Positions 1-64,000 of a DNA stretch of 64,000 nt are shown one piece after another. The DNA is from Malacoraja senta. Lineage: Eukaryota. The first letter of the stretch is position 1, and each line of letters begins with the position of its first letter. The translations under genes were made by a program, and so were the position numbers. The stretch is from positions 17,176,001 to 17,240,000 of the forward strand of contig CM075989.1 of the NCBI GenBank assembly GCA_038087875.1. The letters are read 5' to 3'. The notes beneath the pieces are model-generated. The model made no database searches. It saw only the letters and a program-made list of their open reading frames with translations, and was not told the DNA's origin.

Positions 1-275
1 CCTCAGAATAAAAGGACGTTTTTTTTAGGAAGGAGATGAGGAGGAATTTATTTTGCCAGAGGGTGGTGAATCTGTGGAATCCATTGCCACAGATGGCTGT
101 GGAGGCCAAGTCAATGGATATTTTTTAAGGCAGAGATAGATAGATTCTTAATTACTATGGGTGTCAGAGGTTATGGGGAGAAGGCAGGAGAATGAGGTTA
201 AGAGGCATAGACTGATCAGCCATGATTGAATGCAGAGTAGACTTGAAGGGGCAAATGACCTAATTCTGCTTCTAT
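1..275 (+). mobile_element. CR1/HER1-type LINE 3' end
   Basis: RVVNLWN-type ORF2 end and conserved 3' UTR. Confidence 0.8.
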
Positions 276-1769
276 CCCTCCTAGCCAGTGATTCAATGGT
301 TCATTAATATTGACACTTTTACAACCAAATGCACCACACTTCACACTTCATTTTTTTACTCAACATATAATTGTTTCTTGGTACAAACATAGTGAATTTG
401 GATATTTCCCCTGATTTAGATTTATAGTCATACAGACATACAATGTAGAAACAGGCCCTTCGGCCCAACTTGCCCACACTAACCAACGTATGCCATCTAC
501 ACTGATCCAACAGCCAGCATTTGACCGTAAACCTGTCCTATCTGCCTTATTTGTGTATCTAGCTAATCCAATCCATTTTCCCTCCCTCGGGTATTTGATG
601 CAACAATCTGTACACACGCAGATATTAGTTTTGTTCAGGCATAGATATTCTTGGCAAAAGCAATCAAGCAGCCAAAATGCTTTCCTTTACTGTTTGACAT
701 TTCAAAGGTATTAAATACAGCAGTTCTTCCTGAAATCATTCTCCTTTGGGGAAATGAGCCCAGACACCCAATTGTGAATTCTCACAGTTATCTATTCTTT
801 GTTTACCACCTTGCTAAAACACAGCGCGGCCAAAATATCTACAGTTGTCTGCAGGGAGATACTGTAAGTTTTCCCATTTCCACCATCCTTCTCATTTGTG
901 GTCGTCTCAGGCAATTACTGTCCTTTTGCTTGCTTCAGAATTTCATTTCAGTTATTGGGGTCAATACACAGGGCTTTCGCAGCAACTAAAGTGCACTCTG
1001 CAAAGATTTCTGTGTCAGTAATTACTTTTATATCTCGTGCTAAAGTCCATAGGAAAGGTGCCTCTCTACAATGCATTTCCTCTCTGCATTATGTCTCTGC
1101 CGATCTTTCAGTGAAGCAGTAAGGTGTTCAAGTTTACTTTTCCTCGGGTTACTTACAGCGGGTAATTTCTGGTGAAAAGTGCACATGCTGCTACCGTATG
1201 TAATTGTATTAGCGCTTAAAAGCAGAACACATTGCGGTCAGTCATCATATGTGATTCATTAAACACAACGAAAAGCTCATCAGTCCACTGGTGCCAAAAC
1301 TTCTAGCTTTCATCTTTCAGAGCACGAAGCTTTCTCTTTGGCTGGCTCATGTTTAACCCTATTACACTCATGAATTTATCTAACCTCCTCCTTTTCTGTA
1401 GTTGTTGTAGGTCTAGCTTTCTTCATTTTGTTGATTTCCACAGTTCTGATCTTGTTTTGTTTTTCCACCTTCCGAGTCTCTCTTAATGGAATTAAGAATT
1501 AATCGATTCATCCTCAATGGGCCAAAAAATAACATGGCCACACAATGGACTGAACACCCTGGTTGTACAGGTTAAAAGGAACTGCAGGTGCTTGTTTACA
1601 ACAAAAAAAAGACACTAAGTGCTGGAGTAACTCAGCAGGTCAGGCAGCATCACTGGAGAACATAGATAGGTGACGCTTCGGGTCGGGACGCTTCTTCAGA
1701 TTATAAGGAATGGGGGGAAGGGAAGAACACTGGAATAGAGGAAGAGCAGATCGAACCGTGGCAGGTTAG

Positions 1770-2500
1770 TTGTGCTGCACTGTAGAAACTACTTTGACTG
1801 GCTGCCTCATGACCTGTGGTGATTCCATACACAGGAACACAAGAGGCTACCAGAGAGCATTGGACACATCATGGGCAAAACCCTCCCACCATCAATATGA
1901 GGTGGTGCCTGAAAGTTGGCGTCTATCATCAAAGATCCAGGCCAGGCCCTCTTCGATCTTCAGTTGGGCAGGAGGTACAGAAGCCTGAAGTCCCACAGAC
2001 CAGGTTGAGGAACAGAGCGGGGGTCTTGCCTTCTTCCCCCTCAAGGCTGTGGGAGCTCCCTCCCACCCCCGGGGGCACAAAGACTGAACGGTGGCTGGTC
2101 AAGGAGAGAGATGACAGCTCACTGGCACACGTGAGGATTCGGACTGAGGTGAAAGCTGGAGGCTAAGCAGCAGCATGGGACTTGGGCGCTGGTCCAAGGG
2201 ATCAACTGCACGTCCTGGACGCGGCCTGCAGTGGCACAGACTGGTGGAGGGTACCTACAACTTTGCTTGGCCAGGTCGACCCAGCAACGCCGCCAGGACA
2301 ATGGGCCTTTATGGCCAGCTGCACCTAAAGCAACTTGAACTTTGGAAATGGCGCCAAAACTTGGTGACCCCTGTATATTGTCTCAGTGGACTATTTCTAT
2401 ACACTTTATATTTAATCTGTGTACTGTAATACTTTGCTGAACTGAATTAATTTCACTCTACTTTGGTACATATGACAATAAAGAACCATAGATTCATTCC
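1770..2500 (+). mobile_element. Degenerate Rex1/Babar-type LINE-derived sequence
   Basis: CTVETTLTGC.. ORF-end motif; ATTTCACT..TGACAATAAA tail. Confidence 0.5.
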
Positions 2501-3292
2501 TACAATTGTCCGGTTTATGAACTGATCTACATGTCTTCCACGACCCTAATCCTACTTTGGCAACAGAACACTAGGGTCCACCTCTTGCACTAGTATTGAA
2601 TTGTTTTCTAATTGTGTTTTGCACATATCTTGTTTCTTGCGCAGTGTTTGTACTGTCTTGCAGAATTTTATGGCGCAGTTAAAATAGCTGAACAGTTTGC
2701 TTATAGGTGCAGCTAGTTCTGATGTATTATTGTTCAGTGCTGCAGCTGGGATGTTCTCCATCCCCTTGGCTTTTGTCTTATTCAGCGCTCTCAGTCATTT
2801 CTTTGTATCTCGCAGAGTGAGTTGAATTGGCAAGAGACCAGCTTCTGCGCTTGTGGGGATCTGAGGAGGAAATCGAGATAGTGTGGCGGTACCTGGTGGT
2901 TGGCCGCGGGTAACGAACCCTCGGCTCAGGAGGGAGGAGTTGAGCATCTCGGAGTGGGAGGCGATGGGTCATGGGGTCCGAACCAAGGTATTTAAGGTCG
3001 GGTCACGGGGTTGGAGTTGGAAGCAGCACAGTGCAGTAATAAACACCATTTCATTCACACAACTCGTTTTCGCCTCATTCTTGGCTGCACCTGGAGTCCC
3101 CGCTACAATAGAAATCAAGGAGGAAGTCAATGTCCATCTGTTCAGCCCTTCCGGGTTCCTAATGCTTCATCCTTTCCATTCGCTCTCAGAAGCTGGGCCC
3201 TGCCATCGCTTCACCTCCCTCCATTAGCTGTTCAGATGTGATCGAGCCGCAGGGCTTCAAACTGATCCATTAGTTGTGGGATGACTCTACCC

Positions 3293-3635
3293 GACAGATG
3301 GCGCAATGGGCTAAGTGTTCGGCTGGCAACCGGAAGGTAGCCGGTTCGAATCCCGCTTGGAGTGCATACTGTCGTTGTGTCCTTGGGCAAGACACTTCAC
3401 CCACCTTTGCCTGCGTGTGAATGTGTGTGAATGTGTGTGAGTGATTGGTGGTGGTCGGAGGGGCCGTAGGCGCAGATTAGCAGCCACGCTTCCGTCAGTC
3501 TGCCCCAGGGCAGCTGTGGCTACAGAAGTAGCTCACCACCACCGAGTGTGACTGAGGAGTGAATGAATAATGCGATGTAAAGCGCCTTGAGTATTAGAAA
3601 GGCGCTATATAAATCCCATCCATTATTATTATTAT
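3293..3635 (+). mobile_element. Full-length tRNA-derived SINE with CORE-like block and L2-type tail
   Basis: A box TGGCGCAATGG (3299-3309), B box GGTTCGAATCC (3343-3353), GTGTCCTTGGGCAAGACACTT block, tail TGTAAAGCGCCTTGAG..AAAGGCGCTATATAAAT (ATT)n; possible TSD TACCC. Confidence 0.85.
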
Positions 3636-4569
3636 TACCCTGTCTGTTGCATGCGGGTTTTGCTATGCAGCACACGTTGCCCTGTATTAGGCTGAGACAT
3701 CCTTTAAACATGTGCCTGGCGCTGTCCCCCTTCTACAGTCTCGTACATTTGCCTCCCCATCCCTCCTGTCAAAACTTCACTCTGGTCTGCATTTAATTCC
3801 ATCTGCCACCCATCTGCCCTTCCATCCACACAATTGCACTCGATTGACATAATCCTGATGGAAACGATAACAAAGAGCAGAAGTAGGTTGAAGAGCAAGA
3901 AAATATTTTTTTATGGCATTTGGGATGTTAGAGCAGACAATATAAAGTATGTGTAGCAGAACAAATATCCCAACCTTACTGCAGAAGCCAGATTGGGTGA
4001 GAGCAAAAGCCAGACACATCAAGCAGGACAATGCTGATGGAGATGTCTAAGGAAGATTGTTGTTGCCTGAGAACCAGGCTCTGGAATAGCTACAGGGCGC
4101 ACACAAGATGGGTGGCACAGTGGCGCAGCAAGAAGAGCTGCTGCCTCACTGCTCCAACGACCCAGGTTCAATCCTGATCTCCAGGGCTGTCTGTGTGAAG
4201 TGCGTATATTCCCTTTATGACTGAGTGGCTTTCCTACAGGTGCACCGGTTTCCTCCAACATCTCAAAGATTTGCAGAATGATAGGTTAATTGGTGTGGGT
4301 TGGAGGTAATTGGCAGAATCTGGGGAGATTTAATGGAATGTGAGGAGAATAAAATGGATTAGAGTAGGGGTGAAGTTGGTGGGCTGAAGGAACTGTCTTC
4401 ACGTTCTATCTCTCTGTGAGCTAAAATGAGTCCAGCTTTATTCCGAAAAAACAATTAACCTCTGCGTGATGCAGGGAGGAGGTGGGAAACAAGTGAGAAA
4501 TGTAGCAAAAGGCCTGTTGAGTACAAATGACTCCTGGAAGAATGTGGCATTGATTAACTGAGTGAAATG

Positions 4570-4843
4570 GGGCACAGTTTACAGCGCCAGAGACCCAGGT
4601 TCGATCCTGATTACAGGTGCTGGCTGTGCTGAGTTTGTACGTTCTCCCTGTGATGGCGTGGGTTTTCTCTGGGTGCTCTGGTTTCCGCCCACATTACAAA
4701 GCCGTACAGGGTTGCAGGTTAATTGGCCTCTGTAAATTGTTCCACGGGTAGGATCAAACTTGTGTATGGGTGAATGCTAGTCGGTGCAGACTCGGTGGGC
4801 CGAAGGACCTGTTTCCACGCTGTATCTCAAAACTAAACTAAAC
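4570..4843 (+). mobile_element. HE1-type V-SINE
   Basis: B box GGTTCGATCC, V-domain GTTTGTACGTTCTCCC..GGTTTCC, (CTAAA)n tail; older copy at about 4110-4420. Confidence 0.8.
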
Positions 4844-6099
4844 TGAATGAAGGGGATGTTTCGTCAAGATTTGATACTGATCAATGGCAGAGACTGCATC
4901 TCAGGTTGGTCAAAAAGTGATAACTGAATGTCTCTGTGTTGGTCAAAAAATGCTTACGTATGGCGTGTACGTGTAACCTTAAAATTGGATGATAAAGATC
5001 ACATGTGACTAGGTTTGGGGTATATTAACCATTATACCAGTTGTGATTTTTAAACCATTCCAGAAGTGGGTGATTGGCTTTGCGTGTGTTCAGATAAACA
5101 GTGAAAAAAGGAACTTGAGTCTTGATGGATCACTATGGGTGCCGAGGGTGAATGAGTTCCAATGGAAAAGGGAACGTGTTTCTCTGTAATTGTATGGAAG
5201 ATGTAAGATTAACAGGTGCCAGATAGGATTTAATCAGCCAGCCTGAGTGGGGTAAAGGCCGAAAATCTCCAGTGGCAATATTCACCTGCTCTGCTGACAG
5301 CATAGATGATATTAAGTAGCTCGAGGTCATGGTTCATGACTAGATGGGGGAAATTAGATGTCTGAACTGGTAAATATCAGAAAATCACAGAAGGTGGTTT
5401 GAGAAACCTTCTTCAGATCATGAGCTTGATTGGCTGTATTGTTCTCTGCCTTGCTTTTATGCTGTTGCCATGGGAATTTCTGACTGCCAGGCATTCATTG
5501 GAGTGCATGCCATATCTGACTGGAGTTGATCAATGAGATCTCGCAAATGCATTAAGTATTAAAGGCAATGTTGCCAGGGTACACAATGAACTGAGCTCAC
5601 CATTAATATAAACTTCTTGTTGTAATAGATAGTAATCACATGCAACAGGATACAAGCAGATGATCTGAACAGCACTGATATGCAGTAGGACGTTTGGGAT
5701 TAGGCAGCTCAAAGTGAATTCTGTATTCATTATTTCTCAGCAATATGGACATATCACCGGCAGCCAGAATTTCATATGATCAAAGGTCAAATCACAAAGC
5801 ATTCATTGTGAAGATCATTTGTTCTGCTTGTTTTCAATTCGTTCCTTGTTACAGGGAAGATAGTGTGCAAGTAAACTGGCCAGTTGCTGTGTCTTGGGAC
5901 TGGAGAACTGTGTCTCTTACCAACGTCAACAGATGCATCACAGAAAGCACACCGTGTAGGAAGGGAACTGCAGGTGCTAGTTTAAACCGAAGATAGACAC
6001 AAAAAACTGGAGTAACTCAGCGGGTCCGACAACATCTCTGGAGAAAAGGAATCGGTGACATTTGGGGTCGACACCCTTCTTCAGACAGGGTCAGAAAGC

Positions 6100-6325
6100 A
6101 TACTGAAAGCATACTGTCAAGTTGCATCACAACTTGGTTTGGGAACAGCTCTGCCCGAGACGGCAAGAAATTGCAGAGAATTGTGGATGTAGCCCAGTCC
6201 ATCACACAGACTAGACTCCCCACCACTGACTCCATCGACACCTCACACTTTCTCAGAAACGGCAGCCAACATAATCAATGCCTTGCCGCACCCCGATCAT
6301 TCCTTCTTCTCCCTGCTCCCGTCTG
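6100..6325 (+). mobile_element. Rex1/Babar-type LINE ORF C-terminal fragment
   Basis: ESILSSCITTWFGNSSARDGKKLQRIVDVAQSITQTRLP. Confidence 0.75.
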
Positions 6326-6751
6326 GAGTTTATTTTTATGCACAAGTATGGTGAGTTAGCGGTACATCGAAAATCTTGCTTACAGCAGCATCATAGGCAC
6401 AGAGTCTCAGATAAACTCACAAAAATACACAAGGGCCTGACTGGCCCTTTCTCGCCGCCACTTTATTTCCACCCTTCCCCTTCAGTCTGAAGACGGGTTC
6501 CGACCCGAAATGTCACCTGTTCGTTCTCTCCAGAGATGCTGCCTGACGCATCGAGTTGCACGCAGCATCTTGTGTCTATCTTCACACAAAAACATGAGTT
6601 ATATATAAATTCTACCAGACAGTAAAAGGATAGCTGTGCAAAAAAATATTAGTGCAAAATGCAATTAGAAAACAGGATAATCATCGTGCAAGAGGTGGTC
6701 CACAGTGTTCCATTCCAGATGTAGGATTAGGGTTGTGTGAGGTGGTTCAAG

Positions 6752-7500
6752 AAACATAGAAAATAGGTGCAGGAGGAGGCCATTCAGCCCTTCGAGCCAG
6801 CACCCTTGTGATCATGTGATCATGGCTGATCGTCCCCAATCAATAACCCGTGCCTGCCTTCTCCCCATATCCCTTGATTCCACTAGCCCCTAGAGCTCTA
6901 TCTAACTCTCTCTTAAATCCATCCAGTGATTTGGCCTTCACTGCCCTCTGTGGCAGGGAATTCCACAAATTCACAACTCTCTGGGTGAAAAAGTTTTTTC
7001 TCACCTCAGTCTTAAATGGTCTCCCCTTTATTCTAAGACTGTGGCCCCTGGTTCTGGACGCGCCCAACATTGGGAACATTGTTCCTGCATCTAGCTTGTC
7101 CAGTCCTTTTATAATTTTATATGTTTCTATAAGATCCCCCCTTATCCTTCTAAACTCCAGTGAATACAAGCCTAGTCTTTTCAATCTTTCCTCATATGAC
7201 AGTCCCGCCATCCCAGGTATCAATCTCGTGAACCTATGCTGCACTGCCTCAATCACAAGGATGTCCTTCCTCAAATTAGGAGACCAAAACTGTACACAAT
7301 ACTCCAGATGTGGTCTTACCAGAGCCCTATACAACTGCAGAAGAACCTCTTTACTCCTATACTGAAATCCTCTTGTTATGAAGGCCAACATTCCATTAGC
7401 TTTCTTCACTGCCTGCTGTACCTGCACGCCAACTTTCAGTGACTGGTGTACAAGGACACCCAGGTCTCGCTGTACCTCCCCCTTACCTAACCTAACCCTA
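6752..7500 (-). mobile_element. CR1/HER1-type LINE, 5'-truncated, ORF2 C-terminus still open (ORF 6840-7427)
   Basis: LYRALVRPHLEYCVQFWSP..RLGLYSLEFRRIRGDLIETYK..FFTQRVVNLWNSLP. Confidence 0.92.
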
Positions 7501-7649
7501 AGACCAAGAACGTGATGGTGGTGGGAAAGTCACTGTTCTTGAGCCAGGGACGTCAGGCTTCTGTACCTCCTGCCCGACGGCAGCAGCGAGAAGAGGATAA
7601 TAATAGCAAAAGTGACATCCAAGTCAGTCAATTAAAGCACCACAGGCAG

Positions 7650-7655
7650 TTTATT
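7650..7655 (-). promoter_or_regulatory. Candidate distal poly(A) signal for ADAMTS17
   Basis: Minus-strand AATAAA at the end of an AT-rich unique block (about 7600-8150), followed by GT/T-rich sequence. Confidence 0.3.
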
Positions 7656-8244
7656 TGATGAAAATAAATTTAATATGAAATGTTTCGCAAAATATTCTTC
7701 CATTAACGGGAGGAAGGCTGCCTGGAATCATTAGTCTTGTTACAATTTCTCAAGCATTTTCCATATTCTCTGCCTCATGAAAAACCATAAATATACTGTA
7801 GGTCATCGATACAGCACCTGTGTTGGCAAAACTGCCAACATGACATTTCAGTCTGCAATAAAAAGCTAGTCATAATGGATATATCTCAGTATCACATTAT
7901 GCTAATGCAAGCAAGCACCTTCCGACAGAGATTATTGTTCTAATAAGATAGCACCATGTGGAATATAGTGACAGTCACTAGTACATTTAATATTTAACAG
8001 TACAATTATACATTGCCTACTGTGTAAAACAGAAATAAAACGAGTCATCGTTGCAAAAAATAGCACCACTAAAATAAACAGCAAGTAAAATTGCAGCAAA
8101 TAAGCTCTGCCACACACAGAAAGGGTATAACCTTTTCACCATTGATAGCTGACGGGTTTGAGGAGGGCTCATTGGTTCAGCTGAGTCGCACATCTACGTG
8201 GGTTGTGTAAGGTGTGAATCCTTAACAGGCTGAGAAGCAATGGA

Positions 8245-8470
8245 AGATAGGCACAAAATGCTGGAGTAACTCAGCGGGACAGGCAGCATCTCTGGAGAGA
8301 AGGAACGGGTGACGTTTTGGATCGAGACCCTTCTTCAGACTGAGAGTCAGGGGAGAGGGAGACTAGAGATATGGAAGGGTAAGGTGTAAAAACAACAGAT
8401 CAAAGCAGACGACGATGAAGGAAATGTATAATGGTTCATTGTTAGCTGAGGGGAAGGTGACGACGAGGCT
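8245..8470 (-). mobile_element. Penelope-like 3' terminal fragment
   Basis: Reverse complement of the 3' part of the 42195-42722 element. Confidence 0.7.
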
Positions 8471-8940
8471 CAATAGTTGGAGGTCTGTCTCTTTACCTAG
8501 TTTCTGTGATTAGCTGACTGTGGTAAATCTTCCTGATACAAGCTCCCAACATGCTACACTCAGTGCCAGAAGATGGAAATGGAAAATTTACGCTCTTACC
8601 TTTATCTCATATTAATTAAAAAAAACACACTGTAAAAATCAAGATTTCAGCTGCCAATAGACACAAAGTGCTAGAGTAACTCAACTGGTCAGGCAGCATC
8701 TCTGTAGAAAAGGAATAGATGACGTTTTGGGTTGGAACCCTTCTTCAGCTATGTTCGAATTGTGTATGGGAATACTTATAGTTGTAGGTCTGTGGTACAT
8801 GTGAGGGTACATGTCGATCAGCTTACATGTATATGTTGTATGTGTTGTGTGTAAATTAATGCTTTGTGCGTTTGGAGTGTGTATTACTATTGATGTATTC
8901 ATTGTGTACGTGTAAATTGCAGGTGTATATGTTGCATGTA

Positions 8941-9148
8941 GATAGACACAAAAAGCTGGAGTAACTCAGCGGGTCAGACAGCATCTATGGAGAAAAGGAA
9001 TAGGTGACGTTTCGGGTTGAGACCCTTCTTCAGACCCAAAATGTCACCCATTCTTTTTCTCCAGGGATGCTGTCTGTCCTGCTGAGTCACTCCAGCTTTT
9101 TGTGGCCATCCTCGGTTTAAACCAGCATCTGCAGTTCCTTCCTACACA
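8941..9148. mobile_element. Palindromic Penelope-derived repeat with minimal hammerhead core (minus strand, 9003-9036)
   Basis: Inverted arms of about 75 bp; minus strand GGT CTGAAGA A GGGT CTCA ACCC GAAA CGTC ACC. Confidence 0.75.
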
Positions 9149-9944
9149 TATATGTTGCATGTGTCATTGCAATGTTCTGTGTGAGTTAGTTTTGTGTGTG
9201 TGTGTTGTGTGGGTCAGTGCATGTGTCTGTGAAGTGTATGATATGATTCAGGGTAGGGTCATCTGAGTGTGCGTGTGTGTGTGGGCTGCCTACCGCTGTT
9301 TGGTACATGAGTCTTTGTGTGTATACTGCAGGGAATGGCAGCAGCCATAATGTCCTGCACTCATGACCCTGAGAATAATCCTGACCTCTAAAGCAGTCTG
9401 ACATGTTTCTGAGGCTGCAGGAGGTTACAGGTCTCACTGAGGACAAGGAACACAGTCCACTAAGCAGTGTGGTTTCAGGGGAAATGGACTTCCAAAAGCC
9501 GGCCGTTTTGAGTGTAAATGGACCGCAGGAATCTCAGATCAGCAAGTTAAATATCAGGCTGAAGATGGGGTTTTCCGACTTGTTCTATTATTGCTATTAT
9601 CTGGGGAATTTAGTGCCAGAATATGCTAGCAAAAAGTAAAATCTGCAGAAAATTGGAAATATGCTCAATATTGGTCCACTTCAGTTGATTTTCCAAATGC
9701 ACAACAATTCTTTTGCAATTGTTTGCCCGTAGTCAGCTGTCTCTCAGGGAACAGCGAAGCTCTGTTCCATTGAACTTTATTCAATGTTTAATGGGCCCTG
9801 CTGGATATATGTGCCATTGGCGTGAGGTATAACTGGATCCCCCTTGCTCCAGTGAGCACAGTACTGGCTCAGACCCACCCAGGGACACAGGTGAGAAGGA
9901 ATTGTGCTGGGAGGAAATGCAGATGCTACAGTAGTTTACAGTAG

Positions 9945-10222
9945 CCTGAAGACTGCAACAACCAGGTTCAGGAATAGCTACTTCCCCACAGCCATCAGGC
10001 TATTAAACCTGGCTCGGACAAAACTCTGATTATTAATATCCCATTATCTGTTATCTGCACTTTATCAGTTTATTTATTCATGTGTGTATATATTTATATT
10101 ATGGTATATGGACACACTGATCTGTTTGTAGTAAATGCCTACTATGTTCTGTGTGCTGAAGCAAAGCAAGAATTTCATTGTCCTATCAGGGACACATGAC
10201 AATAAACTCACTTGACTTGACT
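9945..10222 (+). mobile_element. Rex1/Babar-type 3' tail
   Basis: TTRFRNSYFPTAIRLLN end; TGACAATAAAC (TTGAC)n tail. Confidence 0.7.
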
Positions 10223-10239
10223 GAAGATAAACAATAAAT

Positions 10240-10555
10240 GTGAAGTAACTTAGCGTGACAGGCAGCATCTCTGAGTAGAAGGAATGGGTGACATTTTGGG
10301 TCGAGACCCTTCCTCAGACAGAATCAGGGGAGAGGGAAAGGAGAGATATGGAAGGGTAAGGTGTGAAAATGAGAGATCAAAGGGGACAAAGTTCAAGGAA
10401 AATGTAGAATAGATCATTATTAGCTAGGGAAAGGTAACAATGAGACAAACAATGTAAAATTTAATCAGGAGGACAGTCAGACTGGTCAGAGAACTAGGAT
10501 GGGGGAGGGATGGGGAGAGAGGGAAAGCAAGGATTATTTGAAGTTAGAGAAATCA
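10240..10555 (-). mobile_element. Penelope-like 3' terminal fragment
   Basis: Homologous to about 42400-42700 in reverse orientation. Confidence 0.7.
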
Positions 10556-10905
10556 AAGAATAAGGAATTTCATTGACTAGTGAATTGTTTGACTATTTCC
10601 CTGTCCCACTGTGAATCATTAGAGAAGGGTCCTGCCCCATCATATTAACCCGTCCAAGATGGACTCTTTTAAAAAGCCAATATTTTGAAGTGCAACTAAA
10701 TTTATTCTGGACAAAGTCTCCGTTAAAAGAGCTATCAAAATATTTTAAAGAGTCATCCATCTTGTCGCTATGGTTTTGGTGTCCAATAAGTGGAGTCCCA
10801 CGCGTTTTGGAGCAGAATGTGAGTTACTGTGACAGACCACACATGTACATGCAGATGGTGAAATCTTCATCGTTCACATATAAGAAGGGTCACACTCACT
10901 CAGAA

Positions 10906-11205
10906 GGGGTGGCAAGGTGGCTCAGCGGTAAAGTTGCTGCTTACAGAAACCCGGGTTCAATCCTGACTATGGGTGCTGTCTGTATGGAGTTTGTATGTTC
11001 TTCTTGTGACCTGCGTGGGATTTCTCCAGCTGTCCGCTTTCCTCCCACACTCCAAAGACGTACAGGTTTGTTGGTTAATTGCCTTCTGTATAATTGTCCT
11101 TAGTGTGTGTAGGATAGGGTAATTGTGTGGGGATCACTATTTGGCGTTGACTCAGTGGGCCAAAGGGCCTGTTTTCACTCTGTATCTCTAAACTAAAATA
11201 CTAAA
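10906..11205 (+). mobile_element. HE1-type V-SINE
   Basis: A and B boxes, V-domain, HER1-type tail. Confidence 0.82.
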
Positions 11206-12663
11206 CGGGAGGGTAGACCTGACCAGAGAGATCAGTACATTTGGGCGCTGATTTGTTCCCCTTCCCCTGCAGCCCTGCAGTGCTCAGCACTCCAACTGTG
11301 TCATCTGCGCGTGGTACTAGGGTACACCAGCTTGCACCTAACAGCAATGGCCTCAACACAAGCAGGAGCATTGGGCACTAGACAGGTACGCCTACAGTCC
11401 CGTACACCAGCTGTGGTGCATCTAATGGCAGATTGCTGAGCAGTGTTGTCCCGTATTACTACCTGAAGTTGGAGCTTCCCAGACAGTTGCTTCTAATCAC
11501 CACCAGAGTGTAAATCCGACTCACAGAGACTGCTGCCTCTTCTTCTCATGGATCCATTAAGTTACACACAGGCTTCGCACTACTTATGACTGATGGTATT
11601 TTATTCTTACATGTACCGAGGTGCAGTGAATTTCCTTTTTGTATACTATTCGGAGATATGTAATGAACTGTGTACAAATATGAATTTCACTGCTCCTCAG
11701 TACGGCGTGTGGGAGGGGGCTCCGTGAGGAGGGGGAAGAACAAAGGAGGATCTGGCATGGGGGGACCACTGTGAGGGAGAACAAGGGAGGACCTGGCGCG
11801 GGATACTTTGTAACTTTATGACAGCGCCCTTTATGTGGCAACTATTTGCATACCTTGGGTTTGCAAAACAAAGAGTTTCACTGTGACTTGTCACGAGACA
11901 ATAAAGTATTCATTCATTCATTCATTCATTCACATGTGATAATAAAGTATCATTAGCCATGTCCATAACGAAGGTTGACTGGCCTAAAGGTAAAAAGTAA
12001 TGAAAAGGTTAAAGAGAATCGTTCAAGTTTGCCTTTGCGTTGCTACAAACTACATTGCTACTCTTTGCTATTAATGAAGATATCAAGTTGCAAATTCTCA
12101 TGAAGCGAGTGGTTTGATCGATAGTCTGGATGTCAAGGCTTCTTATTACATTATTCATATTTTCCAGAACTATGAGAGGGATAACAAACAGTGAGTTGAG
12201 ATTCTAGACACATCTCCACCTGAAGGTGCGTGGAAGGGATAGATTTTCCTGCTCCTTCATTGTCCTTTGCTTTCCGCTGGAAATGGTTCCAGTGCACAAT
12301 ATTAACTCTACAAAAATGCAGTGAGAGACAGTAAACGTCATTTCCCGTTGGTGAGAAAGGAGTTACTGTTTACTTCCCTCACTGATCGGAGCCATGCGGT
12401 TGATGTTGCAGTGATAGGCAAGTGCAGAACCCATCAACGTGGGCTCTCGGGTAGGTCACTGGCTCAGCTTCTGACACTGTAACAGTAGCTCACGCGGTAC
12501 ATCCCCAAAATGGCGGGGTGCGTTTGCAGAGTGTGGGCAAGGATGGTGTGGAGCCTGCAGCTTCCCAAGCACCGCTCTCTTCCAGTTAAAAATAAAAATC
12601 CGTGCATCCCCCGATTCTGTACGGGATGAAACGGGGAAGAAAAAAAACTCTTCTTCAGTTATC

Positions 12664-12839
12664 TCATTGCTTCGATAATACCTGCGACTCACTGCTACGC
12701 CACGGCTTGTTTGCGTAGAAGTCCTTGCAGGTCTGGCAGCAGCGTCGGTACCAGCGCAGGTCTTGGCACAGGTTCTTCTCGCGGATGAGTCTGCAGTACA
12801 CTGCCCAGTCATCTCCCAGGCACTTGTATGTTAGGGCAG
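12664..12839 (-). CDS. ADAMTS17: ADAMTS17 terminal coding exon, PLAC domain: (A)[57 protein letters not shown]
   Basis: 176 nt to TGA; acceptor tggcAG; PLAC cysteine pattern C...C...C...CCxxC. Confidence 0.93.
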
Positions 12840-13379
12840 CTGCCAGGTCAAGTCAGAGAGTTACAGGAGGCCCTTAACATGTTACAGCCTCTTATGTCAC
12901 CAAATCATGCTCAACATGAACATGCAATTAGTACGGGTGTCAGGGATCAAGGGGAGAATGCAGGAGAATGGGGTTAGGAGGGAGAGATAGATAAATAGAT
13001 CAGCCATGATTGAATGGCAGAGTAGACATTGGGCCAAATGGCCTAATTCTGCTCCTATCACTTATGACCTATTGAACCCCAACTCCACCTCTGTCCCTTT
13101 GATCCAAAACTTTAATTCACAGAAATATACTGTCAGTTTTGAAAGCCTGTACTGACCCCAGCATCATTGGCCTTGCAGTGTTGGGTGTTTCAGATTTCCA
13201 CTCCTTGTTTTATTTCTGTTTATTCATCCCATCGAGTCTATATTGGCTCCTGGAGCATTCCCAAAAATCTCAGTCTCCCATAACTTCCCGTAAACTATGC
13301 TCTCTCACATAACCTTCGACCCACCCCCTTGTCCACCCCATTTTGATAACCGTTCGTCGGACCAGGAAGCTCTTCAAAG

Positions 13380-13670
13380 TTTAGTTTTTAGTTTGGAGAT
13401 ACAGCATGGAAACAGACAATGAGTCTGCACCATCCAGCGATCACCCCGTACACTAGTTCCTACATGCTGGGGACAATTTACCAAAGCCAATTAACCTACA
13501 AACCTGTACGTCTTTGGAATGTGGGAGGAAACTGGAGCACCTGGAGAACATCCACGCGGTCACAAGGAGAACGTACAAACTCCGTACAGACAGCACCCGT
13601 AGTCAGGATGGAACCCGGGTTTCTGCCACTGTTAGGCAGCAACTCTACCCGCTGCGCTACCGTGCAGCCC
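13380..13670 (-). mobile_element. HE1-type V-SINE
   Basis: Reverse-orientation copy. Confidence 0.8.
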
Positions 13671-14921
13671 AGGAGTGAAATAAAAATAATTTTTAAGCTA
13701 TGTTTAGCTGTATTTAATTTGAGGCCAACACTAAATGAACATATCTTTAACCGCTTCCCTGAAACAATCTCAGATTATCCTCGTGTTTTCTATGCCAATG
13801 TAATTGCAATGACCTGTGAGAGAAAGAGGTTTGTGAATGTTCAACTGCTGAGTATATTTAAGTGCCACAGACTGCTGTGGAGGCCGAGTCTGGGTATTTT
13901 TAAAGTGAAGATTGATAGGTTCTTGATGAGAAAGGGTATTAAAGGTTATGGGGGAAGACAGGAGAATGGGGTTGAGAGGGAAAGATAGATCAGTCATGAT
14001 CGAATGGCGGACTAAACTCGATGGGCCAAATGGCTTAATTCTGCCTTTATGACATATAAACTTATTAGAATGATAGATATTTGCATATTCGGAAATTCTG
14101 GGGGTTAGTACAGGAAATTGGAGCTGAGAGTTTAAAAAAATCAGCCACAATCTATTGATTAGGAGCAGAGGGGTAGAGGGTCCAAATAACTTGCTCCTAT
14201 TTCTCAAGATCTTATCTCGTGACATTGGTTCGAGCAAAGGTTCCTCTGGACAGAGCCAAGTCCATTGGAATTTCTGGGTGCATGTGATGTGGAGGGCTTG
14301 GTGTGGAGGAACAGGGCTAGGAAAGGTGTAGTTATTGGGGAGGGGATCAGTAATTAGGCCAGCAGACATTCAGATCTGGGCCTGCAGATGTGATCGTTTG
14401 ATGCCGGGGAAGGAATGCCATTGAGAATCTGTGAAACAATGTTGGATGGGAGGTTAGGGAATTAATGGGGGTCATTGTGTATATCGGCAACGAAGAGATG
14501 TAAGAAATGTAAGAGATTCTACAACTGCATTGTAAAGGATCAGGAAGAGAATCATAGCTGCTGCGTAGGAGGGTGGGAAAGCAAATGTTAAATTAAGATG
14601 GGGAGTAAATGGGTGGTTAAATAAGTTGTGTTTTATATGAGAATATCAGGAAGAGAAGAGAAATGATCTGCTCTGAATCAGAAAAAGGGAACTAAATTAG
14701 ACAAAAACAGAAGGATGAAAAGCAAGGGATAAATCAGGGGAAATGTTAAATCTTCACATTGTATTAATCCATGTAGACTGATTGTGCCTACTGTATTTTT
14801 CTTCTCAGCTAAAGATATATTTGCTGTGATTTATAGTGATACTTCCTCTGTTCTAATGATTTGTCATGTCTATGAATCTCATTTTAACTTTGATACGTTA
14901 TCAACAGCCCACATTTGAGGT

Positions 14922-15172
14922 GAGACCCGGGTTCGATCCTGACCGCGGGTGCTGTTTGTATGGAGTTTGTAAATTCTCCCTGTGACCGCGTGGGTTTTCT
15001 CCAGGTGCTCCGGTTGCCTCCCACACTCCAAAGACGCTCAGGTTTGTCGGTTACTTAACTTTAGTAAAAATTGCAAATTGTCCCTAGCGTGTAGGGTAGT
15101 GTTAGTGGACGGGATGATCACCGGTCGACGTGGACTCGGCAGGTCGAAGGGCCTCTTTCCGTGCTATATCTC
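14922..15172 (+). mobile_element. HE1-type V-SINE (5'-truncated)
   Basis: B box, V-domain, tail. Confidence 0.8.
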
Positions 15173-15311
15173 TGAAGCCCAGAATTGGCGCCAGACGGGT
15201 CTCTCCATCTTTATTCTTAAGTGCTTTTGGTAGTAGTTTTATCAAACAATGTGAAAGGCCTGTTTCTGCGCTGTATGTCTAAAGTCTAGAGAGACAGATG
15301 TGCATGCTCAC

Positions 15312-15489
15312 CAAGCCTGGACGAGGTGACATTGTTGGCGTTGGCACTTCCATTGCAAGGCTTCTGGTGGCATTGCTTGTAGGCTGGTGGCTTGGTCAAA
15401 GAAGGGCATTCGTTGCCGTGGCGTCCGGTGATTCTGTGCATACATTGAACCACACGAGAATGCAGGCCCTTGCCGCATGTGGACGAACA
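15312..15489 (-). CDS. ADAMTS17: ADAMTS17 last TSP1 exon: [59 protein letters not shown](A)
   Basis: 178 nt; acceptor tgttccAG, donor G|GTGAGC; phase 0 to 1. Confidence 0.94.
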
Positions 15490-16805
15490 CTGGAACAGAG
15501 ACTGACACTGTTACGCACGCCCAGAAAACACATCCAGTCACTAACGAACAAACTGGAAAATCCACCAGATTTCTTTATTTAGCTTTAATCTATAATTATC
15601 CTACAATGTATATTTCTTCTAGAGAAAGACTATTTTTAAAAGGCTGATAACTTAATAGTTCAACATAAAGAGTCAATCTGCTGAAGGAAGTTTCAAATCC
15701 CTGTGTCTATTCCTGAGCCTTGTACAGAGGGAGTGCTGATAGAAGTTGCAACCAACAGGTCAACATTATTTCTGAGCACCTTCCCTCAAGGCTATCAGCT
15801 TGGATGGTGAAGTTTCCAAATCTACCCAATGAGTCTGATAGCAGAAGGGAGGTGACTTAACATCAGTCATTTTTAAAATGGTGGATTCTGTAACAAGACA
15901 CAAAATGCTGGAGTAACTCCGCGGGTCAGGCAGCATCTCTGAAGAAAAGGAATAGGTGACGTTTCGGGTTGAGACCCTTCTACGGATTCTGTAACTGATT
16001 TGTTTTGGATGAACTTCAATTGCATCGCCAGCGTTGGAATTATAATGACACCAGGATCTGCAGATGCTGGTTTACAAAGAAAGACACAAAGTGTGCTGTT
16101 ATGTCTCAGTGGGTCATGTAGCACCTGTGGAGAACATGGATGGACGACATTTTGGGTCGGGACACTTCTTCAGACTGTCTTCTTCTGTCTGTCTGAAGTA
16201 GCATCCTGACCCAACATGTCTCCATATTCTCCAGAGATGCTGCCTGATCAACTGAGTTACTTCAGCACCGTTTTTTTCAGTGTTGTCGTGATGTTGGTAT
16301 TATTTTAGCAATAAAAAAGGAAAGATGGAAGGACAATCTTAATTCTTTATATTAGAGGCAGCAGCCTCCCAGAGGAAGAGAGTACAGACTAGAGCTGGGA
16401 CTGCAACGGTCTGGTATCAATCTCCAGCCTGTCTTTCTTCCAGCACCGTCTCCTTACAGTGAGTATGGAATTGGTGAATCTCTCCCAGGACTCAGTATGG
16501 AAACATCCAAGGCAATGGGGAAGCGTGTGGAACTGGGGCACTTGCTATTAAAGCCAGTGCATACATTCACGTGTTTCCAACTGCAGCTGTGAATAAAATA
16601 ATGCACACAGGTTGCCGACTGGGCATCGGACCAGCAAGCCCTTCAGAGGGAAATAAAAAGATTTTAAAAGCTATGTTTAGCAGTATTTAATTTGGGTCTG
16701 ACACTAAATTAACACATCTTCAACTGCTTCACTTAAACACTCTCAGTTTATCCTCATGTTTTCTACATCAATGTTACGTGCAATGATCTGGAAGAGAACG
16801 CTCAG

Positions 16806-17140
16806 AGTTTAGTTTAGAGATCTAGCATGGAAACAGGCCCCTCCACCGCACTAAAACTACACCGACCATCGATCACCCGTACACACTAGTTCTGGGCCAT
16901 CCTACTCCCTCACCCACTCCCGACACACCAGGGGCAATTTGCAGAGATCTATTAACCTACAAACCGCACGTCTCTGGGATACGGGAGACAACTAGAGGAA
17001 ACCCACGTAGTCGCAGGAAGAACATGCAAACTCCACGCAGACAGCATCTGATGTTCGAACTGATTTCAGCATCTGATTTCAGGATCAAACCTGGGTCTCT
17101 GGCGCTGTGAGGCCGCGGCTCTACCAGCTGCGCCAGTGTC
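16806..17140 (-). mobile_element. HE1-type V-SINE
   Basis: Reverse-orientation copy. Confidence 0.75.
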
Positions 17141-17639
17141 ACCTCAGTGATGGCAGACTGGACAGATATAGCAAGCTGATTAGTACAACAGGCTCCAGAC
17201 TTGCACTGCAATGAATTTGATTCTGACTTGCACCACTCTTGCAACAAAGTGAAATGAAGATACCGGTGAATCACAATCTCAGGATATTATACTAGGATTC
17301 TGGTTATCTCTGGAGGAGGCTAATTCATTCCTTGTGTCCTTGCTTGTCCAGTCGAGCATCATACTCGGGTATGTCTCTGCTTGTGTTGTAAATAAGACAT
17401 CTGTGTGGGATGCACACTGCTCTGTGGGAACCACGCACTATCGCCTGCCCCTCCCTGCTGCCCAAGCCTCTCCCTCTCCTTGGTTGGCTGCAGAAGCTGG
17501 ACAGTGTTGCAGGCAGGGAAACAGAGACGGAGTCAGCAGCTTCTGTGGTACAACCGGCGTCGATGGGGGAGGCCGTTGGACCTGGGTGGTCCGTCAACTC
17601 GTGGAACAGCTGGGCAGACCCAGCGGTGTGAATATTGAA

Positions 17640-18090
17640 GATAGACACAAAATGCTGGAGTAACTCAGCAGGACGGGCAGCATCACCGGAGAGAAGGAAT
17701 GAGTGACGTTTTGGGATGAGAACCTTCTTCAGACTATTGATATCTCTAACTTGAAGTAACCCTTGCTTTCCCTCACTCTCTGTCCCTCCCCCACTCCCAC
17801 CCTAGTTAACCTACTAGTTCCATTGTCCTCCAGATTAATTTTACTGTTTGTACGACTCGTTGTCACCTTCCCCTCGTCCAACAATGAACCATTATGCATT
17901 TCCTTGATCATCGTCTGCTTTGATCTGTTCTTTTCACACCTTACATGTTCTTTGTACCCTTCCATATCTCGTTTCCCTCCCCCCTGAATCTCAGTTTGAA
18001 GACGGGTCTTGACCTGAAATGTCACCCATTCCTTCTCTCCAGAGATGCTGCCAGTCCTGCTGAGTTACTCCAGCATTTTGTGTCTACCTT
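17640..18090. mobile_element. Penelope-like fragment with inverted terminal arms around the EN end/3' region
   Basis: Arm 17640-17733 is inverted relative to 17995-18090; middle matches 42400-42620. Confidence 0.7.
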
Positions 18091-18154
18091 AGCTGCTCTC
18101 GTTCTGCACTAACCGGGCAGTGTAAGTAACCCTGATCTTCAAACCCCAGTACTG

Positions 18155-18728
18155 AGAGACTGGTTCACATCCACATTTAGAGCAATGTGTTCAGTTCTGG
18201 GCACCATGTTATGGGAAAGATGTCGTCAGGCTGGAAAGGGTGCAGAGAAGATTTACGAGGATGCTGCTACGACTTGAGGGTCTGAGCTATAGAGAGAGGT
18301 TGAGGAGGCTAGGACTTTATTCCTTGAAGCGTGGTCCCTGGAGATGAGGGATGAACTTATAGAGATGGATGAAATCATGAGAGAAGTAGATCGGGTAAAT
18401 GCACAGAGTCTTTTACGCAGAGTGGGGGAATCAAGAACAAGAGGACATATATTTAGGGTGATGGAGGAAAGATTTAATAGGAACTGAGGGTTAACTTTTT
18501 TTACACAAAGGGTGGTGGGTAGATGGAATGAGCTGCTGGAGGAGGTAGTACAGCCAAGTACTATTATAACATTTAAGAGACATTGAGACCTGTACACGGA
18601 TAGGATATGTTTCGAAGGTTATGGGCTAAGCTTGGATAGATGGGACTAGTCTAGATGGGAATAGTGTAGACTGATCGGCGTAGGCAAGTTGGGACGAAGG
18701 ACCTGTTTTCTATGACCGTATGACTATG
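18155..18728 (+). mobile_element. CR1/HER1-type LINE 3' fragment
   Basis: Degenerate ORF2 C-terminus and (TATGAC)-like tail. Confidence 0.8.
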
Positions 18729-19152
18729 ATCTCCCCAATCCATCGAATATGAATCCTCACAGGCAGCCTCTGCAAACACTGAGCTGAGGGTTCCTGCGAG
18801 TGTCTGCAGAGGTTCACACAGGCTCCCTGCATAGCTGCTGCCATGCATCTCTTGATATAGACTTCTTTTTGCTGATTCCATTGGCACTATTGTTCCTGGG
18901 AAGGCACCCCGAGTGCCAAGTGAGGTGTCAATAAGACACGGGCTTCCTGAGAGAAACAAGCTGACAAGGGTTGACACGTTGACTCAGGTTAAAAGATAGA
19001 CTGTCAGTTAGTTGTTGAGGGACTCTGATGTAGATTGAGAGTACAGAGGTAGATTACTTGTTACAAGTCAAGCTGGAGCATTAGTCTTCAGAAGCATCAG
19101 AGCTGTGATATTTAACCTAATTACTGGCTTTCTCAGTTCTTTATTTCAAATA

Positions 19153-19552
19153 CAGGTGCTCCCCTACTTACTTAATAGGCGACACATGTGAATTTGCACT
19201 TATGTAAGCAATTCTTCAAGCCCACAGATGCCCACGTGGTCTCCGTGTTGGAGCTCCCACATGGTCTCCAAGTTGGAGCTCCCACATGGTCTCCACGTCA
19301 GAGCTCCCACATGGTCTCCACGTCGGAGCTCCCACGTGGCCTCCAGGTATGAGCTCCCACTTGGTCTCCACGTCGGAGCTCCCACATGGTCTCCATATCG
19401 GAGCTCCCCCGTGGCCTCCACGTCTGAACTCCCACTTGGTCTCCACGTCGGAGCTCCCACATGTTTACGCGCGCTTCTGTTTCCGACTTACGTAACATTC
19501 AACACGTAAGGGTCCGTGGGACATAACCCTTACATAAGTCAGGGAGCATGTG
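19153..19552. mobile_element. Tc1/mariner-superfamily (Tigger/pogo-like) MITE
   Basis: TA|CAGGTGCTCCCCTACTTACTTAA ... TTACATAAGTCAGGGAGCATGTG|TA; TIR match 17/23; TA flanks. Confidence 0.6.
19231..19463. repeat. 25-bp minisatellite, about 9.3 copies (CCCACATGGTCTCCACGTCGGAGCT)
   Basis: Head-to-tail units with no unique spacers. Confidence 0.95.
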
Positions 19553-21494
19553 TAAGCCTATCACCAATTTATTTCCTGTGCAAGACTGGCCAATGATAAT
19601 GGGAACATACAAAAAGAATTGCTGCTGTATCCTGAATGATAAAAGCAGAATGCTCATTAATAAATAAACCAGACCATTATCTGTAGTCTGTAAAGGTAGA
19701 AGTTGCTTGTAAAATGTTACTGTTTGACAGCTGTTTGAGATGTTTTAGTGCAACTCTTTCTGATGCAAAAGCTCTCTAACAAACGCAGTTGTGATGCATA
19801 AGCATCCGTTAGATCCACACGTCCTTGAGCTGTTGATGCTGAATAGTTTAATGCCCATGAGAAATCCTGTTCCTTCACCGCTGATTATCTCTCCCTGTTC
19901 CTCCTGCTGCTCTCCACAGACTTCAGTTCATTAACTCCTCTGCTGCCAGAGTGTAACTTGGCCCCAGGTTTTTCATAACTCAAAGTGCTGGAGTAACTCA
20001 GCGGGTTGGGCAGCATATCAGGAGGACACGGACAGGGGACATTTCAGATTGGGAAACAAGGAACTGCAGATGCTGGTTTACAAAAAAAGACACAAAGTGC
20101 TAGAGTAACTCGAAAACGGAAGATCTCGGAGAAAACCCACGCAGGTCACAGGGCGATTGTACTGACTCCATATAGACAGCGCCCATAGTCAGGATTGAAC
20201 TCATGACTGTGGCGCTGGAAGGCAGCAACTCAGTCACCGTGCCGCCCTCTATCCAATCAAATCAGATAAACATTGAGTCGTAGAGCCTTACAGCATAGAA
20301 ACAGGCCCAACTTCCCCTTGCCTACCAAGGTGGCCCATCTATGCTAGTCCCACCTGCCCCCATTTGGCCCATATTCCTTCTCAACCTTTCCTATTCATAA
20401 GCACAAGCAAAAACTCAGAGTACAATAGATAGAGCAAAGGAGAAGGTACAGAGTTCAGAATATAGTTGGCAGCATTTTAGCACACCAGTTCCTGAGACAC
20501 ACACCAGTTCCAGAAGCCAGCATAAACCATGATGCACTGATTGCCACTCTGACCGCACATTGTTACTCAGTGTAGCAGCATCTGATCCCTGTGGACAGCA
20601 CACTGCCATCAGTGCATGAAGGAAGCACTCTTACTTCAGAATAACTGGTTAAAATGAACACTCTCATTTATCAGATTATTCCACTGAGAGTAAATTGCGA
20701 CAATCCGAAAATTACCATCCTTTTCTCCTTTCCTCTGTTTGAGATTGTATTTGATTTTCCAAGGTTGTAAAATATCTCCCTGGAGGATGAGAGTTGCTCT
20801 GCTGTTTGACACTGTGTGCGGTCTAGGATTAATGATGACAGCGCCTGTCACATCACACTAGCGTTATAATATTTAAACCGGTGGCAGGAGCTGCCGGAGC
20901 TGGAGTTATGGTCACGGCCACCTGATCAGTGCCGCTGCTGCTCTTCAATTAAACAACATCAGAACAAAACACTCTTCCAGCAAAGGCTTTCAAGATGACT
21001 GCTGAGTGCAGTTGGAACGAACACAGCTCTTCAGCAGGTCCCAGGATGTCCCAAAGCAGTTTGTAACCGATGTGGTGTCATCAAATGCGGAAAACACAGC
21101 ATCCATTTTACATGGGCTAGGATGTGATCATGTTCACCTACAGATGTGGAGATAGCCTGCTTGTGGCACTGAATGAGCAAGGCAGAGATCTGTACTATCA
21201 ATGTGGAGACATAAATTAAAAATCACTTTGCAATCTGTGTAATCAGTGTATTTGAGTTCTGTCAAATGCTGCATTCTGAAAAAAAAACACTCGGGACCAT
21301 GAAACGTTTGGACTGTTGCTAAAGAGAACCTGGTTCACAAATGGTCTCGAGGTTACTCCATGCCCACTGTATTGTGAAAGACTGGCAATGGCCTCCTGAA
21401 AGTTGTAAGACATGTTGCTCTATAAAACTGCGACCAAAAACACTTGAATAAAAGATGGAGAGTCCTGTCTGCATCAACCCTGGCACCAATTTTA

Positions 21495-21785
21495 CATTTC
21501 AGAGATACAGCACGGAAAGAGGCCCTTCGACCCACTGAGTCCGTGCCGCCCCAGTGATCATCCCGTACACTTGCGCTATCCTTCATACTAGGGATAATTT
21601 ACAATTTTACTGAAGCCAATTAATCTACAAACCTGCACATCTTTGGAGTGTGGGAGGAAACTGGGGCACCCAGAGAAATCCTACGCAGTCACGGGAAGAA
21701 TGTAAAAACTCCTTACAGACAGCACCCATAGTCAGGATTGAACCTGGGTCCCTGGCACTCTACCGCTGCGGCATTGTGCTGCCCC
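21495..21785 (-). mobile_element. HE1-type V-SINE
   Basis: Reverse-orientation copy. Confidence 0.8.
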
Positions 21786-22329
21786 TGATACATGATAATG
21801 GCATATTTGGCCCGGTCCGGCCTTGTGTCTAAATTGGCAGAGCTACAGAGGGAGTCCCAGAGAATCGTCAAACCACTGCCTGGTACCAGTGACTCGTCCC
21901 TCACAAGCCCAGCCCTACCAGCAGAATCTTATGCACCAAGAGGGGGCAGTATGGTGATATAAAATGGGGAGAGTGAGTCCTTGTGAACCTTCACAATGAA
22001 TCCAGATCCTGCAACATTAGACAAGAGTGTTTTATTGTCATATGTCCCAGAGAGAACAATGAAATTCTTACTTGCAGCAGCACGACAGAATTTGTAAAAT
22101 TGGTACTGTAAACGATATCATAAACGAGAGGGGGAAAAAAAGTTACGATAAATACACATACTCACAAATACACACATATATATATATAGATCATATATAT
22201 ATACATATATATTATATACACGCACACATACGTACACACAAAAAACAATCATAGTGCAATAATAACAATAATAGTCCATGTAGTTCAGAGCTTATTGAAG
22301 GTTGTAGTTTTTAAGAGCCATTTAATAAC

Positions 22330-23130
22330 ATGAGGCCAAACACAGGCAAGTGAGTCTCTCGATCACCTCTCCCATCCTCCCTCTGCTGATGAAGCTGTGC
22401 TCCTCCTGGTTGAACATCACTTGGAAGAAGCAGTGAGTGTGCCAAGACCACAAACTGCATACTGACAGGGACGCTGCAGGCAGTGTGAGAGCAGGGCGTC
22501 AATGTTCATCACTAAGAGTGGCTTGGTTACACCATCACTGACAGAGATACCAGACTTGGGCTGCAGCAGGCAACAGGAGGACCAAGAGAAAGGAACAAAC
22601 CTCCTGCTCCAGACTAAAGTGAGCCTAAAGATCTAAATTTCGGGGGGGGGGGGGGGGGGGGGATGAGAGGAAACTCTCTTATCTCACCAGTACATGACAC
22701 CAGGGCACCCAAGTGAAGATGGTCAAAGAGAATCAGGAAGAAGATTTTGCTCTCTGTTGCCACCAGCAATGTACGGTGATTTGTTGTTGGAGGACAGACA
22801 CTCAGTTCTGCAACATCCACAGAATTAACCTTGGCTGAATCACCTTCAGCCACTTCACATCGAGGTGTGACATGGTCTGTTTGCAGATGACCATGGTGTT
22901 TAGTTCCTATGTTTGCACTGCGAAGTACAAATAATGGAGCGCCAGGCAAATTCCAGGTGCTACTGTCATCATCAAGAGAGAAGCTAATGATTATTCAACA
23001 AGACTGGCAAAGTTCACTGACCGCTTTGACATTCAGAACTGGATCAAAGCCATGAACACTACAGATCAGAGGCTGGGTAACCAATATTGAGTAACTCGTC
23101 TCCTGACACCTTCAGCCTTTCCACCTCCTG
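22330..23130 (+). mobile_element. Highly decayed LINE (EN- and RT-like remnants)
   Basis: FADD-like motif near 22880; resembles recalled elasmobranch CR1-group LINEs; poly-G at about 22642-22662. Confidence 0.45.
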
Positions 23131-23885
23131 CAAGGCTCTGGGACCAAACAACATACTAGCTGCAAAGGAACCCAGGCGTACCCATAGTTGGTATCCAATG
23201 ACTTAAGGTATGAAGTCACAGAGCCATAGATACAGCATGCAGAAAGGCCCTTTGGCCCACCAAGTCCATGCAAACCACCAGTCACCCATTTACAATCATC
23301 CCATTTTTATTCTCCTGATATTCTCATCGTCTCTCTCTCCCCCCAGATTCTACCATTTGCCTATGAACTCAAAGTGGCCAGTGAGCATGCAAAAGGAACC
23401 CACATGGTCACAGGGAGAATGTGCAAACTCTACCCCAGGTCAGGATTGAACCAGGCTCTCCGGCACTGTGTGGTAGTGGCTCCTCAAGCTGCAACACCGT
23501 GCCACCCAAGTCACAGAGATCATCCTCACCAATGTCAAGGTGACAATGAATGACATTGCACTGGCCACTATTTACTTCAATCACAGTTTTTTAAGTCATG
23601 GAAGTTTCTTGTTGCCTTTGCTTAGATTTATTTTACAGAGATGTGAGCAGTGGTTCTCCAACTCGAGCAACAACGTCAGGATTGCCATGGGACATCGATC
23701 CTTACAGCTGCTTGTTTATTATATTTTTTAAATGGACTCAGTTTAATGACTCTTCCAACCAGTTATTCCTTTATTACTTTTGGTCCCAATGAAAGATGGG
23801 GAGATTTATTAAAAACGATGTTACCGAGCTCCATGGTGCTGGAGGGTTTATCTTGACTGGCTTTGCCTGGGCCTGTCGTATCAAG

Positions 23886-24091
23886 TGTAGGAAGGAACTG
23901 CAGATGCTGGTTTACACTGAAGATAGGCACAAAATGCTGGAGAAATTCAGTGGGACAGGCAACATCTCTGGATAGAAGGAATGGGTGACATCTCGGGTCG
24001 AGAAACCTTCTTCAGACCCTTATTCGACCTGAAACGTCAACCATTCCTTCTGTCCAGAGATGCTGCCTGTTCCGCTGAGTTACACCAGCAT
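23886..24091. mobile_element. Palindromic Penelope-derived repeat
   Basis: Same inverted-arm family as 8941-9148. Confidence 0.7.
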
Positions 24092-25674
24092 TATCATATC
24101 ATGTCTGGCTTTGGTATGGTTCTGCCACTGCATGTCCAGGGGCAGAGCAGAGACACCATGAGGGGTGCAGCCACCCCGAGCCATCCACATTGTGGGTACC
24201 CGCGCTGGAACCTGGGGACGGTTGAGTTTGAGCTTCCCAATTTCCCTCAGGTCTGACTGTATCTGAAGGAAACTGCGTGTAAAATCTGCCTCCTGGGGTT
24301 ATGCAGGAAAGAGGTGCGTGGATCGCCCCTGTATAATAACCCTGTTTAACCTGGGAAGGCAGCCCGAATGAGAATGGAACCCATATACCCAGGCTGAGGG
24401 GGACCGGACCGTGATTCATTAGATTATCACTGCTGACATTTCTGCATGGATCAGTGGAGAAGGGAGAAATAGTGTTGCTAACTCCAGTAGCAATTCAACA
24501 GCGCTTGCAGCACCGGAGACCCGTTCCAATCCTGACTATGGATGAAACGCTGGTCTGTATACACGCAGCAGCTCAGCTGCCGAGAATGTTTATCTCCAGT
24601 GACCCATGACCTGGGCATGCGCAGTCGGAATACCGAACTCGCTTATTCTCAACTGCTTCCCAATGTTCCATCAAACGTTTCTTTATTCTCAGTGATTCTT
24701 TCCTTTATAAAGACTTGAATATTGCTATCGCCACTATCTATGCCTCAGATGACAGCGCCATGGTTTAATTGCTTGGAGACTGGTTCTTTGCTAAGACAGG
24801 AAGAAAACTTTGGAAAGTATCTCATGCATTGAAACTTTGTTGGCTCTTTAGTCAGGAAAGGTGAAATATAAAAGCAATCTTTCCTCTAAGTAACGTCACT
24901 ATCAAACTTGGCAGGTTTTAGATGCAGTCTGTCCTTCTACAGGGTGCACAACCGTTCCTTATAAATATTACATTCAAAAGATCAGCTTTGAAGCTCTGTC
25001 CTCCATTCTTAATTCACGCCACCCTCGGATCAGTATTACACCCGTTGCCACATTTTAGTTGCTTTTTACACTGTTCATGACCAGTTGTAATAAACAATCA
25101 TAAAAATTGCCAGCTCAGATTCTTGCTGTTAGTGTAATCACATCACTAATTATCAAAGCAACACTGTTAACAATCAAAAAGCATGCGTTCAAATTCCATC
25201 GCAGTTTGAGAACATGAATAAATCAGAAATAAAAAAAGCTGGTATTGGTGAATTTGTAATTAAGTTGTAGAATTGTCATAATAAAACTTGCAACTGGTTC
25301 AGTAATATTTAAAAGGAAAACTACTAACATTACTAGTTAACCACTGTGCTGTTTGTTGCTTGGTCATTTTCTCAATGCAAAAATACATCTGGTGGAGTTA
25401 AATTATCTCTGCTTGTATTAGCTTACATTTCCCACATGGGTGACATTCCACATTCAAAGTTTGACGAAAGGGAATTTTTAAACTTTCTATTTCTGCCAAG
25501 TGTTTTGCTAGAAGTTGGAAGAACAAGTTTAATGCAAAATAAATCAAATGCAGAAAAAATAATTACAGAACAGTCTGAAGAAGGATTCCAACCTGAAACA
25601 TCCATTGCTTCTCTCCAGTGATGCTGCCTGGCCTGCTGAGTTACTCCAGCATTTTATGTCTAACTTCGGTATAA

Positions 25675-25946
25675 TAATAATAATAATAGATTTTATTTAT
25701 GGGCGCCTATACAAAAGTCTCAAGGACACCGTACAAAATTTAACAAAGAAACATATAATCAGGGTAAAATAAGTTATAAAGACATCACCAATACACAAAT
25801 TAAAGACAGAAATTCGATCCAAAAAAGACAACAACAAAAATTCAGAAACACAATGTGAAGAGAGAGCAGCAGCAGCCAAACCGCGCCAGCGTACACTCTC
25901 CCTTCCGACCGCCATCTTGGACATAGACTAACATAGACACTACACT
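25675..25946 (-). mobile_element. Short non-autonomous retroelement with L2-type tail, nested in a Penelope-derived repeat
   Basis: TSD GGTATAA at 25668-25674 and 25947-25953; minus strand starts near CAAGATGGCGG and ends TGTACGGTGTCCTTGAG..AGGCGCCCATAAATAAAATC(TAT)n. Confidence 0.75.
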
Positions 25947-26013
25947 GGTATAAACCAGCATCTGCAGTTCCTTCCTACACAATGATTCTCTGATGATATT
26001 ATCCCACAAGGGA

Positions 26014-26216
26014 AGATATATACAAAAATTGCTGGTGTTACTCAGCAGGACAGGCAGCTTCTCTGGATAAAAGCTAAAAATGGGTGATGTTTCGGGTCGA
26101 CACCCTTCTTCAGACGTCACCCATTCCTTCTATCCAGAAATGCTGTCTGTCCCGCTGAGTTACTCCAGCATTTTGTGTATCTTCAGTGTAAACCAGCATC
26201 TGCAGTTCCTTCCTAC
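26014..26216. mobile_element. Palindromic Penelope-derived repeat just 3' of an ADAMTS17 exon
   Basis: Inverted arms; minus-strand CTGAAGA..GAAACATC core. Confidence 0.7.
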
Positions 26217-26269
26217 TCGTTTTGTCTTATCCTACAAGGGTATTGATATTTAGGAATGGAGTTACATAC

Positions 26270-26422
26270 CTTTGACCATTCTCCAGTTCGCCATTTGTAG
26301 CAGTTGGAATGATCCTCGCACTCCTCTTCCTCTCGGGGCTTCGCTGCAAGGTCACATTTGCTTTGAGGGTTGGTGCAATTCACTGTCCTTAGATGGGTTC
26401 CTCGACCACAGTCTGACGAACA
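26270..26422 (-). CDS. ADAMTS17: ADAMTS17 TSP1 exon: CSSDCGRGTHLRTVNCTNPQSKCDLAAKPREEEECEDHSNCYKWRTGEWSK
   Basis: 153 nt; acceptor cctgtAG, donor AAG|GTATGT; phase 0 to 0. Confidence 0.93.
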
Positions 26423-26504
26423 CTACAGGGATTGCTCAAGGTTAGTGCTTCCATTCTCCATTCACACCTCAAATCCCATTTGTTAATCATCAACATATGA
26501 TGAG

Positions 26505-26935
26505 CCTTTGATGAAACTGGGCCTCTACTCATTGGAGTTTAGAAGGATGAGGGGAGACCTCATTGAAACTTACCGAATAGTGAAAGGCTTGGATAGAGTG
26601 GATGTGGCGAGGTTATTTCCACCAGTGGGAGAGTCTTGGACCAGAGGTCATAGCCTCAGAATTAAAGGACGTTCCATTAGGAAGGAGATGAGGCAGAATT
26701 TCTTTAATCAGAGGGTGTTGAATCTGTGGAATTCATTACCACTGAAGGTGTGGAGGCCAAGTCAATGGATATTTTTACAGCAGATATAGATAGATTCTTG
26801 ATCAGTATGGGTGTCAGGGATTATGGGGAGAAGGTAGGAGAATGGGGTTAAGAGGGAAAGTTAGATCAGCCATGATTGACTGATGGCATAGACTTGATGG
26901 GCCAAATGGCCTACTTCTGCTCCTATCACTTATCT
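26505..26935 (+). mobile_element. CR1/HER1-type LINE 3' fragment
   Basis: LGLYSLEFRRMRGDLIETY..FFNQRVLNLWNSLP. Confidence 0.85.
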
Positions 26936-27759
26936 TACTCAATGTAAATATTCGTGTTCATACATTGGCATATGTTTGTCCTGCAAGGTACAAGTTTCAC
27001 TAATCCCGCAAAAAGGCTACACTTCCTAACTGTTGCAAACCAGGACTAATAGGGAGGAGAAAGGCGATGAAAGGGGTAGCATGGCAGTGTTGACAATGCT
27101 GTTTTTACAAAGTACTGAGTAACTCAGTGCGTCAGGCAGCATCTATGGAGAAGAAGGAACTGCAGATGCTGGAAAACCGATTTTCCAGCATCTCTGGAGA
27201 GCATGGTAGGTGACATTTCGTGTGAAACTTTGCCTGTCCATGTTTTCCAGAGATGCTGCCTGACCCACTAAGTTACGCTAGCACTTTGTGTCTCATCAGT
27301 TAGAGAATGGCTGACAATAGTGTGTTTTTTCGTGCCATTAGATTAAGCAACAAGCATAAAGAAGGCTTTACATCATTACATTAGGTAGCAGCTCAATCAA
27401 TTGGTGTCCACTACCACACAGGAGACTATTTGATCGATCCTCCCAATTCTGGTTCTTCAAAGAAACTAACTTTTAATTCTATTTGCTCAATCTCTTTGCA
27501 CCAACCGTACAAATATTTCTCCTTCGGTTCTTAATCAAATCCCTTTAGAAAGTTTTTGCTGAATCATCTTCTGCCCCTCTTACAGGCAGTGCATCGCAAA
27601 CATTGACAACTTACTGTACAAATATAAATCTACTCAACTCTCCAATGATTCTATTGGAAATCCACCAAATTCAATATTCGTCACATGCCTGACATCTGAA
27701 ATAATACTCCCACATTGTTCATTTCTTGACCCTGACCATTCCCATCTGTATTCTAAGCA

Positions 27760-27981
27760 GGACATAAGATGCTGGAGTACTGCAGCGTGTCAGGCAGCAT
27801 CTCTGGAGAAAAGGAATAGGTGGCGTTTCGGGTTGAGACCCACCTTCAGACTGAAGAAAGGGTCTCGTGCTGAAATGTCACCTACTCCTTTTCTCCAGAG
27901 ATGCTTCCTGACCCGTTGAGTTACTCCTGCATTTCATGCCTATCTTCGGTGTAAACCAGCATCTGCAGTTCCTTCCCACAC
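27760..27981. mobile_element. Palindromic Penelope-derived repeat
   Basis: Near-perfect inverted arms centred on cttcagactgaag. Confidence 0.7.
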
Positions 27982-28914
27982 ATCTATTTCAAACAAATTT
28001 GTCCTGTTTTATTTTTCAGATTTCCAATGCTTGTGACTTTCTTTATCTCTCGGTGACCTGCCCTGAACGAAGGCCTCTCACAATCCATCGTCTCACACTC
28101 AGCTTGAATGGATGGCCTGGAATCAACAACAGAGTTGAAGCAACCGGCCGAGGCGACTTTGGAAATCTGCCCGTGTTAAATTGACCGGGTGCCATCCCAA
28201 TCTCCGACTTCAATTGATGCAGTTAAAATATTTTCATTGAAGGGTTTACTGAGAAGTTATAAAATAGGATTGTGGATTAAATAGCACTCAAAAAAACAAA
28301 ATCTTTGATTAATCAGGACCATGTGTCTGAGATTAAAGCACACACATGCACTCTAAACCTGATGAAGGAGAACACATCGACGTTTCAGTTCAATCCATTG
28401 GTATTGAGCAAATTGTGGATTAAGTGGAGGATTTAAGATAACCACAAAAGTCTGTACCCTGCGGCCTGCCATTACAGGTATGAGATATGACAATAGGAGT
28501 ATGCAGTGTGTCAGATGAAAGTGAAAGATGCCGAAACGCCAATGGATGTGGAGCTGAAATAGAACTTCCTCCACGTGAAGAGCTACTTGTCTCTGACATA
28601 TATGCATTTGAGACGTCCAACTGAAACTAAATACTACTTCCGCAGGTCAAAATTGACTTAAATTCACATTGGTTGGTTCCCATTCAAAATAGTTCACATG
28701 GAGAGGCTTAGTTGTGTCAGGCCACAGGAGCTTCTGTAATTGCACAAGTCGATGGGACACTAGGTCTCCTTTCTCCATCTAGTGATCCCTAGGATTTCTG
28801 GAAACAACGGATTAAGGGTGTCCTCCATCCAGAACTGTGACACGACCAGGGAAGTGAAACAAAGGTAATGTGACAAAGGACAGCACAACAGTGCAGCAAG
28901 TGGAACTGCTGGAA

Positions 28915-29352
28915 AGAGTGGAGAGCTATAGGGAGAGGTTGGACAAGCGAGGACTTTATTCCATGGAGCACAGGAGGCTGAGGGGTGATCTTATAGAGGT
29001 GTATTAAATCATGAGGGAATAGATAAAGTGAATGCAGTGTCTTTTACCCAGAGGAGATAAATCAAGAACCAGATGACATAAGTTTAATGTGGGAGAGGAA
29101 AGATTTGATTGGAACCTTAGGGGCAACCTTTTCACTCAGAGGCTGATGGGTATATGGAATATGCTGCCAAAGATGGTCATTGAGGTGGTTACTATAACAG
29201 GATTTAAAAGATACTTGAACAGGTACATGGCTAGGAAAGGTTTGGAGGGATTTGGGTCAAGCACAGGCAAATGGGACTAGCTTAGATGGGACAGCTTGGT
29301 AGACATGGACAAGTTGGGCCCTAGAGCCTGTTTCTATGTTGCGTGACTCTAT
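28915..29352 (+). mobile_element. CR1/HER1-type LINE 3' fragment
   Basis: Degenerate ORF2 end and tail. Confidence 0.75.
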
Positions 29353-29744
29353 GCTGCTCCATGGCGACATGTGGCCTGGCTTCAATCCTGATCTCGGTAA
29401 CTGTCTTTGTGGAGTTTGCATATTCTCACACCAGTTGGATGGGTTTCCTCCTGCAGCTGTTCCAGTTTCCTCCCACCTCAAAAGAAGTGCAGTTTGGTAT
29501 GCTAACTGTCTGCTGTAAATTGCCTTCGGTGTGCAGGTGAATGGTAGGATCTTGGGGGAGTTAATGGGAATGTGTGGAGAAAAAAGTGGGATTAACATGG
29601 ATTTGATGTAAATGTGTGGTTGATGATTGGTGTGGTTCTATGAAATTAGTTCTGGAATTATGAAATTGTGGAACATTATGATTTAATATATGCTGCACGA
29701 ATCAACTGTAAAGTAGTGTGACATATTAAAGGTCTTAACTCTGA

Positions 29745-30058
29745 AAAGAGTCTCTTGTCCAGAGTAGGGGAATCGAGGACCAGAGGGCATAGGTTTAAGG
29801 TGAAAGGGGAAAGAGATCTGAGGGATAACTTTTTCACACACACAGGGTGGTGGTGTATGGAAGGCACTGCCGGAGGAGGTATTGAGGCAGGGACTATTGC
29901 AATGTTTAAGAAGCAATTAGACAAGTACATGGATATGACAGGTTTAGAGGGATATGGGCCAAACGCAGGCAAGTGGGACTAGTGTAGATGGGACACGTTG
30001 GTGGGTGCGGGCAAGTAGGGCCGAAGGGCCTGTTTCCACAATGTATGACTTTATGACT
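29745..30058 (+). mobile_element. CR1/HER1-type LINE 3' fragment
   Basis: RVGESRTRGHRFKV..FKKQLDKYM..GYGPNAGKWD. Confidence 0.8.
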
Positions 30059-30280
30059 AAACACATTATACAGTAAAATGTGAACAAATCTAAAAAAGGA
30101 CTACACTGATGAACATAATTCTTATAATGATTGCAAAGAAGCTGATTCACTGACAGGCACAGAGAGAAAGAGAGAGTGTGGGGTTACAGTGAGATTCACC
30201 ATTATACAGCTCATGTAACAAGATGCAAGCGTGGTCTATCAGTGACTAGACTTTATGTTTATTCGTTAAGAAGCATGTAC

Positions 30281-30485
30281 CTTTGACCAGTCCGAGGCTT
30301 CCCATATTGTGAGGCATTCACGGCCTTCACAGCCCTGCACTGTAGACAGTCTTGGACCAAGGCAGTAGAGGTTTCTTGTGTTGAAATAGGTGCCGTTTTG
30401 TAGCTGATAGACACAGGTCACGTTCCGAACCTGAGTTCCTTTACCACAGGTCCTGGAGCATGGAGACCAATTGCCTCCCACCCAC
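30281..30485 (-). CDS. ADAMTS17: ADAMTS17 TSP1 exon: (W)[68 protein letters not shown]
   Basis: 205 nt; acceptor actcAG, donor [20 protein letters not shown] is characteristic of ADAMTS17; phase 2 to 0. Confidence 0.94.
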
Positions 30486-31067
30486 CTGAGTCAAGAGAAA
30501 ATCATATCTGCATCTCAATCATTACCAAAAAAAGACCAATCATACGACCCTTTCCAAAGCAATTGAAGCAATGATCAGAGGTAAATTATGGAAGAGTTCT
30601 TTGTTTAAATCGATTGCTTCTATTCAGAATTTCAGTGTTTTCTTTTCTCAAACTAATTCAATAAAAAATTAGACAGGTGTCTGGAGTGCACAGTCAAGGG
30701 GGATATTGGAGGCAGGTTTAGAGGCACAAAGTTCAAATACGAGCTGGATTGGGACAGAGAAGGCAGGGGGAATGGGACCACCTGCATGCACTGCACACAG
30801 GAAGGCAGGATACTGATTTTAGAGAGGATAGTGAAATCAGGCAGTGACCACTCCACTGGGATCAATGATGTTTTCAGCATCTGAAGTTAATTCTCTTAGA
30901 TTCATCTAGTTTGAGGACATGACTGGGTACTGTAATAAATTCTGAGTAAAATATCCACATCTCTTTTGATTCGTTCATTTTTGGGGCAATATTTACACAC
31001 ATGTACATGACAGCTCATCGTAGCTTCACAACGAACAAGCATTAAAAAGCCATGATTAATTGTAATC

Positions 31068-31165
31068 GAAGGTAGACAAAAATGCTGGAGAAACTCAGCG
31101 GGTGAGGCAGCATCTATGGAGTGAAGGAATCGGTGACGTTTCGGGTCGAGACCCTTCTTCAGACT
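31068..31165 (-). mobile_element. Penelope-derived arm with intact minimal hammerhead core
   Basis: Minus strand CTGAAGA A GGGTC TC GACCC GAAA CGTC. Confidence 0.7.
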
Positions 31166-31380
31166 TATATAATCAGATTGGGCTCCTTTCTAGATCCAAG
31201 CTCTCCAACACTAAAGCCTGGCGCTAGATTCAGCTGACACTTCAATGCAGTGCGGAGAGCGTGCTACATTGTCAGAGGAACTCTCTTTTGGATGAAGCTT
31301 TAAAAAAAATGTCGCAATGGTTCAGGCCTATTGTTCGATGTTCCGTTGCTCCACAGCAAATGTCGGGAATTATCCTGATA

Positions 31381-31570
31381 TAGACAATAGACAATAGGTG
31401 CAGGAGTAGGCCATTTGGCCCTTCGAGCCAGCACCGCCATTCAATGTGATCATGGCTGATCATCCCCAATCAGTACCCCGTTCCTGCCTTCTCTCCATAA
31501 CCCCTGACTCCGCTATTTTTAAGAGCCCTATCTAGCTCTCTCTTGAAAGCATCCAGAGAACCTGCCTCCA
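31381..31570 (-). mobile_element. CR1 3' tail
   Basis: Nearly identical in reverse to about 49410-49596; (CTATTGT)n end. Confidence 0.8.
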
Positions 31571-32075
31571 TATCTTGGCCAATATCCCTCATTTGAAACA
31601 GTGGAACCAGGAACTGTTTGTCACCTACCGTAGTTATCTGTGTGCACATTCACCCATGTAATGACATGCACCCTACAACCAATCAATCCTTGATTTGTGA
31701 ATTTCTGCCTAATCTCCAAAGACATTGTGGGTACATGTCTTTGATTTATGAATCTGTTTTTTTGCAATAAAGAATGGGATGCCACTCTCTGCAATCTGTG
31801 AAAAACTGCCCCAAATGCCAAAATACATTTTACCCTGCCTTATTGATTTACAAATTTTTGCCTGCATTTTGACCAAATGAAATGTGTTTCTTATGTCAAG
31901 TATAGAATGGCAGTATCCCAACAATAAACCACACTTGACTGCAGTCGATAAACTACACATTAAAAACTGGGCTCTCTATAAATGGAAGCTGTCAATGCCG
32001 ATTGTTAACTGTGGAAATTAATGTCCAAGTGACTTGGGCTCTGGCACGTTTCTTTTTCGTTGTAGCGGCACTTAC

Positions 32076-32211
32076 CATGACTGGCACGGATGTATGTTGC
32101 ATCTCCGGACTTGGGGATCAATGCGAGCCAGGTGCCGGCAGTCGCTGTCGTTCGTTACTGTCAACGTCTTGTTAACAATCTTGGCGCAGTGGACAAGTGT
32201 TCTGCGCTCAC
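32076..32211 (-). CDS. ADAMTS17: ADAMTS17 TSP1 exon: (G)[44 protein letters not shown](W)
   Basis: 136 nt; acceptor tttttAG, donor TG|GTAAGT; phase 1 to 2. Confidence 0.93.
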
Positions 32212-33202
32212 CTAAAAACAATGAAGAGAAGAAACACCAGTGATGTGAGTTTGTTCAAGCGTTGGACCTTGACATTCACCTGTGTTACACTGGAGAAAGA
32301 GTCAAGATTCAAGATTGTTTTGTTGTCGCATGTACCAAACATTGTACTCTGTAAAAAATATAATGAACGAAACAAAGTTCAGTACACACACACACGCATA
32401 TATAGATATATACACCCACACATACATAAGTACATACATACATATACATAAAAACAAACAATAATAGTGCAAAAAGACCAAACCAATGCTGCCAATGACC
32501 CTGCAATGGGTAAAAGCAGCTCCTGTGGAGTGATGCAATCCAGTGCATGTCACTGGGAGTTCAGGCCCATATCACAACCATCGTCTGTTCACTTTTTCCT
32601 GAGGTTTTCATGTTCACTGGCATCATTGCTCCAGCATCAAACTTGTCCACATGGCATCAACAGTGGTGCGATGGCCAAAATTTGCCATCGACCAGATACT
32701 CAACCATTGCGGTCCAGAGGTGGGAGTTGCTGGTCTCTCCCAGCAGAAGCACCTTTCACTAACGCTGAAGGAACAACTTTAGTTGCGGTGCCCATCACTA
32801 CAAGTCTGCATTCAACTCACACTCAACATCCTCCCCGCCGTGAATCTCCAAATGCTTTGCCACAACCAACCCACCTTCTGCTGCCCGCTGGTCCAGAGCT
32901 GACACTCGTCTTCCAGGATGACATGGGTCTCCAACACACTCCTCACAGGCACCGCACCAGGCGGGAGGTGAACATGGCCTCGGTCTCGGCCCCAGCAACA
33001 CAGCTTCACATGAGACCACAGGTCGGTGCAGTGGTGCAGATAGTAGAGCCGCTGCCTCACAGCTCGAGTGACCTGGGTTCAATCCTGACCTCGGGCGCTG
33101 TCTGCGTGGAGTTTGCACATTCTCAATGTGACCGTGCGGGTTCCCCTTGGGTGCTGTGTGGATGCCTTCTCCCAAATGCCAGAGACATGCAGGTTGGTGG
33201 AT

Positions 33203-33402
33203 NNNNNNNNNNNNNNNNNNNNNNNNNNNNNNNNNNNNNNNNNNNNNNNNNNNNNNNNNNNNNNNNNNNNNNNNNNNNNNNNNNNNNNNNNNNNNNNNNN
33301 NNNNNNNNNNNNNNNNNNNNNNNNNNNNNNNNNNNNNNNNNNNNNNNNNNNNNNNNNNNNNNNNNNNNNNNNNNNNNNNNNNNNNNNNNNNNNNNNNNNN
33401 NN
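33203..33402. other. Assembly gap (200 N)
   Basis: Run of N truncating a V-SINE copy at about 33020-33202. Confidence 1.
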
Positions 33403-34964
33403 TCCCAGTGGAAGTCAGGATCCCCCTCCCTCAGCCCCAGGACCATCCCAGACGCTCCTGCTGATGTCCGTCACATCTCATGGTCTGCTGATCGAGGGGA
33501 GGGGGGGTCACTGATCCTCTCCACTCCACAAGGACAGGCTTCAAGTTCTGACTCCATGCTGGCTCAGAAACAGCAAGTGTTCCTCTCCCCTCGTCCAACT
33601 CCTCCCCACCCCCAGCAACAGGCAGACCCGCGCTGCAGTCCCATCGCAGCGTGCAGCCGCTCAGAGACTGCGCTCGCGTCCCAACAGAGAGCTGTCAGAG
33701 CCTACACCCAAGTGTGCCTGGTTGTGGTCCCCTCCTCTTCCCCCTCCACTTGGACAGATGTGATCCACCAGTCCCTTGAGATCGCTGACAGCAAATGTGG
33801 AGCCCTCTCCCAGCCATTCAGGAAACTTTGGAGCAAGCATGATGAAGGAAGCACCACTCTCCAGGAGCCGGCAGAGTGCTTCGAATGGTGTGACTGTAGT
33901 TTTAAAGGGCACCTGAAGAGCCATCAGCCGTATGTCTCAGTCTTGTGCAGCTGTAGAGATATTCATCTTGAGCTTTTCAACAACACTTGCTGTTTCTGAG
34001 CCAGCACGGAGTCAGAACTTGGAGCCTGACAGTGGCAACTTTAAACAATGATACTGAATTTTGTGACTTTGTAGAGAATTTAACACAGTATTTGGGAGAC
34101 ATCCAATGATGATTCATTGCTGAAGGAATGGTGCTGATTTGCTTCTGGAACTAGGTTTTTGCATTCAATCTCTGAAGCTGTCTCTCTGTACAATTCAACT
34201 CATAGGTAGGACTTAGTTCCCTTAGCCAAAGGATCAAAAACCAACAACATAGATTTAAAGTAATTGGTAAAAGGATTAGATAGGGGATAAGGAAAGATGT
34301 TTTTTTCAGCCAGAGGGTAAGAGAGGTCTGGAACTCTCCCTTATAGGGTGCTGAAGGCAGCAAGCTGTTCATCTCATTTACACAGTACTTGTGTGTATAG
34401 CTGAGGTGCTGTGACCTTCAGGGTACAAACCCACAGTGGGAAGATAGGATCAGTCCAGGTAGCTCAATTTTGACCGGCACAGTCACAATGGGCCAAATGG
34501 CCTCCTTCTTGGTTGTAAATATTCAATGATTTTTTTTTTCATGCATTTGTAAAACGTAAATCTACTGCTGCATGATCAGTACGCTTCTCCGCCAGATTAT
34601 TCGCTCACCATGTTTTGTGTTAAACACCTCTGTCCATTTTTAAAATATAGGTAGCAGTCCCATTCATTTTTGTTCAGAATATCAAAGAAAATCTACTTTC
34701 GTTCAGCTGTCAACACTTAAACAAGAGAGTATTGTTAAACTGCATCGACAGAATGTTTCGCCATTTGCTGGTCCTGTCCTACGATTTCAAGCAACATTGC
34801 AACAAAAGTTTGCGACGTCTGGCTCTGGGAAATGGCTCTCCCCTTTCCCTTACCCCATATCCAATATCCATCCAATTTCCTTCTGCAGAAAGTTACTGCA
34901 TCTTTTTCCATCAACCTGTCGGTAAGTATAACCTAGAATGCATCTGGACGACACAGATATCACA

Positions 34965-35018
34965 GGGGTGGGAGATTGCAACCTTCACGTGGTCCGCCCT
35001 GTTTCGACGAATGCAATC
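34965..35018 (+). ncRNA. Minimal HDV-like (CPEB3-type) self-cleaving ribozyme motif
   Basis: P1 GGGGUGG (34965-71)/CCGCCCU (34994-35000); P2 GAUUGCA (34974-80)/UGCAAUC (35012-18); P3 ACC/GGU; L3 UUCACGU; GU; UUCGA in place of P4; J4/2 CGAA. Confidence 0.8.
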
Positions 35019-35107
35019 AACCTGGCGTGCACAATCAAATAAGATCAAATAGAACAAGTTGTCCTACAACTTTAGGCTGTGCACGTCATACGCCAGAAGA
35101 AGAAGAT
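34965..35107 (+). mobile_element. Short non-autonomous non-LTR retroelement with ribozyme head and (AGA)n tail
   Basis: Direct repeat AGATATCACA at 34955-34964 and 35108-35117; 3' stem-loop; AGAAGAAGAAGA tail. Confidence 0.85.
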
Positions 35108-35396
35108 AGATATCACACATGCTGCACACTGCACAGGACCCTCAGACCAAGAGGATAGGCACAGAATGAGGCAGAGGTTGAGAACCCACTGAAATAAATC
35201 CACAAAACTCCCTCAACTATCAAAAAATCCCCCTGCAGACTAATTATTCAGCATTGATTATTTTCTATGGATGCCATTTTGAGCACAGCCAGTTATTGCA
35301 TAAGGAAAAGGACCAGGAAGGAATTTGAGTGAACAATTTATATGTAAAAATGCAGAGTAAATAACATTACTTTTCTACCTTGTTTTTAAATTTCCT

Positions 35397-35630
35397 AGAT
35401 GCAGACCTGGGTACAGGAGGTCTTCAGTCAGGTACAATAGGGCTTGACTCGGGTACAGAAAGTCAGTCAGGTATAAATTCCCCAGCTAGTCTGTACCTGA
35501 CAGAAGACCTTCTGTACCCAGGTCTGGATCTGCTGTATCTCGGTGTGGCCTTTCTGATCTTGGTGTGGGCCTGTTGTACCCAGTTGTGGACCTACTGTGC
35601 CCAGGTGTGGCAGGGCTGTAAACAGGGTGG
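35397..35630. repeat. Inverted array of degenerate 21-bp units
   Basis: Four xxGGTAyA units facing seven TGTACCxxG-like units; about 40-bp near-perfect stem. Confidence 0.75.
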
Positions 35631-36854
35631 CACCACACTTAAACTGATTCACTCATTTCCAGAAGTGCAGTGGCTTAACAGCTCTTGCAGTGGAGAGTGT
35701 ATCACAATGCTGTGGGTGCTTGTTTCTTGAAGACACATTCACACCACAACCGAGTGGTGCCTGTCCCAGAGTCAGCAGGTCACCTTTATGTGATTCAACC
35801 CATCTTCACCAAAGCCATGGGCTTCATTTGACAGTAACTCTGGGTAATGGCAGACTGATGGGCAACAGATCCCAGACACTGCAACTATTTGCTAACTCTT
35901 GTCTATTCAGGTACCATCTGACTGGCTTAAAATCACAACAGATGTATCTCTGAGTGCAATGAGATGCCACAATGTCAATGAAGCTTCAGTACAAAGAAAA
36001 GTGAAAGCAAGGCCTGGTTTGCTCCCTCGGGTCACACTATAGAACTTAGTGGGAAGCCCCACTGGCTGGTTGCATGCTGGAAATCACTGACTCATCGTCT
36101 TTCATTAGGAACATTGAAACCAGAAGCAGGTGCAGTCCTTCGGTTCCCAGTGAATCGCTAGCCCTCAATTAATTTCATTACTCATTATCTCAATGGAGTT
36201 AATGGCATCTCGCTGTGAAAGAGAAAAAAGCTGCCAGCTTCGCTGCATTATGAAAGTGGCAGCAGCTTAAAAATACTTTATTGATCATGAGGAGTTTTGT
36301 AATATCCTGAAGTTATGAAAGAGTCTAAAAGCAATGTCTTCTTTCTAATTGCCTCTATCCTCTGTAGGGAGTCGAATGCCCAATGCAATTGGCCTGTGGA
36401 ATTATTTGTTTTTAGTGAGGCTCTGATATATTCAGCGGTGATGTTACCTGCACTTCTCTCACTCTCACTGTGGGGTGAGTTTGGGTCTATTAGCCACTGT
36501 TCCCAGTGGAGTTCAGTCTTCCCGCCGCTGAGTGCAATTTCAATAATTTGTTACTGAGAAGTACCAATGAATAATTTACAGCTAAAAGGTAGATCTTACA
36601 CTGTCTCTGTTTATAGTGAGCCTGAAGTAGCCAAGGACACCACTCTGACTGCACCGGGATTCTCTCCACAAAAGCAATTTTATAAAATCTAGTCGTTCGT
36701 GTTTAACTCTGAAATTGGATGCCTCAACAAAATGTCTGCTTGGATGGTTGTCAAGGGAGGACAGATTCTTTATCTTCAAAACATTGTCTACTTTCTGCCA
36801 GCTGTTTTCTTTGCTGTCTGACCGTAGCTTGAAGCCTTCCATTAAGGACATCAT

Positions 36855-37410
36855 AAATAGAAGCAGCAGTAGGCCATTCGGCCCTATGCACCTGTTCTAA
36901 CATTCACTAAAACCAAGGCTGATTTACCTCAGCAACACATGGCCCCATATCCCTTGATTGATCCCCTCAATATTGAATATACAGTATCCAGTGTCCGAAT
37001 CTCCATACCATTCCTGGGTAGTACCATTCCAAAGATTCACCATTCCCCTTGTTGAAGAATGTTCTTCTTTGCTCCGTTACAACCAACCCCTTATTCGGAG
37101 ACTGACCTCTGGATGTTTCAGCCAGAGGAGACATCCTCTCTGCGTCTATCCTGTCAGGACCTCAAAAGGTTTTAGTCTATTTCAATGTGGTCACTTCACA
37201 TGTCCAAACTCAGAGACGGTAAAATCATCAGCCTGCTTAACCTTAATTCTCCCACTGCAAGAGTCAACCAGGTGCACTCTGTCACAAGTATAAGCTTCAT
37301 TCGGTATAGAGACCAGACATATGCACAATATTGCAACTGTGTTCTCAACAAGACCTTACAGGAGTGCAGTAGTTTGCACTTGTACTTAAATCCCGTTGCA
37401 ATAAAAACCA
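36855..37410 (-). mobile_element. Old CR1-type LINE fragment
   Basis: Degenerate LLRTQLQYCAYVWS motif; CR1-like tail. Confidence 0.6.
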
Positions 37411-37836
37411 ACATACGATACACCAATGGTACGAACATTGAATTATCCAATTTTAGGTAACCTTTTACAACCCTATCCCCCTCCCCCTCCCCTTTCTCCC
37501 CCACACCCACCTGGTCTTGTATGGGGGAAGACTGGCGGGGTTACTCAACAGAGAACATGTATTCCTTCTCCAAATTCCTCCACGTTTCTTCTCAAGTTAC
37601 ACACCACCCAATTCTCTCCTCTTTTTCAAACTCCCCCATTCATAATCTCTGGACCATCCAGTCCACACACTCTTCCCGTCACATTTCTCCAGTAAAAACA
37701 ATGCATAAAGATACTATCAAATGTAATAGAGCAAATCAGACAGTATTATATAAGTACAACTGGAATTTGGGAATATCACTGATCTCCCTTGACCGCCCAT
37801 GGCAAATGCAAAATGATAGCTAATTATTGACTATAC

Positions 37837-37996
37837 CTCCTCCACACTGCGCACTGCAGTTCCCCCAGCCAATGTTTGTCCACAAGTAAAGAGGTTCCAG
37901 TGGTTTGTGCATCACATTGCTATCTTCAGTTGACTTGTTCACCGGGATTGTGTATTCATAGTGGATGCCATAGCTTTTATCATGGAATAACAGCAC
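37837..37996 (-). CDS. ADAMTS17: ADAMTS17 exon, spacer end and TSP1 start: VLLFHDKSYGIHYEYTIPVNKSTEDSNVMHKPLEPLYLWTNIGWGNCSAQCGG-G
   Basis: 160 nt; acceptor aaatAG, donor G|GTATAG; phase 0 to 1. Confidence 0.93.
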
Positions 37997-38211
37997 CTAT
38001 TTTGCAAAATAACAGGCATTCGTCATAATGAAAGTTATAACAGCATTTTAACATTCTGTAGAATAATTCTGTAAATCGGAGAGTTATATTATTGATATTG
38101 TTATCAATACTATAGGCTTTCTTTTAATCAAAAACAAGACTCACACAATCAATCCTTTTATTTGTAGGCAAAAAGATAATTCAGGTGACGCTATTAGCTG
38201 CTGTACATCAA

Positions 38212-38500
38212 TTTAGTTTAGTTTAGAGATACAAAGCAGAAACAGGCGCTTCAGCCCACGGAGTCCACGCTGACCAGTGATCCCCGTACACCAACATCAT
38301 CCTACACACACTACGGCCAATTAACCTACAAACCTGTACGTCTTTGGAGTGTGGGAGGAAACCGGAGCACCCGGAGAAAAACCACGCAGGTCATGGAGAG
38401 AACGTACAAATTCCGTATAGACAGCACCCGTGGGTCAAGATTGAACTCGGGTCTCTGGCGCAGTAAGGCAGCAACTCTACCGCTTCGCCACCGTGTCACC
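38212..38500 (-). mobile_element. HE1-type V-SINE
   Basis: Full reverse copy with (TTTAG)n. Confidence 0.85.
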
Positions 38501-39536
38501 TCTTAGTAATTTAGTTTTTAGAGGTGCTCATTCACCGTATTGACAGCACGCTGTCACGAAAAAAACACTGCTCAAAATTAATATTTCTGCCATTTTTATT
38601 CTGCCCTTAAATGATCAATCAGTGGTAACAACAGTAAGGACTTGTTTTGCCTTAGGATTAAAATCATCTTAAAAATGTAAATCCCATGGAGTGCACGTTG
38701 ATGGATTTCACGCAAGGTGCTGAAGAATTGGAGGTCAGGATGTTTGCAGTGACGTTATTGAGAAAATGTCATTCTTTGGCAAAGTCATCCATCTTTATGA
38801 CGACATGATTTAAAAGAAAACACCCTTCAATGGGAGCTACATGTATAAAACAAATGCCTTTGTAACGGGAACTTTTAAGTCTATATTGTCAAGTCACTTT
38901 AGTTAGTTGTTTTCGTTGGTTTGCAGGTACTATCACAATGTTTAAGCAGTTGCTCTCGCAATGTTTAAGAAACATTTAGACAGGTACATGGATTTGGTAG
39001 GTTTAGATGGATATGGGCCAAGCACAGGCAGGTGGGACTAGTGTGGATGGGCCATGTTGGTCAGTGTGGGGAAGTTGGGCCATAGGGCCTGTTTCCATGC
39101 TGCATAGATCTATGACTACCCCTGACAATGGACAATTAAACTATTCTTGTTGATGGCAAAGCAACTGGGTGCTATTGGTAACTTCAATGAAATCAGCACC
39201 AAGGCTGCGCTAATTTTGATTCTCAGGATGTATCACCTTAACCATTGTCAGCTGAACTTTACATGCTTTGATTGGCGCCAGCCAGTCTAGGCTCAGACTG
39301 ATATGCAGGATGGTAAGGGGTCCAGGTGTTTTCCATGTTTCTCTTAAATTGATAACATGTATAGTGGTTTTGCAAACTAACCTTAAATGCATCATTTCTA
39401 TTGGGCCACTGCAAAAGCATTGTAAAACAGTATACATAATGTTGCAAGACGGTCATCCTGTTAATTGATGATTGGTCGAACTGTTGAGCCTTGGAGAAAT
39501 TGTTTGGTTCCCAGGGCACGTTTCAATGTTTGTTCT

Positions 39537-39943
39537 TGTTAGCTTCCTTCGAGAGCTTTCTTTCTTATACAATGTATGAGCTGTTGCATTATTGGGTTAC
39601 GGGAATGCCTGTTATGTATGGGGTTAATCGATATCTGTAATTGGGTTATTGAGAGACCATCCCCATGTGGTTCGGCCCCTCGAGGTCCCGGGACATATAA
39701 AAGTCCGCCATCACGAGGCTGAGCGTCGATCTTCTGGAAGAGCGCTCGGGACTGTGTGAACTTCTGGAGTGCCTCTGTCTGAGCGAGGCCTAGAGGGCTT
39801 GAACAGGCAGACGCGAGGATCAAACCCGCGGTGGGATAGGTACAGTGTGTGATCTGTGACGTGCTTTTGGTAAAATAAAATCTAGTTGTTTCAAGTACTT
39901 GATTCAGTGTTTTTACTGAAACTAGACTGGGGGGAAGCTTAGA
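39537..39943 (+). mobile_element. Probable solo LTR
   Basis: Starts TGTTAGCTTCC, ends GGAAGCTTAGA (inverted match 9/11); TATAAAA 39696-39702; AATAAA 39874-39879; CpG-rich; no TSD found. Confidence 0.6.
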
Positions 39944-42194
39944 AACGAGCAATTATCATGTTGGATGCGTAAGTGGATAACAGAGATCAATGGTCGGCAT
40001 GGACTCAGTGAACTGAGAGGCTTGTTTCCACAATGTATCTCTAAACTAAAACTAAACTGCAGCATGCTGGCTCCATTTTAACATGCTACCAGCCTTTGTG
40101 TATCTACACTGCAGCCCAGGACATTGCATTTGCCCTTCATTCCCCTCGAGATATTGAAATAGCTGCGTTTTAAATTATTTATTCTCAGAATGTGTCTGTC
40201 ACTGGGAAGCTGCAGTATCTACTTGCACTTGTCCACATCTACTTGCACTTGTGTACCTGAGAAAGCTACAGCTTGAAACTGCTGCCGTCAGTGAGGACTA
40301 TTTCTGCTGGAAATCCCTAATAATGCAGTTAAAATCCATGATCTTTTACTTCAAAGCAATATATCTGTTTTAAAAAAAGTAAAGCCATGCACACGCTGGA
40401 AATCCTCCACAGATCAGGCACCATCTGTGGAAAACCAAGGCGATGTCTCAGATCTGAGGACAGGTCGCCGACCTGAAGTGTTAACTCCGCAGATGCTGCC
40501 TGACCTGCTGAGGATTTCAAGCATTCCTTGTTTGTCAGCCCTTAAACACCTGTTGTGACTCACCTCCTCTGGAATCTTGGCCTTCAGGGCATGAACTTGC
40601 ATGTCAGATTTGAAATTGAACACCACACACATCCTCAGACAGTAATTGCTATGAGATACTGGTGATACTGTATAAAAAGAACCACTTACTCTGCTCCAGC
40701 GAGCTCCCAGGGACTGTATAAAATCAATTAAAAGCTCATGGCATTTTAACTCGTAAGCAATCTTAACATAAATTGGTTGATGACCTCTAATTCCAAGGTC
40801 TAAGAAATTGTTTCCATTTAGATATTTCTGTCCATGGTTAATGATAAAAAAAAGATGGAGCTGACAGCGCTTAATGGACACAACAACTGAATTAACCCAC
40901 ATTAACCTGTGTTTTCAAGAGAGAGAGATTTTCAGGAGACAGTTAGATTTTGCTCTTCGGGCAGAGGGAATCAAGGGAATTTGGGGAAAAAGCCAGAACG
41001 GGGTACTGATTTTGGATGATCAGCCATGATCATGTTGATCATGAGTGGTGCTGGCTCGAAGGGCCGAATGGTCTACTCCTGCACCTGTTTTCTATTTTTC
41101 TATGTATTTTATCCTATAATAATATGCATCAACCTACTACTGATAACAGCAGCTTAAAAACGTTAAGCTTAAAGTTATTGCATGAAATAATTAAACCTGT
41201 ACCTTCAAAGACTGGAGGGCATAACTTAGAGAGGGGCAAAGATTAAAGGAGCTGAGTGGAGCAAGTTTTTTTACACAGAGGGAGGTGAGTGGCTGGAAGT
41301 ACTGCCAGAGGGTGGTAGCTGAGGCAGATGTTGGCATTTAAGAGGCTTTTCGATAGGCACATGGATATGCAGGGAATGGAGGGATATGGATTATGTTAAG
41401 GCAGATAAGAGTTGGTCATGGCATCATGTTCAGGACAGACATTGTGGGCCTAATGGCCTTTTTCCTTCGAGTACTGTTCTATGTTCTAAAGCTATTTCTT
41501 AATGTTCCTAATCCTTAAACTAAACTCACCTCAACTCAAGAAGGGGTCTGATGAAGGGTCCCGGCCCAGATTGTCACCCATCCCTTTTCTCCAGATGCTG
41601 CCTGACCCACTGCGTTACTCCAGCACTTAAGTGTCCACCTGCAAGTCAAGTCAACTCAACTAAACTTTGTAAGTCAAAGGTGTCCTGGATGTATACACCA
41701 TTTGCTATGTTTGTGTAGCTATCTGAAGGTGAACTAGCAATTGTGAGACAAAGGGGCGAAATCCCAATTTGCCAAGTTCACAAACCGAACGCAGAGAATC
41801 TGTGAGTGAGACTCCGGTAACGTCAGTCACAACATTCACTCCACTGTCAGAGACATACAAAAAGGAGTGAACCCTGGCGTCTCCCCAAAAGCAAAATCCC
41901 GCAGAGGCTGGAGATCGGCATGAAAACAGGTAATGCTACCGACTCTCAGCAAGTCTGGCAGCACCTCCATAATGTTGACACTTAATGCCCTGTGAAATAA
42001 TCAAAGAACTTTGGGGCAACTGGGGAAGGGGATTAACTGCAGCTTTACCAACACTTCTTACATCCCAGCAAGAAATGTCTTGAGAGTACAAAGACTAACA
42101 AGCAGCTGAATGTTATTTCCTGAACCAATCTGTTCCCTGGCAGAATGTTACTACTCCTTTCCTCTCTCAATGTCCAGTACGGTTCAGAACACTG

Positions 42195-42722
42195 ATGGGC
42201 GATCGTTTCGCTGAACTCCTTTGCTCAGTCCGCTTTGACCTACCTGATCTCCCGGTTGCCAAACACTTTAACTCCCCTTCCCATACTAACCTTTCTGTCC
42301 TGGGCCTTCTCCATTGTCAGAGTGAGGCCAAACGCAAATTGGAGGATCAGCATCTCATATTTCGCTGGGGCAGCTTACACCCCAGTGGTACGACTATTGA
42401 TTTCACTAACTTCGTAACCCCTGCATTCCCTCCCTCTCCATCCCACCCCACCCAAGTCGTACCAGCTTCAAAGTCGTCTTGTTGAGCCTGATTGCCTGTA
42501 CTCGTTCCCAACTAGGCCACTGTTTCCTTTATCATCGTTACTTTTTTTTGCATGTCTTTCATTCATTTGTTCTATATCTCTACATCACCATCTATATCGC
42601 TTGTTTCCCGTTCCCCTGACTCTCGGTCTGAGGAAGGGTCTCGCCTCGAAATGTCACCTATTCCTTTTCTCCGGAGGTGCTGTCTGAACTGCTGAGTTAC
42701 TCCAGCTTTTTGTGTCGATCAC
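42195..42722 (+). mobile_element. Penelope-like element 3' fragment: GIY-YIG endonuclease C-terminus plus downstream terminal repeat
   Basis: Translation PVAKHFNSPSH..LSVLGLLHCQSEAKRKLEDQHLIFRWGSLHPSG..IDFTNF resembles PLE EN C-termini; runs into the window's common repeat with a hammerhead-like core at 42625-42658. Confidence 0.8.
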
Positions 42723-42933
42723 CGATGAATGAATATTCTCATCACGTCAGGGAATTCTTGTCAAATTAGTCACCGCTGAAATAACGTGGTTTCCACCTGT
42801 GAGAGATCCCGACATTAAGATGCAACAAAAAAAGTCATCCCGTGGTCACGAGCTTTAACGATATCCTAAATTTAGGGATGATCCACTGGGATCTCAGCAT
42901 TCCGAATGCAATGATAGAGAGCGAGAGAGCTAC

Positions 42934-43091
42934 CATTAAGTGAAGCGGTGTTTTGGTCGGTCCCTTGGCAGACATCTTCTCCCACAGACCCCGCCTCACA
43001 TAATGCACTGTGGTTCCGGCCATTGGAAATTCGCCAGGCAGCTCGATCTTCCAGTCGCTGTTGATGGATTGTTTTGTGGAGTCTTTTAAAG
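42934..43091 (-). CDS. ADAMTS17: ADAMTS17 spacer exon: (A)[52 protein letters not shown]
   Basis: 158 nt; acceptor ttcaccAG, donor ATG|GTAGCT; phase 1 to 0. Confidence 0.93.
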
Positions 43092-43251
43092 CTGGTGAAA
43101 GAAAGACAACAAACTGGTTTACTCCTCAGACATTTTGTGGCCAAATATCTTTTTCTTCTTTTGAGAGAAATCAGCATATAGCTGCATAGAAACAATGGGT
43201 GAGGATGGTCAACTCCCAAAGCTATCATTACAAAAAATTAGAATATCTAAC

Positions 43252-44017
43252 TTGTGTGTGTGTTTGTGTGGAGAATTAAGGTGTGTGTATGTGGAGTGTG
43301 TGTGTGTGATCTTTGTGTGTGTGGAGGTACGTTTATGTGCGTATGGGGTGTGTGTATGTGTATTTGGAGTGTTTGTGGGTGTATGGTGTATGTGTGTGTG
43401 TGTGTTGTGTTCACGCTTGTGTGTGTAGCATATGTGCATGTGGGTGTGAGTATATGATGTCTGTAGGTATATGGTGTGTGTGTGTATGAGTTTGTGTGTG
43501 TGTGCGTGCATGCATGTGTGATGTATGTACTTGTGTGTGTGTGTGTAGTGTATGTAGAAGTGTGGGGTGTGTGTGAATGTGCATGTGTGTGGGTGCGTGT
43601 GTGATGTGTGTACTTGTGTGTGTAGTATATGTACAGGTGTGTGTGCGTGCGTGTGTGATGTGTGTACTTGTGTGTGTGTAGTGTATGTGCAAGTTGTGGG
43701 GTGTGTGTGTGTATGGTGTGTGTGTGTGTGTAGTGTATATACAAGTGTGTGGGGTGTGTGTGTATGGTCTGTGTGCGTGTGTGATGTGTGTACTTGTGTG
43801 TGTGTAGTGTATGCAAATGTGTGTAGGGTCTGTGTGTGTGACACGTGTGTGATGTGTGTACTTGTGTGTGTGTGTGTGTATGGTCTGTGTGTGTGACACG
43901 TGTGTGATGTGTGTACTTGTGTGTGTGTGTGTGTATGGTCTGTGTGTGACACGTGTGTGATGTGTGTACTTGTGTGTACTTGTGTGTGTGTGTATGGTCT
44001 GTGTGTGTGACACATGT
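43252..44017. repeat. (TG)n-rich low-complexity satellite with roughly 55-bp higher-order units at the 3' end
   Basis: Recurrent GTGATGTGTGTACTTGTGTG..TATGGTCTGTGTG..ACACGT; source of the spurious His/Thr and Cys/Val ORFs. Confidence 0.95.
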
Positions 44018-45139
44018 ACAGGGATTATTGTTAGCCTCGTGCTTCTGGTTTCTCAGCGGCTATGATGCAGATGATGAAACCAGGAGCAGGCCAGTGCCTC
44101 GCAGTTGTTTGAGGTCACCATCTGGCTGTTCTGTAAAACAGCCAGTTGGCCACGGCTCCAGACAGCCAGACACCCTCAAGACACGAGGCTATCAGATGGC
44201 CTGGTTAAAACTGTTCACCAAATCTATCAATATTAAGCAGGAGGCTATGAATTCAGTATTGCTTATCCTATTTGTATAGTTTGGCCTATAGAGCATGTCC
44301 CACAATCTCTCTATTAACACATTACACAAACAAAGAAACCCAATGACTTGTACTTGCCCCCATTAAGCCATTTAGACTCATGCTCAGAGATATTCCTGGT
44401 GTTCTGCTCACTCTGCCCCATCCTCTCTCTAAAAATGATCTCTTTCTCAGTTCTAACTTCCAGTCCCAGAATTTATGTTATATTAGCTATTTCTCTTTCC
44501 ACAGATGCTGCTTGACCTTCTGAGCAATTCCCACTTTTTTAAGTGAAATCACTGGCTTCACCGATTGCGAACCGTTTTGAGTCATCATTTGTAACTCATG
44601 AAAAGTGCTAAAAAATGCGAGCTCTTTTCTATCCACCTGTGTTATTGAATGTGAGCACCTTTGGAACTTAAATGCTTTCTAAATTCTTCATCACTTCCAG
44701 TTGAAATGAGCCTTGCTCCCAAATCTTTCAATGCAAACTACATTCCATAGACACAAAGTGCTGGAGTAACTTAGCTGGTCAGGCAGCTAAGAGCCTGGAG
44801 AACATAGATAGGTGACTTGTCGAAACAAATTAAAAGATGTGTATGGGTACAAAAGGAACTGCAGATGCTGGAACCTTCAGCAAAAGGCAAAGTGCTGGAA
44901 GAAATCAGCGGGTCAGACAGCATCAGTGGAGGGAATGGTTAGGTGACGTTTTACCATTAGTTCTTCAGATTGATTTAAATTTCAGAATGAATTAAACCAT
45001 CTGCAGTTCTTTGTTTCCCCGTAAACACCTTTTAATCTGTTGATGTCTTCCCACTGACACATAGAGACAGTCTTTATATCATCGAACAGATTCTTGCTTT
45101 TCCATTCATCATTCTGAGAGCCACCCCATTTAAATTCTT

Positions 45140-45325
45140 GTAGGAAGGAACTGCAGATGCTGGTTTACACCCAAATAGACACAAACTGCTGGAGTAACTC
45201 AGCGGGACAGGCATCATCTGTGGAGAAAAGGAACAGGTGAAGAAGGGTCTCGACCCGAAACGTCCGTCACCCATTCCTTCTCTCAGATGCTGCCTGTTCC
45301 GCTGAGTTACTCCAGCATTTTGTAA
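45140..45325. mobile_element. Palindromic Penelope-derived repeat
   Basis: Same family, inverted arms. Confidence 0.65.
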
Positions 45326-46774
45326 TTGTAATTGATTTTATTAGCCAAGTATGAAAACAAAATAAGTATGTAAATCATATGATGAATTTGATTTGCCAGT
45401 GATACCAAAAAAGCAACAAAACACCCAACTACATAAAATGTAACATAAACATCCATCACAGTGGCTCCTCCACATTCCTCACTGTGATGGAAGGCAATAA
45501 AATCTTATCTTCTTTCCTCCATGATTACGGAGATAAGGCAGGAGAGTGGGGTTGAGAGGGAAAAACAGATCAGCCATGATCGAATGGCAGAGCAGACTCG
45601 ATGGCCCGAATAGCCTAATTCTGCTCCAATGTCATGATCACAACCCTACCTCAGCATCGTCAGATGTGAAATAGCCATTGTGTTTATCATGGTTGTCTCC
45701 TGTTGCTAACTGAATGCCAGGCGGGCCAGCTGCTGTTTGAAGGACCACTATTAACACAATGGCCATCTCACTACTGACGATGCTGCAGGTCAAGCTAAAT
45801 GCTCAAGAAAGGGTCTGAAGAAGAATCTGTCCACTTCACTACACAGATACTGCCTGAACTGCTGAGTTCCTCCAGCACTTTGTTATTTTGCTCAAGGTGT
45901 GAACCCACAGACGTGAACAGCTCATTGCAATGTTGAAACAAGGAGCTGCAGATGCTGGTTCACTAAAACAAACCTTGCAATAGTTTAGGTAACTGACTGA
46001 TCTTCACAAGTCACCGGTTTAGCTAGAGTTCTTCTTGCAGCTATCCGGCAGTAAACAGAGACATGTTACCAACTTCATGCCCACTTTCATTCTCTAATCC
46101 GCTTTAGCCATTTACGTCTGCTGCACTCAAATCTCCAACACTTTAACGCCAGCTTTAATCTTGGAGACTGCACATGATGTATAAATTAGAGCAATTTGCC
46201 CCTTATCCGAGACTCAATGACAAAAATAATTGTGGCTTAATCTGAGTATTAATATAATCATTTCTAGTTTATTACCAGGTGCAATTGGAATAGAGGCTGA
46301 AATTAGTGTCCATTGCATGAACGTCAGTGAAGTAACTGCCTAATTTCAGCTCTCCATCAGCTGGTGAGCCAGTTATAATGCTCAAAAGGAATTAGCAGCC
46401 AGACTGTGCTCTGCGTGCTCCAGCATTTCCTCAAACCACCACGGTATTCTCGGCACCACTGCTCGGCTTGTGGTCTTACAGATCACACTGCACTCTTCAC
46501 GTGCCCTTGGGTTTAATACTAAGATGGAATCACAATCAAATTTGGACCAGTGATTCAATTAGAATACATCTTATTCCCCCATCATAGTTGAAAGCTTTGC
46601 TTCAGTTCATTGCCCTGGAGAAGGTGCAGCAAAGATTCATCAGGATGATGCCTGGGATGGAATGTTTCAGCAATTATGTGAGATTGGGTAACTTGGGTTT
46701 TGTTTTCAAAAGTTCATACATTCTAGGAACAGAATTAGGCCATTCAGCCCATCAAGTCTACTCTGCCATTCAAT

Positions 46775-47626
46775 TGATTGATTGATTGATTGATTAGCTT
46801 TTATTGTCATTTGAACCTCAAAGAGGCTCAAACGAAATTCCATTTCCACAGCCATACAAACAAAACAATTCCTACAAGACACACAAACAATTCAATCTAC
46901 AGAAAAACATCCATCACAGTGAATCTCCTCCTCACTGTGATGGAAGGCAAAGTCTTTTCTCTCCCCTGCACCATTTTTCTCCCGATGTTGAAGCCCCAGG
47001 CGGGCAATGTTAAGTCCCACGGCCGTTGAGGCCGCGCCGGGCGGTATACGGCCTCGCTCCGGGCCCAAAAGTCACCAATTTGGAGCCCCCGGCAGGCGCT
47101 GGAATGTCCCGCAGCCATTAAAGCCGCGCCGGGCGATTTACGGCCCCGCTCCGAGTCGTTCCAACCCCGCGACACGGGCGGGAGAAGTTGCGTTGCGGGA
47201 GCTCCGGAAAGCGGTCTCTCACCCGGACCCGCGAGCTCCCGATATCACTGTCCACCAGTCTGCAGCTTGAGCTCCGGAGTCGGGCCGCAGCAACGAGCCA
47301 CCACCGCTCCTCACGCTCCGAGGCCGGCCAGCCCCACGATGGTAAGTCCGCAGCTCCGCAGGCTCCGCGACTGGAGCCCCCAGGTCGTCCCGGTCGGAGG
47401 CCGCTCCACGGAGCTAGGCCACAATGACAACGGAGATCCGACAGGGAAAAAGTCGGGTCTCCCGTACAGGGAAGAGATTTTTTAAAGTTTCCCCCACCAC
47501 CACATATACACAATTAAAAACAATATAAAAAAAACACAAACAACTACATTTAACTAGACAAAAACAAAAAAAGACAGACGGACTGCAGTCGAGCCGTTGC
47601 CGTTAGGCGCCGCCACTTCCTGTCAA
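46775..47626 (-). mobile_element. GC/CpG-rich non-coding retroelement with AATAAA-(CAAT)n tail inserted in a CR1 3' UTR
   Basis: Splits the CR1 tail sequence ccattcaat|catggctgatct; partial second copy at about 45325-45520. Confidence 0.7.
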
Positions 47627-48939
47627 CCTCATGGCTGATCTATGACACCCGTACTAATCAAGAATCTATCAATCACCGCCTTAAAAATATCCATTGATGG
47701 CCTCCACAGCCGTCTGTGGCAATGAATTCCACAGATTCACCACCTGCTTATCTCCTTTCTTTTGGAACTCCTTTTATTCTGAGGCTCTGGCCTCTGGTCC
47801 TAGACTCTCCTACTAGTGGAAACATCCACACAACCTAGAACATTCACTATTAGGTAAGCTTCAATGAGGTCCCGCCTCATCCTTCTAAACTCAAGCGAGT
47901 ACAGGCCCAGTGCCTTCAAACGCTCATCATATATTAACCCAATCATTCCTGGGATCAGGAATCAGAAAAAAAGCTTTGTGTTTTGCTCAAGATTCCAGCA
48001 TTAATTGTATCTCTATTTCATCTAATGTGTTGGATGCCTCATTATTTTCTGAGATTTTAAGCACTAGACAATGCCTGCAGTTATTACTCTTCTTTGCTCA
48101 GTGACAAGTTTAAATCCTCTAGTCCACAAACAGAAATCAGGAATTCAGTGCCAGTGTAATCTGACAGTCATCTGCCCTCATGCTTCTGCTCCCAGCTTTC
48201 TGTCTGTGTGACAGATTAAATATAAAAGGCTTTACATTTGCAGCACGTGGCAACAAATACGAGGAATTAGTTCAGTCACTTCTTCAGAAGACTTGTATAA
48301 TCCCACTGACATTACTCTAATTGGTTTCCATGATGGGAGAATTAGCATTCTGGAGCAACGAGCTAGAACGATCTTCACTCACGATAAAACAGAAAGAGCT
48401 TGCATTTAGAAAGCACAGGTTGTGATATCAGGATATTACAGTGTTATGGAGAAGGGCTTTGAAAGTGGGGGGGGGGGGGGGGGGGCATAACAGTTAATTA
48501 GCATGCAACACGCTCCCACAAGTTGCTGCAATGATATAGAGAACTTTAGCGACATTGGTGAATGCCTCCAAATTGTCCTGGAGTATGAACCTTGGTTTTT
48601 GTGCTCAAGTCACAGAATGGGATTTGAACCCAGATCTTATCGACACGGTAGCTGCTATGGGGCACAGTGTGAAGAGGTGTGCCGACTGGAAACAGCATCT
48701 GTCCATTTCCCTCCACGAATTCTGCCTGGCCTGCTGAGATCAAGATGTGAGCGTCTACAGTCCCTTGTGTCTCCACAGCACTCTTGTATTCAGTCAACCC
48801 TTGGGATTTGCAGAGAGAAGTGGCAGTGCCCAACAGCACACTTGCTCTCCTGCCCATCGTGCAATGTGTGTTTGTTGGCTCGGCCACATATGTCTACCAG
48901 CTGGCTCAGGGTATCGGTTGGGAAAGGTTTAGAGGGTTT

Positions 48940-49596
48940 AGAAAGCGAATGGCATGTTGGCCTTTATAACAAGAGGAGTCGAGTATTGGAGCAAAGAGGC
49001 CCTTCTGCAGTTGTACAGGGCCCTAGTGAGACCACACCTGGAGTATTGTGTGCAGTTTTGGTCCCCTAATTTGAGGAAGGACATTCTTGCTATTGAGGGA
49101 GTGCAGCGTCGGTTTACAAGGTTAATTCCCGGGATGGCGGGACTGTCATATGCTGAGAGAATGGAGCAGCTGGGCTTGTACACTCTGGAGTTTAGAAGGA
49201 TGAGAGGGCATCTTATTGAAACATATAAGATTGTTAAGGGCTTGGACACGCTAGAGGCAGGAAACATGTTCCCGATGTTGGGGGAGTCCAGAACCAGGGG
49301 CCACAGTTTAGGAATAAGGGGTAAGCCACTTAGGACGGAGACGAGGAAACACTTTTTCTCACAGAGAGTTGTGAGTGTGGAATTCTCTGCCTCAGAGGGC
49401 GGTGGAGGCCGGTTCTCTGGATACTTTCAAGAGAGAGCTAGATAGGGCTCTTAAAGATAGTGGAGTCAGGGGATATGGGGAGAAGGCAGGAACGGGGTAC
49501 TGATTGGGGATGATCAGCCATGATCACATTGAATGGCGGTGCTGGCTCGAAGGGCCGAATGGCCTACTCCTGCACCTATTGTCTATTGTCTATTGA
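48940..49596 (+). mobile_element. Young CR1/HER1-type LINE 3' fragment
   Basis: ORF 48954-49445 LYRALVRPHLEYCVQFWSP..; intact tail. Confidence 0.92.
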
Positions 49597-50339
49597 TATG
49601 GGGCTAACGCAGGCAAATGGCACTAGCTTAGATGGGGCATCTTGGTTGGTATGGATGAGTTGGGCTGAAGGGCCTGTTCCTGACACTCTGACTATGAGGT
49701 CGTGACCCCTGTGTGGAACCCATGTACAGCAGATGTGGTGCCTAGGACTGCATCATTGATCAAAAGTCTTCAGTTAAAGTGGGAGTGACAGAAAATATGT
49801 GGAATGATGTTCTTATTTTTCTCCATTGAATGGCGGAGTAGACCTGATGGGCCGAATGGCGTAATTCTGCTCCTGGAACCCATGAATTTATGAAGTGCTT
49901 GGAGGAACTCTGCGGGTCAGGCAGCATCTGTGGAGAGAATGGACAGATGATTTCTGGTCGGGACCCTTCTTCAGACTGATTCTTCTCCCAATCCAAAACG
50001 TTGCCTATCCATTCCCTCCACAGATGATGCCTGACCCACTGAGCTTCCTCGAGCACTTTGTGTTTCACTTTAGGGCAGGTATTGCTGAGGCCTTACTCAG
50101 GCGTAGTGAATCACTAGAACTCAGGGCACAGAGTAAACACAGCCAGGAGCAACCCAGCAGGTGACCAAGCCAGCCCAACTCTCTGCTGGCTAATGTACAT
50201 AGATAGTTATTCACACATGCTTTCCGTCTGTGAATTCCACTCAGTCACACCTTTACACTCAAAAAATCGATTGCACAGGTTTCATTTTTTTTGACATCAC
50301 TCCCCAAATTTCCAGAGACGGAGAATCGTGGTTCATTAC

Positions 50340-50420
50340 CTAGGAAGCTGTGCGCTGGTTTCTCCTCCACCACCCGAATCCTCCTGGCACCAGCAGGGAT
50401 TACAGCAGCTTCAACATAAC
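50340..50420 (-). CDS. ADAMTS17: ADAMTS17 81-nt spacer exon: (G)YVEAAVIPAGARRIRVVEEKPAHSFL-(A)
   Basis: Acceptor ccgcAG, donor G|GTAATG; phase 1 to 1; typical ADAMTS spacer IPAGARxIxV motif; absent from the supplied ORF track. Confidence 0.92.
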
Positions 50421-50512
50421 CTGCGGCAATAAAGGTTCAATCAGTTAGGAGGGACCTTCAAAAACATTTGTTTCATATCCTGGCCATTTACTTCTCCATT
50501 GGGGCGATGAAG

Positions 50513-50808
50513 GGGCAGGACAGTGGCGCAGCGGTAGAGTTGCTGCTTAACAGCACCAGAGACCCAGATTCAATCCTGATTATGGGCGCTGTCTGTACGG
50601 AGTTTATACGTTCTCCCGTGACCGCGTGGGTTTTCTCCGGGCGCTCCAGTTTCCTCCCACATTCCAAAGGCATACAGGTTTGCAGATTAAATGGCTTCTG
50701 TAAACGGTAAATTATTCCTAGTGTGTAGTATAGTGTTAGTGTACGGGGTAATCTCTGGTCAATGTGGAATCGCTGTACTGAAGGGCCTGTTTCCACGTTG
50801 TATCTTTA
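50513..50808 (+). mobile_element. HE1-type V-SINE
   Basis: Full copy about 90 bp upstream of the 81-nt exon acceptor. Confidence 0.85.
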
Positions 50809-51352
50809 ACCTGTTCAGTGCCACCTCTGAGTGTACTCAGGTCATGGCCTATGATGAAAAAAAACTTGGCAGTGAACTGGTTAAAGTCTAAAGTCTAAAT
50901 CTTTATTGACTCTTCTGTCTCAGCTTCCAAAGGAGCACTGTTAACCTTTATTAGTCTCTTTGTTTCTACATACTTATAAAAGTTCACTATCTGTTTTAAT
51001 ATCTCTTGCAAGCTTCCGCTCATTATTTTTTCCCTTCATCTATTTTCTTATTGGTCTTTGCTGGTTAATATTCTCCCAGTGCATAAACTTGCAGTTAACC
51101 TTTGCAATCCAATCAGTTTTTTATTTGAAACGATGACTCATACAGTAATCCAGTGATGATTATGTATGCAATTCTGGGCATTACTTTAAACCCTAGCTTC
51201 CAAACCTGATCAGAAGAAGCTGTAATGTATAGATAGATGCAATGTGATCAATGACAACTGGATCCATCCGATTCCTCTTCTGGTTTCTGAAGGCGACCTT
51301 TACCCTGGCACTGTGCACGGCAGTAAAGAAGTGTCCATCCCATTGATTATGC

Positions 51353-51555
51353 TGTAGGAAGGAACTGCAGATGCTGGTTTAAACCATAGATAGACACAAA
51401 AAACTGGAGTAACTCAGTGGGTCAGACAGCATCTCTGGAGAAAAGGAATACATTCTTGTGTCTGAAGAAGGGTCTCAACTTAAAACATCACATATTCCTT
51501 TTCTCCAGAGATGCTGTCTAACCCGGTGATTTACTCCAGTTTTTTGTGTCTATCA
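51353..51555. mobile_element. Palindromic Penelope-derived repeat
   Basis: Same family, inverted arms. Confidence 0.65.
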
Positions 51556-51754
51556 CTGGTTATGCTGTTCCCCCACTGCACTCTTCTTCATCCCTCCATC
51601 CTGAATAGTCCACAATATACCATGGGGGAGATTGCTCAGGTTCCCCACAGTATCCATGTTGAACAACAGAGAATCATGGTTCATTACCGAGGAAGTTGTG
51701 CTATTGTTGACCAACTACTTGGACATATGCCATGATGACTTCTTACTTGGCTTC

Positions 51755-52035
51755 AGACTTTAGATTTTAGACTTTAGAGATACAAAGCGGAAACAAACAC
51801 CAGGGTCCACGCGACCTACGATCATCCCTACTTGCAGGTTCTAACTGCACTAAGACTATCCTGCACTCTAGGGACAAGGTGCACTACAATCCTGTACGTC
51901 TTTGGAGTGTGGGAGGAAACCAGAGCACCCGGAGAAAACAGGGAGAAGGTACAAACTCTGTACAGACAGCATCCATGGTCATGATTGAACCCGGGTCCGT
52001 GGCGCTGTAAGGGAGCAACTCTACCGCTGTGCCGC
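51755..52035 (-). mobile_element. HE1-type V-SINE
   Basis: Reverse copy. Confidence 0.75.
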
Positions 52036-53071
52036 TCTTGTTATTAAGTTTTATCTGGTAATATTCCAGTTAAATGCCTGTTTGTTTAATCTCCCAAATG
52101 CAATAAAAAATGCAAATTGTTGTTGCTATTAAATCTTCTCACTTTTAAATGGCCTTAACAGTCTTTCATTTCAAACAACCGCAAGAGCCTGTAATACTTT
52201 GCGCGCCAAATTTATTCATTGGTAACAACTAGCTGCGTTATTGTCATGAAGGAAAGGCACAAGGCACCAAGCCAATTTTGCATCCAAATGATTAGCTCAC
52301 CCAATGTGATCTAACCTTCCTGCTGTATCTTGTGAAAAGATTGGCTAAAGTTCTTGCAGACAATGTCTATCGCACTGCCCTCTTGTCAATCCACTTAGTC
52401 ATCTCTTCAAAAAGCTCAAATCAAATTCACAAGATACTATTCCCCATGCACAAAGCCATGCTGACTATTCCTAATCAGTCCTTGCCATTCCAAATGCAGG
52501 CAGATCCTGTCCCTTCGAATTTTCTCCAGTAACTTACCCATCATTGATGTTGGGCTCATGGGTCTTGCTACTGGAGAGGATTCTGAGGGGCTGGATCTAT
52601 CTGCATTTGGAAAGGCATTACATTCACCACCCACCAGTAACTGGGCCGTATTAAGCCAAGGTTCAAATCGTGAATTCTTATTGCAATAATACTTCACACT
52701 GACAACCTCCTTCTCCCTCAGTGATTTGGTCTTGTCATACTGTACACTTCTTAAAAGTCAGAAAACGTGACATTTTCCACATCAGGGAACTGCTCTTTCC
52801 AAACAACTTCACGGTTGGTTGTGAATAACCCAAAATTCTCACGGTTGGTTTGTGAATAACCCAAATATGAAAGGCATAGTGAACAGCTTGGATGGTGATA
52901 TACAACTTTGAACTCACCGTTTAATTTTCCATCAGAGCAGACAATGGAATGAACTAAACAATAGATTCACACCATCGCCGCATAAACTTAAAATATCACT
53001 CACAGTCATCTGTCCTTCGCTCACTACGTCATGTACGCCAGTGACGCAGTAGTTCCAAAAATTCTGAAATT

Positions 53072-53391
53072 GTTTAGTTTTCAGCTTAGTTTAGAGATAC
53101 AGTTTAGTTCAGAGATACTTCGGCCCACCGAGTCCGCACCGACCATTGATCCCCGCACATTAACACTACCCTACACACACTAGGGATATTTTTTACATTG
53201 ACACCAAGCCAATTAACCTACCAACCTGTACGTCTTTGGAGTGTGGGAGGAAACTGAAGATCTTGGGGAAAACCCACGCGGTTATGGAGAGAACATACAA
53301 ACCGCGTACAGATTGCACCCGTAGTGGGAATCGAACCTGGGTCTCTGGCGCTGTAAGGCAGTGGCTCTACCGCTATGCCACCGTGCCGCCC
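53072..53391 (-). mobile_element. HE1-type V-SINE
   Basis: Reverse copy. Confidence 0.85.
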
Positions 53392-53924
53392 TAAAATTGC
53401 TTTAAAAATTGCTGAGAATTCAGCAACTCGGGACTGAATGCTCATCTGTTGAAATTAAGTTTCATCAGGTGCCATCATCAGACCAGCCTAAACCCAAATC
53501 ACATTCCATACTTCAAATCAGTTGAACGAGAAGTTCATTACTCGATGGAGCTGGAGATACCAATCACTGAGTGGAAATGATTATTTGGAACTGGCTCCTG
53601 TGAAGGGATAATTAAATTTTGAACACAACCTAAGTGTTAACTTCTTGTCATCATAAGTGGTAGACTCCTCACCTCAGTAGACGCAGATTAAAAGGGAAAC
53701 TCAGTGAGACTAGATCATTTCTTGAACTGAGAGGACTGGTGCTTATGTGAGGAATGAACAGAATGAACAGAACACACTACATTCCCTTACATTAAGAAGA
53801 ACAAAACTCTTTGAACTTGATGATTGCAAAATGGATTTTTTGGTTGATCTGAAGCAAGCTCAGAGGTAGTCAGTCACTGAAACATTTTAATTCAGAGGGT
53901 GTTGCATGTTCAGTAGTTTAACTT

Positions 53925-54228
53925 GGATTAGTTTAGAGATACAGTGCGGAAACAGGTCCTTCGGCCCACCAAGTACGTACCGACCAGCTATCGCCGCACA
54001 CTAACACTTCCGTACACACACTAGGGACAATTTACACTTATACCAAGCCAATTAACCTACAAACTTGTACGTCTTTGGAGCGTGGGAGGTAACCGAACAT
54101 CTCGGAGAAAACCCACGCAGTCACGGGGAGAACGTAAAACTCCGTACAGTAGTCGGGATCGAACACGGGTCTCCGGCGCTGCAAGTGCTGCAAGGCAGCA
54201 ACTCTACCACTGTGGGACCATGCTGCCC
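53925..54228 (-). mobile_element. HE1-type V-SINE
   Basis: Reverse copy. Confidence 0.85.
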
Positions 54229-55382
54229 TTCAGTAGTTGAGTAGTTCAGTAGATGAGTACATTCAATACCAAGATGGATGGAAAATCAAGGAATAGAGCT
54301 GTGGAGTTCGTTGGGAGTAGAGTTGAAGAAGAAAATCGGACATGACAATCCTGAATTTTGAGGCGGACTCAAATGTCTTACGATGCGGAACCTATTCCAG
54401 CTTTTATTTCTTGTTAAGTTTGGTCGATAAGACTGCTGAATTAAAGTGAGTGAGTCCTGTGTGCCCTTATTCATAATTAATATGGGTTCTCAGTTGAAGT
54501 CAATATAAAGGCTCATTTCACTGTCAGGTAAGTCTGTAAAACATCAATTACTCTGTTTCCAAGGATTTATACTGTAACATGCAAGCTAATATGTCAGCAT
54601 TGTCTTAATGTGTCTGGCTCCAGCTACCCGTTCATTATATCTCCATTCATCTTAATGTTTCATTAAGTTGGTCACTGGCGATTTGAGCAGGATTACACAT
54701 TCTGGATCAATTTAAAATCAATTTTCAGTGTTTTCGTTTCCAGCAGGAACACATCTGTGCATCTCAGAGGATAACACAGATTTTGAAATGTTACAGAATG
54801 ATCCTGCAGAAACAAGTTTGCCTTTTTACCATGAATTCAAGCAATCCCCTTAAAGTGCTTTCTCTTTTTGTAGACCTGTGGACGGTATGTGATTTGCCTC
54901 CATTCATGTCCTGTGGGTTCCCAGGTTACTGGTGTGGCCATTGTGGGAACCACACTCTCACAGTAAGGGCAGGAGATGTATGGTATATTGGTGGATATTT
55001 TGCTCCTCCTGCTGTTTCTGCATGATGGGTTTTGGCATTCTCAATGCCACCCCTTCCTCAGACTTCCTTGGAGCCAGAAGAAGGATCCCAACTCAAAACA
55101 TCACCTACCCATGTCCGCCAGCGATGCTGCCTGACCCACTGAGTTATTCCAACAATTTGTCCCTCTTTTTGTAAACCAGCATCTGCAGATCCTTCATTCT
55201 ACTGTAAATACTACATTTGGATTTGTCGCTTTTCTTGAATGATGATTATGGTGTCTCTAAGGTCCTCAAAGCATTCTATTTTTCTCCGACATAGGAGATA
55301 AGGTTGTACACTTGTGACTGAAGTTCATCTCTGCCAAGTTTTATAATTTAAGCAGGGAGAACATATGCTCCTGACGTCTTTA

Positions 55383-55667
55383 AGTTTTATTTAGTTTTAG
55401 AGATACAGCGCCGAAACAGGGCCTTCGGCGCAACGTGACCACGACGACCAGCGATCCCCCCAGACTAACACTATGCTACACACACTAGGGACAATTTACA
55501 ATTTTACCAAGCAAATTCACCTACAAACATGGATGTCTTTGGAGTGTGGAGGAAACCAGAGCACCCGGAGTAAACCCATGCAGGTCACAGGGAGAATGTA
55601 CAAACTCCGTACAGGATTGAACCCAGGTCTCTGGTGCTGTAAGGCATCAACTCTACCGCTGTGCCGC
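55383..55667 (-). mobile_element. HE1-type V-SINE
   Basis: Reverse copy. Confidence 0.8.
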
Positions 55668-56294
55668 TCTGTGATGTTTCAGTTGGCCTGTCAGACTTTT
55701 TGTTGGCATGGGTTGGTGGCAACGCTGGAGTGAATAGTTTGCCAAAGGATGGAGTCAAGAACATTCACGTGAAGGAGAAGTCATGGCAGGAATGGTCTTC
55801 AACGAGCTCCATCCAGGAGTTGCTGGCTGTCCTATCCTTGATAAGCTCGCCACCATTCTTGGCTCACAGTGGAATGGGCACTGAGGGCATGTGGTCCATA
55901 AAAGGCCTCAACAAAGCTGAAGAAACTCCTCATGTCTTAATTACATCTACGCTTTTCTCACCCATCATATATATTTTTAGGTCATGGGTTTTCAATTAGA
56001 TTATAAGTTTCAAATGTCTGTGGTTGTTTCCTCTCCCTTGATGTGGACAAATTTCCAATCCAAGTATACCCTGTGTTCACGGTTAATTGCCGCCTGAGTC
56101 TTCTGGTCCAGAATTGCCCAGAATCTCTGCACAACTGCCTCTGGTGGTTTCAGGGTGGTCCATGCACTGTGGACAGCAGTGGTCGAGTTGTCTGTGAGGC
56201 ACTCTCTGAAAAGTACTGCCTGCGCAACGTCCTTGAGAAACTGTGCATCAATTTTCTTGTGGCAAGGTTTCTGTTGCTGCTGTTATTTTGGGGC

Positions 56295-56887
56295 TAGTTT
56301 AGTTTAGAGATACAGCGCAGAAACATGCCTTTCAGTCCACCGGGTCCGCGTCGACCCGCGATCCCCGCACATTAACACTATTCTACACCCACTAGGGACA
56401 ATTTTTACATTTACCAAGCCAATTAACCTACAAACCTGTACGCCTTTGGAGTGTGGGAGGAAACCGAAAATCTCGGAGAAAACCCACGCGGATCACGGAG
56501 AGAACGTACAAACTCCGTACAGACAGCACCCATAATCGGGATCATTAGTGCCTGTCCTGGTGAGGGTATTTCCTTTTTTAGTTTTGTTTAGAGGAACAGC
56601 ACAGAAACAGGCCCTTCAACCCACCGAGTCTGCACCGACCAGCAATCCCTGAACATTAACGGTACCCTACAAACACTAGAGCCAATTTTACATTTATACC
56701 AGGCCAATTAACCAAAAACCTGTACATCTTTGGAGTGTGGGAGGAAATCGAAGAACTCTGAGAAAACCCACGCAGGTCTCGGGGAGAACGTTCAAACTCT
56801 GTACAAACAAGCACCCATAGTCAGGATCAAACCCGGGTCTCTGGCGCTGTAAGGCATTAGCTCTACCACTGCGCCACTATGCCGCCC
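56295..56887 (-). mobile_element. Two adjacent HE1-type V-SINEs (about 56295-56545 and 56575-56887)
   Basis: Two reverse copies, each with a tail. Confidence 0.85.
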
Positions 56888-57192
56888 ATGAGGTGATGAG
56901 GACTCTCACTCAGATCATGATAGAACCAAATGGAAGCTATTGCCAGAATCACTGTTGCCACAAGGTCTTGTGCTTGCCTCCCTGGTGAAACAGGATGTTG
57001 TTTATGGTACCACCATGCTTTAACCATTTTGGCAGGAGGAAGACTCCGTAGGGATTAGCCATTCCTCCTTTGCTGATCATGTCTTGCAGAGGATTGCATT
57101 TCTCACACAAGAGGATCAGTTTGTCTCCCTCTCTGATGTGGAATGGGATTTTCCACACCTTGGCCTCACCCATAGATACCAGGGTTGGGCGT

Positions 57193-57820
57193 ATAGAAAC
57201 ATAGAAAATAGGTGCAGGAGTAGGCCATTCGGCCCTTTGTGCCAGCACCAGCATTCAATACGATCATGGCTGATCATCCAAAATCAGTACCTGTTCCTGC
57301 TTTCTCCCCATATCCCTTTATTCCGTTAGCCTTAAGAGCTGTATCAAACTCTCTCTTGAATACATCCAATGAATTGGCCTTTACTGCCTTCTGTGGCAGA
57401 GAATTCCACAGATTCACAACTCTCTAGATTTTTCCTCATCTCAGTCCTAAATGGCCTACCCCTTATTCTTAAACTGTGACCCCTGGTTCTGGACTCCCCC
57501 AACAACGGGAACATTTTTCCTGTATCCTCCAGCCTGTCCAATCCCTTAACAATGTTATATGTTTCTATAAGATCCCCTCTCATCTAAATTTCAGTGAATA
57601 TAAGCCCAGTAAATCCATTCTTTCATCATATGTCAGTCCCGCCATCTCGGGAATTAACCTGGTGAACCTACGCTGCACTCCCACAATAGCAAGAAAGTCC
57701 TTCCTCAAATTAGGAGACCAAAACTACACACAATATTCCAGGTGTGGTCTCACCAGGGCCCTGTGCAACTGCCGGAGGACGTCTTGCTCAGACACTCAAA
57801 TCCTCTCGCTATGAAGGCCA
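57193..57820 (-). mobile_element. CR1/HER1-type LINE 3' fragment
   Basis: MRGDLIETY..GESRTRGHSLRIRG; homologous to 6752-7400. Confidence 0.88.
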
Positions 57821-58962
57821 AGATGCACAGATGATGGTGGTGTGTTGGTTCCGTGTGGAAGTGAGCAGAAAGGTCATGAGGCGCTCACTAATTCTGCAGG
57901 GGAGTTGTTCAAAGGCTGGAATAGCTCAACACCCCACCCTCTCTCCTGTATCTTCCTGCCCCAAGCTCCCCTTCACTTGCTCCTTACCCAGTCTTCCCCT
58001 CTTCACTTGAATTCACCTTTATCTCTGAACATCCTCCTCACTCTCCAGACACAGAAAAGCCTTGGGGACGAGTTTGTTGGCTTCAGCAGTTGAATCCTCA
58101 GGTAAGTTTTCAGTCTGTGTCTGAGATGATGGAAATCTGAGGGAATGCCTGAGAACTGCCTGAGGTGTACACCACCTCTCTTTCTAATCGTCCCCTCCGG
58201 TGGTGAAAGCCAAATGAAAATAAATTCAACAAATTCCATCTGCAATTGAACTGTTCACAAACCCATGTCACAGTAAGTGAGCTCTGAGGAGGGATTGGTC
58301 CTTCCTGTATCTCGACTGAACTGTTCTCCAGGTTTCCATCTTGGAAATAAGCCCAAATGATTGACAATAACTGATCATTGGTAAGCAGAGAACACTTCTA
58401 AAAGGCATTTTATTTGGCTTTTTGTTGAAGGAAATGAATACCACCCAGAGAATACTTTGTTTGAAGTTGTATTTTGTGCTTAACACTGCCAGTACATCCT
58501 TCCCACGCAAGGATAGAGACAGCTGGTAGCTTTGTTCAAATCCATGAAGGTGATGGAATAAGTTGAGAAGGGTGTTTATAAAAAGCATAATGATATCCTC
58601 CTGTTTATAAATAGTGGAGAACTTTTTTGAGAAAAGGAAGGGAAAAGATATTGAACAAATAAATTACATCATTTGATAAGTCATTTGATGTTTTTATACA
58701 AGATTAAGGCTCATGGGATGTCAGATAGGTGAGTTCCCGGATGGAAGATCGGTTAGTGGATAGAGAAATTAGGAATAAAAAGACTTTCATATTAGGGTAG
58801 ACAAAAATGCTGGAGAAACTCAGCGGGTGAGGCAGCATCTATGGAGCGAAGGAAATATTGGCAGGTTCTCACTGATGAGGTTCCTCAAGATCAGCATTTG
58901 TGCCTCAACCACTTGTGCTATATCAATGACACAGGAGTAAATCGACTGTAAAGTGTCCAAAG

Positions 58963-59183
58963 ATAGACACATAAAAAGCTGGAGTAACTCAGCGGGACAG
59001 GCAGCATCTCTGGAGAGAAGGAATAAGTGGCGTTTTGTGTCGAGACCCTTCTTCAGATGTTTCCGTCTCGACCCGAAACATCACCCATTCCTTCTCTCCA
59101 GAGATGCTGCCTGTCCTGCTGAGATACTCCAGCTTTTTGTGTCTATCTTCTGTTTGAACCAGCATCTGCAGTCCCTTCTTACA
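58963..59183. mobile_element. Palindromic Penelope-derived repeat
   Basis: Inverted arms of about 85 bp. Confidence 0.7.
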
Positions 59184-59595
59184 CATATAAAGTGTCCAAG
59201 ATTGCCGATGACGTATAGTTAGGTAGGAAATAAAAAATGAGGAGGATGTACAGAATTTACTAAATGAAACGGACAGGTTTAGTGAGTGGGCTAAAATGTG
59301 GGAAATGAGGAGAAATGTGACATCCACTTTGACAGAATAGAACATGGAAAGAATTATTCAGCTGAAAATTGATTTTCCCTGGGTGAAACGTGATAATATT
59401 TGCATCACTCAATGGGCAAATGTATGTACTAAGGTACTATAATATAATCTGGTTAGACATATACAGACTACCACGGTGGTTCCAGTAAGAGCAGAGAGGA
59501 AACTTGTATCTGCAAGATGAGAGAAGCTTCCAAACCTCTTAGTGCATCAGTTATTAATAACTGCAAGGGCTAGGATTTCTCACATGGCTTGTTCT

Positions 59596-60165
59596 TCCTA
59601 CAGATGCCCCGTAGAAAGCATCCTATCGAGATGCATCACAGCATGGTTTGGGAACAGCTTCATCCAAGACCGCAAGAAATTGCAGAGAATTGTGGACGCA
59701 GCCCAGACCATCACACAAGCCAACCTCCCTTCCATTGACCCCAATTACACCTCATGCTACCTCAGCCAGGCCAGCAACATAATCAAGAATGAGTCATATC
59801 TCAAATGAGTCACACCTCTTCTCCCCTCTCCCATCAGGCAAGATGTACAGAAGTGTGAAAACGCACACCTCCAGATTCAGGGACAGTGCCTTCCCAGCTT
59901 TTATCAGGCAACTGAATCATCTTACCAACAACCTGAGAGCAGCGTTGAGTTACTATCGAAACTCATTGGAGACCCTCGGACTATCTTTGATTAGACTTTA
60001 CTGGACTTTATCTAGCACTAAACTTTATTCAAGTTATTCCCTTTTTCATGTATTTGTACACTGATGGCTCGATTGTAATCATAATTGTCTTTCCACTGAC
60101 TGGTTAGCATGTAACAAAAGGTTTTCACTACACCTCGGTACACGTTACAATACATTAAACAACTC
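59596..60165 (+). mobile_element. Rex1/Babar-type LINE 3' fragment
   Basis: YRCPVESILSRCITAWFGNS..RKKLQRIVDAAQTIT..LFSPLPSGKMYRSVKTHTSRFRDS.FP..IRQLN. Confidence 0.8.
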
Positions 60166-60689
60166 AGTTTGATACAACTGAGTGTCTTGATAGACTACTC
60201 CTAATGGCAGTGAATAGTCAAGTATATTTGTTTGTGGGGTGCTTTAGGATCCATGTTCACCCCACATGCAGCCCTACACAATGCAGTTGTTGGTAATGGC
60301 CACTCCAGCTTGTTGGATGCAAGGTATCAGATGGCCCTCTCTCTCTCACTGCCCCAGCCTTCTGCAACACTTGGACATTCTGGGGTATCAGGAATGCTCA
60401 GAGCGTTCCTTTTCCCAGCCAACATCAACACTACACCATATCACCTTGACCCTGTCCCCACTTCCCCGTGGTGCCACCTGGAAACTCGGCCCTCCATGGC
60501 CCAGGAACAGCAGGAACAGCTGTGACCTTAGCAGCCTAACATAGAGTCACACTTTAACATGAGGCTGGACTGAATGTGATTTTCACTGAACATAATGCAA
60601 CGATTAGCTTTGTCAATTGCCAAGGAAATACTTCCTAAATGGCCTGCAGCACAGACCAGTTGAATGCTGGACATTTATTATTCCTAACT

Positions 60690-60995
60690 TCTCGGCCCAT
60701 CAAGTCTACTCCGCCATTCAATCATGGCTGATCTATCGTTCCCTCTCAACCCCATTCTCCTGCCTTCTCCCCATAACCCCTGACACCCTTACCAATCAAA
60801 AATCTGTCAATCTCTGCCTTAAAAATATCCATTGACTTGGCCTCCACAGCCCTCTGTGGCAATGAATTCCTTCTGCTCAAAGACATTCCTTCTCATCTTC
60901 TTTCTAAATGTACATCCTTTTATTCTGAGGCTATGGCCTCTGGTCCTAGACTCTCCTACTAATGGAAACATCCTCTCCACATCCACTCTATCCTG
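60690..60995 (-). mobile_element. CR1/HER1-type LINE 3' fragment
   Basis: RVDVERMFPLVGESRTRGHSLRIKG plus tail. Confidence 0.8.
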
Positions 60996-61062
60996 AAACA
61001 ATATTATTATTCACTTTGCAGTGGTATTTGGGCTTTAGAAGCAAGCAACACTTAAGTCAAGA

Positions 61063-61265
61063 CAGACACAAAATGCTGGAGTAACTCAGCGGGTCGGGCA
61101 ACATCACCCATTCCATCTCTCCAGAGATGCTGCCTGACCTGCTGAGTTACTCCAGCATTTGGTCGTCCCATTCCATCTCTCCAGAAATGCTGCATGACCC
61201 GCTGAGTTACTCCAGCATTTTGTGTCTATCTTCGGTGTAAACCAGCATCTGCAGATCCTCCTAAC
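61063..61265. mobile_element. Penelope-derived repeat with a duplicated arm, next to an exon donor
   Basis: cccattccatctctccaga..gctgagttactccagcattt occurs twice in tandem. Confidence 0.65.
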
Positions 61266-61334
61266 ACGTAAGCCATTCTTGACTGGGGAGAAGATGGCAG
61301 GCCGGAGATAGGAACCACTGATGTCCGTACTCAC

Positions 61335-61455
61335 CCATTCCTTGGCTTTGATTGAAATCGCCTTTGATGATCTCGCACGACTTGTCATCACCATTGCACA
61401 CCCCACAAAGATCCTCCTTTGCTACAGACCCAATGATTCCATCACAGCCAATCTT
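61335..61455 (-). CDS. ADAMTS17: ADAMTS17 coding exon (end of Cys-rich domain): [41 protein letters not shown]; most upstream exon found in the window
   Basis: 121 nt; acceptor ttcacAG, donor G|GTGAGT; peptide matches recalled ADAMTS17 ([15 protein letters not shown]) better than ADAMTS19; phase 0 to 1. Confidence 0.93.
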
Positions 61456-62702
61456 CTGTGAACAACAAACAGGTGACTCCATCATTAGTTCTTCAATGAA
61501 ACGCTGTGAAATGGAATTACAGGCAACCCCCTGGTGTTGCTTCTGGATAGAATGGGCTTTATCATGAGCCGCATTATATGGCAACACATGGACTGAGACC
61601 AACATTGGGTTCCTGGCCGAGCTGCTGTTTCCCTCCACAGAACGTTGCCAAGGTATTAAAGATTCAGCAGGATTTTGGTTTGTTTGACAAAGCATTAACT
61701 GTTGTTACTCAAAATTCATCGGGCCCCCTCTCGGTTTTACACAAATGTCACAATGAGCTAAAAAAGTCCTTTTTGAAAGTCGAGCATAAGCTGTTTGAGC
61801 TGATTTTATTATGTGGCAATCTCAATTAAATGCATAAACGTCATTGGAAAATAATCACAATGAAGAACGGATTATAAAATAACGAGCAGAATGGGGTAAA
61901 AATGATGAACCGCTTCCATGACAGAGACATCCTTGGCGCTAAGTAGAAGATGATTTACCTCTCACGGTTATCTTAGAATTCCAGTTATTAAACCTTTATC
62001 CCATCCACTTTTCAATACTTAAAGAAAACAACCCCACAAAAAGTTATTTGAAAGAGATATAAACATTGCCTAAAGCTTGACAAGCCTTCTAATTCTGTTC
62101 AATTGGTTCCAGAAAGTACATAAATGTTTAATGTTTCGAGCCAAACACATTATCACAAATTAGTTTCTGGTCTAAATTCCACTGGGACAGGGCCCTGTAT
62201 TAAATTGTATTTCTACGACATCCTTCATTACCACAGGGGCAAGGTAAACAGAGCAGATTTTATTTTAATGGAAGTGTGACACACTGGTTTCTGAATAAGG
62301 CAGATCCATGTTAGTTGCCTTTGAAAACCATAAAAATCATACTTGATATAAAACACAGTAATGACCTATCAGCATATGTTTTATCGCTGGTTGAGGCTAG
62401 AACTGTACTTGAACATGTGTTTAATTCATAAAATGTGTGTGATGCTTCTAAAAACTGATGCTGATGCTCTTGTGTTAATTGAGTCTGCTTTCAGCAATTG
62501 ATGTTAAGCTGAGTAATTCATTATCCTGAGTGCTCAACATACTGGCTCCATTCAGAGCTATTACAATAACATCCTTTCATGCACAGAACAGCTCAGTGGG
62601 AATGGTTAGAATGTTTCTGACAGATATTTTCAACAATAACTTTTATTTATTGTTAGCTTTCTTCTTTTCTGCATTTGATTGAGGATTGTACTTGAGAACT
62701 TC

Positions 62703-63000
62703 GGGCGGCACAGTGGCGCAGCGGTAGAGTTGGTGCCTCACCCGGGTTCGATCCTGACTATGGGTGCAGTCTATATGGAGTTTGAACGTTCTCTGGGTGA
62801 CCGCGTGGGTTTTCCCTGGGTGCTCCGGTTTCCTCCCACACACCAAAGATACACAGGTTTGTAGGTTAATTGGCTTTGGTGAAAATTGTAAATTGACCGT
62901 GGTGTGTAGGATAGTGTTAGTGTTCAGGGACCACTGGTTGGCGAGGACTCGGTGGGCCAAAGGGCCTGGTTCTACGTTGTATCTCTGAACTAAACTAAAA
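62703..63000 (+). mobile_element. HE1-type V-SINE
   Basis: Full copy with A box TGGCGCAGCGG and B box GGTTCGATCC. Confidence 0.85.
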
Positions 63001-64000
63001 CTTGCTCAATGGCAGCATTAGACACTCACAGGAGATGAGCATAGCACTCTTGCCCCATCCAACATAAAGCTTGTTGTACAGAACACCTCCCCATGCACCG
63101 GACTGGCATTTACCCAACCTTCCACCCCACATGCTCCCGACCTCTCAAAAAGTGACACTGCCCACTTGTGCCACACTGCTTGAAGCCCCTGCCTCGATTT
63201 GTTTTGTGATGGACCCTAATCCCCATGCAGCATTGTCAACAGTGGGTCAGGAGGGCTGTGGGTTCAGGTCAGTCTCCACACAGGCTGACGTGGCTGCAGA
63301 GGAAGAATGTGGGACACATTGACCGAGGGAATATCCCAGAGGGAGATCTCAACAGCACGTTCTGGCCCATCCTGCCTCTGCCCACCCAGAAATTATTCAT
63401 TCCTGTCCAATCCCCTAAACAGTTCCTTTGTTTCAATTATTTCTCCACTTTCCTTGCAAAAAGGCTAGCCAAACCAACACTGTCAACAAATCTAACCACA
63501 TCCTTTTAACTCCCCAAATTGAATGGTTTCCTGTACACACAGTTGACACATGGAGTTATAAAACATGGAAACAGGGCCTTTGGCCAAACTCATCCATTAC
63601 GACCACGGTGCTTTCTAGAGATAATCCCATTTGCCTGCATTTGGCCCATCTTCCTCTTTACTGTCCACGTTTTTGTCTGCCTTTTAAACATTGTAACTGT
63701 GCTCTCCTCTGCCCTTTCCATATGCTCACCATCCTCCGTGTGAAAACGTTTCTTGCACATCATATACGTCCATAGGGTTGCATGAACCTCAGGTTCTTTG
63801 ATAAATGCTACCCTGGCTACTGCAATATTATCTCTAGGTTTCTTGCGCCAAGCTCTCTCACAGCCACACCCTTCTGTTCAAGCCACACCCTCTGTTCCTG
63901 ACCAGATCGCTTCATAGCATTTAATCTAAGGAGTTTTCGAAAACCAAAATCCCCAGGTGAAATTTTCCCTCCTTGATGACTCCCAGTGCCTACTTTTTTT

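Follow-up and report, generated by a model that had tools for sequence, protein, structure and literature searches.

How a short retroposon without a recognizable Pol III head could come by a uniform 5' end is the question raised by a 143-nt element on the plus strand of the window, i.e., the whole 64-kb stretch of DNA that was analysed. A sequence-only reading of this DNA had described the first 54 nt of the element as a minimal HDV-like ribozyme resembling that of mammalian CPEB3, with its cut site at the first base of the element, and had suggested that a partner LINE mobilises it. We followed up these claims in the window, in the 1.94-Gb genome from which it comes and in the literature.

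The element and its insertion site

The element (34965-35107, plus strand) is bracketed by perfect 10-bp target-site duplications (TSDs), AGATATCACA at 34955-34964 and its exact repeat at 35108-35117; the earlier claim of 143 bp flanked by a perfect 10-bp duplication was borne out when both flanks were read. The head is the 54-nt candidate ribozyme (34965-35018), followed by a body of ~75 nt (35019-35094) with an 11-bp long-range stem (35023-35033/35078-35088) and a hairpin (35056-35072), and by a (GAA)n-type tail, AGAAGAAGAAGAT (35095-35107), whose length differs among copies. Body and tail together (35019-35107) fold at -21.2 kcal/mol (z = -2.76; 3 of 200 shuffles equally good), and the structured body may serve as a binding site for reverse transcriptase. 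A MITE or DNA transposon was ruled out because terminal inverted repeats are missing, the TSD length is variable and the tail is a microsatellite.

The surrounding gene, for which the sequence-only reading had named ADAMTS17 (a candidate paralogue), belongs to the ADAMTS family and runs antisense to the element: Pfam placed TSP1_ADAMTS exons on the minus strand at 32075-32254, 30269-30490 and 26216-26422, and an ADAMTS_C/PLAC domain of the same gene at 12667-12852. The exons were found among short Cys/Trp-rich open reading frames (80 scanned of 804), and a Pfam search of the 60 longest ORFs in the window gave nothing relevant. Since this copy is antisense in the gene, it would not cut that pre-mRNA. 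A 515-aa open frame at 32452-33996 was discarded as artefactual, being caused by a stretch of N.

A classical SINE with a tRNA, 7SL or 5S head was also rejected. ARAGORN found 0 tRNA genes in the element, no tRNA, 7SL or 5S family occurred among the Rfam matches of a 2-kb scan and a narrow scan, and the best matches to the consensus A and B boxes have 3 mismatches each, which 1754 and 1319 of 2000 shuffles, respectively, equalled. This agrees with the earlier remark that the element has no Pol III boxes.

Fold of the head

All helices of the head, together with L3, the junctions and the candidate catalytic C35008, were read as the sequence-only reading had given them. P1 pairs GGGGTGG (34965-34971) with CCGCCCT (34994-35000), with a G.U at the first pair and a U.G at the fifth; P2, the pseudoknot helix, pairs GATTGCA (34974-34980) with TGCAATC (35012-35018), and both helices are also seen in covariation. 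P3 (34981-34993) was read as ACC (34981-34983) and GGT (34991-34993) around L3 TTCACGT (34984-34990). The stretch 35001-35011, read directly and in the Rfam alignment, consists of J1/4 GT (35001-35002), the linker TTCGA (35003-35007) and J4/2 CGAA (35008-35011). P1 and P2 cross, with P3 and L3 within, in the nested double pseudoknot of this ribozyme family. The HDV-like core is present as the G34965.T35000 wobble, C34986 with G35001 (P1.1) and C35008-G-A-A, and its columns show little or no variation in the alignment of related families described below (A2). The predicted cleavage site is located between A34964 and G34965.

A strict descriptor, in which no mismatch was allowed, was then written for the HDV fold: a 7-bp P1 that opens with G.U, a 3-bp P3, an L3 of 7 nt whose third base is C, a G following P1, a spacer of 3-60 nt, the motif C-N-A-A and a P2 of 6-8 bp. 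Across both strands of the window it gave a single match, at 34965-35018, and it matched 0 of 200 versions of the window simulated with a first-order Markov model. The narrow Rfam scan (34955-35030) returned matches at E<=10 for 2 of 4227 families, namely CPEB3_ribozyme (16.4 bits, E 0.02) and HDV-F-prausnitzii (14.4 bits); the 2-kb scan gave no ribozyme match at E<=10 over the element. The likeness to the CPEB3 ribozyme asserted in the sequence-only reading holds for the consensus motifs, with GGGG, UUCACGU, CCCUGU and CGAAU in common in the Rfam alignment, but the score lies under the 35-bit gathering cut-off. Nested-only folding of the head, a score that leaves the pseudoknot outside, recovers P1 and P3 in the MFE structure at -12.4 kcal/mol (z = +0.92), and 168 of 200 shuffles fold equally well.

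The P4 helix is absent, with just the 5-nt TTCGA between GT and CGAA. P4 is usual but dispensable in HDV-like ribozymes, and its loss may lead to a decrease in activity. Natural HDV-like ribozymes without P4 are known (PMC10879173). When the genome was searched for a full-P4 form of the SINE's own ribozyme, the sole match was a copy of the SINE that contains a small duplication. From the fold we infer that the head is a ribozyme of the HDV family with a sequence of the CPEB3 type, and that it would be capable of self-cleavage.

Copy number, 5' ends and variants of the family

The 22-nt core has 8,458 matches in the genome at <=2 mismatches and 0 for the reversed control, by which a single-copy element, a finding that the earlier reading had named as fatal to its proposal, is excluded. 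From 276 first-look BLAST candidates 40 matches were scored, and these are 96-100% identical to the element in the window. The match starts at query base 1 in 34 of the 40 and at base 2 in 4, and GGGGTGG forms the first seven bases in 32 of the 40 unique copies. An exact TSD of at least 7 bp (lengths 7-12 bp) lies <=2 nt from the element start in 25/40 copies and directly adjoins the first G in 21/40; the remaining 15 have no exact TSD of that length by the rule applied. Among the deviating starts, 4 copies have another first base, and truncation or rearrangement accounts for a further 4. The uniform 5' end at the cleavage-site G that had been expected is what these counts show. Contigs from four other coded runs gave coverage limited to 34953-35122, and dissimilar flanks accumulate in them at 34964-34966 (51 in X1 and 18 in X7). 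The 24 runs listed consist of contigs throughout, and none of them is recorded as RNA.

The candidate catalytic C (35008, element position 44) is altered in 1 of 39 copies and the next base in 7 of 39; G>T or G>A at 35009 is a common variant in the runs of other organisms, comparable to the CTAA of LINE-B (see below). The common variant G>A at 34996 turns a U.G into a U-A pair, and C>T at position 31 gives a G.U, so that pairing is kept in both. The frequent variants of the family thus keep the predicted ribozyme fold. Variant letters amount to 4.1% in the ribozyme and 2.6% in the body, i.e., the head is no more conserved than the rest among inserted copies, which lends no support to the ribozyme and is expected for dead copies. 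The 143-nt length, the many copies, the variable TSDs and the (GAA)n tail in common with LINE-A are those of a non-autonomous non-LTR retroposon. We concluded that the family is a young, very abundant, non-autonomous, SINE-like non-LTR retroposon.

Ribozyme-headed relatives in the same genome

With the Rfam CPEB3 model, 39 of the 60 matches listed for the genome exceed the 35-bit cut-off (best 64.2 bits), and none reaches it in 14 control genomes. The matches are full-length ribozymes at the 5' termini of RTE-like LINEs, with 52.8 to 64.2 bits for LINE-A and 54.5 for LINE-B; family C scored 43-51 and family D 38-46 bits. A second SINE (SINE-E, 36.3 bits) is also among them; it is 177 nt long and likewise has a P4-less minimal ribozyme and a (GAA)n tail. 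In family C, P2, P3, L3, the 3' strand of P1, P4 and J4/2 are nearly letter-for-letter the CPEB3 consensus.

LINE-A is 3.1 kb in length, with a CPEB3-type ribozyme at the 5' end, one ORF containing Exo_endo_phos and RVT_1, and a (GAA)n tail. In copy L069, flanked by the TSD ACAGAACAAAA, the ribozyme is found at about 86, the ORF at 199-3003 and the tail at about 3241, and the ribozyme ends ~30 nt upstream of the 934-aa ORF. Pfam matched this ORF only with Exo_endo_phos, Exo_endo_phos_2 and RVT_1, with no RNase H match. The proteins of LINE-A copies are 96-97% identical and their open frames reach 1014 aa; judged by these sequences LINE-A is young, as the SINE family is. RTE elements, reportedly described by Malik and Eickbush in 1998, are said to be ~3.2 kb long with a single ORF for an N-terminal AP endonuclease and reverse transcriptase (RT), and to carry short tandem repeats at the end of a very short 3' UTR. 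LINE-A has these features in its length, its single endonuclease and RT ORF and its repeat tail. Ingi/Vingi LINEs are longer and carry an RNase H domain after the RT; LINE-A was rejected as a member because its 934-aa ORF gave no RNase H match. Of the two partner types guessed at first, Ingi/Vingi or RTE, LINE-A resembles the RTE type and not the Ingi/Vingi type. A further RTE-like family, LINE-X (RT region 53-55% identical), has a 5' end (L114, L116) for which Rfam returned nothing at E<=0.01.

Covariation across families

For covariation we used 12 hand-picked sequences (of 49 available rows) from 6 families in alignment A2. P1, P2, P3 and P4 are paired in 90.0% of 259 cells vs 36.7-47.7% with the partners slid, a comparison biased toward the observed value since the structure was drawn from the same sequences and 12 of the 49 rows were chosen. 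Both sides have changed in 17 of 25 pairs, a degree of covariation attained by 0 of 500 shuffles. The compensated pairs number 6 of 7 in P2 (95% of cells paired), 3 of 7 in P1 (88% of cells paired) and 2 of 3 in P3, and the L3 columns T20, T21, C22, C24, G25 and T26 are invariant. The sequences of P1, P2 and P3 in the SINE are unlike those of every LINE, yet they still pair. The covariation that the sequence-only reading had asked for was thus seen across the related families.

Proposed retrotransposition of the SINE

The life cycle that we propose begins with a source copy transcribed by read-through within a longer RNA. The head would fold into the nested double pseudoknot and the RNA would be cut just 5' of G34965, so that this G would become its first base. 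Endonuclease and reverse transcriptase would come from an RTE-like LINE present in this genome, and reverse transcription, primed on the tail at the nicked target, would proceed to the cleaved 5' end. The expected outcome is a set of copies that all start at the same G, with 7-12-bp TSDs on either side. We assign a probability of roughly 0.78 to this reading, in which the retroposon is non-autonomous, forms its 5' end by self-cleavage and is moved by an RTE-like LINE; catalysis, read-through and the partner are predicted from sequence. Recognition of the tail and the identity of the LINE that serves as partner are putative parts of the scheme.

The suggested search for an autonomous LINE with both ends in common with the SINE succeeded in part: LINE-A has the ribozyme type and the (GAA)n tail, but no further 3' homology. 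Local alignment of the two SINE bodies (SINE-W and SINE-E) with the LINE 3' ends (LINE-A, LINE-B and LINE-X) was confined to the tail and a few bases upstream of it, and the rest was no better than shuffles. A genome search with the 3' 80 nt of the SINE returned full SINE copies with ribozyme head at 30 of 30 loci extracted, and no LINE 3' end. The SINE might instead be mobilised by another RTE-like family (LINE-X or an extinct relative) rather than by LINE-A or LINE-B, its head and tail then coming from different lineages. The 3' end of one LINE-X copy carries a GAAGAAGA-type tail, its last bases resemble the end of the second SINE, and an 11-nt identity, GAGATTGCAAC, was found with SINE positions 8-18 (shuffle p ~0.017, with no correction for the 12 comparisons made); hybrids that join the head of one LINE to the tail of a second have been described (PMC3414825). 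These likenesses come from a single LINE-X copy, however, the bases preceding the SINE tail, ACGC[A/C]AGAAG, are about as near to ACGAAAAGAAG of LINE-A, and none of the LINEs has significant similarity to the SINE 3' region beyond the tail. LINE-A is moreover young, like the SINE (96-97% protein identity, frames up to 1014 aa), and we consider the LINE-X partner possible but rather unlikely.

Less probable still, at about one chance in eight, is that the head is a ribozyme-derived relic whose cutting has been lost or is unneeded, the uniform 5' end arising from a promoter inside the head. Such a promoter would resemble Pr77 of the trypanosome elements L1Tc/NARTc, described as promoter and ribozyme in one head (PMC3383444), and a relic would fit the 16.4 bits of the SINE on the CPEB3 model, the unremarkable nested folding energy and the missing P4, although P4-less HDV-like ribozymes are a known natural class (PMC10879173). 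It fits poorly with the lack of any tRNA, 7SL or 5S signal and with A/B boxes not beyond chance; the majority of the family retains every core position and the three helices, two independent SINE families retain the same P4-less core, the frequent variants keep pairing, and C44 is altered in just 1 of 39 copies. In addition, the related LINEs have their ribozyme at the exact 5' terminus, the standard arrangement of ribozyme-processed elements. Short helices are easily found and folding energy alone is not significant, but a chance fit of ribozyme-like pairing within an ordinary repeat has almost no probability left in view of 0/200 simulated windows matched by the descriptor, a narrow Rfam scan in which CPEB3 and HDV were the only ones of 4227 families to match, relatives that exceed the CPEB3 cut-off and 17/25 compensated pairs.

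Comparison with known systems

In 2011 Ruminski et al. (J Biol Chem) reportedly found 5' HDV-like ribozymes in RTE, R2, Baggins and other non-LTR elements, and they are said to have placed the HDV-like type in LINEs and the hammerhead type in SINEs. In contrast to that assignment, the HDV-like ribozyme described here is at the head of a SINE. A review also treats this class of elements (PMC6765202). LINE-A and LINE-B fit this class, with the ribozyme at the exact 5' terminus, a little upstream of a single ORF and with no evident promoter, but differ from it in being of the CPEB3 sequence type and in exceeding Rfam's cut-off for the mammalian CPEB3 ribozyme.

The R2 SIDEs and R2/R1 hybrid SIDEs of Drosophila consist of a 5' HDV-like ribozyme and a LINE 3' end (Eickbush and Eickbush, 2012, PMC3414825). 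Like the SINE, they are short and non-autonomous with the 5' end set by the ribozyme, and they are described as propagated by target-primed reverse transcription of the LINE; unlike it, they are reported as rare, site-specific in rDNA and with clear R2/R1 3' UTR sequence in common (PMC3414825). Here there are thousands of dispersed copies of a P4-less form in a vertebrate-type genome, and only a microsatellite tail is in common with the candidate LINE. NARTc, RIME and SIDER of trypanosomatids are also non-autonomous partners of LINEs and begin with the HDV-like ribozyme of their LINE; according to the same sources, these heads belong to the Ingi clade, consist of the same 77 nt as the LINE and double as promoter (PMC3185411, PMC3383444, PMC4035085). 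In our case the helices of the SINE are unlike those of every LINE in sequence, the LINE is RTE-like, and the head is not known to act as a promoter.

The drz-Mtgn and theta ribozymes also have a short linker in place of P4 and retain P1, P2, P3, L3 and J4/2; they are described from metagenomes and gut phages, beside tRNA genes, whereas here the same economy is seen at the head of a eukaryotic retroposon (PMC10879173). In Perere-3 of Schistosoma mansoni a ribozyme lies at the LINE 5' end and the TSDs adjoin the cleavage site, a footprint of cleavage before retrotransposition; that ribozyme is a twister variant, of a different class and in a different phylum (PMC8501958). The principle is not new, since LINEs with a terminal ribozyme and a few short derivatives headed by one are already known. 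What is new within the literature searched is that the setting is vertebrate, that P4 is missing, that the family is so abundant and that its head is linked to CPEB3.

Relation to the CPEB3 ribozyme and significance

The mammalian CPEB3 ribozyme (Rfam RF00622) resembles the sequences found here in L3, in the junction of P1 with GU and in CGAAU, and family C resembles it in P2 and P4 as well. The relatives in this genome score 36-64 bits on RF00622 against its 35-bit cut-off, and the P4-less SINE of the window scores 16.4. The CPEB3 ribozyme itself is single-copy, conserved and intronic with a full P4, and a 2021 study reports that it was not found outside mammals (PMC8233481). The sequences described here differ from a single conserved intronic copy in the CPEB3 gene in being multi-copy and dispersed, with the copy in the window lying in an ADAMTS-family gene. 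A literature search, with Ruminski 2011, Webb and Luptak 2011, Dfam and Repbase outside its scope, gave no CPEB3-type ribozymes in non-mammalian retrotransposons. That relatives in the genome exceed Rfam's cut-off for the mammalian ribozyme strengthens the proposal that such elements could be a mobile source of CPEB3-like ribozymes. We put at even odds the view that the mammalian CPEB3 ribozyme was domesticated from the 5' head of an RTE-type retrotransposon of an ancient vertebrate lineage, or of one of the ribozyme-headed SINEs of that lineage, after landing in a CPEB3 intron.

An HDV-family ribozyme that replaces a Pol III gene as the head would add a promoter-less class to the known SINE heads, and a 54-nt P4-less core reached twice in eukaryotic mobile elements would represent a compact natural ribozyme. 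If the domestication view is true, the CPEB3 ribozyme would not be a de novo mammalian invention, its ancestral lineage would still be alive in this genome, with the P4-less SINE as a derivative that has reached thousands of copies, and the sequences of this genome would be the outgroups hitherto missing from reconstructions of the ancestral CPEB3 ribozyme. Provided that the homology holds, it would become possible to test directly where the CPEB3 ribozyme, which is linked to memory, came from.

Fold of the SINE Head

The flagged SINE (34965-35107, plus strand) is a 143-nt retroposon between two TSDs of AGATATCACA (34955-34964 and 35108-35117). Our reading of the window agreed exactly with the description of the element and its TSDs in the sequence-only reading, which had proposed a CPEB3/HDV-like ribozyme heading a SINE-like element. 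The first 54 nt contain P1 (GGGGTGG with CCGCCCT, the first pair being G.U), P2 (GATTGCA with TGCAATC) and P3 (ACC with GGT), which encloses the L3 loop TTCACGT; GT, a 5-nt linker TTCGA in the place of P4, and CGAA then follow, with the candidate catalytic C at 35008 (element position 44). A strict, self-written HDV-fold descriptor with zero mismatches was run on the 64-kb window (C13:17176001-17240000), both strands included, and on 200 simulated windows; the flagged SINE was the sole match in the former and no match was found in the latter. An Rfam scan of the surrounding 2 kb at E<=10 gave no ribozyme match. In a narrow scan of 34955-35030, two of 4227 families matched: CPEB3_ribozyme at 16.4 bits (E 0.02, under the 35-bit cut-off) and HDV-F-prausnitzii at 14.4 bits. 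GGGG, UUCACGU, CCCUGU and CGAAU are common to the element and the Rfam consensus, which bears out the claimed CPEB3 likeness. Nested folding of the 54-nt head, with P2 outside the scoring, recovered P1 and P3 (z = +0.92; 168 of 200 shuffles were as stable). Folding of the 89 nt of body and tail gives a long-range stem of 11 bp and a hairpin of 7 bp (-21.2 kcal/mol, z = -2.76), and the folded body is plausibly a protein-binding 3' domain.

Copies and 5' Ends

Genome BLAST with the flagged SINE yielded 276 first-look candidates, of which 40 were scored. These have 96-100% identity to it and start at query base 1 (34 matches), base 2 (four), base 5 (one) or base 9 (one). In an exhaustive pattern count, a 22-nt core with <=2 mismatches had 4,252 forward and 4,206 reverse matches in this 1.94-Gb genome, and the reversed core had none, so that the element is multi-copy. 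Among 40 unique copies from 60 loci, 32 open with GGGGTGG, four differ at base 1 alone and four are truncated or rearranged. An exact TSD of at least 7 bp lies within 2 nt of the start in 25/40 and abuts the first G in 21/40, which together with the BLAST starts places the 5' end at the predicted cut-site G. The tails are (GAA)n, of a length that varies among copies. One rearranged copy (L048, G000:C14:9054334-9057413, ~1420-1585) consists of bases 1-27, then inverted 48-71, then 33-142, and may be a template-switch product. In two pairs of loci on different contigs (L009/L010 and L007/L019) copies and flanks are identical; such pairs reflect either segmental duplication or haplotigs that the assembly left uncollapsed.

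Near-identical words of the SINE occur in 24 listed public runs (nine organism labels, 11 studies), all of them contigs and none recorded as RNA. The contigs of four runs were compared over 34800-35300. Their cover is limited to 34953-35122, and unlike-flank junctions cluster at 34964-34966 (51 in run X1, 18 in X7, few in X3 and X4) and at 35105-35106; the first cluster therefore marks the same SINE 5' boundary in those data sets. Four positions vary frequently in the other runs: at 34996 (G>A) a U.G pair of P1 becomes U-A, 35009 (G>T or G>A) directly follows the candidate catalytic C, and the remaining two are 35023 (T>C) and 35039 (A>G). L3, P2, P3 and C35008 are untouched by these four.

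Related Heads and Covariation

We searched the genome with the Rfam mammalian CPEB3 model at a cut-off of 35 bits; of 60 matches listed, 39 exceed the cut-off and the top one reaches 64.2 bits, and 14 prokaryotic control genomes gave none above it. The 48 places read belong to several families, and unlike upstream flanks meet the heads exactly at the first G. The RTE-like family LINE-A has a full ribozyme (GGGGATC..GGTAGAA, GCG, TTCACGT, CGC, GATCCCT and GT, an 8-bp P4, CGAA and TTCTACC; 52.8 bits). In copy L069 the ribozyme ends ~30 nt upstream of a 934-aa ORF that encodes Exo_endo_phos and RVT_1 domains but no RNase H, and the 3' end (..CACGAAAAGAAGAAGAAGAGG; TSD ACAGAACAAAA) lies ~3.15 kb downstream. 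Of the two partner types guessed at earlier, Ingi/Vingi or RTE, LINE-A resembles RTE and not Ingi/Vingi. Between LINE-A copies, protein identity is 96-97%, and the open frames reach up to 1014 aa. The RT part of a second family, LINE-B (54.5 bits; J4/2 CTAA; 3' end ..GACACGAAAGAAAAAG, TSD CATCTGTAA), is 58-61% identical to LINE-A. The whole genome has a mere 16 LINE-A/B heads, a number in keeping with 5' truncation of most LINE copies.

Two further groups with CPEB3-type ribozymes, family C (L076, L078, L080, L086 and L089; 51.4, 47.7 and 43.4 bits) and family D (L079, L082, L088 and L090; 45.8 and 38.4 bits), are old and short; their copies have only ~45 nt downstream of the ribozyme in common and then diverge. 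SINE-E, a second ribozyme-headed SINE of ~177 nt (L085, L087, L091-L105, L107-L112; e.g. L093:113-300), has a CPEB3-type head (36.3 bits on RF00622) that is P4-less as in the flagged SINE (GT TTCCA CCAA), a 3' half with a 13-bp hairpin, a (GAA)n-type tail with an end of GGACTCGATAAGAAG type, and TSDs. Its core has 74 matches genome-wide. Most copies begin with four G, although five would be accommodated by the 3' strand of P1, which makes the first pair ambiguous in register. An unrelated repeat adjoins two SINE-E copies in their 3' flanks (L093:300-470 and L110), and its end resembles a tRNA-related SINE (..GGATCGAACC..GGCAGCAACTCTACC..).

For covariation, 12 rows were hand-picked from 49 (one flagged SINE, two SINE-E, one LINE-A, two LINE-B, three family C and three family D), the old families being represented by decayed single copies. 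Standard pairs fill 90.0% of 259 cells vs 36.7-47.7% with the 3' partners slid 1-3 columns, the unslid value being favoured by a pseudoknotted structure hand-written from these same 12 sequences. Both-sided changes occur in 17 of 25 pairs (P1 3/7, P2 6/7, P3 2/3, P4 6/8). Of 500 shuffles, none equalled the alignment in pairing, in compensated pairs or in covariation score. The helices of the flagged SINE are unique yet paired; examples are U-A and C-G at P2 positions that hold other pairs in the LINEs, and A-U and C-G in P3.

Candidate Partner LINE

The bodies of the flagged SINE and SINE-E gave no significant alignment with the 3' ends of LINE-A, LINE-B and one LINE-X copy; SINE-LINE 3' alignment is confined to the tail and a few bases before it. 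No full-P4 form of the flagged SINE's own ribozyme was found in the genome. LINE-X, a third RTE-like family with many copies (L113, L114, L116; G000:C4794:29050-32800), shares 53-55% identity with LINE-A in its RT part. The single copy read has a 3' end of GAAGAAGA type, like the SINE-E end, and a 5' UTR of ~115 nt that begins with CTGCTAATAC; a CPEB3-type head is absent from it, with no Rfam match at E<=0.01. The LINE-X word GAGATTGCAAC, directly before the tail, equals SINE positions 8-18, an 11-nt identity not significant after correction. RTE elements are described as having microsatellite-like tails that influence priming (PMC6007223). LINE-A appears to be the best candidate partner because it has its ribozyme type and tail in common with the flagged SINE and the two are of similar youth.

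Genomic Setting

Pfam identified minus-strand exons for TSP1_ADAMTS (32075-32254, 30269-30490 and 26216-26422) and ADAMTS_C/PLAC (12667-12852). The flagged SINE is therefore antisense in an ADAMTS-family gene, taken in the sequence-only reading to be ADAMTS17, and would not cut that pre-mRNA. Downstream of the SINE, at a distance of 300 nt, is a long near-perfect hairpin of ~120-140 nt (35394-35537). Plant and animal miRNA-precursor models matched it weakly on either strand (MIR1861 46.2 bits, cut-off 88), and its appearance is that of an inverted repeat of MITE type, not of a miRNA. A 515-codon plus-strand open frame (32452-33996) is spurious, being made by a run of N at ~33190-33400, which is either a gap in the assembly or withheld sequence.

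Discussion

The results support the interpretation given in the sequence-only reading. We propose that the head would self-cleave within a read-through transcript and so set the SINE 5' end, and that an RTE-like LINE would copy the cleaved RNA from its (GAA)n tail; we give this reading a probability of about 0.78. Its main rival, in which the head serves as a promoter or survives as a catalytic relic, seems to us improbable. As to a promoter, no tRNA and no Rfam small-RNA family other than ribozymes was found in the flagged SINE, and its best matches to the A and B box consensus sequences are no better than shuffles, in accord with the claim that Pol III boxes are lacking. Variant letters in inserted copies make up 4.1% of the head vs 2.6% of the body, which is consistent with CpG-rich dead copies decaying neutrally and is uninformative on source genes. 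Variants common to the copies at positions 8, 31, 42 and 45 leave the helices unbroken, and C44 is altered in 1/39 copies vs 7/39 for its CpG partner G45; this pattern hints weakly at selection acting on source copies.

For the self-cleaving head copied by a LINE there are known parallels. Ruminski et al. reportedly described a ribozyme-terminated RTE class in 2011. The LINEs of this genome match that class as reviewed in PMC6765202. The architecture of the flagged SINE is also that described for R2 SIDEs and R2/R1 hybrid SIDEs (PMC3414825) and for NARTc, RIME and SIDER with the L1Tc ribozyme. P4-less HDV-like ribozymes are reported from metagenomes and phages (PMC10879173), and for Perere-3, TSDs beside the ribozyme cleavage site were taken as evidence for cleavage (PMC8501958). 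Within the literature searched, the flagged SINE is new in its vertebrate-type host, its thousands of copies, its minimal core and its helices unlike any LINE's. It would also be new in being tied at sequence level to the CPEB3 ribozyme of mammals, a type reportedly not found in non-mammals (Bendixsen et al.; PMC8233481). The same literature gave no description of CPEB3-type ribozymes from retrotransposons outside mammals. Family C is closest to the mammalian CPEB3 consensus, with near identity through P2, P3, L3, the P1 3' strand, P4 and J4/2, which looks more like homology than like a fold held in common. On the boldest reading, to which we give about an even chance, the CPEB3 ribozyme of mammals derives from this lineage of transposons.
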